64,000 nt of DNA from Rhizomicrobium sp. (GTDB lineage Bacteria > Pseudomonadota > Alphaproteobacteria > Micropepsales > Micropepsaceae), in contig JBBCIB010000001.1 of NCBI GenBank assembly GCA_037355265.1, positions 151,839-215,838 of the forward strand. Reading direction: 5' to 3'. Under the pieces are notes generated by a model, which saw only the letters and a program-made list of their open reading frames with translations, was not told the origin of the DNA and did no database searches. Of the stretch, positions 1-64,000 are shown in pieces. Both the position numbers and the translations under genes were made by a program. The stretch's first letter is position 1. Every line of letters starts with the position of its first letter.

Positions 1-2
1 TC

Positions 3-497
3 TACCTGCTGTCGCCGCCGATCCACGACATCTCGACCGATCCGGAATATCCGCCGCCGTTCAAGGCGCTGCTGCCGCTGCGCGCGGGCGCCAGGAACGG
101 GCCGGACTATGACGGGCCGAAGATCGTGACGTATCGGGGCAAGCGCCTGACGGTCGCGGCGGCGCAGAAGAAGGCCTATCTCGACATAAGGCCGTGGTCG
201 AACCTGTTTCCCGCCAAGGCGAGCGACACCGGCACGCCGCGCGCCCGCGCCTTCTGGCACGCCTATGCCACGATGAAGAAGCTGGGCTGGAACATCGTCG
301 CGCAGGACGAGGCGGCGGGGACGATCGAGGCGACGGTGTCCAGCCTGTGGTTCGGGCTGACCTCCGACGTCTGCGTGCGGGTCAAGCCGGCGGGCCGCAT
401 CGGCGCCCTGATCGACATCCGCGCCAAGAGCCGCGACGTCGAGAACGACATGGGATTCAATGCGAGGCTGGTGCGCGGCTATCGCGCCAGCCTTTAG
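3..497 (+). CDS. DUF1499-family protein (5' partial)
   Basis: Frame open from the window edge: PPIHDISTDP...IEATVSSLWFGLTSDVCVRV...IDIRAKSR...DMGFNAR, typical DUF1499 motifs. Confidence 0.85.
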   Translation, partial: YLLSPPIHDISTDPEYPPPFKALLPLRAGARNGPDYDGPKIVTYRGKRLTVAAAQKKAYLDIRPWSNLFPAKASDTGTPRARAFWHAYATMKKLGWNIVAQDEAAGTIEATVSSLWFGLTSDVCVRVKPAGRIGALIDIRAKSRDVENDMGFNARLVRGYRASL

Positions 498-1177
498 AGC
501 GGCCCGAAGGTCCGCTCGAAAGCGCGCAGGCCGGGCGGGGTGAAGGCGACGGCGCGCGAGCCGGGTTCGCGCCGCGCCCAGCCGAGCGCGAAGATGCGCG
601 CCAGCAGCGCCGCGCCGAGCGCGCCGGCCAGGTGGCTGCGCCGCGCGCTCCAGTCCAGGCAGTCCTTGCACAGCGGACGCCGTGCGGCCGAAGCGGCATC
701 GAGACCGATGCCGAAAGCGCGCATGAAATCCGCGCCCCTGCGCGACAGCGCCAGACCGGCACCCTGCCGCAGCAGCAGGCGCCGCGCAACGAGCCCGTCG
801 AACAGCGCGACGCCGAGATCGCCGGCCAGATGATCGTAGCAGACCCGGGCGCGGCGCAGCGCCGGCTCTGCGGGACCGGGGCGCGTACGGCTGTGGCCGG
901 TGCGCGCGGCGAGACTCATCAGGCTTTCCAGCAAGGCGGCGACATCCGCACCGGCGAGCGCGAAATAGGCGTGGCGGCCCTGGCGGCGCGGCGTCACCAG
1001 GCCGCCCTGGCTGAGCTTGGCCAGATGCGAGCTGGCGGTCTGCGCCGTGACGCCGGCTTCGCGCGCCAGCTCGCCGGCCGTCAGCGCGCGGCCGTCCAGC
1101 AGCGCCGACAGCATGTTGGCGCGCGCCGGATCGCCGATCAGGGCGGCGACGGGAGCGATGTCGGGACCGGCTTTCAT
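494..1177 (-). CDS. ArsR/SmtB-family winged-helix transcriptional regulator
   Basis: IGDPARANML..LLDGRALTAGELA..TASSHLAKL; C-terminal ARVCYDHLAG and CLDWS.RR.HLAG motifs. Confidence 0.9.
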   Translation of the reverse strand: MKAGPDIAPVAALIGDPARANMLSALLDGRALTAGELAREAGVTAQTASSHLAKLSQGGLVTPRRQGRHAYFALAGADVAALLESLMSLAARTGHSRTRPGPAEPALRRARVCYDHLAGDLGVALFDGLVARRLLLRQGAGLALSRRGADFMRAFGIGLDAASAARRPLCKDCLDWSARRSHLAGALGAALLARIFALGWARREPGSRAVAFTPPGLRAFERTFGPL

Positions 1178-1213
1178 AGTTCGACGCTAATCGAATCATG
1201 GCGGCGGGCGCAA
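1178..1213 (-). promoter_or_regulatory. Putative promoter and auto-operator of the ArsR gene
   Basis: Palindrome TTCGA-N6-TCGAA at 1180-1195; minus-strand TTGCGC-N18-TAGCGT-N6-ATG. Confidence 0.55.
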
Positions 1214-2082
1214 CGCTAGTCGCGCGGGTCGGGAGGGAGAGCAACCGGCGGTCGCACTCGGTTCCGCAGCTTCGCCGCTCCTGCGGGTGCGCCGCGTGGC
1301 GCGCGCTGATCGCGCGCCGCCGGTCGCTCGCCGGCGCGTTCGCCCGCGCGAAGGGCACGGCCTCCCGCAGCCTCCATCTTTCCGCACGGCTGCCGCCGCA
1401 GTCGTCTTGCTTCATGTCGGAGCTAACGCTCCGGCTCGATCGCGGGACCGCTGACGCTCGGACGCGCCGCATCCCCCGTCCTGCGCTGCCCGCGATCTCG
1501 GGCCGCATAACGGAGCCCGGCTGCTGAAACCAGCGAAACAGACCCCGAACATTGGAGGTGAACTTGGAAGGTCGCGGCATGTTCTTATACAAATTACATA
1601 CGGCCGCGATATTTACTTGCACAGCCAAGTCAATATGTTGTCGGCGGAATCGCAAAAGCCATTGCTCCTCATGGTCATTCGAGACAATACTTGGAGTTGT
1701 AGAGTGTCTCGTCTCGGGGGAATCGGATGGTCAAGGGCACTTGCATTGCTGCCGTTCTAGCGACCGCACTTCCAGTGATCTTTGCGTCGGCTGCCGACGC
1801 CCGATTTCTGCAAGCTGACCCCGTCGGATACAAGGATGACGTCGACCTCTACACCTACGTTCAGAATGATCCCACGAACAAGGTTGACCCGAGAGGCACC
1901 GATGCGGTGTGGGTCGTTGACCAGAACACCGGTCAAACCACACTCGTCATACCCGTCCAGTTTTCCGGACAGGGTGCCAGCGCCGCCAACGTCGGTGCGA
2001 TCGTCAATCGAGATAACACTCTCAGTATTTCGAATCCGAATATGAAGATTCAGGTGATTTCGACCAGCACCCCCATCAATGG

Positions 2083-3269
2083 CAGGGCTATCGCATATGT
2101 CGGATGAGGTCGAAGAGGAAGGCGTCGTCCCAGCCTGCGCGCAGGAGTTTTCGGCGAAGCGAGGTCTTTTTGTCGGGGTGCGCTCTTGCGATGTTGAGGG
2201 CCAATCTTCTGATGACGGCCAGGTTGGCGGGTCCGTTGTCCTTGCGATTGCGCGCGAGGTCTTCGTCCAGGACGACGTCGAGGGTCCAGTGCAGGGTGTT
2301 CTCGATGCCCCAATGCTCGCGCCTTATGGCGAGAAGCGTCTCGGCTTTGTAGGCGCGCGACAGCAAGAAGAAGCGTTCGACGGGTTCGTCCTGGTCGCGC
2401 CGGCTGGTGATCCTGGCAACCGCCACGAGGCCGGGAAAGCCGTGCTTTTGCGCCATCGTCTTGACGCTGGTGACGAGCGCGTCTCGGCTCTCGCTGCGGC
2501 CGTGGCGGGCATCGCGTGTGGTGGCCGGTTCGGTATGGGCCGGCAGCATGGCGATGGCAGCCTTGGTATCGGCCAGAAGGCCGGACTGATTGGCCTTCAC
2601 CGCCAGGACGTAATCGGCGCCTTTGTCGATGATCGCTTTGGCCATGTCGGCATGACAGTGCAGGGCGTCGGCGGTGACGATGCAGCCCTTGAGCGCCACC
2701 AGCGCGAGCGCGTCCAGCGCGCCCTGCGTCTCGTTGTTGTCCGCCGCCAGCACGCTGGCCAGCGTCATGCGGGTCTGCGCCCCCCACAGGCTCACCATCA
2801 TCCGGGGCATGTGGCTTTGACCGACCTCGTAGGCGCGCCGCAGCGACTTGCCGTCCACCGCGACGACGCCCTTGGTCTTGCCGAGCTTGGCCGACGCGCC
2901 GAAGGTCTGCATGAACCGGCCGAACGCCACCTCGAAGGCCGCAGGGTCCAACAGCCGGAACACACGGCTGAACGTGTCATGGCTCGGAATGCCGTGTTCC
3001 AGCGTCAGGATGGTGCGAAGCAAGGGTTCCTTGGCAAGGCCGAACTCTTCCATGTCGCTGCACGAGGTCGCGCCACACAGCGTCGCCAACAGCGCGATGA
3101 AGACAATCTCGACAAGCTCATGGCGGGCGTTGTCCGCCCGAGGATCGACCAAATCCCCAAAGCAGTCGTGGAAAGTGTCCAGCGGCATCTCCCAGAGAAT
3201 CAGAAGATACCTTCAGAATCCACTGGCTATCCGCTTACAAGCACAAAAATCCCATATGCGATTCCCCTG
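2083..3269 (-). mobile_element. ISAs1-family insertion sequence (1187 bp)
   Basis: Terminal IRs CAGGGCTATCGCATATG and CAGGGGAATCGCATATG (15/17 match); 10-bp TSD CCATCAATGG at 2073-2082 and 3270-3279. Confidence 0.95.
2088..3188 (-). CDS. ISAs1-family DDE transposase
   Basis: DPR...[55 protein letters not shown] motifs. Confidence 0.95.
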
Positions 3270-3633
3270 CCATCAATGGGGTGTTGAACAAAATGGATTT
3301 CAGTCCCGGCTACAACACGAGCATGTGTGGTGCAGCAGGCGAATGCGTGAATAAGCTCGGCGGCGACACCGCCCACATCAACAGCGCAAATGGGCAGTCC
3401 ACCGACGCGGCGGCTCATGACGTCCTTCACTTTGCCGGCGTAAAGGACCAATACATTGAGGGTCCTCCTGATGCGCAGGGCAACCGGACAAGTACGCCGG
3501 CGCCTGGCTATACCAACAGCAACATAATGACTTCGCGCAGCGGAACACAATTGACGCCTCAGCAGTTCCAAGAGGCACACGGCAACTCGACGACGAAGCA
3601 ATGTGTCGTGCAAACGGGCTCGAAGATTCCGGT

Positions 3634-4047
3634 ATGCCACTAAAGCTCATCAGCTGCCGCATGTTCGCAACGTTCGCTGCTGTTGCGCTGTCCAATTGCG
3701 CTTGCGCAGCGCAGCCACTTCCTCGCACGCCGGTCGAGGTCTGGCGTGGCGGCGATGACGGCCTGACTTCAAGATTTGGCGATGCGGTCGATGAAGCATT
3801 TCGAGCGTCATCGACCTTTACCCTTAGCTCCGGGAGCAAGCCCGGTACCATGATAGTGACGATTCCGACCAATGTTTCCTGGAAGCCAATCGGAACACGG
3901 ACGCAGGTAACCTATGCCGTGACATTCGCGACACTAGACAAGCGAAGTCTGGGAAGCAGCACCGGTATGTGTTTCGATGACGCACTCAGCGACTGCGCTG
4001 CTCATGTTCTGCGGGACGCGCAGGTGGCAGCAAAAGCGAGCAGATGA
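3634..4047 (+). CDS. Exported or lipoprotein-like small protein, putative cognate immunity protein
   Basis: Overlaps the toxin stop; hydrophobic N-terminus with LSNC; C-terminal Cys pair; start could be 3634 or 3661. Confidence 0.6.
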   Translation: MPLKLISCRMFATFAAVALSNCACAAQPLPRTPVEVWRGGDDGLTSRFGDAVDEAFRASSTFTLSSGSKPGTMIVTIPTNVSWKPIGTRTQVTYAVTFATLDKRSLGSSTGMCFDDALSDCAAHVLRDAQVAAKASR

Positions 4048-4161
4048 ATAGCCGGGCTTCTTGGCAAGGTGCCGATCAGGAGTTGGGATCACTCCAAGGC
4101 GTCCCAAGAGGCAACCCAGACCGCAATGGACCGCAGCCGTGCCGCATGGGGCGATTGAGCA

Positions 4162-4527
4162 ATGAACATCTGGAAATCGTCGATAATCGCAGTTGCCTGC
4201 GCCGCTGCATTGCTTTCTGCCCCAACGCTCGGTGAACAAGTCGGGTCTAAGCAATCACAATGCAAGACCGGTCCGGTGACCAAGCTGTACGGCGGGCCAA
4301 CTTGGCTTGTGTATAGCTGCGATGATGACAGAAGCGTCGTCATCGTTTCCGCGCCGGGCAGTCCCGCAGCTCCCTTCTACTTCAGTTATTTTCCCGAAGC
4401 GGGCGGATACCATCTGTCGGGAGAGTGAACCGGCGACCGGGCGGCAACGGATTTGGCGTACAAGGAGCTCGCTGCCCTCACGGCGAAAGACATTGCTCTA
4501 CTGATCGCAGAGACGAAGCGGCACTAA
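4162..4527 (+). pseudogene. Small exported protein with an in-frame TGA at 4426-4428 (orphan immunity-like)
   Basis: Signal peptide; frame continues after GE* as TGDRAATDLAYKELAALTAKDIALLIAETKRH to a TAA that overlaps the next ATG (TAATG). Confidence 0.7.
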
Positions 4528-5545
4528 TGCGCACGAAGCTATTCTTTTCGGCGATAGCGTGGAGTGTCGCGATCTGTTTTGCCGTGTCGCCGGCAGCAGC
4601 TCGTGTGCGGGCACCGTCGCTGCATCCGCCCACGAATGATCCCGTACAAGTCGTCCGCACGGTCATGGCGACTCCCGACGATAAGATCGATTTTGTCAAA
4701 GCAAAGCTGACGTTCGACAAGATTTATGATCCGACAACCGACATCGCTGGCCGGCTTGCGGACATCGATGCGATGGCGCAGACGATCCGAACGATGGCAG
4801 GGACTTCAGCGCCTCCGCGATTGCGCCTTATCATGCTGCGCAAGTACATCTATGACGCCGGCGCGTGGAACAACAACAAGCCGTTCCAATATGACCTCAG
4901 CGATCCGTTCGGCCGCAAGCCTGTAAACCGGCTGCTTTCCACCTACCTTGTTACGCATCATGGCAACTGCGTGAGCATGCCGATCCTGTTCGTGGCGCTG
5001 GCGCAGCGACTGGGGTTGAACGCGACGCTTTCGACCGCACCGAACCATATGTTCGTCAAGTACATGGATGACGTGACTGGCAAGACCATCAATCTGGAAA
5101 CGACCAGCGGAGCCTACCCCGCACGGGACGTCTATATCCGGCAGAACATGCCGATGACCGATCAGGCGATCGCGAACGGCATCTATATGAAGACGCTTTC
5201 CAAGAAAGAGGCACTGGCCGTCATGGCCGACATCGTTCTGGAGCGTGAATTTGCCGACCGACATTATCAGAAGGCTTGGGATGTGGCCGAGGTTCTGCAG
5301 CCCTATTATCCGAACAACCTCGCCGTTCTGTTGGCACCCAGCAATGCCGCTTTGGGGCTCATTCAGGAAGAGTATCTAAGCAAGTACCCCACCGAGGCGA
5401 TATACCGCTCCAGCTGATGGACCGTTTCAATTTGCTGGAGAAGACGGTGCCTGGCGCATTGAACCATGCTTATGCCCTAGGCTGGCGGGAAACGGACGGC
5501 GATGAGAAGCCGCCCGCAGCAGAAGCGTCAGACCGCCCGCAATAG
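4527..5545 (+). CDS. Exported SirB1/transglutaminase-like (Transglut_core2) protein; frameshift near 5397
   Basis: Signal peptide; GNCVSMPILF, APNHMFVKY and NLETTSG motifs (Cys-His-acid triad candidates); tail continues in another frame (DIPLQL...AYALGWRE). Confidence 0.8.
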
Positions 5546-5780
5546 TCCTCCCCGTGCACTGACTGGCGCACCGCGCTGCGCGCGGCCGGGCTCTCGCGCG
5601 CCGAGCCCGCTTCGCGGTCTCTGCCCTTCGGGCTTCGATCCCTTGCGCTTTTGGTAAGGCCAGCGCGCTGCCGCGCGCTGACTTTGTTTGATGCAATTCC
5701 CCTCCGCGGGAGTGGGCGGCGCTCCCTTCTAGGCCCGCCGCGGCGTGCCGCAACGCGCTCCGCGCGTCTTCCGCTTCGCT

Positions 5781-6165
5781 CCAGCCCTTCGGCGATGGCG
5801 CGCTTCAGGGCGACGTCGGCATAGCCGGCACCCTCGGTGCCCAGGTCGCGCAGCGCGGTGAAACCCGCCGCCAGCGTGGCGCGCGCATGGTTCACGGCGC
5901 GGACGGTGCGATAGGCTTCCGGCTCCTTCAGCACCTGATCGTCCCACGGCGTCTCGTCATAGGGATGCAGGAAGAGATGCGAATGCAGGTCCATCAGGCC
6001 GGGCAGCAGCGTGCAGCCGGGCAGCTCGATGTCCTGCACCACGACGCCGAGCGCATGGCGCGGCGCGACCTTGGCGATGCGGTCGCCGTCGACCAGCACC
6101 GACAGTCCTTCGCGCACGCCGTCCTCCGCGCTCCAGACGCGCGCGGGATGCAGCGCGACCGTCAC
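5781..6165 (-). pseudogene. Amidohydrolase-family gene, truncated at the 3' end by the island
   Basis: TLLPGLMDLHSHL...AGFTALRDLGTEGAGYADVALKRAIAEGL, then abrupt transition to non-coding hairpin sequence; only about 128 codons present. Confidence 0.85.
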
Positions 6166-6551
6166 GGCCCGCGCCAGGCGAGAGGGTGGCCTATGAGCGC
6201 GCGATCCACGGTGACGAAACGCAGGCCCTCGACCTGGCACTGCGCCAGCAGCAGCCGGTCGAAGGGATCGCGCGTGGGCGGCGGGTCGTCGAGATCTTCG
6301 ACGGCGTGGAAGGGCGTGACGGGCAGAAGCGTGTATTCGAGCGCTGCGAAATATGCGGGCAGGGATGCCAGCGGAATTGGCAGGGCGAGCTTCGACAAGC
6401 GATGCTTGATCGCCATTTCCCAAAAACTCGCAGAACTCGCGATTTTCTCGTTGCCGGCATCATCGAGCAGCCGGGCAATGGCGGCGCCGGTGGTCCTGAC
6501 ATTTCTGCGCAAGATGGCCATCAAAATATGGCTGTCGAGCAGAAGCCTCAT
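6162..6551 (-). CDS. vapC: PIN-domain toxin, VapC family
   Basis: LLLDSHIL, SFWEMAIK, RDPFDRLLLAQ, VTVDR motifs. Confidence 0.92.
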   Translation of the reverse strand: MRLLLDSHILMAILRRNVRTTGAAIARLLDDAGNEKIASSASFWEMAIKHRLSKLALPIPLASLPAYFAALEYTLLPVTPFHAVEDLDDPPPTRDPFDRLLLAQCQVEGLRFVTVDRALIGHPLAWRGP

Positions 6552-6838
6552 TTCCTGCGTCGCGGCTTGTCGAAATCTTCCGGCAACGGCGTGATCAGAA
6601 AGTCCTCAGGCAAAGGATCGTCGAAATCCGGGGAGATCCAGCCTTCTATGCGCTCGATCCCATGGTCGCGCAGGTATTTTTCTCCCGCCTCCCAATTCGT
6701 GCCGCCCTTCTTCTTGTAGGGCACGATCGCGCAGACCGGCTCGCCGTTGCGGGTGACGGTGACCGTCTCGCCGCCCTCGGCCGCACGGACCAGTTCGGAG
6801 AAGCGGTTCTTTCCATCTTTGATCGAGACTGTGCTCAT
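6548..6838 (-). CDS. Phd/YefM-family antitoxin
   Basis: MSTVSIKDGKNRFSELVRAAEGGETVTVTRNGEPV; acidic tail DFDDPLPED; overlaps vapC. Confidence 0.9.
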   Translation of the reverse strand: MSTVSIKDGKNRFSELVRAAEGGETVTVTRNGEPVCAIVPYKKKGGTNWEAGEKYLRDHGIERIEGWISPDFDDPLPEDFLITPLPEDFDKPRRRK

Positions 6839-6844
6839 GCCCGG

Positions 6845-6874
6845 AAGGTAGCTACCGGTAGCTACCTTTGTCAA
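6845..6874 (-). promoter_or_regulatory. TA promoter and operator
   Basis: Perfect 24-bp palindrome AAGGTAGCTACCGGTAGCTACCTT (two GGTAGCTACC sites) between TTGACA and TACCTT, 6 nt before the ATG. Confidence 0.8.
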
Positions 6875-7758
6875 GACAAGCGGTAATGGCCGTCGTCCCG
6901 CGCCACAAGGCCGTCGTGCTCCAGCTTGATCAGGTGGGCCAGGACCGAGCGCGAGGCGGCGGGCCACAGGCCGCGGTTCACATCGGCATAGATGTGTTCG
7001 ACCATCGCGGGGATGGTGTCGCGGCCGGCGGCGAGGGACGCCAGCACCTGGCGCTCGCGGTCGAGGCGATGCGCGCGATAGGCGGCGAGGAAAGGCTTGG
7101 GCTCCGTCACCGGCGCGCCATGGGTGGGATAGAGCGTGCGGTCGCCCCGCGCCTCGAGCTTCTCGACGCTGGCGATGTACTGCGCCATGTCGCCGTCGGG
7201 CGGCGTCACCACCGTGGTCGACCAGCCCATGATGTGGTCGCCGGTGAACAGCGCCTGCTCCTCCTTCAGCGCGAAGCACATATGGTTGGAGGTGTGCCCG
7301 GGGGTGTAGACGCATTCGACGGTGAAGCCGTCGCCGGCGATGATCTCGCCATCCGTCACCCGCACATCCGGGATGAAATCCATGTCGCCGCCCGCTTCCA
7401 GCTTCGGGGCGCCATCGTCCGCATCGCGGCCGGAGCCGTGCGGGCCGAAGGCGTAGGTCCTGGCGCCGGACCATTCCTTGAGCGGCTTGGCGGCCGGCGA
7501 GTGGTCGCTGTGGGTGTGGGTGACGAGAATGTGCGTCAGGCGGCGGCCGGCCAGCACGCGCTTGAGGGTGTCGATATGCTCCGGCAGGTCGGGGCCCGGA
7601 TCGATCACCGCGACGTCGTCGCCGCCGACGATATAGACGCCGGTGCCCTTGAAGGTGAAGGGGCCGGGATTGTTCGCGACGAGGCGCGAGATCAGCGGCG
7701 TGACGCGCACCGCCTCGCCGTAATGCGGCTCGAATTCGCGGAGGAAGGGGATCGCCAT
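6871..7758 (-). CDS. MBL-fold metallo-hydrolase (LACTB2-like)
   Basis: NPGPFTFKGT, THTHSDHS, TPGHTSNH, FTGDH, PTHG motifs. Confidence 0.92.
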   Translation of the reverse strand: MAIPFLREFEPHYGEAVRVTPLISRLVANNPGPFTFKGTGVYIVGGDDVAVIDPGPDLPEHIDTLKRVLAGRRLTHILVTHTHSDHSPAAKPLKEWSGARTYAFGPHGSGRDADDGAPKLEAGGDMDFIPDVRVTDGEIIAGDGFTVECVYTPGHTSNHMCFALKEEQALFTGDHIMGWSTTVVTPPDGDMAQYIASVEKLEARGDRTLYPTHGAPVTEPKPFLAAYRAHRLDRERQVLASLAAGRDTIPAMVEHIYADVNRGLWPAASRSVLAHLIKLEHDGLVARDDGHYRLS

Positions 7759-8114
7759 CAGTTTCCGCTTTCGATGTCGGCCGGCGGCCGGGTCATGATG
7801 CGCTCCTTGCGCACGATCGACGCGGGATGCGAGCGGTGCAGGATCAAGCCGATCCTGCGCGGCAGGCGGTGCGCGGCATGCTCGATCATAAAGGAGAACC
7901 AGCGCACCCGGTGGCGCATGCGCTGGATCGCGCGGCGCATGGTGCGCGAATAGTTGATCAGGATCGCCAGACCCGCCGCCAGCGGCAGGAGGCCGGCCAG
8001 CGGGATCGGGATCGGCGCGGGCGTGAGGACGATGCCGACCACCGTCAGCACCCATCCCAGCGCGAGCATCAGGACTTTACGCAATCCACCGTCCGAAAGA
8101 TTGACCCGGATCAT
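7758..8114 (-). CDS. Small membrane protein (PGPGW-like)
   Basis: Two hydrophobic helices around PAPIPIP and a basic tail; coupled to the downstream gene. Confidence 0.65.
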   Translation of the reverse strand: MIRVNLSDGGLRKVLMLALGWVLTVVGIVLTPAPIPIPLAGLLPLAAGLAILINYSRTMRRAIQRMRHRVRWFSFMIEHAAHRLPRRIGLILHRSHPASIVRKERIMTRPPADIESGN

Positions 8115-8351
8115 ACATGGGCGACTGCGAGGCGCACTGCAACATGAAGATATTTTCGCGGCATCCGGACGAAACGCGGGAACCGTTAACGTACTGAATT
8201 GACATGGAAAATATTGCTGTCTCTGGCTGATATCCCTGATGCGGCCCGGCTTGGCGAGGCCGATCCCGCGGCTTTTCCTTCCGCAGCGGCGCGTTTGCCC
8301 GGCCGATGGCCGCGCTTTAACGTCCGGCAAAATTCGGGGAGAGAGACGCGC

Positions 8352-8963
8352 ATGAAATTCTACAATTCGATCGGGCCCAATCCGCGCGTGGTGCGCATGT
8401 TCATGGCGGAGAAAGACATCACGATCCCGACCCAGGAGGTGAACCTGATGGCGGGCGAGAACCGCCAGGACGAGCACCTCAAGCGCAATCCGCACGGGCA
8501 GATGCCGTGCCTGGAGCTTGATAATGGGGAATACCTCTCCGAGATCATCCCGATCTGCGAATATCTCGAGGACAAGAATCCGTCGCCGGCGCTGATCGGG
8601 ACCAACCCGGAGGAGAAGGCGCAGACCCGCATGTGGTCGCGGCGCATCGACCTCAACATCGCCGAGCCGCTGATGAACGGCTTCCGCTTCAGCGCCGGCC
8701 TGCCGCTGTTCCAAAGCCGGATCGTCACCGTGCCGGAAGCCGCCGAAGGCCTGAAGAAGATCGCGCAGGACCGCCTGCGCTGGCTGAACGGCCAGATGGA
8801 GGGCAAACAATTCGTGGTCGGCGACCGCTTCACCCTGGCGGATGTGCTGCTCTTTTGCATGGTCGAGTTCGGCAACCAGGTCGGCCAGAAGCTCAACCCG
8901 GAGTTCACGCATATCGCTGCGTGGTACGACCGGGTGAAAACACGGCCTTCCGTCAACGCCTGA
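8352..8963 (+). CDS. Glutathione S-transferase family protein
   Basis: GPNPRVVRMFMAEK, NPHGQMPCLELD, GDRFTLADV motifs. Confidence 0.92.
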   Translation: MKFYNSIGPNPRVVRMFMAEKDITIPTQEVNLMAGENRQDEHLKRNPHGQMPCLELDNGEYLSEIIPICEYLEDKNPSPALIGTNPEEKAQTRMWSRRIDLNIAEPLMNGFRFSAGLPLFQSRIVTVPEAAEGLKKIAQDRLRWLNGQMEGKQFVVGDRFTLADVLLFCMVEFGNQVGQKLNPEFTHIAAWYDRVKTRPSVNA

Positions 8964-9073
8964 GACGCAGATTCTGCAACCGCTGCGTGGCTGCCCAAAT
9001 CGGGGCCGCGCAGCGTTAAGCAAGACCGGCAAATCCATGCGCAAACGGCGGGTCACCGTGCTTAGCCTCGGCG

Positions 9074-9694
9074 ATGGTGTCCTATTTCGTGCAAAACGTT
9101 CGTCGCGGGGCGCGTCTAGCCTGGGCGGCCTGCGTGCTCGCGCTGCTGGGGCCGCCGCTGCTGGTGTGGGTGGTGCGGGGATTTGCCCTTGCGGCTCACT
9201 GCACCCCCGGGCCGGCGCCCTGCCGCGGCTTCGCGCTTGGAGAGGCTTTGCGCGGCGCGCTGACCCTGGCCTGGTCGGTCGGCGCCGATCCGGTGACCCT
9301 GATCGTGCTGGGCCTGGCCGCAGCGATCGCCGGCACGATCCTGCGCCGCCCGCTCGCCGGCGCGGCGTGCCTGCTGCTGCTGCCGCTGGCGGCGCCGATC
9401 CTGCCGATGGCGGCCGTGTATGCCAGCACTTATCCCGGCTGCACGCCGAGCGAGGCCGGGGTCGGCGACTGTATGCTGTGGGGTGCGCCGATGGGCCTCA
9501 GCTTCCACGAAGCGGCCAGCGTGCCGTGGCTGGTCTACGGCTTCGCGCCCTATTCCTTCGCGCTGGCGCTGATGCTGGGCATCGTCGGCTGGTTCGTCGC
9601 CCGGCCGCGGCCGGCGGTGCGCGCCTTGGCGCAGGCGCACGATCCGTTCCGCGTGCCGGACTATCGCTTCGACAGCAGGCGCGATCCGTTTTAG
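9074..9694 (+). CDS. Hypothetical multi-pass membrane protein with two Cys-pair loops
   Basis: Several TM segments; CTPGPAPC and CTPSEAGVGDC loops. Confidence 0.65.
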   Translation: MVSYFVQNVRRGARLAWAACVLALLGPPLLVWVVRGFALAAHCTPGPAPCRGFALGEALRGALTLAWSVGADPVTLIVLGLAAAIAGTILRRPLAGAACLLLLPLAAPILPMAAVYASTYPGCTPSEAGVGDCMLWGAPMGLSFHEAASVPWLVYGFAPYSFALALMLGIVGWFVARPRPAVRALAQAHDPFRVPDYRFDSRRDPF

Positions 9695-10110
9695 CCGGCG
9701 AGGCCGTCGAGCGCGCGGAGCAGGCCGCGCAGCACGCGGTAGAGATACCAGATCGTGAAGACGAGCGCGGCCAGCGCCAGGACCGGCACCAGCACGGCGA
9801 GGCCGCCGATCAGCGCGGGCGACGGATCGCCGTCGGTCCGGAACAGCTCGAACAGCAGGCCGCCGGCGCCCTGCAGCAGCGCGGCGAGCAGCAGCACCGC
9901 CAGCAGCGCGCCGATCCAGAACACGCGCACCAGGTTGCGGCCATGGCTTTCCCACACCGTGCCACGCATCTCGTCGCGGCGCACATAGACCAGGATGACG
10001 CCGGCAATGGCGGTCAGGCCGTTGAACGGCGCCAGCAGGAACAGGCCATAGGCGACGATCGTCGTCGCCTTCAGGCCGGCATCGCGCGCCGTCGCCGCGG
10101 CGTCAGACAT
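9691..10110 (-). CDS. DUF4870-like membrane protein
   Basis: AYGL...IAGVILVYVRR...GTVWESH...FW...WYLYRVLRGL. Confidence 0.8.
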   Translation of the reverse strand: MSDAAATARDAGLKATTIVAYGLFLLAPFNGLTAIAGVILVYVRRDEMRGTVWESHGRNLVRVFWIGALLAVLLLAALLQGAGGLLFELFRTDGDPSPALIGGLAVLVPVLALAALVFTIWYLYRVLRGLLRALDGLAG

Positions 10111-10480
10111 AGGGCTTGGAATCGATCGCCGCGATCAGACCCTTGATCGTACGGTAGAGCAGATAGATCGCCCCCGCCAGCATCACCAGCACGCCGACGA
10201 AGATCAGGGTCAGCGGAATGCCGACCACGAACAGCACCAGCGACACCCAGAAGGCATGGATCGCGTTCTGCAGATGGCCTTCCCAGATCGTGCCCTTCGC
10301 CTCGCCGCGCTTGATGTAGGCGAGGATCACGCCGGCGACGGACGACAGGCCGCCGCAGACCAGGCCGCCGAGCAGCAGGCCGTAGACGATGATCACCATC
10401 GTGCGCATCTCGTCCGCCGGTGCGGCGGCGTAAGCGGGCGGAGATGGCGGAACCGGTGGCGGCGTCGTGATGTCGGACAT
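10103..10480 (-). CDS. DUF4870-like membrane protein (tandem paralog)
   Basis: VYGL...VAGVILAYIKR...GTIWEGH...FW...YRTIKGL. Confidence 0.8.
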   Translation of the reverse strand: MSDITTPPPVPPSPPAYAAAPADEMRTMVIIVYGLLLGGLVCGGLSSVAGVILAYIKRGEAKGTIWEGHLQNAIHAFWVSLVLFVVGIPLTLIFVGVLVMLAGAIYLLYRTIKGLIAAIDSKPYV

Positions 10481-10648
10481 GGGAACCTCCCGCTGCGAAC
10501 TCCGTTATGATGTGGGCAGCTCTACCGTCGCCGTCAAGCATACGCCGCATTCTATTGCAGTGCATTCTGTTGCAGTGCGGCGTCGTCCTTCGCGGTTCTT
10601 TCCGTCACACGGATGGTCTAGGCTGCGATGGTCACGGGAGGATGCAGC

Positions 10649-11317
10649 ATGACGGTTTTCACCAAGTTTGCAGCGGCGGCGGCGATTGCCCTCGCGATGA
10701 TCGCGGCACCGGCGGCGCAGGCCTCCGACCAAACGGAGCTTCTGGCGCAGTCGAGCCATGTGGTCGACCATCTGCGCAGCGATCCGTCCTTCGCCCAGGC
10801 GGCGCGCATGATCCATTCGGCGCGCGGCGTGCTGATCGTCCCGCGCCTGGTCAAGGGCGGCTTCATCTTCGGCGCCGAAGGCGGCGATGGCGTGCTGCTG
10901 CGGCGGAGCGGGCGGACGTGGTCCTCGCCCGCTTTCTATTCGCTGGCGTCGGCGTCGTTCGGCCTTCAGATCGGGCTGCAGCAGGCCGAACTGGTTTTCA
11001 TCATCATGACCGACCGCGCGCTGCGCGGCATCCAGCAGGGCGAGTCCAAGCTCGGCGCCGGCGCCGGCCTGACGGTGGTCACGCTCAGCGCCGCGGCGGA
11101 AGGCGCGACGACGGTGCGCGGCGGCGACATCGTGGTGTGGAGTTCGGGCACCGGCGCCTATGGCGGGCTGACCTTCAACGGCTCGGTGGTGAAGGCGCGC
11201 GACGATTGGAACCGCGAATTCTACGGCGACCGTGCGAATGTCAGCGGCATCCTGACCAACCGCTTCACCAATCCCGCGACGCGCGGCCTGCAGCGCAACC
11301 TGGCGACGGTGTGGTGA
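10649..11317 (+). CDS. Lipid-binding SYLF/Ysc84-domain protein
   Basis: Signal peptide; ARGVLIVP.LVKGGFIFGAEGG.GVL, WSSPAF, SFGLQIG motifs. Confidence 0.9.
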   Translation: MTVFTKFAAAAAIALAMIAAPAAQASDQTELLAQSSHVVDHLRSDPSFAQAARMIHSARGVLIVPRLVKGGFIFGAEGGDGVLLRRSGRTWSSPAFYSLASASFGLQIGLQQAELVFIIMTDRALRGIQQGESKLGAGAGLTVVTLSAAAEGATTVRGGDIVVWSSGTGAYGGLTFNGSVVKARDDWNREFYGDRANVSGILTNRFTNPATRGLQRNLATVW

Positions 11318-11712
11318 TGAAAGCGCGCGACCTCCTGAAAGGCGCGGCGGCTGCCGCCCTGCTCCTGGCGCCGGTGCCGGTGCTGGCGGCGGACGCCGCC
11401 GGCGAGATCGTGACGGCGGCGACGCATGCCGACCTCGCGGCCAAGGCCTCCGACCTCGCGGGCACGCAGATGCATCTGCATCACGCGCTGAACTGCCTGG
11501 CCGGTCCCGGCGGCGCCGGCTTCGATCCCAAGAGCATGAATCCCTGCGCCAATGCCGGCAACGGCGCGATCCCCGACACGACGGACGCGGCGAAGAAGAC
11601 GGCGCTGCAAATGGCTGCCGCCACGCTGAGCAGCGGCCTCGCCGCCCCCGACCAGGCCACGGCGCAGAAGGACGCGGCCGATGCCGCGACGGCTCTGAAG
11701 GCGATCAAATAG
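11317..11712 (+). CDS. Exported helical hypothetical protein
   Basis: Signal peptide; HADLA..MHLHHALNCL..NPC..GNGAI; TGATG coupling. Confidence 0.7.
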   Translation: MKARDLLKGAAAAALLLAPVPVLAADAAGEIVTAATHADLAAKASDLAGTQMHLHHALNCLAGPGGAGFDPKSMNPCANAGNGAIPDTTDAAKKTALQMAAATLSSGLAAPDQATAQKDAADAATALKAIK

Positions 11713-11738
11713 GTGCCGCGCCGGTAGATTCGGATTAG

Positions 11739-12275
11739 TCAGGCGTTCAGCGCCCCGGTGCTCAGGAGCTGGGCGAACAGGCGGCGGAGGTTCTGCGCCT
11801 GCGGCTCCAGCACGGAGACGTAGTCGGCATGGCGGTTCAGGTCGGGCCGCGCCCGCAATCCGCCGGGCAGTTCCACCACCCAGCCCTTGTCGATCAGCTT
11901 CTGCACCTTGCGCCGGACGGTCTCGCGCGGCAGGCCGGTGGCGCGCGCCAGCGCCATGCGGCTGATCAGCAGCGCATGCTCCGGCGGGATCGTGCTGCTG
12001 TAGCTGCCGTACTGCTCGCGCAACCTGGGATCGGCCATCACCTTCTCCGAATTGCGGTTGGAGATGGTCATGAACAGGATCGCCGCCTCGTAGTCGTGCT
12101 CGAAGATTCCGCTGACGCTTTCGGCGGAGCGCAGGATGAACTCGGCGACGAAATGCGCGATGGCCCGCGAGAAGGGATGGTCGCGCACCGGCGACGGCGC
12201 CGGATCGGGCAGGACCGGCTTGAGGACATCTTCCGGCGCGGCGAATTGCCTGCGCCGGTTCTTCATTTTCTCCAT
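11739..12275 (-). CDS. Winged-helix (HTH) protein
   Basis: SRMALARATGLPRETVRRKVQKLIDKGWV. Confidence 0.75.
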   Translation of the reverse strand: MEKMKNRRRQFAAPEDVLKPVLPDPAPSPVRDHPFSRAIAHFVAEFILRSAESVSGIFEHDYEAAILFMTISNRNSEKVMADPRLREQYGSYSSTIPPEHALLISRMALARATGLPRETVRRKVQKLIDKGWVVELPGGLRARPDLNRHADYVSVLEPQAQNLRRLFAQLLSTGALNA

Positions 12276-12333
12276 GCCACCCCCCAACGCCGCGCTGCCC
12301 CCGCCGAGAATAGCAGCGGTGCGGGCCTGCCGC

Positions 12334-12747
12334 CTAATCGAGCGGCACGCCGTGCGCCCTGAGCGCGGCGAATAGCTGACGCAGCAGATCGAGATTGAGG
12401 GCATCGAGCTCGGCATTCGAGCCGATGCCTTCCTTGTTGGCCGGTAGGAAAACCAGTCCGTCCTCCCGGTCGCTCAGTATGTTCCTGCCGATCAGCGCGG
12501 CGACCCTGCGGCGCACGGTTTCCAGCGGCACATGCAGCTTGCGGCTGACGCCGTTGCGGCTGACGCCTGCGGGCGCCGCGCCGCGCCGCCCCTCCAGCGC
12601 CGGGCGGTTGTTGGCATCGGCGATGGCGGTGACGATCAGAAGATCGAGGTAATCCAGCGGCGAGTCGCGCATCGCCGCGCTGGCCAGCGCCATGAGATAG
12701 GCCACGGACAGCCGCCCGACCAGGCGAAAATCGATATCTTTCGTCAA
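12334..12747 (-). CDS. Winged-helix (HTH) protein, paralog of the neighbouring gene
   Basis: SRNGVSRKLHVPLETVRRRVAALIGRNIL; TTG start. Confidence 0.7.
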   Translation of the reverse strand: MTKDIDFRLVGRLSVAYLMALASAAMRDSPLDYLDLLIVTAIADANNRPALEGRRGAAPAGVSRNGVSRKLHVPLETVRRRVAALIGRNILSDREDGLVFLPANKEGIGSNAELDALNLDLLRQLFAALRAHGVPLD

Positions 12748-13043
12748 GGCGGGCCCCTCCAGTGCCAGCGCCGCCGAAAGCGATGACCTTCATGTTCCAG
12801 TCGAGGAACAATACGCGACAGTAAAGGCACAGTTTGAAATATGGTATGGCAATGGCCACGGTCCGTATTCAATGTTCCCGTTACTCAAAGCGGGTAAAAA
12901 CCGAAGAGTTCCGCATGTTCATGGGCCGATGAGCGGCGTCCGCCGTTGCCGTTGCGAAACTCCAAAAGGGGACGGACGTGAACGCGATGTTCACACAGCG
13001 GCGCGAAACTCCGCTTCCCTGTGTGACGTGAGCGGAAGCCGTC

Positions 13044-14183
13044 GTGGCCCTCGACCGGAGTGTGCGCCTTCTGAGCGCGCTGAGTGGCGCGTCCACCAGC
13101 CGGGTCCTCAACCTCGCGGCCATCGCGGCGGCGAACGCCAACAATCCGGCGCACCGCGCCCGCCCGATGTTCACCTCTTCCATCGTCAACGCCTCGATCC
13201 TGCTCAAGCATCGCGTGCGCTCGGACGAGACCTATCTGTTCGGCGACGACCGCCAGGTGGCGACCAAGATCATCGTGCCGTTCGACGCCCGCGACATGCG
13301 GGCGGGTGGGCGCTCGCTCTTCGTCGACCAGCGCGGCTTCCAGGACTGCCTGCGTGAGATCGGCCATTACGGCGGCGCGGACGTCGCGCGCGACATAGCG
13401 GTGCTGCGCGTCCTGAACAGCCTGCCCTCGCTCGATCCGTTCCTGCTGCGCGAGCATCTGCGCTCCCACCGGATCGAATGCGCCGACTGCTATTTCGAGA
13501 TTTCGCGCGCCGACCAGCAGCGCATGTACGACTTCGTCACCGGCGAGATCGGCCGGCTGATCCAGCTCGCGACCGGCCATGCGCAGGGCGAGGACGGCTC
13601 GACCGGCCGGCTGGTCTCGGCGATGCTGTCCAGCGAGATCAACGAGCGGCTGGAGCCGCTGCGGCTCACGCTCGGCATGAGCGCGGGCGAATTCCGCGAG
13701 GGCGTGTTCAGCTGGCGCGGCTTTCTCTATTACAAATGGTGCATGGAGCGGCTGTGGCCGGAGATCGTCGCAGTGCTGCGGGAGGCGCGCACCGTGCGGC
13801 CGGTCGGCGCGATCGACGGCGAGACCCGCACCTTCCTCGCCGATTCCCAACGCGCCATCGTCGAGGAGGTGCGCGATGGCGGCCGCGCGGTGCGCCGGAT
13901 CCTGGGCGTCTACGACGCGGCCTATGACGACCTCGTGCGCAACGACGCGCCGCGGACGTTTCGCGACTTCCTGATGAGCGCGCCGCGCCTGTTCCTGGAA
14001 CTGGGCGAGAAGACGGGCGCGATCTCGCACATCGTCAGCTTCTGGCGCTACCGCTTTCCCGCCAGGTCGCGGCTGGCGGTGGACAGCGCCGAGCTGGTCA
14101 ACATCTTCCAGGATTTCCGCGCGAGCTTCTCGGCCGTGCCGCAAGCGCGCAAGGCTCAGGCCGGCGGCGCCTGGGCGTCCTGA
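13044..14183 (+). CDS. Conserved-looking hypothetical protein (379 aa)
   Basis: Strong coding bias; blocks LNLAAIA, LKHRVR, ATKIIVPFD, LPSLDPFLLREHL, FSWRGFLYYKW. Confidence 0.75.
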   Translation: MALDRSVRLLSALSGASTSRVLNLAAIAAANANNPAHRARPMFTSSIVNASILLKHRVRSDETYLFGDDRQVATKIIVPFDARDMRAGGRSLFVDQRGFQDCLREIGHYGGADVARDIAVLRVLNSLPSLDPFLLREHLRSHRIECADCYFEISRADQQRMYDFVTGEIGRLIQLATGHAQGEDGSTGRLVSAMLSSEINERLEPLRLTLGMSAGEFREGVFSWRGFLYYKWCMERLWPEIVAVLREARTVRPVGAIDGETRTFLADSQRAIVEEVRDGGRAVRRILGVYDAAYDDLVRNDAPRTFRDFLMSAPRLFLELGEKTGAISHIVSFWRYRFPARSRLAVDSAELVNIFQDFRASFSAVPQARKAQAGGAWAS

Positions 14184-14893
14184 GGACGCGTCTGGGCGCC
14201 GCGGTCGATCGCCTCCTGCATCTGCTTGCGCCATTGCGCGGTCAGCCGCGCCCGCGGCACCGGATAGCGCAGCCCAAGGAAATCGGCGCCGCGCACGCGA
14301 TCGGTGCGGAAACTGCGGAAGCCGTTGCGCAGCTCGCACCAGGCGACCACCACCCGCACCGTGTCCCAGTAGGACACCGCAATCGGCCAGATCGTGCGTT
14401 CGGTCTGGCGGCCCTGCTCGTCGCCATAGAGCAGCGCGATCTTGGTCTGGGCGTGGATCGCGGCGCGCACCCGCGCCATGTCGACCGAATCCGACACGAT
14501 GCGCGTCCAGTTCGGCGACACCAGCGTCGAATCCAGCGCCAGCGGCCGCAGATGCGGCGGCACCACGGCGCCGATCTTGGCGACCAGGTCGCGCGCGGCG
14601 CGGGCCAGCGCCGCATCGCCGCGGCCCATCACCCATTGCGCGCCCAGCATCGCCGCCTCGATCTCGTCGGCGGTCAGCATCAGCGGCGGCATGTCGAAGC
14701 CGTCTTCGAGGACATAGCCGATGCCCGCCTCGCCGCGGATCGGCACGCGCTCGGCCAGGAGCTGGGCGATGTCGCGATAGACGGTGCGCAGCGAGATCTC
14801 CAGCTCGCCGGCGATGTCGCCCGCGCGGATCGGGTGCCGCTTGGAGCGACGCAGGATCTGGATGATCTGGAACAGGCGTTCGGCGCGTCGCAT
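14156..14893 (-). CDS. YafY-family HTH-WYL transcriptional regulator
   Basis: MRRAERLFQIIQIL, RTVYRDI, GEAGIGY, AWCELRNGFRSFRTDR. Confidence 0.93.
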   Translation of the reverse strand: MRRAERLFQIIQILRRSKRHPIRAGDIAGELEISLRTVYRDIAQLLAERVPIRGEAGIGYVLEDGFDMPPLMLTADEIEAAMLGAQWVMGRGDAALARAARDLVAKIGAVVPPHLRPLALDSTLVSPNWTRIVSDSVDMARVRAAIHAQTKIALLYGDEQGRQTERTIWPIAVSYWDTVRVVVAWCELRNGFRSFRTDRVRGADFLGLRYPVPRARLTAQWRKQMQEAIDRGAQTRPQDAQAPPA

Positions 14894-14900
14894 GGTTTCC

Positions 14901-15320
14901 TCAGGCCGCCAGCTTCTCCACCGGCACCAGCCGCGCGCTCGACGCGGCGGTGGCGACCAGCGTGCCGGCCGCGTCGGTCAGCCGGCCTTCGAGGAAGGCG
15001 ATGGTCTTGCCGAGCCGGACGACCTGGCCCTCGCCGAAGAAGCGGCCGGCGCGCGCCGGGGCGATGAAGTTCACCGTCAGGCTGAGCGTGACCGTGTAGG
15101 AGCGCCCCTCCGTCATCAGCAGCACGGCCGGGCCCATCGTGTCGTCCAGCATGGCCGAGACGAAACCACCCTGCACGAAGCCCGCGGGGTTGAGGAATTC
15201 GGGTCGCGCCACGAACGACAGCTTCGCCCAGCCCTTCGCCGCATCGTGTTCGAGCAGGGTCCAGCCCAGATGGCGGGCGCAAGGCGGCATCGGGAAACGG
15301 TCGAACACGGTCGCGGACAT
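14901..15320 (-). CDS. PaaI-family thioesterase
   Basis: NPAGFVQGGFVSAMLDDTMG hotdog motif. Confidence 0.88.
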   Translation of the reverse strand: MSATVFDRFPMPPCARHLGWTLLEHDAAKGWAKLSFVARPEFLNPAGFVQGGFVSAMLDDTMGPAVLLMTEGRSYTVTLSLTVNFIAPARAGRFFGEGQVVRLGKTIAFLEGRLTDAAGTLVATAASSARLVPVEKLAA

Positions 15321-15349
15321 GGCAGGCCCCTCTCTATGCGCCGCCGATA

Positions 15350-15369
15350 CTGCTGACAGTCTGCTGACA
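15350..15369. promoter_or_regulatory. Direct repeat CTGCTGACA x2, candidate WYL-regulator site
   Basis: 9-bp repeat with 11-bp period upstream of the paaI-yafY operon. Confidence 0.5.
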
Positions 15370-15419
15370 ACATGATGGCAGGAGCGTGCGGCGGAGGGAA
15401 GGTGCCGCGTGCGAGCGGA

Positions 15420-15995
15420 TCAGGGCGCGGTGGTTTCCGCCGGATGGGTGGGGTGGATCTGCTCCTCCGTCTTCTCGGTCTGCGAGGCGATCCAGTCCAT
15501 CAGCGCGAACAGCACGCCGGACGCCAGGAAGGTCAGGTGCAGGATCACCATCCAGCGCAGATGGGTCTCGTTGATCGGCTGGTCCGGGTCGGTCAGGCTC
15601 ATGAAGCCGCGCAGCAGCGAGACCGCGCTGATCGCCACGATCGAGCCGATCAGCTTCATCTTCATGCCCGAGAAGTCGAGCGTACCCATCCAGTCCGGCC
15701 GGTCCTCGCTGTTGCCGGTGTCGATCTTGGAGACGAAGTTCTCATAGCCGGAGAAGATCACGATCAGCACCAGGTTGAGGCCGAGCGACAGGTCGATCAG
15801 CGACAGCACGGTAAGCAGGACCTCCTCGGTCCGCATGCCGATGATGTGCGGCACCGCTTCGACGATCTCGCCGACGAAGGCGACCAGCAGCATGACCAGC
15901 GCAAAGACCAGCCCGAGATAGATGGGCGCCAGCACCCAGCGCGACTGGAACAGCAGCCACTCGAGGGCTTTTTCCAAGGGATTGCGGTGATGCAT
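15420..15995 (-). CDS. YqhA/UPF0114 (TIGR00645) membrane protein
   Basis: SRWVLAPIYLGL, SGYENFVSKID, LDFSGMKMKL..SIVAIS. Confidence 0.9.
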   Translation of the reverse strand: MHHRNPLEKALEWLLFQSRWVLAPIYLGLVFALVMLLVAFVGEIVEAVPHIIGMRTEEVLLTVLSLIDLSLGLNLVLIVIFSGYENFVSKIDTGNSEDRPDWMGTLDFSGMKMKLIGSIVAISAVSLLRGFMSLTDPDQPINETHLRWMVILHLTFLASGVLFALMDWIASQTEKTEEQIHPTHPAETTAP

Positions 15996-16063
15996 GACTG
16001 GGCCTGCCCGGTGTGATCGCTGCAACTAAAGCATGGCTGCGGCACATGGCAAACCGGCGATGG

Positions 16064-16483
16064 TCAGACGCGCGGCACGGCGCGGAAGGTCGCATTGGCC
16101 CGCGCGATGGGCTCGCCGTCCGCCGTCACGAAACACTGGGCGAAGCTCAGCGTCTTGCCGAGCCGGACGAAGGCGGTGGCGATCTCCAGCCATTGCCCGA
16201 TCCGCGCGCTGCCGAGGAAATCCACCGCGAGGTTGACGGTCACGAAAGACGTCGCGCCGCCGGTCTGCTCGACGCAGGACAGGCCCATCGCATTGTCGGC
16301 CAGTGCCGAGATCAGCCCGCCATGGGCGAAGCCGCGCGCATTGGTGTGCGGCGGCCGCAGCCAGGTCCCGAGCAGCACGACGCCGTCCGCCTTGCGCGAA
16401 TAGAGCGGCTCCCACGGATCGGTCAGCGGACTCTTGCGGAAATGCGGCGCGAATCCCGCCGGCGGCTCCCCGATCTTGTCCAT
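16064..16483 (-). CDS. PaaI-family thioesterase
   Basis: HTNARGFAHGGLISALADNAMG. Confidence 0.88.
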   Translation of the reverse strand: MDKIGEPPAGFAPHFRKSPLTDPWEPLYSRKADGVVLLGTWLRPPHTNARGFAHGGLISALADNAMGLSCVEQTGGATSFVTVNLAVDFLGSARIGQWLEIATAFVRLGKTLSFAQCFVTADGEPIARANATFRAVPRV

Positions 16484-16495
16484 GTCCGTCCCTTT

Positions 16496-16515
16496 CTATA
16501 TAGACCGGTCTAGAT
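16496..16515. promoter_or_regulatory. TetR operator (LmrA/QdoR-box-like)
   Basis: Palindrome TAGACCGGTCTA at 16501-16512 preceded by TATA, between divergent paaI and tetR. Confidence 0.7.
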
Positions 16516-16554
16516 GATTCCAGCGTCCGGCGCCGGAGTCCAGCGGAGGCGGCC

Positions 16555-17146
16555 CTGGCGGCACGGCGCAAACATCGCGACGCGGTGGTGGAGGCGGCGG
16601 CCACGTTGTTCCGCCGCAAGGGCTATGGCGCGTCGGGCCTCAACGACATCGTGGCGCAGAGCGGCGCGCCCAAGGGCTCGCTCTATCACTACTTTCCCGC
16701 CGGCAAGGAGGCGATCGCCGCCGCCGCGGTGGACCATGCGGCCGCCCGCGTCACCGCCACGCTGGAGCAGCTGGCCGTGCGCCACGCCCGTGCCGGCGAC
16801 CTGCTGCGCGCCTATGCGGCTTTGCTGGCCGGCTGGATGGAGACATCGGGCTTCCGCGACGGCTGCCCGATCACCACCACCGTGCTGGAGACGGTTCCCG
16901 CCTCGCGCCCCATCGCGGACGCCGCCGCCCGCGGCTTTGCGCGATGGCAGGCGGTGTTCGCGGCCGCGCTGCGCCGGGGACGGCATCGCCGCGGCGCGGG
17001 CGGAACGCCTGGCGCGGTTCGCGATTGCGGCGCTGGAAGGCAGCCTGATCCTCGCCCGGGTGGAACAATCGGCGCGCTCGATCGCCGAAGCCGCGGCGGA
17101 GGCGGCGACGCTGTTCGAAGCGGCGCGGAAAAAGCGGCGCTCCTGA
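16555..17146 (+). CDS. TetR/AcrR regulator (LmrA/YxaF-like); apparent +1 frameshift at about 16975-16979
   Basis: [33 protein letters not shown]; C-terminus [12 protein letters not shown] in another frame; probable CTG start after GGAGG. Confidence 0.8.
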
Positions 17147-17202
17147 CAGGAATTGGCAGCGGACCGGCTGCAAAGCCGACCCTCGCGTCCTATATTGTCG
17201 CC

Positions 17203-19704
17203 ATGGCACACAACAACGGCATGGTTCCCCGCAAGGCTCGCGGGTCGCGCAGCACGCGCGGGGCGGGCATGAACGAGGCTGCGGCGAAGTTCCAGGCGGC
17301 GGTAGATGCGGTCCCGCTGGTACCGGTCGGCGACGCTTACGATCCGGCGCCGCCGCCTCCCGTCGGCGGAGCCGACAATCAAACAGAGATTGGAAACCTG
17401 CCGCTGCACGGCGCCAGCGGCGCGGACCTGGCCGGCTTCGTGCCGCACCGTCCGGCGCGGCCGGCGAAATCCGAGGGCGGCAAGAGGTTCAAGCTGGTCA
17501 GCGAATACCAGCCCGCGGGCGACCAGCCGACCGCGATCAAGGACCTGGTCGACGGCCTGACCGATCCCAGCATCGTCAACCATGGCGTGATCGGCGAGCG
17601 CGACCAGGTGCTGCTGGGCGTCACCGGCTCGGGCAAGACCTACACCATGGCGCAGGTGATCGAGCGCACCCAGCGCCCCGCCCTGATCCTGGCGCCCAAC
17701 AAGACGCTGGCGGCGCAGCTCTACAGCGAGTTCAAGCAGTTCTTCCCCGAGAACGCGGTGGAGTATTTCGTCTCCTATTACGACTACTACCAGCCGGAAG
17801 CCTATATCCCGCGCACCGACACCTATATCGAGAAGGACAGCTCGATCAACGAGGAGATCGACCGCATGCGCCATTCGGCGACGCGGGCGATCCTGGAGCG
17901 CGACGACGTCATCATCGTGGCGTCGGTGTCGTGCATCTACGGCATCGGCTCGGTCGAGACCTATTCGGGCACCGCGGTCACCATCGCCAAGGGCAGGAAG
18001 CTGGACCGGATGGAGATGCAGCAGCAGCTTTCCGCCCTGCAATACCGGCGCAACGACAACAATTTCGTGCGCGGCGCCTTCCGCGTGCGCGGCGACACGG
18101 TGGACGTCTTCCCGGCGCATTACGAAGACCGCGCCTGGCGCATCGCGCTGTTCGGCGACGAGGTCGACTCCATCACCGAGTTCGATCCGCTGACGGGAAA
18201 GCCGGCCGGCACGCTCGACCAGATCAAGATCTACGCCAATTCGCACTACGTCACGCCGCGTCCGACGCTGCAGCAGGCGATGAAGGGCATCAAGGCGGAG
18301 CTGGTCACGCGCCTCGCCGAATTCCGCGAGCAGGGCAAGCTCCTGGAGGCGCAGCGGCTGGAACAGCGCACCACCTTCGACCTCGAGATGATCGAGGCCA
18401 CCGGGTCCTGCGCCGGGATCGAGAACTATTCGCGCTGGCTGACCGGCCGCAAGCCGGGCGAGCCGCCGCCGACCCTGTTCGAATACCTGCCCGACGACAC
18501 GCTGGTGTTCGCCGACGAGAGCCATGTGACGGTGCCGCAGATCGGCGCGATGTACAAAGGCGACTACCGCCGCAAATACACGCTGGCCGAGTTCGGCTTC
18601 CGCCTGCCCTCCTGCATCGACAATAGGCCGCTGAAATTCGAGGAGTGGGACGCGATGCGCCCCGCCACCGTCTATGTCAGCGCCACGCCGGGGCCGTGGG
18701 AGCTGGAGCGCACCGGCGGCGTCTTCACCGAGCAGGTGATCCGCCCCACCGGGCTGATCGATCCGCCGGTCGAGATCCGTCCGATCGAGACCCAGGTCGA
18801 CGACCTGATCGCCGAATGTCGCGACGTCGCCAAGAAGGGCTACCGCGCCCTGGTCACCACCCTGACCAAGAAGATGGCGGAGGACCTCACCGAATACATG
18901 CACGAGCAGGGCATCCGCGTGCGCTACATGCATTCGGACGTCGAGACGCTGGAGCGGATCGAGATCATCCGCGATCTGCGGCTGGGCGCGTTCGACGTGC
19001 TGATCGGCATCAACCTGCTGCGCGAGGGGCTCGACATCCCGGAATGCGCGCTGGTCGCGATCCTCGACGCCGACAAGGAGGGCTTCCTGCGCAGCGAGAC
19101 CTCGCTGATCCAGACCATCGGCCGCGCCGCGCGCAATGTCGACGGCAAGGTCATCCTGTACGCCGACCACGTCACCGGCTCGATGGAGCGCGCCATGGCC
19201 GAGACCGGCCGGCGCCGCGAGAAGCAGCGCGCCTACAACACCGCGCACGGCATCACGCCGCTCAGCATCAAGAAGAACATCGCCGACATCATGGGCTCGA
19301 TGTACGAGCGCGACCACGTCGTGGTCGACACCGGCATGAGCGAGGACGGCCAGACCTTCGTCGGCCACAACATCCGCGCCACCATCGCCGACATCGAAAA
19401 GCGCATGAAGGAAGCCGCCGCCGATTTGGAGTTCGAGGAAGCCGCCCGCCTGCGCGACGAACTCAAACGCCTGACCGCGGTCGAACTGGCCGTCGGCGAC
19501 GACCCGTTCGCCCGGCAGAGCGAAGTCGAACGCGCGGTGGACGACGCATTCCTGAAGGCGGTGCGGGACGGCGCTGGGGACGAGGGCGGCGACGGCGGAG
19601 CAAGCCGCGCCGGGCCCAAGCACCAGAAGACGAGCCGAGGCCCGCGGATGAAGCGAGCCACGAGGCCGGGGATGCCGAAGACGTTCGGGAGCAGGAGTCG
19701 GTAG
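17203..19704 (+). CDS. uvrB: Excinuclease ABC subunit B
   Basis: [38 protein letters not shown] and C-terminal UVR domain. Confidence 0.97.
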
Positions 19705-19712
19705 GGGCTATT

Positions 19713-21950
19713 TCACCACTTCGTCTCGTACACCTTGATGCTGTCACCCTTCAGTGAGTTGACGCAGTCGGTGATCATCGATGCCGCGCGGGCATCGTCC
19801 ACACCGGCAACCGCGTTTGCTTTTTCCATTACGTTCTTAAAGCTCTCTGAGTGAAGGCGATTTGAAAGCCTGATGCCGAGCACGGACGGAAAGATCGTCC
19901 GATAGCTTTTCAGAACTTCTGTTGCAGAAGGAGCAAACGATATAAAATTCAGAAGGAATTCCGGCCTCATCATGAATCTCTGGCCCTTGTGACTGGCGAC
20001 CAGTTTTCCGGCGGCTCGGCGCACGGTAGCGTCTTGAGTAAGCCACCACGTTCTGAAACCAAATGGGTTTGCTGGGCTTCCTTCGCGTTCGATTTTGCGA
20101 CGCTGGTAGACCCGGTGCACCTGAAGTGCATCATTTTTGGCGAGAATCTCGACCTTGTCTTTGACGGTGCGCTGGGTTTCGGTTTTCAGTCTGACAATTT
20201 CGGCACTCAGCGCTTCAACGTCATCCAAGTCCAAACCATCGCGCATTTCTTCAACAGTCTCGTACTCCATTTTGAATTTGTTGATTAGATATCTCGCCAG
20301 TTCCTGGTCGCCTGTCCCATTGCGAATTGCAGTGTAGGACGCAAATTGATCGACATAAGAGCGCCATCCAACCGGAGGCTTGACGGACACAGATAACGGA
20401 GCGAGCCGTGAATAAAAATACGAGCGAATGAGAATCCGATCGATGTATTCGACTGCATCCAGCGTGACATGCCTCTCCACATGCTCGTAGTAATTTTGGA
20501 ACTCGAAAATTTGGCTTCGGATGTGAGTGGCGAACTCTTCGACCGCCTTTTCGGTCAAAATTAATTTGGCGCCTGCGGCGTGAAGAATCTTGAACAGGTT
20601 ATGGGTTGTTTGGTTTTGAGGCTCAAGATAATGCTCGGAGAGTGCTCGAACCAGAAAGTCGGTACCGATATAGAGGATGAATTTTGAGGAGATTGACTTG
20701 AAGTACTCGACTATCTTGGGCTCGTTCTTGAGTAGCAGAAGCAAGACGTATGTCCTGCCCAGTTTCTGCAAATACGCTCTTTCATCGTCACTGGGGTCGT
20801 AAAAGGTGCCTCGGAGAACGGCCAGCACGATCCGCCTTACGGTTGTCCGGTCGTCCAGTGCGTGGTTCTCATCAATGAGCTTCGCGACAAGATCGGCTAC
20901 ATTGGCGTATAGTTCATCGTCTTCTTCGCCGTTGTGCGCAAACTGCGCAACTTGAAGACCCTGCCGCTCGAATACACGCTCAAGTGCTGTGTGGCAGATC
21001 GTGACCACATCAGGGATGAGCGAGCGTTCGTTGTCGGATGTGAGCCCTTGGCAGCGCCGTTCAAAAGCGGCCGTCACGGCAGATTTCAGCGCTGTATCAT
21101 CGACATTTTCTTCTTTGATCAGCTCTCTAGTTTCAAAAGGGAGGCAATATTTCTGCTCAGTGCTATAATAGCGAACAGCACGATCCTCGCTGTTGTGCCT
21201 CGTTCTTAAATTGAGCAGTCGCGTGTCGATCACACCACGAATGAATTGCTTGGCAGAGGGAAGCGTTTCCTCAATTCTGTTTAAGATCGCGTCGCGATCC
21301 ATAAAAACTCTTTTGTCAGGATCGGTATCGGAAAGCGCCCAAATAATGAGGCTGTCGGCCACCGATTCAAGCAGCTCAGTCTTTCCTTGCCGATGGTCGA
21401 CCTCCTGACGAAGAAATACTGCAAGTGTTTTGTCGGAGTGGATCGCAGTGCCTTCGGCTATCGGCGCCGCGCCGGGGTTCACGAAGTGTGCAATTGCCGG
21501 TTCGAGGAAAGAAAGAAACGCAGCGATAGTTCCATCAGAATCGTTGACGTGCATTTGGATGTACTTGGCATCCAAAATGCGAATGCGACACGTGAGTTCG
21601 TCACTTAATGTTTCTTCGTACTGATCAATCGCTGGAACAGTTTCGCTGGAGATATAGGTCAGCGATTTGGGTTTTCTTCCGAACTCGTGAAGGCGTTTTA
21701 CAGTGCCTCTTATTTTCGTACCGAAAGTCTTCTGCTTTGAAACCTGAATGAAATGCTCCGCCGCGGCATCTTCAAAAATCTCAGGCTCTAAGAAGCCTTC
21801 TGCACCACCGTCGTGCATTCCCCCGAGAGGTACAAAGCCTCGACCGATCAGAGCTGTGTAAAAAGCTTGCCCAAAATATTCGAAGTCTGCCGTGCCGACC
21901 TCATTGAGGGCAGCCGCAACCAAACGAAGGTTTGCTGGAGGAAGTGCCAT
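19713..21950 (-). CDS. Low-GC hypothetical protein: N-terminal restriction-endonuclease-like domain plus C-terminal PIN-like domain
   Basis: FE..., GGMHDGGAEG, FIQVSKQK; later LYIGTDFLV, EEFATHI, NDAL, WWLTQD; AT-richer than flanks. Confidence 0.7.
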   Translation of the reverse strand: MALPPANLRLVAAALNEVGTADFEYFGQAFYTALIGRGFVPLGGMHDGGAEGFLEPEIFEDAAAEHFIQVSKQKTFGTKIRGTVKRLHEFGRKPKSLTYISSETVPAIDQYEETLSDELTCRIRILDAKYIQMHVNDSDGTIAAFLSFLEPAIAHFVNPGAAPIAEGTAIHSDKTLAVFLRQEVDHRQGKTELLESVADSLIIWALSDTDPDKRVFMDRDAILNRIEETLPSAKQFIRGVIDTRLLNLRTRHNSEDRAVRYYSTEQKYCLPFETRELIKEENVDDTALKSAVTAAFERRCQGLTSDNERSLIPDVVTICHTALERVFERQGLQVAQFAHNGEEDDELYANVADLVAKLIDENHALDDRTTVRRIVLAVLRGTFYDPSDDERAYLQKLGRTYVLLLLLKNEPKIVEYFKSISSKFILYIGTDFLVRALSEHYLEPQNQTTHNLFKILHAAGAKLILTEKAVEEFATHIRSQIFEFQNYYEHVERHVTLDAVEYIDRILIRSYFYSRLAPLSVSVKPPVGWRSYVDQFASYTAIRNGTGDQELARYLINKFKMEYETVEEMRDGLDLDDVEALSAEIVRLKTETQRTVKDKVEILAKNDALQVHRVYQRRKIEREGSPANPFGFRTWWLTQDATVRRAAGKLVASHKGQRFMMRPEFLLNFISFAPSATEVLKSYRTIFPSVLGIRLSNRLHSESFKNVMEKANAVAGVDDARAASMITDCVNSLKGDSIKVYETKW

Positions 21951-22025
21951 CGTGCCGTATCCCTGTTGGGATTATGGACCGATTCTGAGAAAATTGAAGT
22001 CAGAGCGGAACCCAGGCAATTATCC

Positions 22026-22418
22026 TCACCCCACCTTCTGCCGCAGTAACGCCTCCGCCGGGATGTGCCACTCCCGGTGCAGCTTCCACGCCTGCTCCAG
22101 GGTCAGCGGGCGCTTGCGGCGCATGATCTCCGAGGCGCGCGAGCGCGAGCCGAGAAGCCGGGCCAGGTCGGCCTGCCCCAGGCCAGACTGCTCCATGCGG
22201 AAGCGGATGGCTTCGACCGCATCCGGCGGGTCGATCGGCCACCGCTTCGCCTCGTAGGATTCGATCAGCGCCGCCAGCACATCGAAGCGGTCGGCTTCCG
22301 CGGAGCCGCGCCGCGGCTCGTGCTCGAAATAGACCGTGATGTCCTTCAGCGCCCGGCTGTAATCGCGCTCGTTGCGGATCGGCGTGATCGGCGCCACGGC
22401 CTTTGTCTTCCTTGTCAT
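22026..22418 (-). CDS. higA: HigA-like antitoxin (HTH-XRE)
   Basis: PIRNERDY..AL, DVLAALIESYE, AIRFRMEQ.GL.QADL, SRASEIM..KRPLT. Confidence 0.9.
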   Translation of the reverse strand: MTRKTKAVAPITPIRNERDYSRALKDITVYFEHEPRRGSAEADRFDVLAALIESYEAKRWPIDPPDAVEAIRFRMEQSGLGQADLARLLGSRSRASEIMRRKRPLTLEQAWKLHREWHIPAEALLRQKVG

Positions 22419-22714
22419 CACACCGTCCCTGCATCGATCCTGTCGTATTGCGCGTGCGTGCCGACGAACTTCACCAGCACGCGCTTGAACCGATAAGCCG
22501 CGTGGACCACCACGCGATATTTGTTGCCGCCGATGTCGAAGACGATCCGGTTGTCGCGGACGAAATCGGCATTGGCACAGAAGGCGCGCTTCACGTCCGC
22601 GGGACCGTTCCAGACGGCCTTGCCGACCGCAGCGTGCCAGCTGCGCAGCGGCCCTTCGGCCTGCGGATGCCACTCCCAGAACAGGCGCAGTGCCCGCTTG
22701 GCGATCACCTGCAT
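22418..22714 (-). CDS. higB: HigB-family toxin
   Basis: VIAKRALR.FW, VFDIGGNKYR, FVGTHAQYDRI. Confidence 0.92.
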   Translation of the reverse strand: MQVIAKRALRLFWEWHPQAEGPLRSWHAAVGKAVWNGPADVKRAFCANADFVRDNRIVFDIGGNKYRVVVHAAYRFKRVLVKFVGTHAQYDRIDAGTV

Positions 22715-22720
22715 GGCGGC

Positions 22721-22749
22721 AATGTTCCATATTTGGGAACAACAGTCAA
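22721..22749 (-). promoter_or_regulatory. higBA promoter and operator
   Basis: TGTTCC-N7-GGAACA at 22723-22741; minus-strand TTGACT-N17-AACATT-N6-ATG. Confidence 0.6.
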
Positions 22750-22774
22750 GGTGCGGTCGATGGCGGGGATGGGC

Positions 22775-23056
22775 CTAGCGCGCTGCTGCCGGCGCAAACC
22801 TCCTCGCGCTTCGCGCCTTCGCCTTGGCGGCCTCGACCGCGCGGTCGCGGGGTGGGGTGGCGCTGATGAGGGCTTCCAGCAGGTGGTGGGCGGCGTGGGT
22901 CACGTCGTCGACGGCGCGGTTGAACGCCGCTTCATTGGCCTTGCTGGGGCGTGTCGTGCCGCTCAGCTTGCGGACGAATTGCAGGGCGCTCGCCCTCACC
23001 TCTTCGTCCGTCGCGGGCGGCTTGAAGTTGTGCAAGGTGCGGATGTTGCGGCACAT
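22775..23056 (-). CDS. DUF2277-family protein
   Basis: MCRNIRTLHNFKPPATDEEVRASALQFVRKLSG. Confidence 0.9.
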   Translation of the reverse strand: MCRNIRTLHNFKPPATDEEVRASALQFVRKLSGTTRPSKANEAAFNRAVDDVTHAAHHLLEALISATPPRDRAVEAAKAKARSARRFAPAAAR

Positions 23057-23177
23057 GCGCTCGGCTCCGGGGGCATTCGCGGCGGATTCTACCGGAAAGT
23101 TGGCGGGAGAGGTTAAAGGTGAACCGCCGCAAATTCCGGCCCGCAATCTCCGCCTCTGCCGCCGGGCGCCTGCCGGA

Positions 23178-23206
23178 TTGATATTTGGGCCCGTTTGGCC
23201 TATATT
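23178..23206 (+). promoter_or_regulatory. Sigma70 promoter of the cold-shock gene
   Basis: TTGATA-N17-TATATT, implying a 5'UTR of about 165 nt. Confidence 0.7.
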
Positions 23207-23377
23207 GACCGCACGTGGTTCTTACGTCTTCGTCAGACGAAGCGCTCCCGTCGAGACGACCCGCCTACAAAGCGCGCCGAACCAACCGGAAGTCTTCTTC
23301 AAGCCTGATGCTCTCGTTCCGTCCCGCGTCCGCCCGCGCATGTCGCGCGTGTGGAACCCGATGTTTTAGGAAATGAA

Positions 23378-23581
23378 ATGACCATCGGCACTGTGAAGTT
23401 CTTCAACACATCAAAAGGCTTCGGCTTCATCGCTCCGGAAGGCGGCGGCAAGGACGTGTTCGTCCATGCCACGGCCGTCGAAGCGGCCGGCCTGCGCTCG
23501 CTGAGCGAAGGCCAGAAGGTCTCGTTCGACATCCAGCCGGATGCGCGCGGCTCCAAGGCAGCCAATCTCAAGGCCGTCTGA
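23378..23581 (+). CDS. Cold-shock protein (CspA family)
   Basis: GTVKFFN..KGFGFI, DVFVH. Confidence 0.96.
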   Translation: MTIGTVKFFNTSKGFGFIAPEGGGKDVFVHATAVEAAGLRSLSEGQKVSFDIQPDARGSKAANLKAV

Positions 23582-23601
23582 TGCGTCGCTGACGCTTTGA
23601 C

Positions 23602-23644
23602 GAGGGCCGGTGGCGGGCGATCCGCTGCCGGCCTTCCGTTTTTT
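23602..23644 (+). terminator. Intrinsic terminator-like hairpin after csp
   Basis: GGCCGGTGGCGG/CCGCTGCCGGCC stem followed by a T run. Confidence 0.65.
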
Positions 23645-23666
23645 CACCGATCGCAACGGAACCGCC

Positions 23667-23921
23667 ATGGACAAGCCCATCAGCCCGCCCTACCGCGACC
23701 GCGACGGCGCCCGCCGCAAGGCGCAGAACCATTTCGAACTCGCCGAGGCGCGCACCACGCTGGTCAAGCAGATGGTCGACAGCGAGCGCGCCGCGCTCGA
23801 CGCCCGCACGCTCAAGCTGCGTGCCCTGCGCCTGGCCAAGGAAGAGGCCGACCGCGCCGAAGCCGCCGCCAATCCGCTGCCCAAGCCCAAGAAGCCGCGC
23901 GCCAAGACCGCCGCGGACTGA
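23667..23921 (+). CDS. Small basic coiled-coil protein
   Basis: RTLKLRALRLAKE motif shared with 50530..50778; Lys/Pro-rich tail. Confidence 0.75.
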   Translation: MDKPISPPYRDRDGARRKAQNHFELAEARTTLVKQMVDSERAALDARTLKLRALRLAKEEADRAEAAANPLPKPKKPRAKTAAD

Positions 23922-23946
23922 TCCGTTCGACGCGCCGCGCCGGGAA

Positions 23947-24594
23947 TCAGGCGCGACGGTGCTTCAAGGGCATGGCGTCCCTTATGCCGGGCGGCGCGTA
24001 GCAACCGCGGCAGCGCACCTGGTATTCGCCGGCATCGCCGACCACGAGCTGCGCCTCGTCCGGCACGATGCGGTGGGAGATGTAGCCGGCGTCGCTGCCG
24101 CACACCATGCAGACGCCGCTCAGCTTGTCGACCTGGTCGGCCAGCGCCATCAGGCCGGGAATAGGCCCGAACGGATTCTCCTGGAAATCCATGTCCAGCC
24201 CCGCGACGACGATGCGCAGATTGCTCTGCCGCCGCGCGCGCAGCAGGTCGCGGATGGCACGGCCGAACCAGCCGAGACTGTCGCGCAGCGGCTCGTCCAG
24301 CGGGAAGAACTGCGCCTCGTCCACCGCCAGCACGTCGTAATCGTCGCCGCCGGCGGCGCGGCGGAAATCCGCCTCGTCGCGCACCATCTGGGCGGAGAGC
24401 TTGTCGGTCACCTCGGTCGTGCCGTCCGGGTTCACGGCACGCGCCGCGATGAAGCCCTGGGTGCGGGTGTCGCGCGCGGGCTTGAGGATGCGCAGCCGCT
24501 TGCGGGCATAGAGCGCGCGGTGCAGGCGCGAGATCAGAAGCTCGGTCTTGCCGGAGAACATCGGCCCGACGATGACTTCCAGACGCGCCGTCAT
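23947..24594 (-). CDS. tdk: Thymidine kinase
   Basis: GPMFSGKT, VDEAQFF, AGLDMDF..PFG, CxxC...CxxC zinc ligands. Confidence 0.92.
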   Translation of the reverse strand: MTARLEVIVGPMFSGKTELLISRLHRALYARKRLRILKPARDTRTQGFIAARAVNPDGTTEVTDKLSAQMVRDEADFRRAAGGDDYDVLAVDEAQFFPLDEPLRDSLGWFGRAIRDLLRARRQSNLRIVVAGLDMDFQENPFGPIPGLMALADQVDKLSGVCMVCGSDAGYISHRIVPDEAQLVVGDAGEYQVRCRGCYAPPGIRDAMPLKHRRA

Positions 24595-24674
24595 GCCGAA
24601 ACTGCCTGCTGGTGGATGTGACAGCCGTGAGTGGCACGAATCGCCGCGCCGGCAAAGCGCGGCCGGCGATTTGC

Positions 24675-25040
24675 TCAGAGGATTTCCGTCACCCGCTCCG
24701 GCGGCCGACACAGCCTGGCGCCCTTCGCCGTCACCACGATCGGCCGGTTGAGCAGGATCGGATGCGCCGCCACCGCGGCCAGCAAGACCGCGTCGCTCGC
24801 GCCGTCCAGGCCGAGCGCGGCATAGACCGGTTCCTTGGTCCGCACCATCCCGTCGCGCAGGCCGGGCCAGGCCGCGCCAGCGGCGTCCCGCAACTGCGCC
24901 GCCACCGCAGCGAGTTCGGCTTCGCCGAGCGGCACCTTCAGATATTCGACGATCGCCGGCGCGATGCCGCGGTCCCGCAGCAGCGCCAGGCAAGCGCGCG
25001 AATTGGAGCAGGACGGGTTGTGATAGAGCGTGACGGTCAT
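24675..25040 (-). CDS. ArsC/Spx-family reductase
   Basis: YHNPSCSNSR, HPILLNRPIV, CRPPE. Confidence 0.9.
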   Translation of the reverse strand: MTVTLYHNPSCSNSRACLALLRDRGIAPAIVEYLKVPLGEAELAAVAAQLRDAAGAAWPGLRDGMVRTKEPVYAALGLDGASDAVLLAAVAAHPILLNRPIVVTAKGARLCRPPERVTEIL

Positions 25041-25219
25041 CGGCGCGGATGGATGAAGGCGGGCGCCGGTCCGCGATTCGGATTCGTGCCGGCCATGATC
25101 GCGCCCTTCGCAGTGGCGCGACGCTAAACTGCTTCGCGCCCGATTCAAAACGCCGCATGCCCAAGCCTGTGGATGCCGCAACCTGTCCAGAGTCTGTTCG
25201 CACCGGACTCTTGTGCCGC

Positions 25220-25233
25220 CACAAAATCTTGTG
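25220..25233. promoter_or_regulatory. NrdR-box-like palindrome
   Basis: CACAAAATCTTGTG fits CACwAnATnTwGTG; only one full copy seen. Confidence 0.4.
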
Positions 25234-25288
25234 CCAGTTTGATTCACGACTGCTTCGCGTTGCGTCGCAGCCGAATCCGGAGCATGCG

Positions 25289-25792
25289 ATGACCGTCATC
25301 CACCAGGACGTATCGGCCCCCGCCGCCCACCCGATCGACATGCTCGAGCGGGCGGTGGAGGAGAACGGCTGGGCGTTCGAGCGCGCCGGGCGCGACGAGC
25401 TGAACCTGTCGGTCGCCGGGCGCTGGAGCGACCACCACTTCTCGTTCTCCTGGCGCGACGAGCTGCAGTCGCTGCACCTGACCAGCGCCTTCGACATGCG
25501 GATCGGCGAAGGCGTGCGCCGCGCCCATGTCGCCGACCTCCTGATGTATGTGAATGCGCGGCTGTGGATCGGCCATTTCGACCTCTGGCCGGAGGACGGC
25601 ACTATCGTGTTCCGCCATGCGATGATCTTTCCCGATGCGGCCGCGTCGGCGTCGCAATGCGAAGCGCTGCTCAACCTGGCGCTGGAAGCGTGCGAGCACT
25701 ACTACCCGGCGTTCCAGTTCGTGCTGTGGGGCGGCAAGACCGCCGAGGAGGCCGTCGCCGCCGCCGTCCTGGAGTGCGTGGGACAGGCGTGA
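25289..25792 (+). CDS. YbjN-domain protein
   Basis: HPIDMLE, W.FER, LWIGHFDLW, CEHYYPAFQFV.W; typical position before proC. Confidence 0.88.
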   Translation: MTVIHQDVSAPAAHPIDMLERAVEENGWAFERAGRDELNLSVAGRWSDHHFSFSWRDELQSLHLTSAFDMRIGEGVRRAHVADLLMYVNARLWIGHFDLWPEDGTIVFRHAMIFPDAAASASQCEALLNLALEACEHYYPAFQFVLWGGKTAEEAVAAAVLECVGQA

Positions 25793-26595
25793 TGGCGCCG
25801 CCCATCCTCCTGATCGGCGCGGGGCGCATGGGCGGGGCGCTGCTCAAGGGCTGGATCGCGCGCGGCATCGGACCGGTGGTCGCGGTCGAACCTGCGCCGT
25901 CCGCCGCGCTGAAGACCCTCGCGAAGAAACATGGCGTCACGGTGCGCGCCAGCGCCGACGGCATCGACACGGCGCGTGCCTGCATCGTCGCGCTGAAGCC
26001 GCAGGTCCTGAAGGGCCAAGCCGCCGCGCTCAAACCCGTCGCGCAGTCCGGCGCGCTGATGCTCTCCATCGCGGCGGGCACGAGCATCCGGGCGATGCGC
26101 GCGGCGTGGGGACGCGACGCGCGCGTGGTCCGTGCCATGCCCAACACGCCGGGCAGCATCGGCCGCGGCATCACCGCGCTCTTCGCCGGCGCCGGCACGT
26201 TGCCGAAGGACAAGACGCTGGCGGAGCAGCTGCTCGCCGCGCTGGGCGAGACGGTGTGGGTGCGGCGCGAGGCCGATATCGATGCCGTCACCGCGGTGTC
26301 GGGTTCCGGCCCCGCCTATGTCTTCCTGCTGGTCGAGGCGCTGGCCGACGCGGCCGTGGCCGAGGGCCTGGCGCGGCCGCTGGCCGACAGGCTCGCGCGC
26401 GCCACCATCACCGGCGCCGGCGCGCTGCTGGACGCCGGTCCGGCAGCGCCGGCGGAATTGCGCCGCGCCGTCACCAGCCCGCACGGCACCACCGAGGCGG
26501 CGCTGAAAGTGCTGATGGGCCGGAGCGGCCTGACGCCGCTGCTGCGCCGCGCCGTCGCCGCCGCCCGCAAACGGGCGCGGGAATTGGGCGGGTGA
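25792..26595 (+). CDS. proC: Pyrroline-5-carboxylate reductase
   Basis: GAGRMG, RAMPNTP, TAVSGSGPAY, VTSPHGTT. Confidence 0.95.
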   Translation: MAPPILLIGAGRMGGALLKGWIARGIGPVVAVEPAPSAALKTLAKKHGVTVRASADGIDTARACIVALKPQVLKGQAAALKPVAQSGALMLSIAAGTSIRAMRAAWGRDARVVRAMPNTPGSIGRGITALFAGAGTLPKDKTLAEQLLAALGETVWVRREADIDAVTAVSGSGPAYVFLLVEALADAAVAEGLARPLADRLARATITGAGALLDAGPAAPAELRRAVTSPHGTTEAALKVLMGRSGLTPLLRRAVAAARKRARELGG

Positions 26596-26659
26596 GTTAA
26601 GTCGTTCCTGTCGTCTTGAATCAGACGAAGTCACGAACCCGGTGTCATGGCCCGCGACT

Positions 26660-27918
26660 TGTTCAGCCCGGGGACATGGTTGACACCTGTTCGGAGACAT
26701 AGCTGACAGTCTTGTTGAAGTCGATTTCGGCGATCTGGTGGGCACCGAAGCAGACGGCGTAGAGGCCGTCCTGGGCTCTTGGGCGGATGGCTACGCGTTC
26801 GCCACGGAAGGCCTGTGGCATGCGCCAGTGGCGTCCCTTGAAGCTGATGTAGGACCTGGTCGTATCGACGGTGCGCAGGATCTCGCCGTCGTCGTATTCC
26901 ACGACCGGCAGCTTTGCGGGCATCGGCCTTGAGCTTGGCGTGTAGCGGCTGGCGGGAACATCCTGGCCGAGCGCTTCGTGCGGCCGTTCCAGATTGTAGA
27001 CGATGCGCCAGTCGTCGAGCGCGCGTTGCGCCTCGGACAGGTCTTGGAAGCGTTTGAGCGCGAAGACCTCGGTTTTGAGCGTGCGGTTGAAGCGCTCGTT
27101 CTTGCCGTGGGTCTGCGGATGATAGGGCCTGCCGTGGTGCAGACCGATGCCGAGCTTGAGCAGCCACACGCCGAGCCTGGTCCAGCTGCGATAGGGTCCG
27201 TCGCCCCAGGGCGATCCGTTGTCGGCCAGGATGAACTCGGGCAGGCCATAGCGCCTGAAGGTCTGCGTCATGGCGTCCTGCACTGTATTTGCTTGCTCAT
27301 TCGCACACGCCTTGAGGCACACCGCGTAGCGCGAGTGGTCGTCGATCACCGTCAGCGGATGACAGTCGCCGCCGCGGCCCAGCGGCATGTGGCCCTTGAA
27401 GTCCATCTGCCACATCCGGTTGGGCGCATCCTTCTCGAAGCGCTGCCACGGCCGGCCTGGCTTGCCGGCGGGCGGATCGACCCGGCCGTGACGCTGCAGG
27501 ATCGCGTGGATGGTGGAGATCGCCGGCGCCGAATGCCCGTCGCGCGTCAGGCAGCGTTCGATCTTGCGTGCGCCCCAGGCCGGATGCGCATCGCGAACCG
27601 CCAGCACCAAAGCCTCTATCGCATCGACGCTGCGCAACGGACTCGAATGCGGTCGACGCGAGCGGTCGCGCAGATCGGCGGCTTCTTCACCCGCGCGCGA
27701 CAGCCACTTGTAACCCGTCTGCGCGCTGATCCCGAAGCGGCGGCACAACTCGCGCCGGTTCGCCCCTTCCAAAGACGCCAAGGCAACAAACTCGCGACGC
27801 TGATCCATGATCGACACCTTCCGCCATGGCATGGACGGCCTCCTTCAGAGCCTCTTCCAAGCCAGAATGTGTCAACCATGTCCCCGAACACCTGTCAGCT
27901 ATGTGTCCGGGCTGAACA
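26660..27918 (-). mobile_element. IS481-family insertion sequence
   Basis: TGT...ACA ends with long imperfect IRs (TGTTCAGCCCGG...); 4-bp TSD GACT at 26656-26659 and 27919-27922. Confidence 0.93.
26663..27832 (-). CDS. IS481-family transposase
   Basis: MPWRKVSIMDQRREFV, WQMDFKG, DDHSRY, DNGSPW, PQTHGKNERFNRT. Confidence 0.95.
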   Translation of the reverse strand: MPWRKVSIMDQRREFVALASLEGANRRELCRRFGISAQTGYKWLSRAGEEAADLRDRSRRPHSSPLRSVDAIEALVLAVRDAHPAWGARKIERCLTRDGHSAPAISTIHAILQRHGRVDPPAGKPGRPWQRFEKDAPNRMWQMDFKGHMPLGRGGDCHPLTVIDDHSRYAVCLKACANEQANTVQDAMTQTFRRYGLPEFILADNGSPWGDGPYRSWTRLGVWLLKLGIGLHHGRPYHPQTHGKNERFNRTLKTEVFALKRFQDLSEAQRALDDWRIVYNLERPHEALGQDVPASRYTPSSRPMPAKLPVVEYDDGEILRTVDTTRSYISFKGRHWRMPQAFRGERVAIRPRAQDGLYAVCFGAHQIAEIDFNKTVSYVSEQVSTMSPG

Positions 27919-27944
27919 GACTGCGGGCCATGACAATTTGGACC

Positions 27945-29330
27945 CTAAACCGGCAGCCGGATCGTCGCGCGCAGGCCGCCGGCCGGGCTTTTGTCGAGCA
28001 GGACGTCGCCGCCATGGGCGCGGGCGATGTCGCGGGCGATGGCGAGGCCGAGGCCGGTGCCGCCGGTCTGCAGGTTGCGGCCTTCGTCGAGGCGGTGGAA
28101 TGGCCGGAACGCCTCCTCGCGGCGCTCCGCCGGGATTCCCGGCCCGTCGTCGTCGACGACGATCCGCGCCCAGCGGTCGTCGGCCGTCACGCTGACCGTC
28201 ACCTCCGCCTTGCCGAATTTCAGCGCGTTGTCGATCAAATTGGTCAGGCAGCGGCGCAGCGCCTTGGGCCGTACCTGCATCGCGATGGCGCGCGGCGCGT
28301 CGACCGAGACGGTCGCCGATTCCATGCCGTGCGCGCCGGCGCAGGCCGCGGCGGTGTCGCGCGCCAACTCGCTCAGGTCCTCCAGCGTCGAGACCTCGCC
28401 GCCCTCGCCGCGCGCGAAGTCGAGATATTCGTTGAGCATGTACTCCATCTCGGCGATGTCGCCGCGCATCGCCTGGACGTCGGCGCTTTCCGGCATCATC
28501 GCGAGCTGGAGCTTCATGCGCGACAGCGGCGTCTTCATGTCGTGGCTGATGCCGGCCAGCATCTCGGTGCGCTGCTGCAATTGCCGCTCGATCCGCTCGC
28601 GCATGATGATGAAGGCGCGCGCGGCGCGGCGCACCTCGGTGGCGCCATAGGGCTTGAAGTCCGGCACGGCGCGGCCCTTGCCGAACGCTTCCGACGCCAG
28701 CGCGAGCTGCTCGATCGGGCGCACCTGGTTGCGCAGGAACAGCACCGCGATGGCAGTAAGGATCAGCGCCGATCCCGCCATCCAGACGATGAAGATGTCG
28801 GGGCTCGAAACCGTGATGCGGTTGCGCGGCACCACCATCCGGAGCACGCCGTCGGGCAGCTGGACGCGGATGTCGATCGCATTGCCGGCGCTGATCGCGG
28901 CGAAGCCCTGGGCGCCGGGGACGCCTTGCGCGATCACGTCGTCGAGGGCGCGGTCGATGGTGCTGGGGCGGTGGTGCCCCGGCCCGGGCTTCAGGACGGC
29001 GCCGGGCGCGAAGCTGACCGGGTAGTCGAGCATGCGGCTGGCCTGCGCCCGCAGCACGGCACGTTCGGCGCCGCCATGCGTTTCTTCCAACGCCACCAGG
29101 AAGGCCGCGTCGGCCGCGATGTCGCGCGCCATCCAGTGCGTCGTCTGCTCCAGGTCGCGCTCGAAGAAGACATAGGACACCACCGCCTGCAGCAGGATCA
29201 CGGGCGTCACGATGATCAGCAGCGAGCGCCAGAACAGGCCGCGCGGCAGCACCGGCTTGATCATCCGCCAGGGATCGTAGCGCGCCAGGCCGCGCGGGCC
29301 GTCAGGTGACGCGGTCTGGGACAAGGACAT
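27945..29330 (-). CDS. EnvZ-like sensor histidine kinase
   Basis: HAMP domain, ISHDMKTPL, NLIDNA, DDGPGI, GTGLGL. Confidence 0.93.
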   Translation of the reverse strand: MSLSQTASPDGPRGLARYDPWRMIKPVLPRGLFWRSLLIIVTPVILLQAVVSYVFFERDLEQTTHWMARDIAADAAFLVALEETHGGAERAVLRAQASRMLDYPVSFAPGAVLKPGPGHHRPSTIDRALDDVIAQGVPGAQGFAAISAGNAIDIRVQLPDGVLRMVVPRNRITVSSPDIFIVWMAGSALILTAIAVLFLRNQVRPIEQLALASEAFGKGRAVPDFKPYGATEVRRAARAFIIMRERIERQLQQRTEMLAGISHDMKTPLSRMKLQLAMMPESADVQAMRGDIAEMEYMLNEYLDFARGEGGEVSTLEDLSELARDTAAACAGAHGMESATVSVDAPRAIAMQVRPKALRRCLTNLIDNALKFGKAEVTVSVTADDRWARIVVDDDGPGIPAERREEAFRPFHRLDEGRNLQTGGTGLGLAIARDIARAHGGDVLLDKSPAGGLRATIRLPV

Positions 29331-30009
29331 AGCCCACGCCGCGCACGGTCTGCAGATAGAGCGGCAGTTTCGGATCCTCCTCGATCTTGCGGCGCAGGCG
29401 CGTCACCTGCACGTCGATCGAGCGCTCCAGCGCGACGCCGAGCCGGCTGCACAGGTCGCTGCGCGAGAAGGAACGCCCCGCATTGGCCGCGAACAGCTTG
29501 AGCAGCGCCGCTTCCGAACTCGTCAGGTGCACCGGCTTGTCCTTGCGGCGGAGCTGGCCGCGTTCGGGATCGTAGACCGCGTCGCCCATCTTCACCTCGG
29601 CATGGGCGGTGTGGGCCGGCGGCGCGGCGCGGCGCAGCAGGGCGCTGACCCGCAGCAGAAGCTCGCGCGGCTCGAACGGCTTGGGCAGGTAGTCGTCGGC
29701 GCCGAATTCCAGCCCGGCGATGCGGTCCTCCGCCTCGCCGCGGGCGGTGAGGATGAGGATCGGAACCTGGCTGCCCTGGCGCACCGACCGGGTCAGCTCG
29801 AAGCCGCTTTCGCCCGGCATCATCACGTCCAGCACCAGGAGATCGAAGGCAATGCCCTTCATCAGCGCGCGCGCATCCTGCGCATTGGCGGCGGCGGTGA
29901 CGCGGAAGCCGCTGCCGCTCAGATAGCGCTGCAGCAGGGCGCGCAACCGCTCGTCGTCATCCACCACCAGCAGATGCGGATCCTGCACGGACGATTGGGC
30001 GGCGGTCAT
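29302..30009 (-). CDS. OmpR-family response regulator
   Basis: LVVDDD, DVMMPG, DDYLPKPF, SIDVQVTRLRRKIE. Confidence 0.95.
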   Translation of the reverse strand: MTAAQSSVQDPHLLVVDDDERLRALLQRYLSGSGFRVTAAANAQDARALMKGIAFDLLVLDVMMPGESGFELTRSVRQGSQVPILILTARGEAEDRIAGLEFGADDYLPKPFEPRELLLRVSALLRRAAPPAHTAHAEVKMGDAVYDPERGQLRRKDKPVHLTSSEAALLKLFAANAGRSFSRSDLCSRLGVALERSIDVQVTRLRRKIEEDPKLPLYLQTVRGVGYVLVPDRVT

Positions 30010-30135
30010 GGCTGCTATTCGGGACGCCTTGTTTGCTTGCCCCCGCGCGGCGGTATAATAGCCGCTTGAGGACGCTAACCCCTTGGCTTTACTAGGCCCA
30101 ACCCGCCGTGTGGGCAAGGGCGAAAGGACGATTGC

Positions 30136-31044
30136 ATGGCCGATATCATCCCCTTCGACCGGCGCGAGGGCTCCCTGTGGTTCGACGGCACGATGGTGCC
30201 GTGGGGCGATGCCAAGATCCACGTCCTGACCCATGGCCTGCACTACGCCTCCTGCGTGTTCGAGGGCGAGCGGATGTACGATGGCCGCATCTACAAGCTG
30301 GCCGAGCACACGGCGCGCCTGTTCAAGTCGGCGCAGATCCTCGGCATGACGATCCCGTTCACGGAAGGCGAGATCAGCGCCGCCTGCATCGCGGCCTGCA
30401 CGGTGCAGGGCATCGTCGACGGCTATGTCCGGCCGGTGGTGTGGCGCGGCAGCGAGATGATGGCGGTGAGCGCCCAGGCGACCAAGATTCATGTCGCCGT
30501 CGCCGCGTGGCAATGGCCGTCCTATTTCGACCCGGCGGAGAAGCTGAAGGGCATAAGGCTCGACGTGTCGGAGTGGCGGCGCCCGGCGCCCGACACCGCG
30601 CCGACCGCGGCCAAGGCGGCCGGCCTCTACATGATCTGCACCCTGTCCAAGCATGCGGCGGAGGCCAAGGGGTATGCCGACGCGATGATGTGGGACTATC
30701 GCGGCTATGTCGCCGAGGCGACCGGCGCGAACATGTTCTTCGTGCGCGACGAGACGCTCTATACGCCGACGCCGGACTGCTTCCTCAACGGCATAACCCG
30801 CAAATCGGTGATCGAACTCGCCAAGGCGCGCCAGATCCCGGTGATCGAGAAGCACATCGAGAAGAACGAGCTGGACGGCTTCACCGAATGCTTCATCACC
30901 GGCTCGGCCGCGGAAGTGACGCCGGTGTCCGAGATCGGCCCCTGGCGCTTCACCCCCGGCAAGATCACCGAGACACTGATGAACGACTACAGCGAAGACG
31001 TGAAGCGCCCGGTGAGCCGGGTGACGCTGGCCAAGGCGGGGTAG
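30136..31044 (+). CDS. ilvE: Branched-chain amino acid aminotransferase
   Basis: HGLHYASCVFEG, AKAAGLY, EATGAN, LNGITR, GSAAEV. Confidence 0.95.
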   Translation: MADIIPFDRREGSLWFDGTMVPWGDAKIHVLTHGLHYASCVFEGERMYDGRIYKLAEHTARLFKSAQILGMTIPFTEGEISAACIAACTVQGIVDGYVRPVVWRGSEMMAVSAQATKIHVAVAAWQWPSYFDPAEKLKGIRLDVSEWRRPAPDTAPTAAKAAGLYMICTLSKHAAEAKGYADAMMWDYRGYVAEATGANMFFVRDETLYTPTPDCFLNGITRKSVIELAKARQIPVIEKHIEKNELDGFTECFITGSAAEVTPVSEIGPWRFTPGKITETLMNDYSEDVKRPVSRVTLAKAG

Positions 31045-31045
31045 T

Positions 31046-31384
31046 CTACGCCGTCTTCGGCGGCACGATGCCGTCGGGGGTCAGGGCGTCGACGGTGTGG
31101 GGCAGGACTTGCGCCAGCTTGGCGGCGAGTTCCTGCGGCGTCATGCCGGCCTTGGCCGCCAGATCGGCGATCGTCTGGTCGCCGAACGCCTGGTGCACAT
31201 GCGCCGGGGTCACCGGCTGGTTCGGGCCCTGGGTGACCCAGGAGTTCACCGTCGAGCCCAGGCCCTGGGTCTCGAACTGGTTGACGATGCCCTGCACGCC
31301 GCCGTGCTGCGCCAGAAGGTTGTTCACCACCGGGATCATCGCGGCGCCGACCATGCCGCCGATCATTCCATCCAGGAAGCCCAT
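31046..31384 (-). CDS. YidB-family (DUF937) protein
   Basis: GGVQG..FE..GLG..VNSWV..GPN, LP..VD.LTPDG. Confidence 0.88.
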   Translation of the reverse strand: MGFLDGMIGGMVGAAMIPVVNNLLAQHGGVQGIVNQFETQGLGSTVNSWVTQGPNQPVTPAHVHQAFGDQTIADLAAKAGMTPQELAAKLAQVLPHTVDALTPDGIVPPKTA

Positions 31385-31447
31385 CGCATTCTCCGCCACC
31401 GGTTGCGGCCGGAGGATACAGGCGTTCACGGCACAAGGCGACGGCCT

Positions 31448-32347
31448 TCAGGGCTGGCCGGAACCGCCGGCCGATCCGTAGATCTGCCCGGTCGCGTAGC
31501 TGGCATCGGCGGCGGCGAGCTGGACGTAGATGGAGCCGAGCTCGGCCGGCTGGCCGGGGCGGCCCAGCGGCGTCTGGCCGCCGAATTTCTGCAGCTTCTC
31601 CTGCGTGGCGCCGCCGCTGACCTGCAGCGGCGTCCAGATCGGGCCGGGCGCGACGCCGTTGACGCGGATGCCCTTGGGCGCGAGCTGCTTGGCGAGCGAC
31701 TTGACGTAGTTCATCGTCGCCGCCTTGGTCTGCGCATAGTCGTAAAGGTCGGGCGACGGATCGTAGGCCTGCTCCGACGCCGTGCCGATGATCACCGAAC
31801 CCGGCTTCAGGTGCGGCAGCGCCGCCTTGATGATCCAGAACGGCGCATAGATGTTGGTCTTCATCGTCGCGTCGAAATCCTCCGTGGTGAGGTCGAGGAT
31901 CGATGCGCAGCTCTGCTGCCGCCCGGCGTTGGACACGACGATGTCGAGGCCGCCCAGGCCGCTCACCGCGCGGGCCACAAGGTCCTGGCAGAATCTCTCC
32001 TCGCGCAGGTCCCCGGGGATCGCCAGGCCGATGCGGCCCTCGGCCTTGATCAGCGCGATCACCTCGCGCGCATCTTCCTCCTCGGTCGGAAAATAGTTGA
32101 TCGCCACGTCGGCGCCCTCGCGGGCATAGGCGATGGCGGCGGCGCGGCCCATGCCGGAATCGCCGCCGGTGATCAGCGCCCTGCGCCCGAGCAGCCGGCC
32201 GGAGCCCTTGTAGCTGGTCTCGCCGTGGTCGGGCCTCGGGTCCATGCGGCTGGCGAGGCCGGGCCAGGGCTGCTCCTGTTTCCGGAACGGCGGCCTGGGA
32301 TATTTGCTCGTGGGATCGGTCAGCGGCGCCGCGGTCGGATGGTCCAT
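31448..32347 (-). CDS. SDR oxidoreductase (YghA-like)
   Basis: PDHGETSYKGSGRL, TGGDSGMG, YAQTK, VAPGPIWTPLQ. Confidence 0.92.
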   Translation of the reverse strand: MDHPTAAPLTDPTSKYPRPPFRKQEQPWPGLASRMDPRPDHGETSYKGSGRLLGRRALITGGDSGMGRAAAIAYAREGADVAINYFPTEEEDAREVIALIKAEGRIGLAIPGDLREERFCQDLVARAVSGLGGLDIVVSNAGRQQSCASILDLTTEDFDATMKTNIYAPFWIIKAALPHLKPGSVIIGTASEQAYDPSPDLYDYAQTKAATMNYVKSLAKQLAPKGIRVNGVAPGPIWTPLQVSGGATQEKLQKFGGQTPLGRPGQPAELGSIYVQLAAADASYATGQIYGSAGGSGQP

Positions 32348-32465
32348 CGCCGTACCACTGCTCTGCCTCCGCGAAAGTGTAGGTTCGTCGATCCTCATAA
32401 CGCGCACTCCGCCGCATCCGACGAAAAGAACGGCCCTGGCCGCGGAAAGTGCCCGGAACTTCGCG

Positions 32466-33359
32466 CTAGGCGTGCGAATAGACCAGCATGACCGCGCCGG
32501 CGACGAGCAGGACGATGCCCGCCGCCTCGCGCGCCGTCGTCTTCTGGCGGAACAGGATGTGGCTCACCGCCTGGGCGAACAGCACGTCGATCAGGCCGAG
32601 CGTGCGCACGCTCGCCGCCGTGGCGAGGGCAAAGGCCAGGAACCAGAACTCCGATGCCGCCGACCCCATGAAGCCGGCCAGCAGCGACGGTCGCCACAGC
32701 CGGACGATGGCGCGCAGCACGGCGGGATCGCGCAGCGCCAGATAGAAGGTGAGCAGCGCCGCCTGCACCACAAGACCGACCGCGAGGGTGAACGTCGCGG
32801 CCAGGACGAAGCCCGGCAGGTGCAGGCTGAGGATCGCACCGCGATAGCCGATGGCTGAGACCCCGAACAGCCCGCCCGACGACAGGCCGTAGAGCGCCGA
32901 ATGCCAGCCGCCGGTCGCGCCGGCGCCCGTGCGCAGCGAGATCAGCACCACGCCGGCGGTCGCGATGACGATCGCCGCCGCCATGCCGAGGGTCAGCGGA
33001 TCGTGCAGGAAGGCGAGGCCCAGCGCCGCGACGAAGATCGGCTCGGTCTTGAGATAGGCCACGGTCACCACGAAGGAGCGCTCGGTCATCGTCTTGAGCA
33101 TCAGCGCGGTGCCGCCGATCTGGCTCAGCGCGCCGGCCAGCACCCAGAGCCAGAAGGCGACGTTGGTCGGGGGTCGTCCCGACCGTTCCGCCACCATCAC
33201 CGCCGCGAGGAACAGCAGGGCGAAGGGAAAACCGAACAGAAAGCGCACATGGGTCGCGCCGACCGAGCCGAGGCTTGCCGTGAGTTCGCGCTGCATCGCG
33301 TTGCGGGCCGTCTGGCCGGCGGCCGCGACGACGGTGAAGACCACCCAGAGAAAATTCAT
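32466..33359 (-). CDS. EamA/DMT-family transporter
   Basis: About 10 TM segments; QTARNAMQR, VRFLFGFP, YLKTEP. Confidence 0.88.
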   Translation of the reverse strand: MNFLWVVFTVVAAAGQTARNAMQRELTASLGSVGATHVRFLFGFPFALLFLAAVMVAERSGRPPTNVAFWLWVLAGALSQIGGTALMLKTMTERSFVVTVAYLKTEPIFVAALGLAFLHDPLTLGMAAAIVIATAGVVLISLRTGAGATGGWHSALYGLSSGGLFGVSAIGYRGAILSLHLPGFVLAATFTLAVGLVVQAALLTFYLALRDPAVLRAIVRLWRPSLLAGFMGSAASEFWFLAFALATAASVRTLGLIDVLFAQAVSHILFRQKTTAREAAGIVLLVAGAVMLVYSHA

Positions 33360-33369
33360 CCGGTGGCGG

Positions 33370-33816
33370 TCACGCTTTGCGCCAGCGTTCCGCCGCCGCC
33401 GCGTCGCCGGCGCGATGCTCGACCCATTGGCCGACGCCGGCGCGCTCCTCCTGCTTCCAGAACGGGGCACGGGTCTTGAGCTGGTCCGTCACGAACTGGC
33501 AGGCATCGAAGGCGGCGCCGCGATGCGCCGCGGCGACCGCCACCAGCACGATGCGCTCGCCCACCATCAGCCGGCCGACGCGGTGGATGATGGTCACGCC
33601 GTTCAGCGCCCAGCGCGCCTGCGCCTCGGCGACGATGCGCGCGATCTCGCGCTCCGTCATGCCTGGATAGTGCTCAAGCGTCAGCGCGGTGAGATCGTCG
33701 CCGCCGCGCACCAGGCCGATGAAGCTCGCCACCCCGCCGGCGGCCTCGTCGGCCACCGCCTCGATCTCGTCGCTGACGTCGAAATCCTCTTCCTGGATGT
33801 GGATGTTGACACTCAT
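33370..33816 (-). CDS. moaE: Molybdopterin synthase catalytic subunit
   Basis: LEHYPGMTE, HRVG, HRGAAF, LKTRAPFWK. Confidence 0.95.
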   Translation of the reverse strand: MSVNIHIQEEDFDVSDEIEAVADEAAGGVASFIGLVRGGDDLTALTLEHYPGMTEREIARIVAEAQARWALNGVTIIHRVGRLMVGERIVLVAVAAAHRGAAFDACQFVTDQLKTRAPFWKQEERAGVGQWVEHRAGDAAAAERWRKA

Positions 33817-33826
33817 CCGCCTGTCC

Positions 33827-34078
33827 TCATCCGCCTGTCACCGGCGGGAAGAACGCGACCTCGTCGCCCGGCGCCAGGATCGCGTCGAAGCCGGCATGCG
33901 CCTGGTTTACCGCGGCGCGCAGCTGCGTCCTGTCGGCGAAGGCCTCGGCATAGCCGCCGCCGCGCGCCCCCAGCATCGCGGCGAGATCGCCGACGGTGCG
34001 CAGGGCCGGCGTGTGCTCGATCACCTCTTCGTCGCGGCCGATCTTCTGCCGCACCCAGGCGAAATACAGCACGTTCAT
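33827..34078 (-). CDS. moaD: Molybdopterin synthase sulfur carrier
   Basis: VLYFAWVR...DEVAFFPPVTGG. Confidence 0.95.
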   Translation of the reverse strand: MNVLYFAWVRQKIGRDEEVIEHTPALRTVGDLAAMLGARGGGYAEAFADRTQLRAAVNQAHAGFDAILAPGDEVAFFPPVTGG

Positions 34079-34677
34079 GCCCGGCCCTCGCGCCGCGCCC
34101 GCGTATAGACCAGCCCGGCGCGGAAATATTCGTAGCCGGTATAGACCGTGAGCGCCGCCGCCACCCACAACGCGGTGTAGGCCAGCGCCAGCGATCCGGG
34201 TACCCAGCGGTCGGCGATCGGCCCCAGGATCATCGCGCCGATGGCGACGAGCTGGATCGTGGTCTTGATCTTCGCCAGGAACGACACCGGCACGCTGACC
34301 GACACGCCGGCCAGGAATTCGCGCAGGCCGGAGACCAGGATCTCGCGCGACAGGATGACCAGCGCCGGCACCAGGCGCAGCAGGCTGGGCAGGCTGGGCG
34401 CCAGGCTGAACTCCTGCACCGATCCCTTCCACACCAGCATCATCAGCGCCACGGCGACCAGGATCTTGTCCGCGATGGGATCGAGCATCCGCCCGAAATC
34501 GCTGTTCTGGTTCAGCTTGCGCGCCGCGAAGCCGTCGAAGAAATCGCTCACCCCCGCGATCACGAACACGACGAAGGCGACGACCTGCCACGCCTCGCTG
34601 GGCAGCACGAAGGCGACGGCGAACACCGGCACCAGCAGGATGCGGAGCATGGTGATGAGGTTGGGCAGCAGGAACAT
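34075..34677 (-). CDS. pgsA: CDP-diacylglycerol--glycerol-3-phosphate phosphatidyltransferase
   Basis: PNLITMLR, DFFDGFAAR, LDPIADK, REILVSGLRE. Confidence 0.95.
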   Translation of the reverse strand: MFLLPNLITMLRILLVPVFAVAFVLPSEAWQVVAFVVFVIAGVSDFFDGFAARKLNQNSDFGRMLDPIADKILVAVALMMLVWKGSVQEFSLAPSLPSLLRLVPALVILSREILVSGLREFLAGVSVSVPVSFLAKIKTTIQLVAIGAMILGPIADRWVPGSLALAYTALWVAAALTVYTGYEYFRAGLVYTRARREGRA

Positions 34678-34759
34678 GGGCCGACTTTAGAGGAATTCGC
34701 TTTCGATTCGACCCTTCTTCGCAGAGGGGACCCGAAAAACCACGCGCACGGCGGGTGGA

Positions 34760-36643
34760 TCAGCCGGCGGGGTGGAAGAAGTCGTGGATCTTCCTGGCCA
34801 TCGCCTTGCTGACGCCTTCGACCGCCTCGATGTCGGCGGTGCCAGCAGCAGCGACGGCACGGGCGGAGCCGAAATGCTGCAGCAGCGCCCGCTTGCGGGC
34901 GGCGCCGATGCCGGCGATCTCGTCCAGCGGGCTGGCGCCGATCGCCTTGCTGCGCTTCTTGCGGTGGCTGCCGATGGCGAAGCGGTGGGCCTCGTCGCGC
35001 AGGCGCTGCAGGTAGTAGAGCACCGGGCTGCGGACATCGAGGCGGAACGGCTCCTTGCCGGGCAGGTAAAAATGCTCGCGGCCTGCGTCGCGGTCCGGCC
35101 CCTTGGAGATGCCGACGAGCTGCACGTCCTCGACGCCGAGATCGGCGAAGACCTGGCAGGCGATGGAGAGCTGGCCGGGCCCGCCGTCGATCAGCGCGAG
35201 GTCGGGCCATTTGGTTTTCGGATCGTCGCCCTCCTTCACCAGGCGGGCGAAGCGGCGGGTCAGCACCTCGCGCATCATCGCATAGTCGTCGCCGGGCGTG
35301 AGCTCGGTCGATTTGATGTTGAACTTGCGGTACTCGCCCTTCTCGAAGCCGTCGGGTCCGGCGACGATCATGGCGCCCAGCGCGTTGGTGCCCATGATGT
35401 GCGAGTTGTCGTAGACCTCGATGCGCTGCGGCGGCGCCTCCATCCCGAACACCTCCTGCACGCCCAAGAGCAGTTCGCGTTGCGCCGAGTTCTCCGCCAT
35501 GCGCCGGCCGAGTTGCTCGCGCGCATTGGTCAGCGCCATGTCGACGATCTCGCGCTTCTCGCCGCGTTGCGGCACGCCGATCTCGACCCTGCGCTCGGCG
35601 CGCAGCGACAGGGCCTCGGCCAGCAAGTCGGTTTCGGGGACCGGCTCGGACAGCAGCAGCAGCGCCGGCGCGGTGCGGTCGTCGTAGAACTGGCCTATGA
35701 AGGCTTCGAGGATCTCGCCGGTGGAAAGGTCGCCGCCGCCGCGCGGGAAATAGGGCTTGTTGCCCCAGTTCTGGCCGGCGCGGAAGAAGAACACCTGGAT
35801 GCAGACCTCGCCGCCCTCGGTGTGCAGCGCGAACACGTCGGCGTCCGCGAAGGTCGAGGGATTGATGCCCTGGTTGAGCTGGATGTGGCTCATGGCCTTG
35901 ATGCGGTCGCGCAGGCGCGCCGCTTCCTCGTAGCGCGTGACCTCCGCCGCCTTGTTCATCTCGGCGATCAGAATGTCCTGCACCAGGCGGCTTTTGCCGG
36001 TGAGGAACAGCTCGGCCTCGCGCACCAGCTCGCCATAGCCGGCCTGGTCGATGCGCCCGACGCAGGGCGCGCTGCAGCGCTTGATCTGGAACAGCAGGCA
36101 GGGCCGGGTGCGCGATTCGAACACCGAATCCGAGCAGGAGCGCAGCAGGAAGGCGCGCTGCAGCGTGTTCAGCGTGTTCACCACCGCCCGCGCACTGGCG
36201 AACGGCCCGAAATAGGAGCCCTTGGCCGATTTGGCGCCGCGATGCTTCAAGAGCTGCGGGAACGGATGGTCCTCCCGCAGCAGGATGTTGGGGAAGGATT
36301 TGTCGTCGCGATAGGAGACGTTGTAGCGCGGCTTGAGCCGCTTGATCAGGTTGGATTCCAGCAGCAGCGCTTCGGTCTCGCTGGCGGTGGTGACGAACAG
36401 CATCTCCGCCGTGTCGGCGATCATGCGGGTGAGGCGGTCCGAATGCGGCGTGCCGCGGGCATAGGACGTGACGCGCTTCTTCAGGCTCTTGGCCTTGCCG
36501 ACGTAAAGCACGTCGCCCTTGGCATCGAGCATGCGATAGACGCCGGGCGCGTCGGGCAGCGTCTTCAGATAGGCCTGGATGCGCTCGGCGCCCTTCAGCG
36601 GCGGCGCCGGCGGTTCCGTGGTCGGGGTGTCGGGCGAACTCAT
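34760..36643 (-). CDS. uvrC: Excinuclease ABC subunit C
   Basis: GIY-YIG (PGVYRM..YVGKAK), [16 protein letters not shown] and HhH motifs. Confidence 0.97.
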
Positions 36644-36805
36644 CGTCCCCTATCTAATAGCCTCCCCGGAACGATCCAACAGGCCCGCTCATTTTCATGG
36701 CAGGAACCGGAGGGGTCGGGCTGCTTCCCTGCCCCCTTCGCAGTTTGATCGGAATGCGCGCCGGCTGGCCGTGCCCGCGATCGACGGCCGGCGATGCGAT
36801 TGTCG

Positions 36806-37711
36806 CTAGCTGCCGGCCGGGGTTTCCGCGACCTGCTTCTCGGGAATCTTGAGACCCAGATAGGTGCCGGCGCTGATTCCCAGGAGTCCCAGCTGGTAGG
36901 TCGAAAGAAGCGGCAGGACGACGCCGTATTGCGTGAACTGCGCGCCTTGCGGAAAGGCGACGTTCAGCAGATAGGTCGCGCCCAGAACGGCGGACCAGGC
37001 GACGGCCTGGAAGCGGTGCAGGCTGATGCCGTCCGCGTCGCTCAGGATGTCGCGGATGAATCCATCCGATTTCATCGCCTCCGCTTCGGTCTGCATCTTC
37101 ACGTAGAGCGCATCGGCCTCCGCCGTGCCGGTCGCCGTCGCGATGTCCCGCGCCGCCGTGTCGTACGCCGTCAGCGAACCGCCCTTCGCCGTGCGCGACT
37201 GCTCGATGATGGCCGCGCCGATCGCCGTGCCGGCGCCGATGCCCATCAGGGTGAGCGCCTGCGCGTTCAGGCCGCCGCCGATCTGGCGATGGAAGATGGC
37301 GATATAGACGGTCGACGACAGGACGATCCAGAACCACCAGACCATCTGCGACTGTGCCAGGCTGAAGGTGCGTTTGACGGAGATGCGCGCATAGACCTTT
37401 CCCGCGACCGTGATGCCGGGAAAGTCCACCGGATCGGAATCCCGCAGCACCTCCGTCCGCCAGGCGAAAATGCCGATCGTCGCGGCGACGACGAGAACGC
37501 CGAGCAAGGCCTCCTCCAGGCGAAGCTCGCGGTCGGCTTCGGCTGCTGCCGCCTTCGCCTTGGAATCGGCCAGCGCCTTCGCGGCGTCTTTCGCTGCAAC
37601 GGCGTTGCCCGCCGCCGTCACCTTGCTGTCCGGGTTCGCCGGCGCCGCCTCGGCCACCGGCGGCGCAACACACAGGAAAAATAGAACGAGCGAAACAAAA
37701 AACAAACGCAT
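36806..37711 (-). CDS. Hypothetical membrane protein with an internal repeat
   Basis: Signal-like N-terminus; SLAQSQMVWW..LMGIGAGT and SLHRFQAVAW..LLGISAGTY. Confidence 0.75.
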   Translation of the reverse strand: MRLFFVSLVLFFLCVAPPVAEAAPANPDSKVTAAGNAVAAKDAAKALADSKAKAAAAEADRELRLEEALLGVLVVAATIGIFAWRTEVLRDSDPVDFPGITVAGKVYARISVKRTFSLAQSQMVWWFWIVLSSTVYIAIFHRQIGGGLNAQALTLMGIGAGTAIGAAIIEQSRTAKGGSLTAYDTAARDIATATGTAEADALYVKMQTEAEAMKSDGFIRDILSDADGISLHRFQAVAWSAVLGATYLLNVAFPQGAQFTQYGVVLPLLSTYQLGLLGISAGTYLGLKIPEKQVAETPAGS

Positions 37712-37836
37712 GCGAGCCCCCCACAAATAATCGCGGCACGCAACGCTCGATCATTATTCGACAGCCGGCAGGACAAGCCTGGCGCGAATAAATATACAAG
37801 TCAATCTGGTCTGTCGTTCTTCATCGAACGATGAAG

Positions 37837-38238
37837 TCAGGGCCGTTCGCGTTCGATCTCGACGCCGGCCGATTCGGCGCCGGGAAGGGCGTGGAGCTTT
37901 TCGACCCGCACGCGGGCGGCGCGCACGCGCGTATCTTCGAAGCAGGTCGCGGCGATGCGTTCCGCCAGGGTCTCCGCGAGGTTGATGTGCCCGGCGCCGA
38001 CGATGGCGCGGATCTTGTCGGCGATGGCGGCGTAGTCGACCACGCGGTCGAGCTTGTCGGCCAGCACCGCGCTATCCTCCACCGCCAGGTCGACATTGAT
38101 CCGCACCGGCTGGAGCTTGCCCTGCTCGTGGCCGTGCACGCCGATATGGGCCAGCACTTCCAGATCGCGGATGAAGACGTGGCGGATCGCCCTGGCCGCG
38201 TCGGCGATCTTCAGGCGGGAGACGTTGGCGTTGCTCAT
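37837..38238 (-). CDS. folB: Dihydroneopterin aldolase
   Basis: IRDLEV..IGVH.HE..Q.V.INVDL, VVDY, LAETLAE. Confidence 0.9.
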   Translation of the reverse strand: MSNANVSRLKIADAARAIRHVFIRDLEVLAHIGVHGHEQGKLQPVRINVDLAVEDSAVLADKLDRVVDYAAIADKIRAIVGAGHINLAETLAERIAATCFEDTRVRAARVRVEKLHALPGAESAGVEIERERP

Positions 38239-38285
38239 GGCGGAGCTGTTGTACCGGTTTGGCGGCGAATGCTAAAGCGGGCGCC

Positions 38286-38717
38286 ATGAAGAAAACGCCC
38301 CTGCCCCCGCCGGCCGCGACATCCTGGACGACAGACATCTGGACGACAGACAGGGGCTATGTCCGCATGATGATCCGCGACCTGGTGACGGAGGTGCGGC
38401 TGGGCCTGCATCCCTGGGAGCGCCATCCCGAAAAGCCGCAGCGCATCGTGGTAAATGTCGAGCTGTTCGCCGCGCCCCGCACGGCGCGCTACAAGGACGT
38501 CTCGGCGGTGGTGGACTACGACTATATCCGCGACGCGCTGCGCAAATGGCCGCGGCGCAAGCACACCGTGTTCATCGAGACGCTGCTCGACGAGCTGGTG
38601 AAGCTCTGCTTCAAGGACAAGCGGGTGCAGGCGGCGCGGGTCTCGATCTTCAAGCCGGACATCTACAACGAGGCCGCCGGCGCCGGCGTCGAGATCTACA
38701 AGGTGCGCGAGGCATGA
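38286..38717 (+). CDS. Second FolB-like (T-fold) protein
   Basis: IRDLV..LGLHPWE..PQRIVVNVEL, VDYD, FIETL, KPDIY..GVEI. Confidence 0.82.
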   Translation: MKKTPLPPPAATSWTTDIWTTDRGYVRMMIRDLVTEVRLGLHPWERHPEKPQRIVVNVELFAAPRTARYKDVSAVVDYDYIRDALRKWPRRKHTVFIETLLDELVKLCFKDKRVQAARVSIFKPDIYNEAAGAGVEIYKVREA

Positions 38718-39520
38718 GCGCGATCCCCGATCCTGCCGGCTATGCGCTGGTCACCGGCGGCGGCACGCGGCTGGGCGCGGCGATGGTGCGCCGTCTGGCG
38801 GCCGATGGCTGGCGCGTCGCGATCCATCACAAGGCGTCCGGCGAATACGCCAAGGCGCTGGCGCAGGAGATCAACGCCGGCGGCGGCCACGCCGTGACGG
38901 TGGGCGGCGACCTTGCCGTGCTGGACGACTTCGCCGGCCTGTTTGCCGAGGCCAATGCGGCTTACGGGTTCTGTTCGCTGCTGGTCAACAGCGCCTCGGC
39001 GTTCGAATATGACGACATCGCCAGCATCAGCCGCGCCACGCTGGAGAAGCTGTTCGCGGTCAACCTGCATGCGCCGATGCTGCTGGCGCGCGATTTCGCG
39101 GCGCAATTGCGCGACGGATCGAGGGGCCTGATCGTCAACATCCTCGACCAGAAAGTGTTCAACCTGAACCCGGATTTCCTCTCCTATACGCTGACCAAAT
39201 CGGCGCTGGAGGCGGCGACGCGGCTGCTGGCGCAGGCGATGGCGCCGCGGGTGCGCGTCTGCGGCATCGCGCCGGGGCTGACCTTGCGCAGCGGCGACCA
39301 GACCGCGGAAGGCTTCGCCAAGGCGCATGCCAGCACGCCGCTGGGCTTCGGTTCCGAGCCGCAAGACATCGCCGCGACGCTGAGCTTCCTGACCCAGGTG
39401 CCGGCGATCACCGGCACGACGATCATCGTCGACGGCGGCCAGCACCTGGAGGCGCGCAGCCACGACGTGATGTTCAGCTACGGCGTCGCCCCGGACGCGC
39501 CGGTGGGGCGCAAGCGGTAG
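38714..39520 (+). CDS. SDR, pteridine reductase (FolM/PTR1)-like
   Basis: TGGGTRLG, LVNSASAF, NILDQK..PDFLSYTLTK, VDGGQHL. Confidence 0.88.
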   Translation: MSAIPDPAGYALVTGGGTRLGAAMVRRLAADGWRVAIHHKASGEYAKALAQEINAGGGHAVTVGGDLAVLDDFAGLFAEANAAYGFCSLLVNSASAFEYDDIASISRATLEKLFAVNLHAPMLLARDFAAQLRDGSRGLIVNILDQKVFNLNPDFLSYTLTKSALEAATRLLAQAMAPRVRVCGIAPGLTLRSGDQTAEGFAKAHASTPLGFGSEPQDIAATLSFLTQVPAITGTTIIVDGGQHLEARSHDVMFSYGVAPDAPVGRKR

Positions 39521-39594
39521 CGCCGTACGTTCTGCCAATTCACTCTCGCTTGTCGTCCCCGGCGCCGCATGGCTGCACACAGGCGTAGCGCCCC

Positions 39595-40614
39595 TTAAAC
39601 CGCAAAGCCCACGATCCGCTTGACCTCGTGCACGATCGGTTCGGCGATGGCGGCGGCCTTCTGCGCGCCGTCGCGCAGGATGGCGTCGATCTCGCCGGGC
39701 TCACGGAGCAGGTGGTTCATCCGCGTCGTCACCGGCACCAAGGCTGCGACCGCCAGTTCGGTGAGCTGTTCCTTGAACGCCGAGAATTGCTGGCCGGCGA
39801 ACTGCGCGATCACCGTCTCGCGCGGCTGCTCCGCCAGTGCGGCATAGATGTTGATGAGGTTTTCGGCTTCGGGGCGGTCTTTCAATCCCTCCTCGCTGTC
39901 GGGCAGGTCGAACGGATCGGTCTTCGCTTTGCGGATCTTCTGCGCGATGGTGTCGGCATCGTCGGTGAGGTTGATGCGCGAATTGTCGGACTCGTCCGAC
40001 TTGCTCATCTTCTTGAGGCCGTCGCGCAGGCTCATCACCCGCGTCGCCGGGCCGGTGATGACGGGCTCGGGCAGCGGGAAATAGTCGGGCACCGCGTAGT
40101 CGTTGTTGAATTTCTGCGCGATGTCGCGCGCCAGCTCGAGATGCTGCTTCTGGTCCTCGCCCACCGGCACATGCGTCGCGTGATAGACCAGGATGTCCGC
40201 CGCCATCAGCACCGGATAGGTGTAGAGCCCGACCGAGGAGCGTTCCTTGTGCTTGCCGGCCTTGTCCTTGAACTGGGTCATGCGGTCGAGCCAGCCCAGC
40301 CGCGCCACGCAGTTGAAGATCCAGGCCAGCTCGGCATGCGCCGGCACCCGTGACTGGTTGAAGATCGGCGATTTCTTGGGATCGATGCCGCCGGCGATGT
40401 AGGCCGCGGCCACCTCGCGCGTGGCGCGGGCGATCTCCTCCGGCTTGCCATAGGCGGCGTCGGTGATGGCGTGCATGTCGACCACGCAGAACAGGCAGTC
40501 CATCTCGTCCTGCAGCCGCACCCAATTCTTCAGCGCGCCGAGATAATTGCCCAGATGCAGCGTATTGGTCGGCTGCATGCCGGAAAGGACGCGGTTGCGG
40601 TTCGAGACTGTCAT
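39595..40614 (-). CDS. trpS: Tryptophan--tRNA ligase
   Basis: [22 protein letters not shown]. Confidence 0.97.
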
Positions 40615-40644
40615 GAGGCGGTGCCGATCGATCCAAGGCGCGGG

Positions 40645-43413
40645 TTATGCCCCGGCAGCGGCTGCTGCTTCAAGGGCCGCGGGCTCCAGCGCCTTCAGCA
40701 GCCGCTCGCGCACCGCCTTGAGCCGCTCCTCGTGCCGCACCTTGTGGCCGAAGCCGTCGCGCACGTAGAAGACGTCCACCGCGCGCTCGCCATAGGTCGA
40801 GACCATGGCCGAGGAGATCGACAGGCCGGACTGGAAGATCGCGTCGGCGACGTCGTAAAGCAGGCCGGGACGGTCGAGGCCCTCGACCTCCACCACGGTG
40901 GCGCTGGCCGACGCGTCGTTGTCGAAATTGACCCGCGGCGTCACCTGGAAGGCGGAACTGCGCCGCTTCGCCGGCCGCCGCGCGATCGCCTGGCGGGGGT
41001 AGAGCTCGCCGCGCAGGGTCTTCTCGACCGACTGGCGCAGGCGCTCGATGCGCGCCGTATCGCCGAAAGCACCGCCTTCGGCGTCCTGGAGAGAGAACAC
41101 GTCCAGCGCGAAGCCGTCCGTGGTAGTGAACGCCTTGGCATCGACGATGGTGCCGCCCGCCACGGCGACCGCGCCGGCAAGCTGCGAGAACAGGCCGGGA
41201 TGGTCGGGGGTGTAGAGCACGATCTCGGTCACGCTGCGGAAATCGTTGCTCTCCGCCGCCAGGCTGAACAACTCCCCCTTTGCGTCGGCTTCCGCCATCC
41301 GCCGGGCGTGCCAGGCATGGGCGGCCGGATCGAAGGCGAGCCAGTAATTGTCGTAGTGCCGCGACAGGGCGCGCTTGCGGACGGGCTCGGGCAGGTCGGC
41401 GATGCGTTCGGCCAGCGCCGCCTTGGCCGCCTCCACCCGCGAGGCGCGTGCCGGCATGCCGTCGCCGCCCGACATCATCGCCTCGGCCTCGTGATAAAGC
41501 TCGCGCAGGAGCTGGCCCTTCCAGCCGTTCCACACGCCGGGCCCGACCGCCGCGATGTCCGCCACCGTCAGCACCAGCAGCATGCGCAGCATCTGCGGCG
41601 TCTGCACCTCGGCGACGAAATCCTTCACCGTCTTGGGATCTGAGATGTCGCGCCGCTGCGCCGTGTCGCTCATCACCAGGTGGTTCTTCACCAGCCAGGT
41701 CACCGCCGCGGTGTCTTCCGCCGACAGACCAAGGCGCGGGCACAGGCTCTGCGCGATGTCCGCGCCCAGATTGGAGTGGTCGCCCGGCAGGCCCTTGGCG
41801 ATGTCGTGCAGCAGCATCGCGACATACAGCGCCTCGCGCGCCGTGATGCGCTTGATGACGTCGGTGGCCAGCGGGTGCTCGCCGCGGTGCTCGCCGCGGT
41901 CGATCGAGGCGATGTAGCCGATGGCGCGGATCAGGTGCTCGTCCACCGTGTAGTGGTGGTACATGTTGAACTGCATCAGGCCGACGACACGGCCGAATTC
42001 CGGCACGAAGCGGCCGAACACGCCCGATTCGTTCATCAGCCGCAGCGCCCGCTCCGGATCGTTGCGCGACGACAATATCTCCAGGAACAGCCGGTTGGCC
42101 TCGGGGTCGTTGCGCAGATCGTCGTCGATCGAATCGAGCGCCCGCGTGATGCGGCGCAGGGCGACGGGGTGGACGTCCACGTTCTTGGCGTCGGCGATAT
42201 GGAAGATGCGGATCATGTTGATGGGCGCGGTGCGGAACAGGTTCGGCCGCGCGTTCAGCCGTCCGTTCTCGACGAAGAAATCGTCGCCGCTGGTGCGCGG
42301 GCGCAGGAAGCCCGGCAGCATCGCGGCCAGCGACGGCCGGCGCTTGCGGTTCTGGTCCTCCAGCGCGGCGCAGAAGATGCGCGTCAGGTCGCCGACATCC
42401 TTGGCGACCAGAAAGTAGGCTTTCATGAACGCTTCCACCGCGCGGCGCGGACTGTCGCCGGCGAACCCCATGCGCGCCGCCAGGTCCGGCTGGACGTCGA
42501 AGGACAGGCGCTCCTCGGCGCGGCCGACCAGGTAGTGCAGCTTGACGCGGACGTCCCACAGGAACGCCTCCGCCTGCTGGAAGGTCTTGTATTCGTCCCG
42601 GGTCAGGACGTTGTGGTGGACGAGGTCGGCGGCATCCTCGACATGGTAGACGTATTTGCCGATCCAATAGAGTGTCTGCAGGTCGCGCAGCCCGCCCTTG
42701 CCTTCCTTGATGTTCGGCTCGACCAGATAGCGGCTCTCGCCCTGGCGGGCGTGGCGCTCCTTGCGCTCGGCAAGCTTGGCTTCGACGAAATCCTGCCCCG
42801 TGCCGGTGGCGACCTCGCCCCAGAACCTGCGGCGCAGGTCTTCGTAGAGCGTCTCGTCGCCCCACAGATAGCGCGCCTCCAGGATCGCGGTGCGGATGGT
42901 GATGTCCTGCTTGGCGAGACGGACGCATTCGTCGAGCGAGCGCGTCGCATGGCCGACCTTCAGGCCGAGGTCCCACAGCATGTAGAGGATGAACTCGATG
43001 ACGCTTTCGCCCCACGGCGTCTGCTTGAACGGGCGCACGAACAGCAGGTCGATGTCCGAGCCCGGCGCCAGCTCGCCGCGGCCATAGCCGCCGGTGGCGA
43101 CGACGCAGATGCGCTCCGCCCTGGTCGGGTTCTGGGCGTAGTAGACGTGCTTGACGGCGAAATCGTAGATCACCTGGATGGTCGCGTCCTGCAACGCCGA
43201 CAGCGCCCGCGCCGCGATCAGCCCGCTCAGGGCGTCGCTGTCGACGCCGGCCTTGATCCGGGCGCGGCCGTCCTGGAAGGCGGTCTTGATCAGCGCCAGC
43301 GCGTCCTTGCGCCGCTTCGCCGGATCGCCCGGCTCGCGCGCCAGCGCGGTCAGCGCGCGCCTGAGCGCCTCGCCGTCCAGCAGCTCGCCGATCGCGGGTT
43401 CGTCATATCCCAT
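40645..43413 (-). CDS. glnD: [Protein-PII] uridylyltransferase
   Basis: GGYGRGELAPGSDIDL, KEGKGGLRD, YHHYTVDEH, LLHDIAKG and two ACT domains. Confidence 0.97.
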   Translation of the reverse strand: MGYDEPAIGELLDGEALRRALTALAREPGDPAKRRKDALALIKTAFQDGRARIKAGVDSDALSGLIAARALSALQDATIQVIYDFAVKHVYYAQNPTRAERICVVATGGYGRGELAPGSDIDLLFVRPFKQTPWGESVIEFILYMLWDLGLKVGHATRSLDECVRLAKQDITIRTAILEARYLWGDETLYEDLRRRFWGEVATGTGQDFVEAKLAERKERHARQGESRYLVEPNIKEGKGGLRDLQTLYWIGKYVYHVEDAADLVHHNVLTRDEYKTFQQAEAFLWDVRVKLHYLVGRAEERLSFDVQPDLAARMGFAGDSPRRAVEAFMKAYFLVAKDVGDLTRIFCAALEDQNRKRRPSLAAMLPGFLRPRTSGDDFFVENGRLNARPNLFRTAPINMIRIFHIADAKNVDVHPVALRRITRALDSIDDDLRNDPEANRLFLEILSSRNDPERALRLMNESGVFGRFVPEFGRVVGLMQFNMYHHYTVDEHLIRAIGYIASIDRGEHRGEHPLATDVIKRITAREALYVAMLLHDIAKGLPGDHSNLGADIAQSLCPRLGLSAEDTAAVTWLVKNHLVMSDTAQRRDISDPKTVKDFVAEVQTPQMLRMLLVLTVADIAAVGPGVWNGWKGQLLRELYHEAEAMMSGGDGMPARASRVEAAKAALAERIADLPEPVRKRALSRHYDNYWLAFDPAAHAWHARRMAEADAKGELFSLAAESNDFRSVTEIVLYTPDHPGLFSQLAGAVAVAGGTIVDAKAFTTTDGFALDVFSLQDAEGGAFGDTARIERLRQSVEKTLRGELYPRQAIARRPAKRRSSAFQVTPRVNFDNDASASATVVEVEGLDRPGLLYDVADAIFQSGLSISSAMVSTYGERAVDVFYVRDGFGHKVRHEERLKAVRERLLKALEPAALEAAAAAGA

Positions 43414-43449
43414 GGTACCGCCATAACACGGCGCCGGCCCGGCGTCTGC

Positions 43450-43486
43450 TTGACCGTCCCGGCAGGGCGTAATTACATTGTAATTA
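43450..43486 (+). promoter_or_regulatory. mazEF promoter and operator
   Basis: TTGACC-N18-TACATT-N6-ATG with palindrome TAATTACA-T-TGTAATTA at 43470-43486. Confidence 0.75.
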
Positions 43487-43755
43487 TGAACAAGCCCGTG
43501 ACCAAAGCCGAGATCGTCCGCATCGGAAATTCCAAAGGCGTGCGCATCCCCAAGGCGCTGCGCGAGCAGGTCGGCCTCGAAGGCCCGGTCACGCTCAGCG
43601 TCGAGAACGGCGCGCTGGTCGTGCGCCCTGCCAGGCGCAAGCCGCGCGAGGGCTGGGCCGAGCAATACGACAAGGCGCTCAAGGAAAATCCGAAGGAGGA
43701 GCTTCTGCTGCCGGACGACATGGGAACGGTCTATGACAAGGATTGGACGTGGTGA
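43486..43755 (+). CDS. mazE: AbrB/MazE-family antitoxin
   Basis: IVRIGNSKGVRIPK..., R.GW, C-terminal DWTW. Confidence 0.9.
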   Translation: MNKPVTKAEIVRIGNSKGVRIPKALREQVGLEGPVTLSVENGALVVRPARRKPREGWAEQYDKALKENPKEELLLPDDMGTVYDKDWTW

Positions 43756-44075
43756 GGCCAAGCCGGTTCGAGATCCATCTCGTCGCTCTCGATCCGGCGG
43801 TCGGCGCCGAAATGCAGAAAACGCGGCCCTGCGTCGTCGTCTCGCCCGACGAATCCAACCACCGCATCCGGACGGTCGTCATCGTGCCGTTGACCTCCGA
43901 ACCGAAAGGCTTTCCCGGCCGCATCCGGTTGCGATTCCAGAATCGCGACGGTGAAGTCGGCATCGACCAGTTGCGCGCCGTGGACAAAAGCCGGCTGCTT
44001 CGCCGCATCGGAACGGTGAAGGGCGACGATGCGCGGCGGATCAGCGACGCGCTGGTGGATTTCTTTTCGTTTTGA
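43749..44075 (+). CDS. mazF: MazF/PemK-family toxin
   Basis: LDPAVGAEMQKTRPCVVVS, PLTS, DQLRAVDK.RL; start at 43743 or 43749. Confidence 0.93.
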   Translation: MVRPSRFEIHLVALDPAVGAEMQKTRPCVVVSPDESNHRIRTVVIVPLTSEPKGFPGRIRLRFQNRDGEVGIDQLRAVDKSRLLRRIGTVKGDDARRISDALVDFFSF

Positions 44076-44108
44076 CGGGCCGCGCGGCCACGGCCCGTAA
44101 CTCCTAAC

Positions 44109-44825
44109 CTACGCCGCCATCTCCTGCGAGGTGCGGCGCTCGGTCGAGACGAACCAGTGCTGGAACAGGCCGGCCAAGCCTGCGCCGACCAGCGGCGCCA
44201 CGATGAACAGCCAGAGCTGCTCCAGCGCCCAGCTTCCCTGGAAGATCGCCACGCCGACCGAGCGCGCCGGATTGACCGAGGTGTTGGTCACCGGGATCGA
44301 GATCAGGTGGATCAGCGTCAGGGTCAGGCCGATGGCGAGCGGCGCATAGCCCGGCGCCGCCAGGGTCACGTTCAGGATGACGACCAGGAACATGAAGGTC
44401 ATCACGATCTCGCAGATCAGCCCCGCCAGCAGCGTGTAGTGCTGCGGCGAATGCTCGCCGAAGCCGTTGGAGGCGAAGCCGGCATGGGCATCGAAGCCCG
44501 GCCCGCCGCTGGCGATCAGATAGAGCACGCCGCCGGCGGCAATGCCGCCCAGAAGCTGCGACACCCAGTAGACCAGCATGTCGACCGCGGTCATGCGGCC
44601 GGCGACGAAGACGCCGAAGCTGACCGCCGGATTGAAGTGTCCACCGGAGACATGGCCGAACGCATAGGCGCCGGTCAGCACCGTCAGCCCGAAGGCGAGC
44701 GCGACACCGGCGTAGCCGATGCCGACGTCGGGAACGCCGGCGGCCAGCACGGCGCTGCCGCAGCCGCCGAGCACGAGCCAGAACGTGCCGATGAACTCGG
44801 CGGCGATCTTCTTGGAATTGTCCAT
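44109..44825 (-). CDS. aqpZ: Aquaporin Z
   Basis: [15 protein letters not shown]; two NPA motifs. Confidence 0.95.
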
Positions 44826-44907
44826 GGAATCCCCCTTCTTCAATCCGCATCCTGCGGCGCCAGCCCGGGGCAAGTCCATATCCGATTGACGCCGAAGCGG
44901 TGACGCT

Positions 44908-45411
44908 TCAGCGACACGCGCGTTGTGCGATGCGGTATGGCAGCGACAACGCCACGCCCCGCGCCTTGGCATGGGCGATGGCGACGGCGATCCGGCCGCG
45001 CAGGCTGGCCATGGTCGCTCCGGTGCGCGTCAACATCGCCTGCAGCATCGCGGGCGAGACATGGCCGGCGTCCAGCATGGCCGCGATCGCGGCATCGACC
45101 TCGGCCGGCGCGACGGAGATGTTCCTGGCGCGCGCATCGGCGAGCCAGCCCTCTTCGAGCTCCATCGTCTTGAGCTCGTCGCCGGCCTTCCGGGCGAGCG
45201 GCTTGCCGTCCACGCCTTCCAGCGCGAGCCGCAGGGCGAGGCCCTGCTGCAAATCGTAAGTCGTGATCACGCTGTCGCCGAAAGCGGCCGCGACGCCGCC
45301 GGGAGGGCCTGCCGCCGCCGCGATGGCGCCGGGCGTCGGCATGACGCAGGGCGCGGCACAGAGCGGCGCCGGAAGCAAGCCCAGGAGGAGTGCAGCTATC
45401 GCCCGTCGCAT
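44908..45411 (-). CDS. Exported protein with SurA N-terminal-like domain
   Basis: Signal peptide; VAA..GD.VITTYDL..., A...I.V..AEVDAAI. Confidence 0.55.
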
Positions 45412-45465
45412 GAACGATCCTCGCCGCGGCAGACTGCCGCCGAACGGGTGCGCGCGCAAATGAAC

Positions 45466-45501
45466 AAAAGAAAAGCGGCGCGGGAGAAGCCCCCGCGCCG
45501 C
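45466..45501 (-). terminator. Intrinsic terminator after the second csp gene
   Basis: GCGGCGCGGG/CCCGCGCCGC stem plus TTTTCTTTT on the minus strand. Confidence 0.75.
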
Positions 45502-45526
45502 CTTCGCATTCCTAAGTTCGTCCGAC

Positions 45527-45727
45527 TCAGACGAGCTTCAGATTGACGGCCTTCGGGCCGCGCTTGTCGGCTTCGACTTCGAAGCTGACCCGCTGGCCTT
45601 CGTTCAGGCCGCGCAGGCCCGCCGCCTGGACCGCGGTGACATGGACGAACACGTCCTTGCCGCCGTCCTCCGGGGCGATGAATCCGAAACCCTTCGTGGT
45701 GTTGAAGAACTTAACTTGACCGATCAT
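45527..45727 (-). CDS. Cold-shock protein (CspA family)
   Basis: GQVKFFNTTKGFGFI, DVFVH. Confidence 0.96.
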   Translation of the reverse strand: MIGQVKFFNTTKGFGFIAPEDGGKDVFVHVTAVQAAGLRGLNEGQRVSFEVEADKRGPKAVNLKLV

Positions 45728-45908
45728 TACGGCTTTCTCCTGAAAGCATTTGAATTATCGCGCGGACACCGCGTCCGGCACGATCGCCGCCGCCGCGACT
45801 TGTTTCAGGAAAAGCGTCGTCTACTCCAGCACCGCGCCCCGTTGGAATGGAGCCTCGCATGGGTAAGCAAGAAACTTCTCTAAAGGCTGCGCGGCCTCGG
45901 TTGGGCGC

Positions 45909-45937
45909 GATATAGGCGGTCGATCCACGGAGCGCAA
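45909..45937 (-). promoter_or_regulatory. Sigma70 promoter of the second csp gene
   Basis: TTGCGC-N17-TATATC, implying a 5'UTR of about 175 nt. Confidence 0.65.
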
Positions 45938-45938
45938 G

Positions 45939-46553
45939 TCACCAGCTTTCGCTCGCGGGAACATGCCCCGGCTGCGCGGCGACGCGCTCCAGCCAGCGCG
46001 AAACGGACGGGTAGGCGGCAAGGTCGAAGCCGCCTTCCGCCGCCGAATGGGTGTAGCCGTAGAGCGCGATATCGGCGAGCGAGTAGCGGTTGCCGGCGAA
46101 CCAGTCATGGCCGGTCAGATGCATCTCCATGACGCCCAGCGCGGCGTTGCCCCTGGCGTGCCATTCCGGAATCAGATGCGTCTTCTTCGCCAACTCTTCT
46201 TTGGGCGCGTAGGACAGCCAGAACCGCGCCACGGCGATGTAGGGCTCATGGCTGTACTGCTCGAAGAACATCCAGCTCAGCATCTGTGCACGATCCCAGC
46301 GGTCGTCCGGGACCAGCGGCGCGCCGTCGGCGAGATAGGCGAGGATCGCACCGGATTCGGGCAGGAAGCGGCCGTCCTCCAATTCGAGCAGCGGCACGCG
46401 GCCGTTCGGATTCTTCGCCAGGAAATCCGGCATGCGCGTGGCGCCGTCATGCAAGCCGTAATCCTTCAGCCTGATCGGAACGCCGAGCTGCCGGGCCGTC
46501 AAGCGGACCTTGTAGCAATTGCCCGACATCTGCATCTGGTGAAGCACAAGCAT
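45939..46553 (-). CDS. Glutathione S-transferase family protein
   Basis: SGNCYKVRL, NPNGRVPLL, ESGAIL, FFEQYSHEP, SLADIAL. Confidence 0.93.
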   Translation of the reverse strand: MLVLHQMQMSGNCYKVRLTARQLGVPIRLKDYGLHDGATRMPDFLAKNPNGRVPLLELEDGRFLPESGAILAYLADGAPLVPDDRWDRAQMLSWMFFEQYSHEPYIAVARFWLSYAPKEELAKKTHLIPEWHARGNAALGVMEMHLTGHDWFAGNRYSLADIALYGYTHSAAEGGFDLAAYPSVSRWLERVAAQPGHVPASESW

Positions 46554-46598
46554 GATCGTCTCCGCACGTACGGCGATCATGCAACGTTTCGCCACGCG

Positions 46599-47177
46599 TT
46601 ACTTATGCGCGCGCGGCCTACCGCCTTTGCGCGATCCGGGCGCGACGGTGCGCATGATCACGCCGCAGAGCACGCGGTTGCCGGAATTGCCGGCGGGCTG
46701 GCTCATATAGTCGTCGGCCCTCGCGTCCACGATGATCGACACGCCGTCGCGGTCGAAGATCGTCTTCTTGCCGTTGCCGAGCGAGAAGGCGTTGCTGATC
46801 GTGCTGGCGCGCAGCGTGCCGTCGGCGGCGGCGAACTGGTTGGGCAGGTCGCCGGCGTGCGGCCCATGCGGCGCGAGATAGCCGTGCATCTTGTTCGGCG
46901 CATCGGAGAAATGCGGCCCCGCCGAGGTAAAGGCGACCTTGGGATCGCAATTGCCGGAGGTGTGGATGTGGATCGCATGCGCTCCCGGCGTCAGGCCCTT
47001 GAGATCGAACTGCATCAGCACGCCGTGCGCGGTGGCGGCGAAGGTGATCGTGCCCGCCGGCTGGCCGCCGAGGTCGATCAGCCTGGCGACGGCGCGCGCC
47101 TTCGAGGCGGCGGCCAGCGCCGGACCCGCAAAGATCAAAGCCGCACCCAACGCGGCGCAAGACAACAAGCGTCCCAT
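46599..47177 (-). CDS. sodC: Periplasmic Cu/Zn superoxide dismutase family protein
   Basis: Signal peptide; HAIHIH, SAGPHF, HAGDLPN, GNSGNRVLCG. Confidence 0.88.
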   Translation of the reverse strand: MGRLLSCAALGAALIFAGPALAAASKARAVARLIDLGGQPAGTITFAATAHGVLMQFDLKGLTPGAHAIHIHTSGNCDPKVAFTSAGPHFSDAPNKMHGYLAPHGPHAGDLPNQFAAADGTLRASTISNAFSLGNGKKTIFDRDGVSIIVDARADDYMSQPAGNSGNRVLCGVIMRTVAPGSRKGGRPRAHK

Positions 47178-47236
47178 ACAATCCCCCGAACCATCCCAGG
47201 TTGCAGATTACCCACTGCATTCGCGGATGCAATTCT

Positions 47237-47296
47237 TGTCAGGGCCTACTTGACAAACCCGTCAAGCTCAGCTTGACTGTCAGGGTGAACTTGACA
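47237..47296. promoter_or_regulatory. Three tandem 19-bp palindromic boxes (GTCArG-N5-CTTGAC)
   Basis: TGTCAGGGCCTACTTGACA, CGTCAAGCTCAGCTTGACT and TGTCAGGGTGAACTTGACA. Confidence 0.7.
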
Positions 47297-47306
47297 TGAG
47301 ATCGTC

Positions 47307-47693
47307 ATGATTGCCCTGCCCGCCGGCGATGCCAAGGGCCATCCGCCCGGCACCCTGTACTGCTCGTTCTGCGGCAAGTCGCAGCACGACGTGAAGAAGC
47401 TTGTCGCCGGACCGGCGGTGTTCATCTGCAATGAATGCATCGGCCTCTGCGCCAAGATCGTCGCCGAGACGCCCGATCCCGATCCGGCGGCGCCGTCGAA
47501 GCTGGCCTGGCCGTCGGACGTGCCGACGCAGAACCTGCTGGGCCTGCTGCGGGCGCAGGAAAAGACGCATGAGGAGGTCGCGGCGCGCCTGCAGCACTCC
47601 ATCGAGATCCTGCGCAAGCGCGAAGTGAGCTGGCAGCAGATCGGCGAGGCGCTGGGCATCTCCCGCCAGGCGGCGTGGGAGCGGTTTTCCTGA
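47307..47693 (+). CDS. ClpX-type C4 zinc finger plus C-terminal HTH protein
   Basis: [27 protein letters not shown]; [20 protein letters not shown]. Confidence 0.88.
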
Positions 47694-47784
47694 CGCGCCG
47701 GCGCAGGCGGAACAAACGCGCCGCCTTCACGTTTTCGCTACGCGGCCCCATCATTCTGGGCCCGATTTTCAAGGGAGATATACG

Positions 47785-48210
47785 ATGATGACATTGCAGG
47801 GCGCAGCCGTGGTGATGATGGCCGCCGCGATGACGGCGCCGACCTTGCCGCAGCCGATGGCGATGGACACGCCGGTGTCTTCGAACGGCATCGAGACGGT
47901 CTGCACCGGCGTCGGCTCGGCCAAGGACGATTCGCAATGGGCGGCCTATCCGGTCCGCATCGAGTTCTCCAACGGCGGGGCGCAGTACCTCTCGGGCGCG
48001 CATGTCATCTTGAGCAATGGCGGCAAGCCGATCGCCGATTTGAACTGCGCCGGCCCCTGGGTGCTGGTGAAGGGCGCGCCGGGTACCTATCATCTCACCG
48101 CGTCGATCAACGGCTCGCAAGCCAAGCCTGTCGATACCAGCTTCAAGCTCGGCACCGGTCCGCAGCAGCGCGTGGTGCTGCGCTTCCCCGACTTCCAGGC
48201 GAACGAATAG
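47785..48210 (+). CDS. Exported beta-rich hypothetical protein
   Basis: Signal peptide; CTGVG, YPVRIEF, C.GPWVL..PG.Y. Confidence 0.7.
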   Translation: MMTLQGAAVVMMAAAMTAPTLPQPMAMDTPVSSNGIETVCTGVGSAKDDSQWAAYPVRIEFSNGGAQYLSGAHVILSNGGKPIADLNCAGPWVLVKGAPGTYHLTASINGSQAKPVDTSFKLGTGPQQRVVLRFPDFQANE

Positions 48211-48630
48211 TCAGAAGGCGATTTCGCGCACGACGCCGTCGGCGCGGTTGAAATCGCTGAAGCGGATCCAGCGCGGGCGCACGCGGAACCAGGTGATGCC
48301 GGGCCAGCTTTCGCGGCACGGCCCATCGGGCCAGGCGGCGAAATAGACCTTCTTCAGCGCCGCCAACGCCTCGCCTTCCGGCTCGTCCGCGACGCCCTCA
48401 TACTGGACGCTCTGCTCGTTGTCCCAGCCGATGACGAGCGCGATGCGCGGATCGCGGCGCAGATTGGCCGCCTTGCGCGTCGCCGCCATTGTGTCGAAAC
48501 AGATCTCCAGCGCGGGCGTCACCGCGATGCCCACCAGCGCCGCCTGCGGCGCACCGCCGGCATCGGCACTGGAAACGACGCCATATCTGCGGCGCCGGAT
48601 GAAATCGTAGAGTTCGTCCGCCAGCGCCAT
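48211..48630 (-). CDS. Pyridoxamine 5'-phosphate oxidase-like FMN-binding protein
   Basis: PQAALVG, TRKAANLRRDPRIAL, VQYEG. Confidence 0.85.
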   Translation of the reverse strand: MALADELYDFIRRRRYGVVSSADAGGAPQAALVGIAVTPALEICFDTMAATRKAANLRRDPRIALVIGWDNEQSVQYEGVADEPEGEALAALKKVYFAAWPDGPCRESWPGITWFRVRPRWIRFSDFNRADGVVREIAF

Positions 48631-50102
48631 TACACCATGACCTGCTCGGAGACCTCTTCCTCCTCTTCCTCGGCCTCGCTGCCGATGATGCGGCGCTTCT
48701 TCCAGTCGCCGCGCGAGAACCACAGAAAGCTCACCACCGCGGTCGCGACATTCGCCACGGGGAAAGCCCACCAGATGCCGTGCGCGCCGAGATGCGCGCG
48801 ATGCGACAGCACATAGGCCAGCGGGAAGGTCAGCATCCATTGCGACACCAGGCTGATCACCATGGCCGCGAACATGTTGCCCGACGCGCGCAGCACGCCC
48901 ATCAGCGCGAACTGCACGCCGATGAAGCCGAAGCTCCACGAGATGGTGCGGATGAAGACGCTGGCCTCGTGCACGACCGCCTTGTCGTTCGGCACGAAGA
49001 ACGCCGCGATATGGTTGGCGAAGACGAAGGCGAACGCGCCGAAGGCGGTGAGCACGCCGAAGGTGATCAGCGCCGCCAGCCGCGCCACCGCCTCGGCCCG
49101 CTTGATGTTGCCGGCGCCGATGTTCTGCCCCACCAGGGTCGAGATCGCCATCGAGAACCCCATCGCCGGGATGACGACGAATTGCAGCACATTGCCGCCG
49201 ACGCCATAGGCCGCGGTCGTCACCGTGCCGAAGCTGGTGATCAGGAACATCATCACCGTGACGCCCAGGCCGCGGGCCGAGCCCTCGATCGCCGCGGGAT
49301 AGCCGAGATTGAAGGCACGCCGGATGAAGGCGAAGTCGGGCCGCAGGCTTTCGATCCTGAGCCGGATGCCGTAGCGCCCCTGCATCAGCAGGACGATCGC
49401 CGCCACGGCGGAGAGGAACTGACTGACCATGGTCGCCAGCGCCGCGCCCATCACGCCCCAGCCCAGGACGAAAATGAAGACCGGGTCGAGCGCGAAATTG
49501 ACGAACACCGTGCCTGCGATGATGTAGAGCGGCACCGTCACCTGCCCCACGCCGCGCATCTGCGACTGGAAGCAGAAATAGGCGAAGGCGAGCGGCAGAC
49601 TCAGGAGCTGCACCCGCAGGAAGCCGAGCGCGTTGCGGTAGACCTCCGGCGCGACCTCCATCAGTTCGAGCAGATAGGGCGCGATGACGAAACCCAGCAG
49701 TCCCAGGACCAGCGATACCGCCACGACCGTCAGCATGGTCTGCCCCGCGACGTGGTCGACCATGGCGCGGTTGCGCGCCCCGACATATTGCGCGATCAGG
49801 GTCGAGCCCGCGATGGTGAAGCCCATGCCGATGGACATCATCAGGAACATCAGCGGCATCGACACCGACACCGCCGCGACGGCCGACGCGCCCAGCCGCC
49901 CGACCCAGAACGCGTCCACCAGCTGATAGGCGATCTGCAGGATATTGCCGCCCATGATCGGGAAGGCGAGCAGGAACAGCGAGCGCGGGATCGGGCCTTC
50001 CAGCAGGCGCGGGTCGAACGCGCGGCCGCCGAAGCCGCGTTCCCGCCCGGCGGGCGGCAAACCATCCGCTTCCGTCGGCACCTGGTCCTTGTCTGGAGTC
50101 AT
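48630..50102 (-). CDS. MATE-family efflux transporter
   Basis: YQLVDAFWVG.LG, NFALDPVFI..GVMGAALAT, GQNIGAG; about 12 TM segments. Confidence 0.92.
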   Translation of the reverse strand: MTPDKDQVPTEADGLPPAGRERGFGGRAFDPRLLEGPIPRSLFLLAFPIMGGNILQIAYQLVDAFWVGRLGASAVAAVSVSMPLMFLMMSIGMGFTIAGSTLIAQYVGARNRAMVDHVAGQTMLTVVAVSLVLGLLGFVIAPYLLELMEVAPEVYRNALGFLRVQLLSLPLAFAYFCFQSQMRGVGQVTVPLYIIAGTVFVNFALDPVFIFVLGWGVMGAALATMVSQFLSAVAAIVLLMQGRYGIRLRIESLRPDFAFIRRAFNLGYPAAIEGSARGLGVTVMMFLITSFGTVTTAAYGVGGNVLQFVVIPAMGFSMAISTLVGQNIGAGNIKRAEAVARLAALITFGVLTAFGAFAFVFANHIAAFFVPNDKAVVHEASVFIRTISWSFGFIGVQFALMGVLRASGNMFAAMVISLVSQWMLTFPLAYVLSHRAHLGAHGIWWAFPVANVATAVVSFLWFSRGDWKKRRIIGSEAEEEEEEVSEQVMV

Positions 50103-50184
50103 GGTCTCATTTTCCGGCAAGCGCGGGGCCTTTGGCAAATCCGCCGTCTGGCTATAATCGATCCGCCATCCTTTCGAGCCCGCC

Positions 50185-50526
50185 ATGCGTCCCCTTTTCC
50201 TGTTCGCCGCCGCCTTCTGCCTCGCCGCCGCGCCCGCCGGCGCCGAAAACTGGCTCCATACGCGCGATAATGGCGGCGGCCTGCCGATGTGCTTCGACAA
50301 GGACAGCGTGGCGCTGGCCGCCGATGGGTTGACGCATTACGCGGTCAAGATGTGCAAGGACACGACGCCGCAATTCTACGCGGTGGATTGCAGCAAGAAC
50401 TTCAAGGTCGAGCTGGTGGTGCGGGTCTACGACATCGGCTCGACCGACCGCTACCGCGAGATGACCGTCGACTATCCGGATTCCGGCATGGCGCTGGACG
50501 CCGACATGGCCTGCCACAAATCTTGA
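50185..50526 (+). CDS. Exported hypothetical protein (4 Cys)
   Basis: Signal peptide ending AGA; good codon bias. Confidence 0.7.
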   Translation: MRPLFLFAAAFCLAAAPAGAENWLHTRDNGGGLPMCFDKDSVALAADGLTHYAVKMCKDTTPQFYAVDCSKNFKVELVVRVYDIGSTDRYREMTVDYPDSGMALDADMACHKS

Positions 50527-50529
50527 GAA

Positions 50530-50778
50530 TCAGGCCTTGGCGGGCTTCTTGCGGACCGGCGCGGTCTTTTTCGCCGGCTGCTCCGCCGCCAGCTTCATCG
50601 CCGCCGCGGCGTCGGCTGCCTCCTTGGCGAGGCGCAGGGCGCGCAGTTTCTGCGTCCGGGCCTCGAAAGCATGGCGCTCGGCTTCGAGTTCCTTCTTGAC
50701 CAGCGCGTCGCGCGCTTCGGATGCGGTGAAGCCGGTCGTGTTCCTGCGGCGGGCAATGTCCTTGAGCGGGTCTGCCAT
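50530..50778 (-). CDS. Small basic coiled-coil protein (paralog of 23667..23921)
   Basis: RTQKLRALRLAKEAAD; Lys-rich tail. Confidence 0.75.
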   Translation of the reverse strand: MADPLKDIARRRNTTGFTASEARDALVKKELEAERHAFEARTQKLRALRLAKEAADAAAAMKLAAEQPAKKTAPVRKKPAKA

Positions 50779-51044
50779 GCCGGGCTCCTCTCCAGCGGGC
50801 CTCTGGCGTCATCATAGCGCCAAAAAGCGCCCGGCGGGGGCACTTTCTGGCGGCCGCGGCGCGATTCGGGTCGCCCGGCTCTGAGACCCGCCGGCGGTCC
50901 GGGCACCCCTATTTCTTCGCTTGTGTCGCAAAGCATCGCCCTTTGGCGTCCCGGCCGCAATGAAACCGCGAAGATGAACGCGCCGACATGGCTGCCGTTC
51001 ATCCGCCGGGGATCAGCATGACATCACCTCAACAGGAGTTCGTC

Positions 51045-51239
51045 ATGTCCAAGTCCAAGCTTTTGAAGACCACCGTCCTCGCCGCGCTGATCGGCCTGGC
51101 CGGCGCCGCCGCCGTCACCCCCGCCAGCGCGCATGGTTTCGACCGTGGCGGCCGCCACGAGCATAGCGGCTGGCGCGGCCACGACCGCCATGATTTCGGC
51201 TGGCGCCATCATCACCGCCACTTCCACGGCTGGTACTGA
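51045..51239 (+). CDS. Small exported His/Arg/Gly-rich peptide
   Basis: AGGAG RBS; signal peptide ending ASA; mature HGFDRGGRHEH...HHHRHFHGWY. Confidence 0.7.
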   Translation: MSKSKLLKTTVLAALIGLAGAAAVTPASAHGFDRGGRHEHSGWRGHDRHDFGWRHHHRHFHGWY

Positions 51240-51260
51240 TCCTGCCGCCAAGCAGGCGAG

Positions 51261-51294
51261 ACGGGCGCGCAGCGATGCGCGCCCGTTTCCGTTT
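51261..51294 (+). terminator. Intrinsic terminator
   Basis: ACGGGCGCGCA/TGCGCGCCCGT stem followed by TTCCGTTT. Confidence 0.65.
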
Positions 51295-51339
51295 GCCCTT
51301 GCGGAGCGCTAGGCTGAGCGCCGTTTCGAGGGGGACGCC

Positions 51340-51795
51340 ATGATCCGCCAGCTGATCTTCGCCGCCATTCTCGCGCTGGGCGCGACGCCGGCCGCCGCCG
51401 CCGCCGAGGCGGACGACATCGTCGCCGCCGTTAATGCCTATAACGACGCGCTGAACAAGAACGACGTTCCCGGTGCGGCAGGCTTCTATGCGCCGTCGCC
51501 CGCCATCATCGACGAATTCACGCCGCATGTCTGGACCGGCGCAGCAGCGTTCCAGCAATGGGGCGCGGATTACGGCACCTATGCCGCGGCGCAGGCGATG
51601 AGCGAGCCGTCGATGGTGCTGGCGCCGCCGCTGCAGGTGCGCGCCGAAGCCGATCGCGGCTATGCCGTGTTCCCCGCCACCTTCAATTTCAAGCGCAAGG
51701 GCGCGCCGGACCACGAGGATGGCCTGATGACCTTCGCGATGCAGAAGATCGGCGGCGCGTGGAAGATCGCCGGCTGGAGCTGGAGCCTGAAATAG
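51340..51795 (+). CDS. Exported NTF2-like (SnoaL/DUF4440) protein
   Basis: Signal peptide; IIDEF.PH.W.G, TFAMQK..WKI..W. Confidence 0.8.
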   Translation: MIRQLIFAAILALGATPAAAAAEADDIVAAVNAYNDALNKNDVPGAAGFYAPSPAIIDEFTPHVWTGAAAFQQWGADYGTYAAAQAMSEPSMVLAPPLQVRAEADRGYAVFPATFNFKRKGAPDHEDGLMTFAMQKIGGAWKIAGWSWSLK

Positions 51796-51854
51796 GCACT
51801 GGGCCTTCGCGGTGGCGAACCTCGCCTACCAGGTTTCCTTCGCGACGCGGATGT

Positions 51855-52121
51855 TCATGACGCTGGATTAGGCGGCGCGATCTTCGCCTCCAGCGCCGCG
51901 ATGCGGAGCGCCAGCGCCTCGTTCTCGGCGCGCGCCTTGGCGGCCATCGCCTTGACCGCCTCGAACTCCTCGCGCGGCACGAAATCCATGTCGGCGACCA
52001 GCCGCTCGAGGCGCTGGCGCACGAAAGTATCGACCTCGTCGCGCACGCTTTTGGCGGCGCCGGCGGCGTCGGTAAAGATGCGAGCCATGCCGTCGAGGAA
52101 CGGGTTGTCGGTCTGGGCCAT
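51855..52121 (-). CDS. Accessory factor UbiK family (BMFP)
   Basis: MDFVPREEFEAVKAMA.KAR.EN; divergent from lgt. Confidence 0.88.
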   Translation of the reverse strand: MAQTDNPFLDGMARIFTDAAGAAKSVRDEVDTFVRQRLERLVADMDFVPREEFEAVKAMAAKARAENEALALRIAALEAKIAPPNPAS

Positions 52122-52214
52122 TGGCGCCTCCTGTGGACCTTATATGGCGGGCGGCCCGCCGCCGTACAAGCGCCGCGCTTGACAGAACCGGGCGAAGCAG
52201 ACGTGGTTCCGCCC

Positions 52215-53114
52215 ATGCTCGCAGGCCTGCTGCCCTTTCCGCAAATCGACCCGGTCCTGATCCATCTGGGGCCGCTGTCGATCCGCTGGTATGCCCTGTC
52301 CTATATCGCGGGGCTGATCTTCGGCTGGTGGGCGGCGGCGCGGATGACGCGCGAGCGGGCGCTGTGGCGGAACCCGACCTTCGGCAACAAGCCGCCGATC
52401 ACCGCCGAGCAGGTGGGCGATCTTCTGGTCTGGGCGACGCTGGGCGTGATCCTGGGCGGGCGGATCGGCTGGATCCTGTTCTACGGCATCGCGCTGTGCG
52501 CGGTATCGCCGGAATCGGCGATGTGCACCGGGATCGGCGGCGGCCCGCCGCTGCCGCAGGGCTTCCTGGACAATCCGCTGCGCCTGGTCTCGATCTGGGA
52601 AGGCGGCATGTCCTTCCATGGCGGCCTGATCGGCGTGGCGCTGGCGATCTGGTTGTTCTGCCGCCGCAACAAGCTGCAGCTGCTGCCGGTCGCCGACATG
52701 ATCGCGGTGGTGACGCCGATCGGGCTTCTGTTCGGACGGCTGGCCAATTTCATCAATGGCGAGCTGTGGGGCAAGCCGAGCGACGTGCCCTGGGCGATGG
52801 TCTTTCCGCGCGGCGGACCGGTGCCGCGCCATCCCAGCCAGCTCTATGAGGCGTTCCTCGAAGGCATCGTGCTGTTCATCATCCTCCAGGTCGGATTGCG
52901 CCGCTTCAAGCTGAACGAGCGGCCGGGACTGCTGACCGGCCTGTTCTTCCTCGGCTATGGCGCGTTCCGCTTCTTCGTGGAGTTCTTTCGCGAGCCGGAT
53001 GGGCCGTTCCTCGGCTGGTTCTCGATGGGGATGGCGCTCTCGGTCCCGCTCTGGGCGGCGGCCGGCGCGTTTCTCTGGGTGTCGCTGCGCCCGTATCGCA
53101 ACGGGCGGGCGTGA
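52215..53114 (+). CDS. lgt: Prolipoprotein diacylglyceryl transferase
   Basis: IRWYAL, GGMSFHGG, GRLANFINGELWG, HPSQLYE. Confidence 0.96.
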   Translation: MLAGLLPFPQIDPVLIHLGPLSIRWYALSYIAGLIFGWWAAARMTRERALWRNPTFGNKPPITAEQVGDLLVWATLGVILGGRIGWILFYGIALCAVSPESAMCTGIGGGPPLPQGFLDNPLRLVSIWEGGMSFHGGLIGVALAIWLFCRRNKLQLLPVADMIAVVTPIGLLFGRLANFINGELWGKPSDVPWAMVFPRGGPVPRHPSQLYEAFLEGIVLFIILQVGLRRFKLNERPGLLTGLFFLGYGAFRFFVEFFREPDGPFLGWFSMGMALSVPLWAAAGAFLWVSLRPYRNGRA

Positions 53115-54174
53115 CTACGCTCGCCGCCCGCATCGCGGCGCTGATCGGCGCCGAGGGACCGATCTCCGTCGCGCAGTACATGACGCTGGCCCTGCTCGAT
53201 CCGGCCTTCGGCTATTACGCGACGCGCGATCCGCTGGGCGCGCAAGGCGACTTCCTCACCGCGCCGGAGACCAGCCAGATGTTCGGCGAGCTGGTCGGGC
53301 TGTGGCTGGCGCAGGCCTGGCTCGACCAGGGCAAGCCGGCACGACCGGCGCTGGTGGAACTCGGCCCGGGCCACGGCACGCTGATGGCGGACGCGCTGCG
53401 CGCCCTCAAGCTGGTGCCGGACTTCCGCGCGGCGCTGGAAGTGGTGCTGGTCGAGGCCAGCCCGGTCCTGGCGGCGCAGCAGCGCGAAAGCCTGAGCGGC
53501 ACGGACGTTCCGATCCGGTGGGCGGCGAGCCTGACCGATGTTCCGGCGGACCGGCCGCTGTTCCTGGTCGCCAATGAGTTCTTCGACGCGCTGCCGATCC
53601 GGCAATATGTGAAGACGCCACGCGGCTGGTGCGAGCGGATGGTGACGTTGGATGCCTCCGGCGCGTGGCCTTCGCGCTGTCGCCGGTGGCACTTCCCGTT
53701 GCACCAGGCGGTCGCGCGGACGCGCCGGAGGGCGGCGTCTATGAGACGTCGCCGGGCGGCGAAGCGCTGGCCGAGAAGATTGCGAGCCGGATCGCGGCGC
53801 GCGGCGGCGGCGCGCTGATCGTCGATTATGGCTACGACACGCCCGGCTTCGGCGAGACGCTGCAGGCGTTGAAGGCCCACGCCTTCGCCGACGTGCTGGC
53901 GGCGCCGGGCGAGGCCGATCTGTCGGCGCATGTCGATTTCGCGGCGCTGGGCAACGCGGCGCGGCACGGCGGCGCGGCGGTATACGGCCCGGTGGAGCAA
54001 GGCGCGCTGCTGACCGCACTGGGGATCGTGCAACGGGCGGAGCGCCTGCGCCACAACCAGCCGGAGCAGGTGGCGCGGCAACTGGACAGGCTGATCCATC
54101 CGGCGCAGATGGGCCGTCTGTTCAAGGCCATCGCCGTCGTGCCGAACGGCGCGCCGACACCGCCGGGATTCTGA
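53111..54174 (+). CDS. MidA/NDUFAF7-family SAM-dependent methyltransferase; frameshift near 53665
   Basis: GDFLTAPE.SQMFGE, ELGPG.GTL, ANEFFDALP; continuation IVDYG, DLSAHVDF, MGRLFK in another frame. Confidence 0.9.
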
Positions 54175-54177
54175 GAG

Positions 54178-54935
54178 ATGCTGATCCTCCACGCCGACAC
54201 GCTGACATCGCCCAGCATCGCGCACGGCTTTTTCGGGCGCACCGGCGGCGCGTCGGGCGGCCTCTATGCCTCGCTCAATTGCGGGCCGGGATCGGGCGAC
54301 AACCCGGCCCATGTCGCGGAGAACCGCCGGCGCGTGCGCGAAGCGCTCGGCGCCGTGTCGCTCAACACGCTCTACCAGATCCACAGTCCCCAAGTTGCGA
54401 TCGTGACGCAGGCATGGGAGCGCGGCCCGCAGGCCGATGGCATGGCGACGGCGACACCTGGCATCGCGCTGGGGGATACTAACTGCCGATTGCGCGCCGG
54501 TGCTGTTCGCGGATTCGGCGGCGGGCGTGATCGGCGCGGCCCATGCCGGCTGGCGTGGCGCCTTCGGGGGCGTGCTGGAAGCGACGCTGGCCGCAATGGA
54601 GACGCTGGGCGCCCGCCACGGACACATCGCCGCGGCGATCGGACCCTGCATCGCGCAAGAGAACTACGAAGTCGGCCCCGAATTCCGCGCCCGCTTCGTG
54701 GCCGCCGACGCCGACAACGCGCGCTTTTTCGTGCCCAGCACCAGAATGGAACACCATCGCTTCGACCTCGAAGCTTATGTCGCGGCCCGGCTGGCGCGCG
54801 CGGCCGTGGACAGAATCGCGCGCCTGCATGCCTGCACCTATGCGCGCGCTGCCGATTTTTTCAGCTACCGCCGCGCGACCCACCGTGGGCGAGAAAGACT
54901 ACGGCCGCGAAATTTCCGCCATCGTGCTGCGCTGA
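54178..54935 (+). CDS. pgeF: Peptidoglycan editing factor PgeF (YfiH); frameshifts near 54475 and 54887
   Basis: [35 protein letters not shown] spread across frames. Confidence 0.9.
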
Positions 54936-55002
54936 GGCTTCCCGCGCCCGGGCGCGCTTGCTACAAGCCCGTCATCAAACCATCGCAAACGGGACAGCTT
55001 TC

Positions 55003-55962
55003 ATGACCGACGACGGATCGCGGGGAATGAAGCTGCTCGCGGGCAATTCCAACCGCGAATTGTCCGAGGCCATCGCCCGCTACATCAAGCTGCCGCTGAC
55101 CAAGGCCGTGGTGCGGCGCTTCGCGGACATGGAAGTGTATGTGGAAATCCAGGAGAATGTGCGCGGCGAGGACATCTTCGTCGTCCAGTCGACCAGCTAT
55201 CCCGCCAACGACAATCTGATGGAATTGCTGATCGTCATCGACGCGCTGCGCCGCGCCTCGGCAAGGCGCATCACCGCGGTGCTGCCCTATTTCGGCTATG
55301 CCAGGCAGGACCGCAAGATGGGGCCGCGCACGCCGATCTCCGCCAAGCTGGTGGCCAATCTGATCACCGAGGCGGGCGCCAACCGCGTGCTCACCGTCGA
55401 CCTCCACGCCGGGCAGATCCAGGGCTTCTTCGACATCCCGACCGACAACCTGTTCGCCATGCGGCGATGGTGAAGGACATCGAGGACTATCTGGGCGCCG
55501 GCGACCACCTGATGGTGGTGTCGCCCGATGTCGGCGGCGTGGTGCGCGCCCGCGCCCTGGCCAAGCGGCTGGGAACCGACCTCGCCATCGTCGACAAGCG
55601 CCGCGAGCGCGCCGGCGAGAGCGAGGGTGATGAACATCATCGGCGACGTCGAGGGGCGCAGCTGCATCCTGATCGACGACATCGTCGATTCCGGCGGCAC
55701 GATCTGCAACGCCGCCGAGGCGCTGCTCAAGAACGGCGCCAAGGACGTCTGTGCCTATGCCACCCATGGCGTGTTCTCGGGCGGCGCGGTGGCGCGCATC
55801 GCGGGCTCCAAGCTCAAATCCATGGTGGTGACCGATTCCATCGCCGCCACCGACGATCAGCGCAAATGCCCCAACATCAGGCGCATCTCGATCGCGCCGC
55901 TGATCGGCGAGGCGATCAAGCGCATCAACCACGAAGAGAGCGTGTCGAGCCTGTTCGACTGA
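55003..55962 (+). CDS. prs: Ribose-phosphate pyrophosphokinase; frameshifts near 55462 and 55628
   Basis: [42 protein letters not shown]. Confidence 0.93.
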
Positions 55963-56037
55963 CATCTCGCGACGCCAACTGTCGCGGCACTGTCACATGC
56001 GCTTCCTACACAGGCCGCCGGCCAGTGAGGGAAGATC

Positions 56038-58849
56038 ATGTCCTTGTTTTCGTGTAACTTTTCGCGCGTGCTTGTTGGCTTCGGCCGCCGTCCTTGCCGG
56101 CGCCGGGCCTGCCGGCGCGGCCACGATCGACATCACCGGCACGACGACGACCCAGCAAAGCCTGTCCGGCACCGATACGCTGACGGTCGAGACCACCGGC
56201 AAATTGTCGGTCGGCGCCAGCGATCCGGCGCTGCAGATCAACAATGCCAGCACCGGCGTGGTGATCACCAATCTGGGGCTGATCGAGGACACGCATTCCG
56301 GCGCCTCGCGCGCGGTGCGCATCGCCAGCGGCGGCTCGGGCGCGGCCGGCACCACCCGCACCGTCACCCTGAACAACGCCGCCGGCGCCACGATCCAGAC
56401 CAATGGCGACGCGTTCCAGAGCCAGGTCAACGTCGCCACCGGCACGATCACCGTCAACAATGCCGGCCTGCTGCAGAGCATCGGCACCGGCGCCAACAAC
56501 GGCCAGGCGATCGACCTGGACAACATCCAGGCCGGCACGGCGACGATCGTGATCAACAACAGCGCCACCGGCGTGATCAGGGCGGCCGATGCGGACGCCA
56601 TCCGCCCCGGCAACAACAGCACGGTGAGCAATCACGGCCTGATCTTCGGCGGCACCGCTAGCGCGACCGGCAATGACGGCGTGGACTTCCAGAGCGCCAA
56701 CACCGGCACGGTCAACAATTTCTCCGACGGCTCGATCATCGGCACCCGCCACGGCATCACCGGCGACCGGGCGCAGACCATCGTGAACAGCGGCATCATC
56801 ACCGGACAGGCGGGTTCGGGCATCAATCTCGACACCGTCACCGGCACCACGGTCGTCACCAACAATGCCGGTGGCATGATCACCGGCACCATCCCCGCGG
56901 GCGCACCGGCCGGCAGGACGGCGACGGCATCGATGTCGACTACCTGGTCAACGTCACCAATTCGGGCACGATCCGCGCGGTCGGCACCGGCACGGGCGGC
57001 GAGACCAACGAGGCGCTGGCGATCGGCGGCGGCACGGTGACCAACACTGCGGGGCGGGCTCATCCAGTCCGACCAGCGCGCCATCACCGTCGACGACAGC
57101 AATCTGGGCAATGCCTTCGGCGCCATCGTCATCGACAATGCGGGCACGATCACCGGCCAGGACGGCGAGGCGATCAAGATCACCAGCATCCTGGCGAACA
57201 CGCTGACCAACCGCGCCACCGGCGTGATCAATGGCAGCGTGACGATGGGCGCCGGCAACGACACGGCGAACCTGTTCGCCGGCCAGGCGCTGAACGGCAC
57301 ACTGAACGGCGGCGCCGGCAGCGATACGCTCACCCTCAACGGCCCGGGCACGGCGAGCTTCGCGGGCGCCTCGGCGTTCGAGACCCTGGGCGTGCTCGGC
57401 GGCAATTGGACGCTCACCGGCGCGCAGAGCTACGCCACCGCGACGTCGGTCGCGAGCGGCGCCTCGCTGGCCGTGAACGGCTCGCTGAGCACCGGTACGC
57501 TGACCTTCGCCAGCGGCTCGACCTACAACGTCGCGGTCACGCCCGCGGCGGCCGCGGGCGCCGTCACGGCGACCGGCGCAGTGACGCTCGCCGGCGGCAG
57601 CGTCGCGGTGACGGCGGCCTCCGGCGCCTATGCCAATGTCACGCAATACACGCTGATCAGCGGCGCCAGCCTCACCGGCACGTTCACGGGCGGCGCGACG
57701 GTCAACCTGCCCTTTCTCGTGCCGTCGCTGGTCTACAGCAACACGGCGGTACAGCTCGTCCTGACGCGCAACTTGACGTTCCTGACGCAGAAGGCGGTGA
57801 CGCCGAACCAGATCGCGGGTGGCGACGGCGCTGGACCACAGCCCGACCAACAGCGCGCTGTTCGTCGCCCTCGTGCCGCTGAGCGGTGCCGCGGCCGATG
57901 CCGCCTTCGACGCCCTGTCGGGCGAAATCCATGCCGACGCGGCGAACGCGCTGCTCGGCGACATCGGCAACGTGCAGGGCGCCGTGCTCGACCGCTTGGT
58001 GCAGGATCCGGTCGAGGAGCCGGGGCGCGTTCTGGGTCCATGGCGTGGGCAGCTGGCGCGACCTCGACGGCACCGGCGGCACGTCCGGGCTGCATGCGCA
58101 GAACGCCGGCTTCGTCGCCGGCTATGACGGCGCCGTTGCCGACGGCGTGCGGATGGGCGCGGCGCTGGGCTATTCCGACACCGCCTTCAAGGTTTCGGCG
58201 CTGGACAGCCGCGGCCATGCCGACGGATTGGACTTCGCGCTCTATGCCGAAGGCGACATCGCCGACCATGTGCGGTTGCGCGGCAGCGCCGGCGTCACGC
58301 ACTATTTCGCCATCCAGACCGAGCGCATGGTCGCGGTGCCGAGCGTCCAGACGCTGGATGCGAGCTACCATGGCGACGCGGTCTACGGCTTCGCCGAGGC
58401 CAGCTATCGCGTGGCGTTCGACGCGCTGACGGTCGAGCCGCTGGTCGACGTCAACGTCGTCGGCCTGTCGACCGGCAATTTCGCCGAGACCGGCGGCAGT
58501 GCGGGCGGTCAGCGGCGCCGGCCAGAGCCAGGACGTCGTCTACACCACGGTGGGCGCGCGGCTGTCCGGCGATTTCGACCAGGGCGAGCACCATCTGGCG
58601 CCGCACCTGATGGTCGGGTGGCGCAACGCTTCGGGCGACCTGCGCAGCCGCATCGATCAGGTGTTCCAGAGCACCGGCGCCGCCTTCTCGGTGACCGGCA
58701 CGCCGCTCAGCAGCAATTCGGCGGTGGCGGACGCCGGGCTGGACGCCGCGCTGGGCCAGGGCTTCACGCTCAGCGGCGCCTATAACGGGCAGTTCTCCGG
58801 GCGCGAGACCTCGAACGGCGTATCGCTGACGCTCGCCTGGAATTACTGA
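56038..58849 (+). CDS. Autotransporter (type Va) with beta-helix passenger; several frameshifts
   Basis: Signal peptide; N.G.I repeats; [14 protein letters not shown]; TPNQ..A.ALD linker, D.LSGEIHA; beta-barrel ending in W-N-Y. Confidence 0.85.
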
Positions 58850-58920
58850 CCGCCTCGCCGGACCGATAACGCCGTCTTAATCCGGCCGTCTTAGCCTGGG
58901 TGTCCCCGAATGGAACACCC

Positions 58921-61166
58921 ATGGCATCTGTCGAAGCCGTTGCGCCGAACCGCGCGGCCCGGGAACGGCCCCTGATCGATGTCGCGGTGTTTTCCGCGAC
59001 CAGCTTCCTGTCGGCCCTTCTGCTGTTCAGCGTCGAGCCGCTGTTTTCCAAGATGGTACTGCCGGTGCTGGGCGGCTCCGCGGCGGTCTGGTCGGTCGCC
59101 ATGGTGGTGTTCCAGAGCCTGCTGCTTGGCGCCTACGTCTATGCCTGGGCGCTGACCTCCTTTGTCGATCTGCGCAAGGCGCTGTTGCTCCACCTTGTGC
59201 TTCTGATCGCGGCAAATCTCTTCCTGCCCATCGCCATCGCATCGGGATTCGCGCGGCCGCCGCAGGACGGTGTCGCCGTCTGGCTGATCGGGCTCTTTAT
59301 CGTCTCGATCGGGCTGCCCTTCTTCGCGGTAGCGGCGAATGCGCCGCTGCTGCAGGCGTGGTTCGCCCGAACGGCGCCGGACCGCAATCCCTATTTTCTC
59401 TACCGCGCGTCCAATCTCGGCTCCTTCGCCGTCCTGCTCGCCTATCCGGTCGCGATCGAGCCGGCACTCGGACTGGCGGCGCAGTCGCGGCTGTGGAGCA
59501 TCGGATTTACGCTGCTCGCCCTGGGCATCGCCGCTTGCGGTGCGCGCGCGCTGCGCGCCGGCGCACGCGCAGTGCCGCAGAGCGAAGATCGCGCCGCGGT
59601 GCCGCGCTGGCGCGACCGCATCGCGTGGACGGTCCTCGGCCTGATCCCGTCCGGCCTGCTGGTCGCGACGACGGCGCATATCTCCACCGACGTCGCCTCC
59701 GCGCCGTTCCTGTGGATCGCGCCGCTGGCGCTCTATCTGCTGACCTTCGTCCTGGCGTTCGGCGACAAGCCACCGATCCCCTTCAAATGGCTGCTTGCAG
59801 TCCAGCCCCTGACCCTCGCGGTGCTTGCGTTCCTGTTCCTGTGGGGACCGGCGCTCACTTGGGGCATATCGCTGTTCGCACACCTGGCCGCGTTCTTCGT
59901 GGCCGCCATGATCTGCCACACCATGCTGTTCCGCCGCCGACCGGACGCCGCCAGGCTGACGGAATTCTATGTCTGGATGTCCCTGGGCGGGGTGCTGGGC
60001 GGCATTTTCACCGCCCTGGTCGCGCCCGCGATCTTCGACAGCGTCGTCGAATATCCGCTTCTGCTGCTCGGCGCTTTCGCGATGCGCCCCGATCTGCGCG
60101 GCCTCGGCGCCAAGCCCTGGATGCCGGACATCGCGCGCCTGCTGGCCGTCGCGGCGGCGCTGGGCGCGATCTATTTCGCGCTCGACGCGTATCGTCCGGC
60201 CTGGGCCATGCCTTCTATGCCGTCGGCGTCATCGCCGCCGCGGCGGTCATGGCCGTGCTGGTGCGCAAACCCGCGCTGTTGCTGGGACTGGCCGCAATGG
60301 TGTTCACGCTGACAACCGCCTTCCCGCCCGGCCAGGACGTCCTCTATCGCGGCCGCTCGTTCTTCGGCGTCTACAAGGTACTGGCCGAGGACGGCGGCAG
60401 GTACCACCTCCTCGTTCACGGGACGACGATCCATGGCGCGGGAGCGGATGCGTGACGACGCCGGCAAGACGCTGACCCGCCCGCCCGCCCCGCTCAGCTA
60501 CTATTATCGCGGCGGCGCCCTCGGCGACGCGATCGAAGCCGCCCGCGCCGCGGGCGGCGTCCCACCGCGTCGCCATCGTCGGCCTCGGCATCGGCGCGCT
60601 GTCCTGCTACCGGCGTCCCGGCGAGGTCTGGACGATCTACGAACTGGACCCGCTGATGGAGCGCATCGCGAAAAATCCTGCGCTGTTCCGCTCTTTCTCC
60701 GCTTGCGCGCCGAGCACGCCGGTGATCCTGGGCGACGCGCGCCTGACGCTGAAGGACGCGGCGCGCGGAATCGATCTTCTCGTGCTGGACGCGTTCACCT
60801 CCGACTCGGTTCCGGTCCATCTGCTGACACGGGAAGCCTTCGCGCTCTACCGATCGAAGCTGTCCGCCCACGGCGTCGTCGTCTTCCACATTTCCAATCG
60901 CAATCTGGAACTCGCCGGCGTGGTAGCCGCGTCCGCCGCGGCAAACGGCATGCCGGTCGCCGTGCACAGATCGCGCGGCGCGATCTCCGCCGAGACGACC
61001 CCGCCCGAAGTGGTGGTGGCGGCGCAAAGCCGGCGCGACCTGACCGCGCTGAAACTCGGCGCCGAATGGGAATCCGTCCGCACGCCGCCGGGATTCCGCA
61101 CCTGGACCGACGATTATTCCAACATCCTGGGCGTGCTCCTGGAGCGGCTCGCCGGACGGAACTAGG
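58921..61166 (+). CDS. Fused MFS/spermidine synthase-like membrane protein; frameshifts near 60205, 60437 and 60560
   Basis: LLFSVEP..KM.LP.LGGS.AVW, LVHGTTIHG, GDARL, DAFTSDSVPVHLLT, WTDDYSN. Confidence 0.88.
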
Positions 61167-61174
61167 ACGGGGCC

Positions 61175-61513
61175 ATGCCCGACGCCGCCGACGTCCGCGA
61201 AATCGCCCGTGCCCTGGAGGGCGTAACGCAGATCGATCATTGGGGACGGCCGGCCTGGCGCACCCAAAAGCGCATCTTCGCGGTGATGCGGCCGGACGGG
61301 CTGTTCCTGCACCTGCCGGAAGAGCGCAAGGACTTGCTGTTCGAGGCCGATCCCGCCGTATTCGTGAAATACATGTGGGGCAAGCGGGCGAATGTCATCG
61401 TGCAGATCGACAGGATTTCGAAGCGCGAACTGACGGCGCTGATCCGCGAGGCATGGAAGACGAACTATTCGCCGGCGAAGAAGGCCCGGCAAGACGCCGA
61501 GCCACGCCGCTAA
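61175..61513 (+). CDS. MmcQ/YjbR-family protein
   Basis: WGRPAWR..KRIFA, L..LIREAW. Confidence 0.8.
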   Translation: MPDAADVREIARALEGVTQIDHWGRPAWRTQKRIFAVMRPDGLFLHLPEERKDLLFEADPAVFVKYMWGKRANVIVQIDRISKRELTALIREAWKTNYSPAKKARQDAEPRR

Positions 61514-62365
61514 CGCGCGGCGATGAAATCCAGCATGTCCTGATAGAGCGTGGCGCGGTCGCGGAAACCCGGCGCCAGCGACAGGATGATGCCCAGATGG
61601 CTGACGCCGTCATAGAGCTTCACGTCGACGTCGTTGCCGGACGCGCGCAGCCGCGCCGCCATGCGGCGGGAATTGCCGGCGCCGACCGTGGTGTCGGCGG
61701 GTGCCGTGCGCCAGCAGCATCGGCGGGTGGCGGCCGGCGGCGTATCTGATCGGCTGGGTCGCCATGTCGCGGTCGCCGCCGAAGATATCGATCAGCGCCG
61801 GATCGTAAAGCGGCAGGAAGTCGTAAGGCCCCGCGATGCCGATGGCGCCGCGGATCCAGGACGGATCGGCCTGCGCCGTCTTCAGGTAGCTGTCGTTCAC
61901 CGCCAGCATCACCGCGATATAGGCGCCGGCGGAATGGCCGGAGACGAAGAGGCGTCCGGCATCGCCGCCATAGTCCCTCGCATGCTCGTGCACGAAGCGC
62001 ACGACATGCGCGCCATCTTCGAGGAAGGCGGGATATCTGACCTGCGGATAGAGCCGGTAGTCGGCGACGACGGTGACGATGCCCTTGCTGGCGAAGGCCT
62101 GGCCGACGGCCCGGTAGACGTCCTTCGAGCCGCTCTGCCAGCTTCCGCCATAGAAGAAGATCAGCACCGGTGCCGGCGCCTTCAGGCCGTCGGGCACGTA
62201 GACGTCGAGTTTCTGGCGCGGGTCGTTGCCATAGGCGACGTCGGACCTTATCGAATAGCCGGCGCGCGGCACCGCCAGGTTGAGCAGCGGCACGCAGGAC
62301 GCGAGCAGCAGGCCGGCCGCGGCGGCGGCAGCGTAGGACAGGCTGTGGGCGGCGGCTTTGAGCAT
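61510..62365 (-). CDS. Alpha/beta hydrolase (esterase-like lipoprotein); frameshift near 61699
   Basis: YGGSW, DYRLYP, GHSAG, GPYDF; C-terminus SHLGIILSL in another frame. Confidence 0.88.
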
Positions 62366-62581
62366 GGCGGACCAACCGATATACGATTCCGGAAGGGGTT
62401 TGGACCGGCGCCCCGGACGGATCGACGCGGCCGGTACAAATCATAGTATAGTCAATGTGTTAGATGCACCGGCGCCGGCCGCCGCCGGCCCGGTTGCGCG
62501 CGCCTGCCGCTTCCGCTAAAAGCCCCGCCTTCTGTCCTGCAAGTGTTGGCAGACGACGAAAAGCCCAAGGAATTCCAGACC

Positions 62582-63286
62582 ATGCGTGAGACCCAGGAAC
62601 TGCGCGCCGAACCGCGCACCGGCACCGGCAAGGGCCCCGCCTATCAGGCCCGGCTCAAGGGTCTGGTTCCCGGCGTCATCTATGGCGGCGATGAAGCACC
62701 GCAGAACGTCGCGGTCGATTTCCGCTCGCTGGAGCGCCAGTTCCAGACCGGCCACTTCACGACCTCGCTGCTGATGCTCGACGTCGGCGGCGCCAAGACC
62801 CGCGTGATCCCGCGCCAAGTCCAGGTCGATCCGGTGACCGACCGTCCCGTCCATGTCGATTTCATGCGCCTGGGCGAAGGCGCCAAGGTCCGCCTCGCCA
62901 TTCCCGTGCACTTCCGCAACCAGGGCGAGTCGCCGGGCCTGAAGAAGGGCGGCGTGCTAAACATCGTGCGCCACGAGATCGAGCTCCTGTGCCCGGCCGA
63001 GAGCATTCCGGACGAGATCGCCGTCGACCTCGCCGGCCTCGACATCCATGACTCGGTGCACATCTCGTCCATCGCGCTGCCCGAAGGCGTCAAGCCGATC
63101 GTCCGCGGCCGCGACTTCACCATCTGCTCCATCGTCGCGCCGACCAGCGTGATCGAAGAACAGAAGGCCGCCGCCGCCGCCGCCGCCGCTGCCGCCAATG
63201 CACCGGCTGCCGTGGAAGGCGCCGCGCCGGCCGAAGGCGCCGCGCCCGCGGCGGGCGCTGCACCTGCCGCCCCGGCGAAGAAGTAA
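62582..63286 (+). CDS. rplY: 50S ribosomal protein L25/Ctc
   Basis: VPGVIYGG, QVDPVTDRPVHVDF, PGLKKGGVL. Confidence 0.96.
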   Translation: MRETQELRAEPRTGTGKGPAYQARLKGLVPGVIYGGDEAPQNVAVDFRSLERQFQTGHFTTSLLMLDVGGAKTRVIPRQVQVDPVTDRPVHVDFMRLGEGAKVRLAIPVHFRNQGESPGLKKGGVLNIVRHEIELLCPAESIPDEIAVDLAGLDIHDSVHISSIALPEGVKPIVRGRDFTICSIVAPTSVIEEQKAAAAAAAAAANAPAAVEGAAPAEGAAPAAGAAPAAPAKK

Positions 63287-63304
63287 GGCGCAAGCCGCAC
63301 GCCG

Positions 63305-63922
63305 ATGTCCGATACGCCGCTACTCATCGCCGGGCTCGGCAATCCCGGCGCGGAGTATGCGCGCAACCGCCACAATGCGGGCTTCATGGCGGTGGACACG
63401 ATCCACGCCAGCCATCCCTTCGCGCCGTGGCGGGCCCGCTTCCACGGCCTGGTCAGCGAAGGCGCGCTGGTCGGCCGCAAGACCTTTCTGCTCAAGCCCG
63501 CGACCTATATGAACGAGAGCGGCCGGGCGGTCGGCGAGGCGGTGCGCTTCTTCAAGCTGCCGCCGGCGGCCGTGGTGGTGGTGCATGACGAGATCGCGCT
63601 GGCGGAGGCCAAGCTGAAGGTGAAGACCGGCGGCGGCGATGCGGGCAACAACGGCGCCCGCTCGATCACCGCGGCGATCGGGCCCGACTATCGCCGGGTG
63701 CGCATCGGCGTCGGCCATCCCGGGGAGAAGGCCCGCGTGACCGGCCATGTGCTGGGCAATTTCTCGCGCGACGACGAGGCCTGGCTGGTGCCGATGCTGT
63801 CGGCCATCGCCGAGGCCGCGCCGTTCCTGGCCAGGGACGACGACAACGGATTCATGAACAAGGTGACGCTGCTCCTGCACCCGCCGGTGCACAAGCCGAA
63901 GCCTGAAGGGAAGGACGCCTGA
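63305..63922 (+). CDS. pth: Peptidyl-tRNA hydrolase
   Basis: [32 protein letters not shown]. Confidence 0.95.
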
Positions 63923-64000
63923 TGGGTTTCAAATGCGGCATCGTCGGGCTTCCCAATGTCGGCAAGTCCACACTATTCAATGCGCTGACGCAGACGGCGG
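63922..64000 (+). CDS. ychF: Redox-regulated ATPase YchF (3' partial)
   Basis: [23 protein letters not shown]. Confidence 0.93.

What the first reader, a model, noticed from the sequence alone, without database searches (positions are those of the whole stretch)
1727..5545. Candidate undescribed secreted-toxin system: Sec-exported mini-RHS, immunity genes and an exported transglutaminase-like protein
Seen: a co-oriented cassette in which every gene has a signal peptide. Gene 1 (239 aa after removing the IS) has a signal peptide ending ASAADA, followed immediately by the RHS-core terminal motif ([10 protein letters not shown]...[17 protein letters not shown]) and a variable C-terminal domain. 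There are no YD repeats, and an in-frame stop at 1700-1702 shows no RHS body upstream. Two small exported proteins and a SirB1/transglutaminase-like protein follow. Known: in canonical RHS toxins this motif is the aspartyl autoprotease at the end of a >1000-aa YD shell, delivered by T6SS, Tc or similar, and orphan tips normally lack their own signal peptide. Inference: a shell-less polymorphic toxin class exported by Sec, possibly matured, anchored or loaded in trans by the transglutaminase-like protein.
Basis: partly seen in the sequence, partly recalled or inferred. Interest (0 to 1): 0.88.

Follow-up and report, generated by a model that had tools for sequence, protein, structure and literature searches.

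The report
Split RHS toxin with loading enzyme
This is a damaged copy of a widespread bacterial gene cassette in which a swappable, likely toxic tip of an RHS toxin is encoded apart from its shell, beside a cysteine enzyme predicted to cut the shell and attach the tip, which would be a new way of arming toxins after they are made.

Summary
The window encodes a signal peptide fused directly to the last 32 residues of the RHS core plus a variable C-terminal domain. A small exported gene, a second small gene and an exported Cys-His-Glu transglutaminase-like enzyme follow. This copy is broken in three places; an intact natural orthologue exists.

The pairing is conserved: such tips lie beside the enzyme in 83 of 86 loci with enough flank, mostly across Pseudomonadota, with 81 C-terminal families among 117 tips. 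Tips keep both autoprotease aspartates but lack the arginine that RHS self-cleavage needs.

In 11 Rhizobiales loci I found the missing half: RHS shells that keep that arginine, lack both the second aspartate motif and a toxin, and end in a six-residue tail mimicking the tip's start. In one family sample, 7 of 11 enzyme genomes have shells, against 12 of 240 without the enzyme.

Best reading (0.45, inferred): the enzyme cuts shells at Gly|Arg and joins the tip on. Against this, no shell was found in 15 of 46 enzyme genomes, and binding could not be modelled. Ten literature searches found no description.

The parts
1727..1801 (+). Predicted Sec signal peptide of the tip protein (25 aa, ends A-D-A)
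   Evidence: Translation. Ala at -1 in 96 of 104 and a hydrophobic core in 94 of 104 enzyme-linked tips, against 2 and 5 of 48 motif hits in the control set. Heuristic; no SignalP.
1802..1897 (+). RHS terminal motif (32 aa, R...DP...DPxG): both aspartates present, upstream catalytic arginine absent
   Evidence: TIGR03696 positions 43-75; aligns to YenC2 658-690; pLDDT below 50 for residues 1-30 in the model of the L014 orthologue.
1898..2082 (+). 5' part of the C-terminal putative toxin domain, up to the insertion
   Evidence: homologues.
2083..3269 (-). ISAs1-family insertion sequence (transposase 2088-3188) with a 10-bp target duplication at 2073-2082 and 3270-3279; breaks the tip gene
   Evidence: absent from L014.
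3280..3643 (+). 3' part of the C-terminal domain: predicted metzincin-like fold with H-D-x-x-H at 3416-3430 instead of H-E-x-x-H
   Evidence: Model of the natural orthologue, mean pLDDT 87; best fold matches ADAM/snapalysin Z 8.7-8.2; Atlas M10-like clusters; the two His nearly invariant among 36 aligned rows.
3634..4047 (+). Small exported protein overlapping the tip's stop; predicted cognate immunity protein
   Evidence: Same gene follows the same C-terminal domain in L014; replaced together with it in L092 and L094. No Pfam or NCBIfam family; unnamed Atlas clusters. Immunity is inferred from position.
4162..4527 (+). Second small exported gene, stopped early at 4426-4428; likely a left-over immunity gene
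   Evidence: 123 aa in L014; also present (frameshifted) behind a different tip in L093/L094; stop also in an RNA contig.
4527..5545 (+). Exported transglutaminase-like enzyme (PF13369) with Cys 4968, His 5046, Glu 5097 and a TPR-like C-terminus; frameshifted near 5397
   Evidence: Triad invariant in 38 of 38 and 67 of 67 aligned homologues (the second set was picked by its Cys motif). Fold closest to menin, Z 14.9.

Best explanation
The cassette encodes the tip half of a split RHS toxin together with a cysteine enzyme that is predicted to cut an RHS shell at its Gly|Arg-Phe junction and join the tip there, so that a complete toxin would be assembled after export. Shown: tip and enzyme are conserved neighbours; tips begin at the Arg of that junction; tip-less shells end six conserved residues after it; the autoprotease residues are divided between the two halves. 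Inferred steps: (1) Sec exports tip, enzyme and shell, and signal peptidase leaves Arg with a free amine on most tips. (2) The enzyme recognises R-[FY]-x-x-x-[DE], cuts the shell's placeholder tail or the native tip of a complete RHS, and forms an acyl-enzyme. (3) The tip's N-terminus resolves the acyl-enzyme, restoring a continuous chain. (4) The shell's Arg and the tip's two Asp then form the usual autoprotease, which frees the toxin inside the shell. (5) A type II system exports the complex, and the adjacent gene protects the producer. In this genome the likely acceptor would be a complete Sec-type RHS elsewhere, and this copy is probably inactive.
For: Exact complementarity: the Arg 13 residues before the first Asp is in 42 of 48 motif hits of the control set and 4 of 104 enzyme-linked tips. 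That Arg is R2103 of BiTLP, whose mutation reduces cleavage (PMC13018210, section 7). Tip-less shells keep it and stop after G|R[FY][VIL]P[KARP][DE] in 11 Rhizobiales loci. Four are full open frames of about 1800-1950 codons (L109, L252, L253/L283, L316/L341). The six tail residues use many synonymous codons and conservation ends after them, so the signal is at protein level. Enzyme genes start at or near the shell's stop in seven loci, with 4-nt overlaps in two. In two genomes shell end and tip are adjacent while the enzyme lies on another contig. Shells and enzyme co-occur: 7 of 11 against 12 of 240 in one family sample; 23 of 34 enzyme genomes against 114 of 401 background. A six-member clade lacks the hydrophobic leader on the enzyme and the AxA site on the tip, which ends its leader in Gly|Arg instead. 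The catalytic triad is invariant. A T2SS cluster lies next to the shell in Neorhizobium, and this genome has three GspD genes. The window's motif is 24 of 32 identical to that of a co-resident complete RHS with a signal-like leader.
Against: No shell was found in 15 of 46 enzyme genomes, including a complete Mesorhizobium chromosome assembly and a 99% complete genome, where enzyme and tip frames are open. Four of 11 lacked one in the family sample. Tip-less shells were seen only in Rhizobiales, and none in this genome. Mesorhizobium tips, including those beside tip-less shells, carry about 20 extra residues before the Arg, so the amine is not free without a further cut. Position 1 is not always Arg (100 of 104). 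One tip-less end with a tip has no enzyme in 19 kb or on that plasmid (L284). Each tip-less shell is closest to complete RHS genes of its own lineage or genome (97-100% in two cases), so recombination shapes them. How a cargo enters a closed shell is unexplained. Related genomes are not independent, so the co-occurrence statistics overstate.
Confidence: 0.45

Rival explanations
1. Shell-free system: the enzyme is a maturation protease that binds the 32-residue motif as a leader and cuts after DPxG, replacing self-cleavage, as proposed for the S8 peptidase of S8-PTS. Tip-less shells would be a local Rhizobiales addition.
For: Enzyme and tip frames are open in genomes where no shell was found (15 of 46). 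No third gene family recurs across most loci. The motif is unstructured alone. The fold is shared with LapG and other cysteine proteases. Precedents: S8-PTS (PMC9424270, abstract and section 3.4) and McjB (PMC10318531, passage). Five of 5 viral loci carry the pair.
Against: It does not explain intact tip-less shells with a conserved six-residue tail, the shell enrichment, or the start of most tips exactly at the Arg (83 of 109 distinct tips are AxA|R). Both Asp are kept in 104 of 104 tips (partly forced by the profile).
Confidence: 0.28
2. Non-covalent split RHS: the enzyme only removes the shell's tail (or the tip's pro-piece), and the tip completes the end of the shell by strand exchange without a new peptide bond.
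For: All the complementarity evidence. Tips with linkers. TcB and TcC form one cocoon as separate chains (PMC8765631, passage).
Against: It gives less reason for an exact AxA|R start across alpha-, beta- and gammaproteobacteria and Oligoflexia. It shares the problem of genomes without a shell.
Confidence: 0.15
3. The enzyme is a true transglutaminase that cross-links the tip through a glutamine to the cell envelope or a carrier.
For: PF13369 annotation; Gln at position 4 in 89 of 124 tips.
Against: Position 4 is Ser, Glu, Thr or Lys in 35 of 124. Shell tails have Pro there.
Confidence: 0.05
4. The tips are silent orphan modules and the linkage is a historical accident.
For: Short Rhs genes are read as unexpressed recombination stock (10.1101/2024.02.26.582050, passage). 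Many copies, this one included, are broken.
Against: Conserved signal peptides. Linkage in both gene orders across several classes. Of the motif hits in 40 control regions only two were signal-type, both in a genome that has the enzyme. Ten ordinary SirB1-like loci had no tip.
Confidence: 0.05

Closest known systems
RHS/YD polymorphic toxins (T6SS RhsA, Tc BC subunits, bacterial teneurin-like proteins)
   Same: Same terminal motif, variable C-terminal domains and adjacent small genes. The window's C-terminal domain also occurs on proteins with YD-shell hits.
   Different: The chain is split between the catalytic Arg and the two Asp. The tip has its own signal peptide and a dedicated enzyme gene.
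Orphan rhs modules
   Same: Short motif-plus-toxin genes; exchange by recombination (L092 and L094 against L014).
   Different: Orphans in the control set begin upstream of the Arg and have Gly before the motif (44 of 48) and mostly no hydrophobic leader. They have no partner enzyme.
S8-PTS (Li, Tan and Zhang 2022, PMC9424270)
   Same: Three parts: secreted peptidase, signal-peptide toxin with a conserved N-terminal region, immunity gene.
   Different: Here the enzyme is papain/transglutaminase-like rather than S8, the conserved region is the RHS terminal motif rather than BetaH, hosts are mainly Pseudomonadota, and complementary shells exist.
RHS toxins with an N-terminal inactive transglutaminase domain (Zhang et al. 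2012, PMC3482391)
   Same: Signal peptide, transglutaminase fold and RHS occur together. One complete RHS of this genome has a weak Transglut_core hit.
   Different: There the domain is fused and lacks its triad; here the enzyme is a separate PF13369 protein with an intact triad.
SirB1/YchA (PF13369) and menin
   Same: Transglutaminase-like core plus TPR-like helices. PMC10318531 (passage) calls the family's function unknown.
   Different: Far below the SirB1 cut-off. Exported, with a conserved Cys; the SirB1-like controls show neither the Cys motif nor a tip nearby.
Sortase- and lasso B2-type leader-cutting enzymes (sortase chemistry recalled, not from a call)
   Same: A Cys enzyme that cuts at a short signal and, for sortase, joins to a free N-terminus.
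   Different: Analogy of chemistry only; no homology to sortase was tested or is claimed.

Membership tests
RHS/YD toxin (tip protein) | YD-repeat shell in the same chain | tested here: not met
   No Pfam hit, upstream stop, 239-aa orthologue.
RHS/YD toxin (tip protein) | Terminal motif with two Asp (DP...DPxG) | tested here: met
RHS/YD toxin (tip protein) | Conserved Arg 13 residues before the first Asp | tested here: not met
   Falls inside the signal peptide here; Arg in 4 of 104 tips; reference position from PMC13018210.
RHS/YD toxin (tip protein) | Self-cleavage after DPxG | not testable with these tools
   Needs protein work.
Polymorphic toxin system | Conserved N-terminus with hypervariable C-termini | tested here: met
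   117 C-termini, 102 at 90% identity, 81 families.
Polymorphic toxin system | C-termini include known toxin families | tested here: met
   13 of 102 at E<=0.001: Tlde1 x7 (3 above cut-off), Peptidase_M91 x3, CDI EC869-like, colicin E5, HNH. Three hit other families and 86 none.
Polymorphic toxin system | Cognate immunity gene directly downstream | tested here: inconclusive
   A small gene was found after 95 of 103 tips and swaps with the C-terminus; protection untested.
Orphan rhs module | Core homology upstream of the motif, no own export signal | tested here: not met
S8-PTS | S8 peptidase and BetaH domain | tested here: not met
   The partner is PF13369 with a transglutaminase-like fold; the conserved region is the RHS motif.
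SirB1 (NF008188) | Score above the curated cut-off of 391 bits | tested here: not met
   No hit for the window protein or two close relatives; 24-26 bits for three others.
Active transglutaminase-like Cys enzyme | Cys-His-acid triad on a papain-like core | tested here: met
   Activity itself untested.
Metzincin peptidase (window C-terminal domain) | Fold and HExxH motif | tested here: inconclusive
   All top fold rows are metzincins but Z is at most 8.7; the motif reads HDxxH in most homologues.

The most novel reading that the evidence does not exclude
Bacteria swap RHS warheads at the protein level: a periplasmic cysteine transpeptidase of the uncharacterised PF13369 family ligates separately exported toxin tips onto dedicated empty shells or onto existing RHS toxins. 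A mobile two-gene cassette could then re-arm any compatible shell without touching its gene.
Probability: 0.4. Interest if true: 0.95.

Novelty: categorically new. Interest (0 to 1): 0.86.

Why it matters
RHS diversification is understood as DNA recombination within one gene. A naturally split RHS, with the autoprotease residues divided between two proteins and an enzyme gene between them, would add protein-level assembly, and would show that a shell can be loaded from outside its own chain. It would also give a first substrate to the PF13369 family, whose bacterial role is described as unknown (PMC10318531). Even under the shell-free rival, it is an undescribed polymorphic toxin system with a strong enzyme match in 6 of 400 sampled Pseudomonadota genomes, and present on plasmids and viral contigs. 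Most of its C-termini have no Pfam family. Cultured, non-pathogenic hosts with intact loci make the test direct.

Tried and rejected
Complex prediction of enzyme with tip was not available, so binding is neither shown nor excluded. The profile search of the 50% representatives was accepted but had not finished when the report was written.

A search for longer, fused forms of the enzyme found none (weak evidence). The one in-frame enzyme-tip read-through (L024) looks like a frameshift product, since the tip's own leader lies inside it.

PF25023 was too insensitive to test for shells, so TIGR03696 and PF05593 were used. My YD regex missed most shells and my motif typing left 17 rows unclassified, so no co-evolution claim is made from the tree. 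Partial TIGR03696 hits outside Rhizobiales, in the regions fetched, were broken orphans or insertions, not tip-less shells.

A DNA attachment site as the cause of the conserved shell tail was rejected because the codons vary. No sigma-70 promoter or terminator was found upstream. RNA contigs from the same sample cover parts of the cassette but do not show transcription. No contig among the rows shown joined across the insertion.

Ten literature searches gave no description of this system; subscription papers and bioRxiv supplements were not covered. Three look-ups of earlier scan findings gave nothing on it.
Full report
Observation. The window at 1727 encodes a 25-residue hydrophobic leader ending A-D-A, followed at once by the RHS terminal motif. 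TIGR03696 matches only its last 33 positions, and a stop lies just upstream. An ISAs1 element at 2083-3269 with a 10-bp target duplication interrupts the gene. Rhizomicrobium sp. SMAG_U6007 (L014) has the same cassette uninterrupted: tip 239 aa, a 137-aa exported gene, a 123-aa exported gene and a 339-aa enzyme, 89% identical in DNA over the 3' part. Against it, the window's gene 3 has an internal stop and gene 4 a frameshift near 5397. An RNA contig of the same sample carries the stop; the frameshift is covered only by the possible source run. The genome is 76% complete. This copy is probably inactive. Signal peptides were judged by hydropathy and the AxA pattern only.

The pair is conserved. 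The enzyme has 660 relatives in the protein search. I fetched the best 78 of 290 genome matches and the best 80 of 303 metagenome matches. A tip motif lies in 138 of these 158 loci, and in 83 of the 86 with at least 2.5 kb on both sides (not de-duplicated). With the profile alone and enzymes clustered at 95%, the figures are 111 of 136 and 70 of 77, and 110 of 111 are on the enzyme's strand, in both gene orders. Four of those seven misses are longer Rhizobiales motifs found by the regex. Hosts are alpha-, beta- and gammaproteobacteria and Oligoflexia, with single records under other names. In an even sample of 400 Pseudomonadota genomes, 6 had strong enzyme matches and 10 had weak SirB1-like ones. 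Tips were seen beside the enzyme in four of the six and beside none of the ten (1.5-kb flanks). All 5 viral loci had tips. No other family recurred in most loci; a type II secretin was in 7.

Controls. In 40 regions chosen for short motif-bearing frames in genomes of the window's family, only two hits had a signal peptide before the motif. Both were in a genome that has the enzyme elsewhere. Counted on distinct ungapped matches, the residue before the motif is Ala in 96 of 104 enzyme-linked tips and Gly in 44 of 48 control hits, and a hydrophobic core precedes 94 of 104 against 5 of 48.

Polymorphism. The 117 C-termini of at least 60 aa fall into 102 groups at 90% identity and 81 families. Thirteen of 102 hit known toxin families and 86 hit nothing. 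Close relatives keep leader, motif and enzyme but change the C-terminus and the next gene (L092, L094). The gene after the tip had a hydrophobic start or lipobox in 61 of 103 cases, looked soluble in 34, was not found in 7 and was the enzyme in 1. The window's C-terminus is predicted to be metzincin-like with HDxxH; the fold scores are middling and activity is unknown. The same domain occurs on proteins with YD-shell hits.

The enzyme. The model is confident (mean pLDDT 89) and resembles menin (Z 14.9, 256 residues aligned), TglA, PNGase and LapG: a transglutaminase-like core with TPR-like helices. Cys, His and Glu are invariant in both alignments (the second was selected on the Cys motif). 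It is far below the SirB1 cut-off. A hydrophobic leader was seen in 133 of 144. A six-member Sphingomonadales-type clade (support 99) lacks it, and its tips lack the AxA site and end their leader in Gly|Arg. That is one event, but it keeps the partners in one compartment.

The tip lacks one catalytic residue. In BiTLP the autoprotease uses D2116, D2140 and R2103, and mutating the Arg reduces cleavage (PMC13018210, section 7 read). The Arg sits 13 residues before the first Asp. The tip motif maps to YenC2 658-690, which puts the recalled R650 at the same offset. That position is Arg in 42 of 48 control hits and 4 of 104 tips. In the model of the mature L014 tip, residues 1-30 have pLDDT below 50.

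The missing half. On plasmids of Rhizobium lentis and Neorhizobium petrolearium, the enzyme gene overlaps the stop of a 1832- or 1855-aa SpvB/TcdB-type RHS gene. These proteins keep the Arg, reach Gly|Arg-Phe and end after a short tail with no DPxG and no toxin. Eleven Rhizobiales loci show this end. Four are full open frames, four are cut by contig ends and three are short frames. The tail reads R[FY][VIL]P[KARP][DE] and then diverges, whereas the complete RHS proteins shown read R[FY][IV]S[PA]D. Its codons vary synonymously. In Neorhizobium a complete RHS, a full type II secretion cluster, the tip-less shell, enzyme, tip and a small gene lie in a row. In two genomes shell end and tip are adjacent and the enzyme is on another contig.

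Co-occurrence. In 251 genomes drawn evenly from one family, 19 had a shell end, 11 the enzyme and 7 both (Fisher p 1e-6). Of the 34 shell-end matches, 30 were fetched as loci. Tip-less ends were recognised in two genomes, both with the enzyme, and in none of the enzyme-less ones. Of 34 enzyme genomes picked before their shell status was known, 23 had a complete core domain against 114 of 401 in the phylum sample. Kin are not independent and some genomes recur between samples.

Results against the reading. No shell was found in 15 of 46 enzyme genomes, among them Mesorhizobium sp. AaZ16, although the search does detect tip-less ends where they are known. Tip-less shells were not found outside Rhizobiales or in this genome. 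Mesorhizobium tips carry a linker before the Arg. L284 has a tip-less end and a tip without an enzyme nearby. Tip-less shells are nearly identical to complete RHS genes of the same genome in two cases. No fused forms were found.

Mechanism. I commit to cut-and-join at the Gly|Arg junction (0.45), because it accounts at once for the tip's exact start, the mimic tail, the division of catalytic residues and the invariant Cys. A shell-free maturation protease (0.28) and non-covalent completion (0.15) are the serious rivals. Every enzymatic step is inferred. For this genome, two complete RHS proteins with signal-like leaders are candidates, and the tip's motif is 24 of 32 identical to one of them. 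Three GspD genes are present.

Comparison with what is known. It works like a polymorphic toxin system and meets two of three tested features, but the tip is not an RHS protein by shell or Arg, not an orphan module, and not S8-PTS. Papers seen: PMC3482391 (passages), PMC9424270 (abstract, outline, section 3.4), PMC10318531 (passages), PMC3495828 (passages, not used), PMC13018210 (passages, section 7), 10.1101/2024.02.26.582050 (passages), PMC8765631 (passages); all others as search listings only. Ten searches found no description. The supplements of PMC3482391, which I did not open, could list such loci, and closed-access papers were not searched.

Verdict. A real, widespread and apparently undescribed cassette, with direct genomic evidence of a split RHS in one order and an untested ligation mechanism. 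Interest 0.86.

Noticed in passing
Proteins P0009, P0013, P0014, P0071: Close relatives of the enzyme are fused to a C-terminal redoxin/AhpC-TSA domain, which may keep the catalytic Cys reduced or handle disulfides of the tips.
   Followed up: partly
window 1239-1498 and 5570-5790: GC-rich palindromic stretches flank the cassette. Similar DNA flanks it in L014, L094 and L095 at other chromosomal sites, the downstream one has two more copies in this genome, and one contig of the sample joins 1491 to 5580. It may mark the insertion site.
   Followed up: partly
window about 5750-6200 (minus strand): The start of what looks like an amidohydrolase gene (label recalled from the translation) ends at the downstream repeat, next to a PIN-domain gene at 6162-6551.
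   Followed up: no
Proteins P0130, P0144, P0151, P0153; L034, L131, L237: Another class of short RHS proteins: a signal-like leader followed by the whole core domain including the catalytic Arg. Some lie beside the enzyme.
   Followed up: no
L045, L047, L132, L158, L229, L292: Two or more tips near one enzyme gene or in one array, suggesting that one enzyme serves several tips.
   Followed up: partly
L077, L136, L152, L168, L171, L232, L234, L249: Some enzymes carry an extra N-terminal region before the core; not characterised.
   Followed up: no
L015 and L098: The cassette sits between clpX-like and lon-like genes (labels recalled from translations) with different tips, while other Rhizomicrobium-like genomes have it at other sites.
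   Followed up: no
window 20001-22000: A second low-GC island (about 50% against 67%).
   Followed up: no
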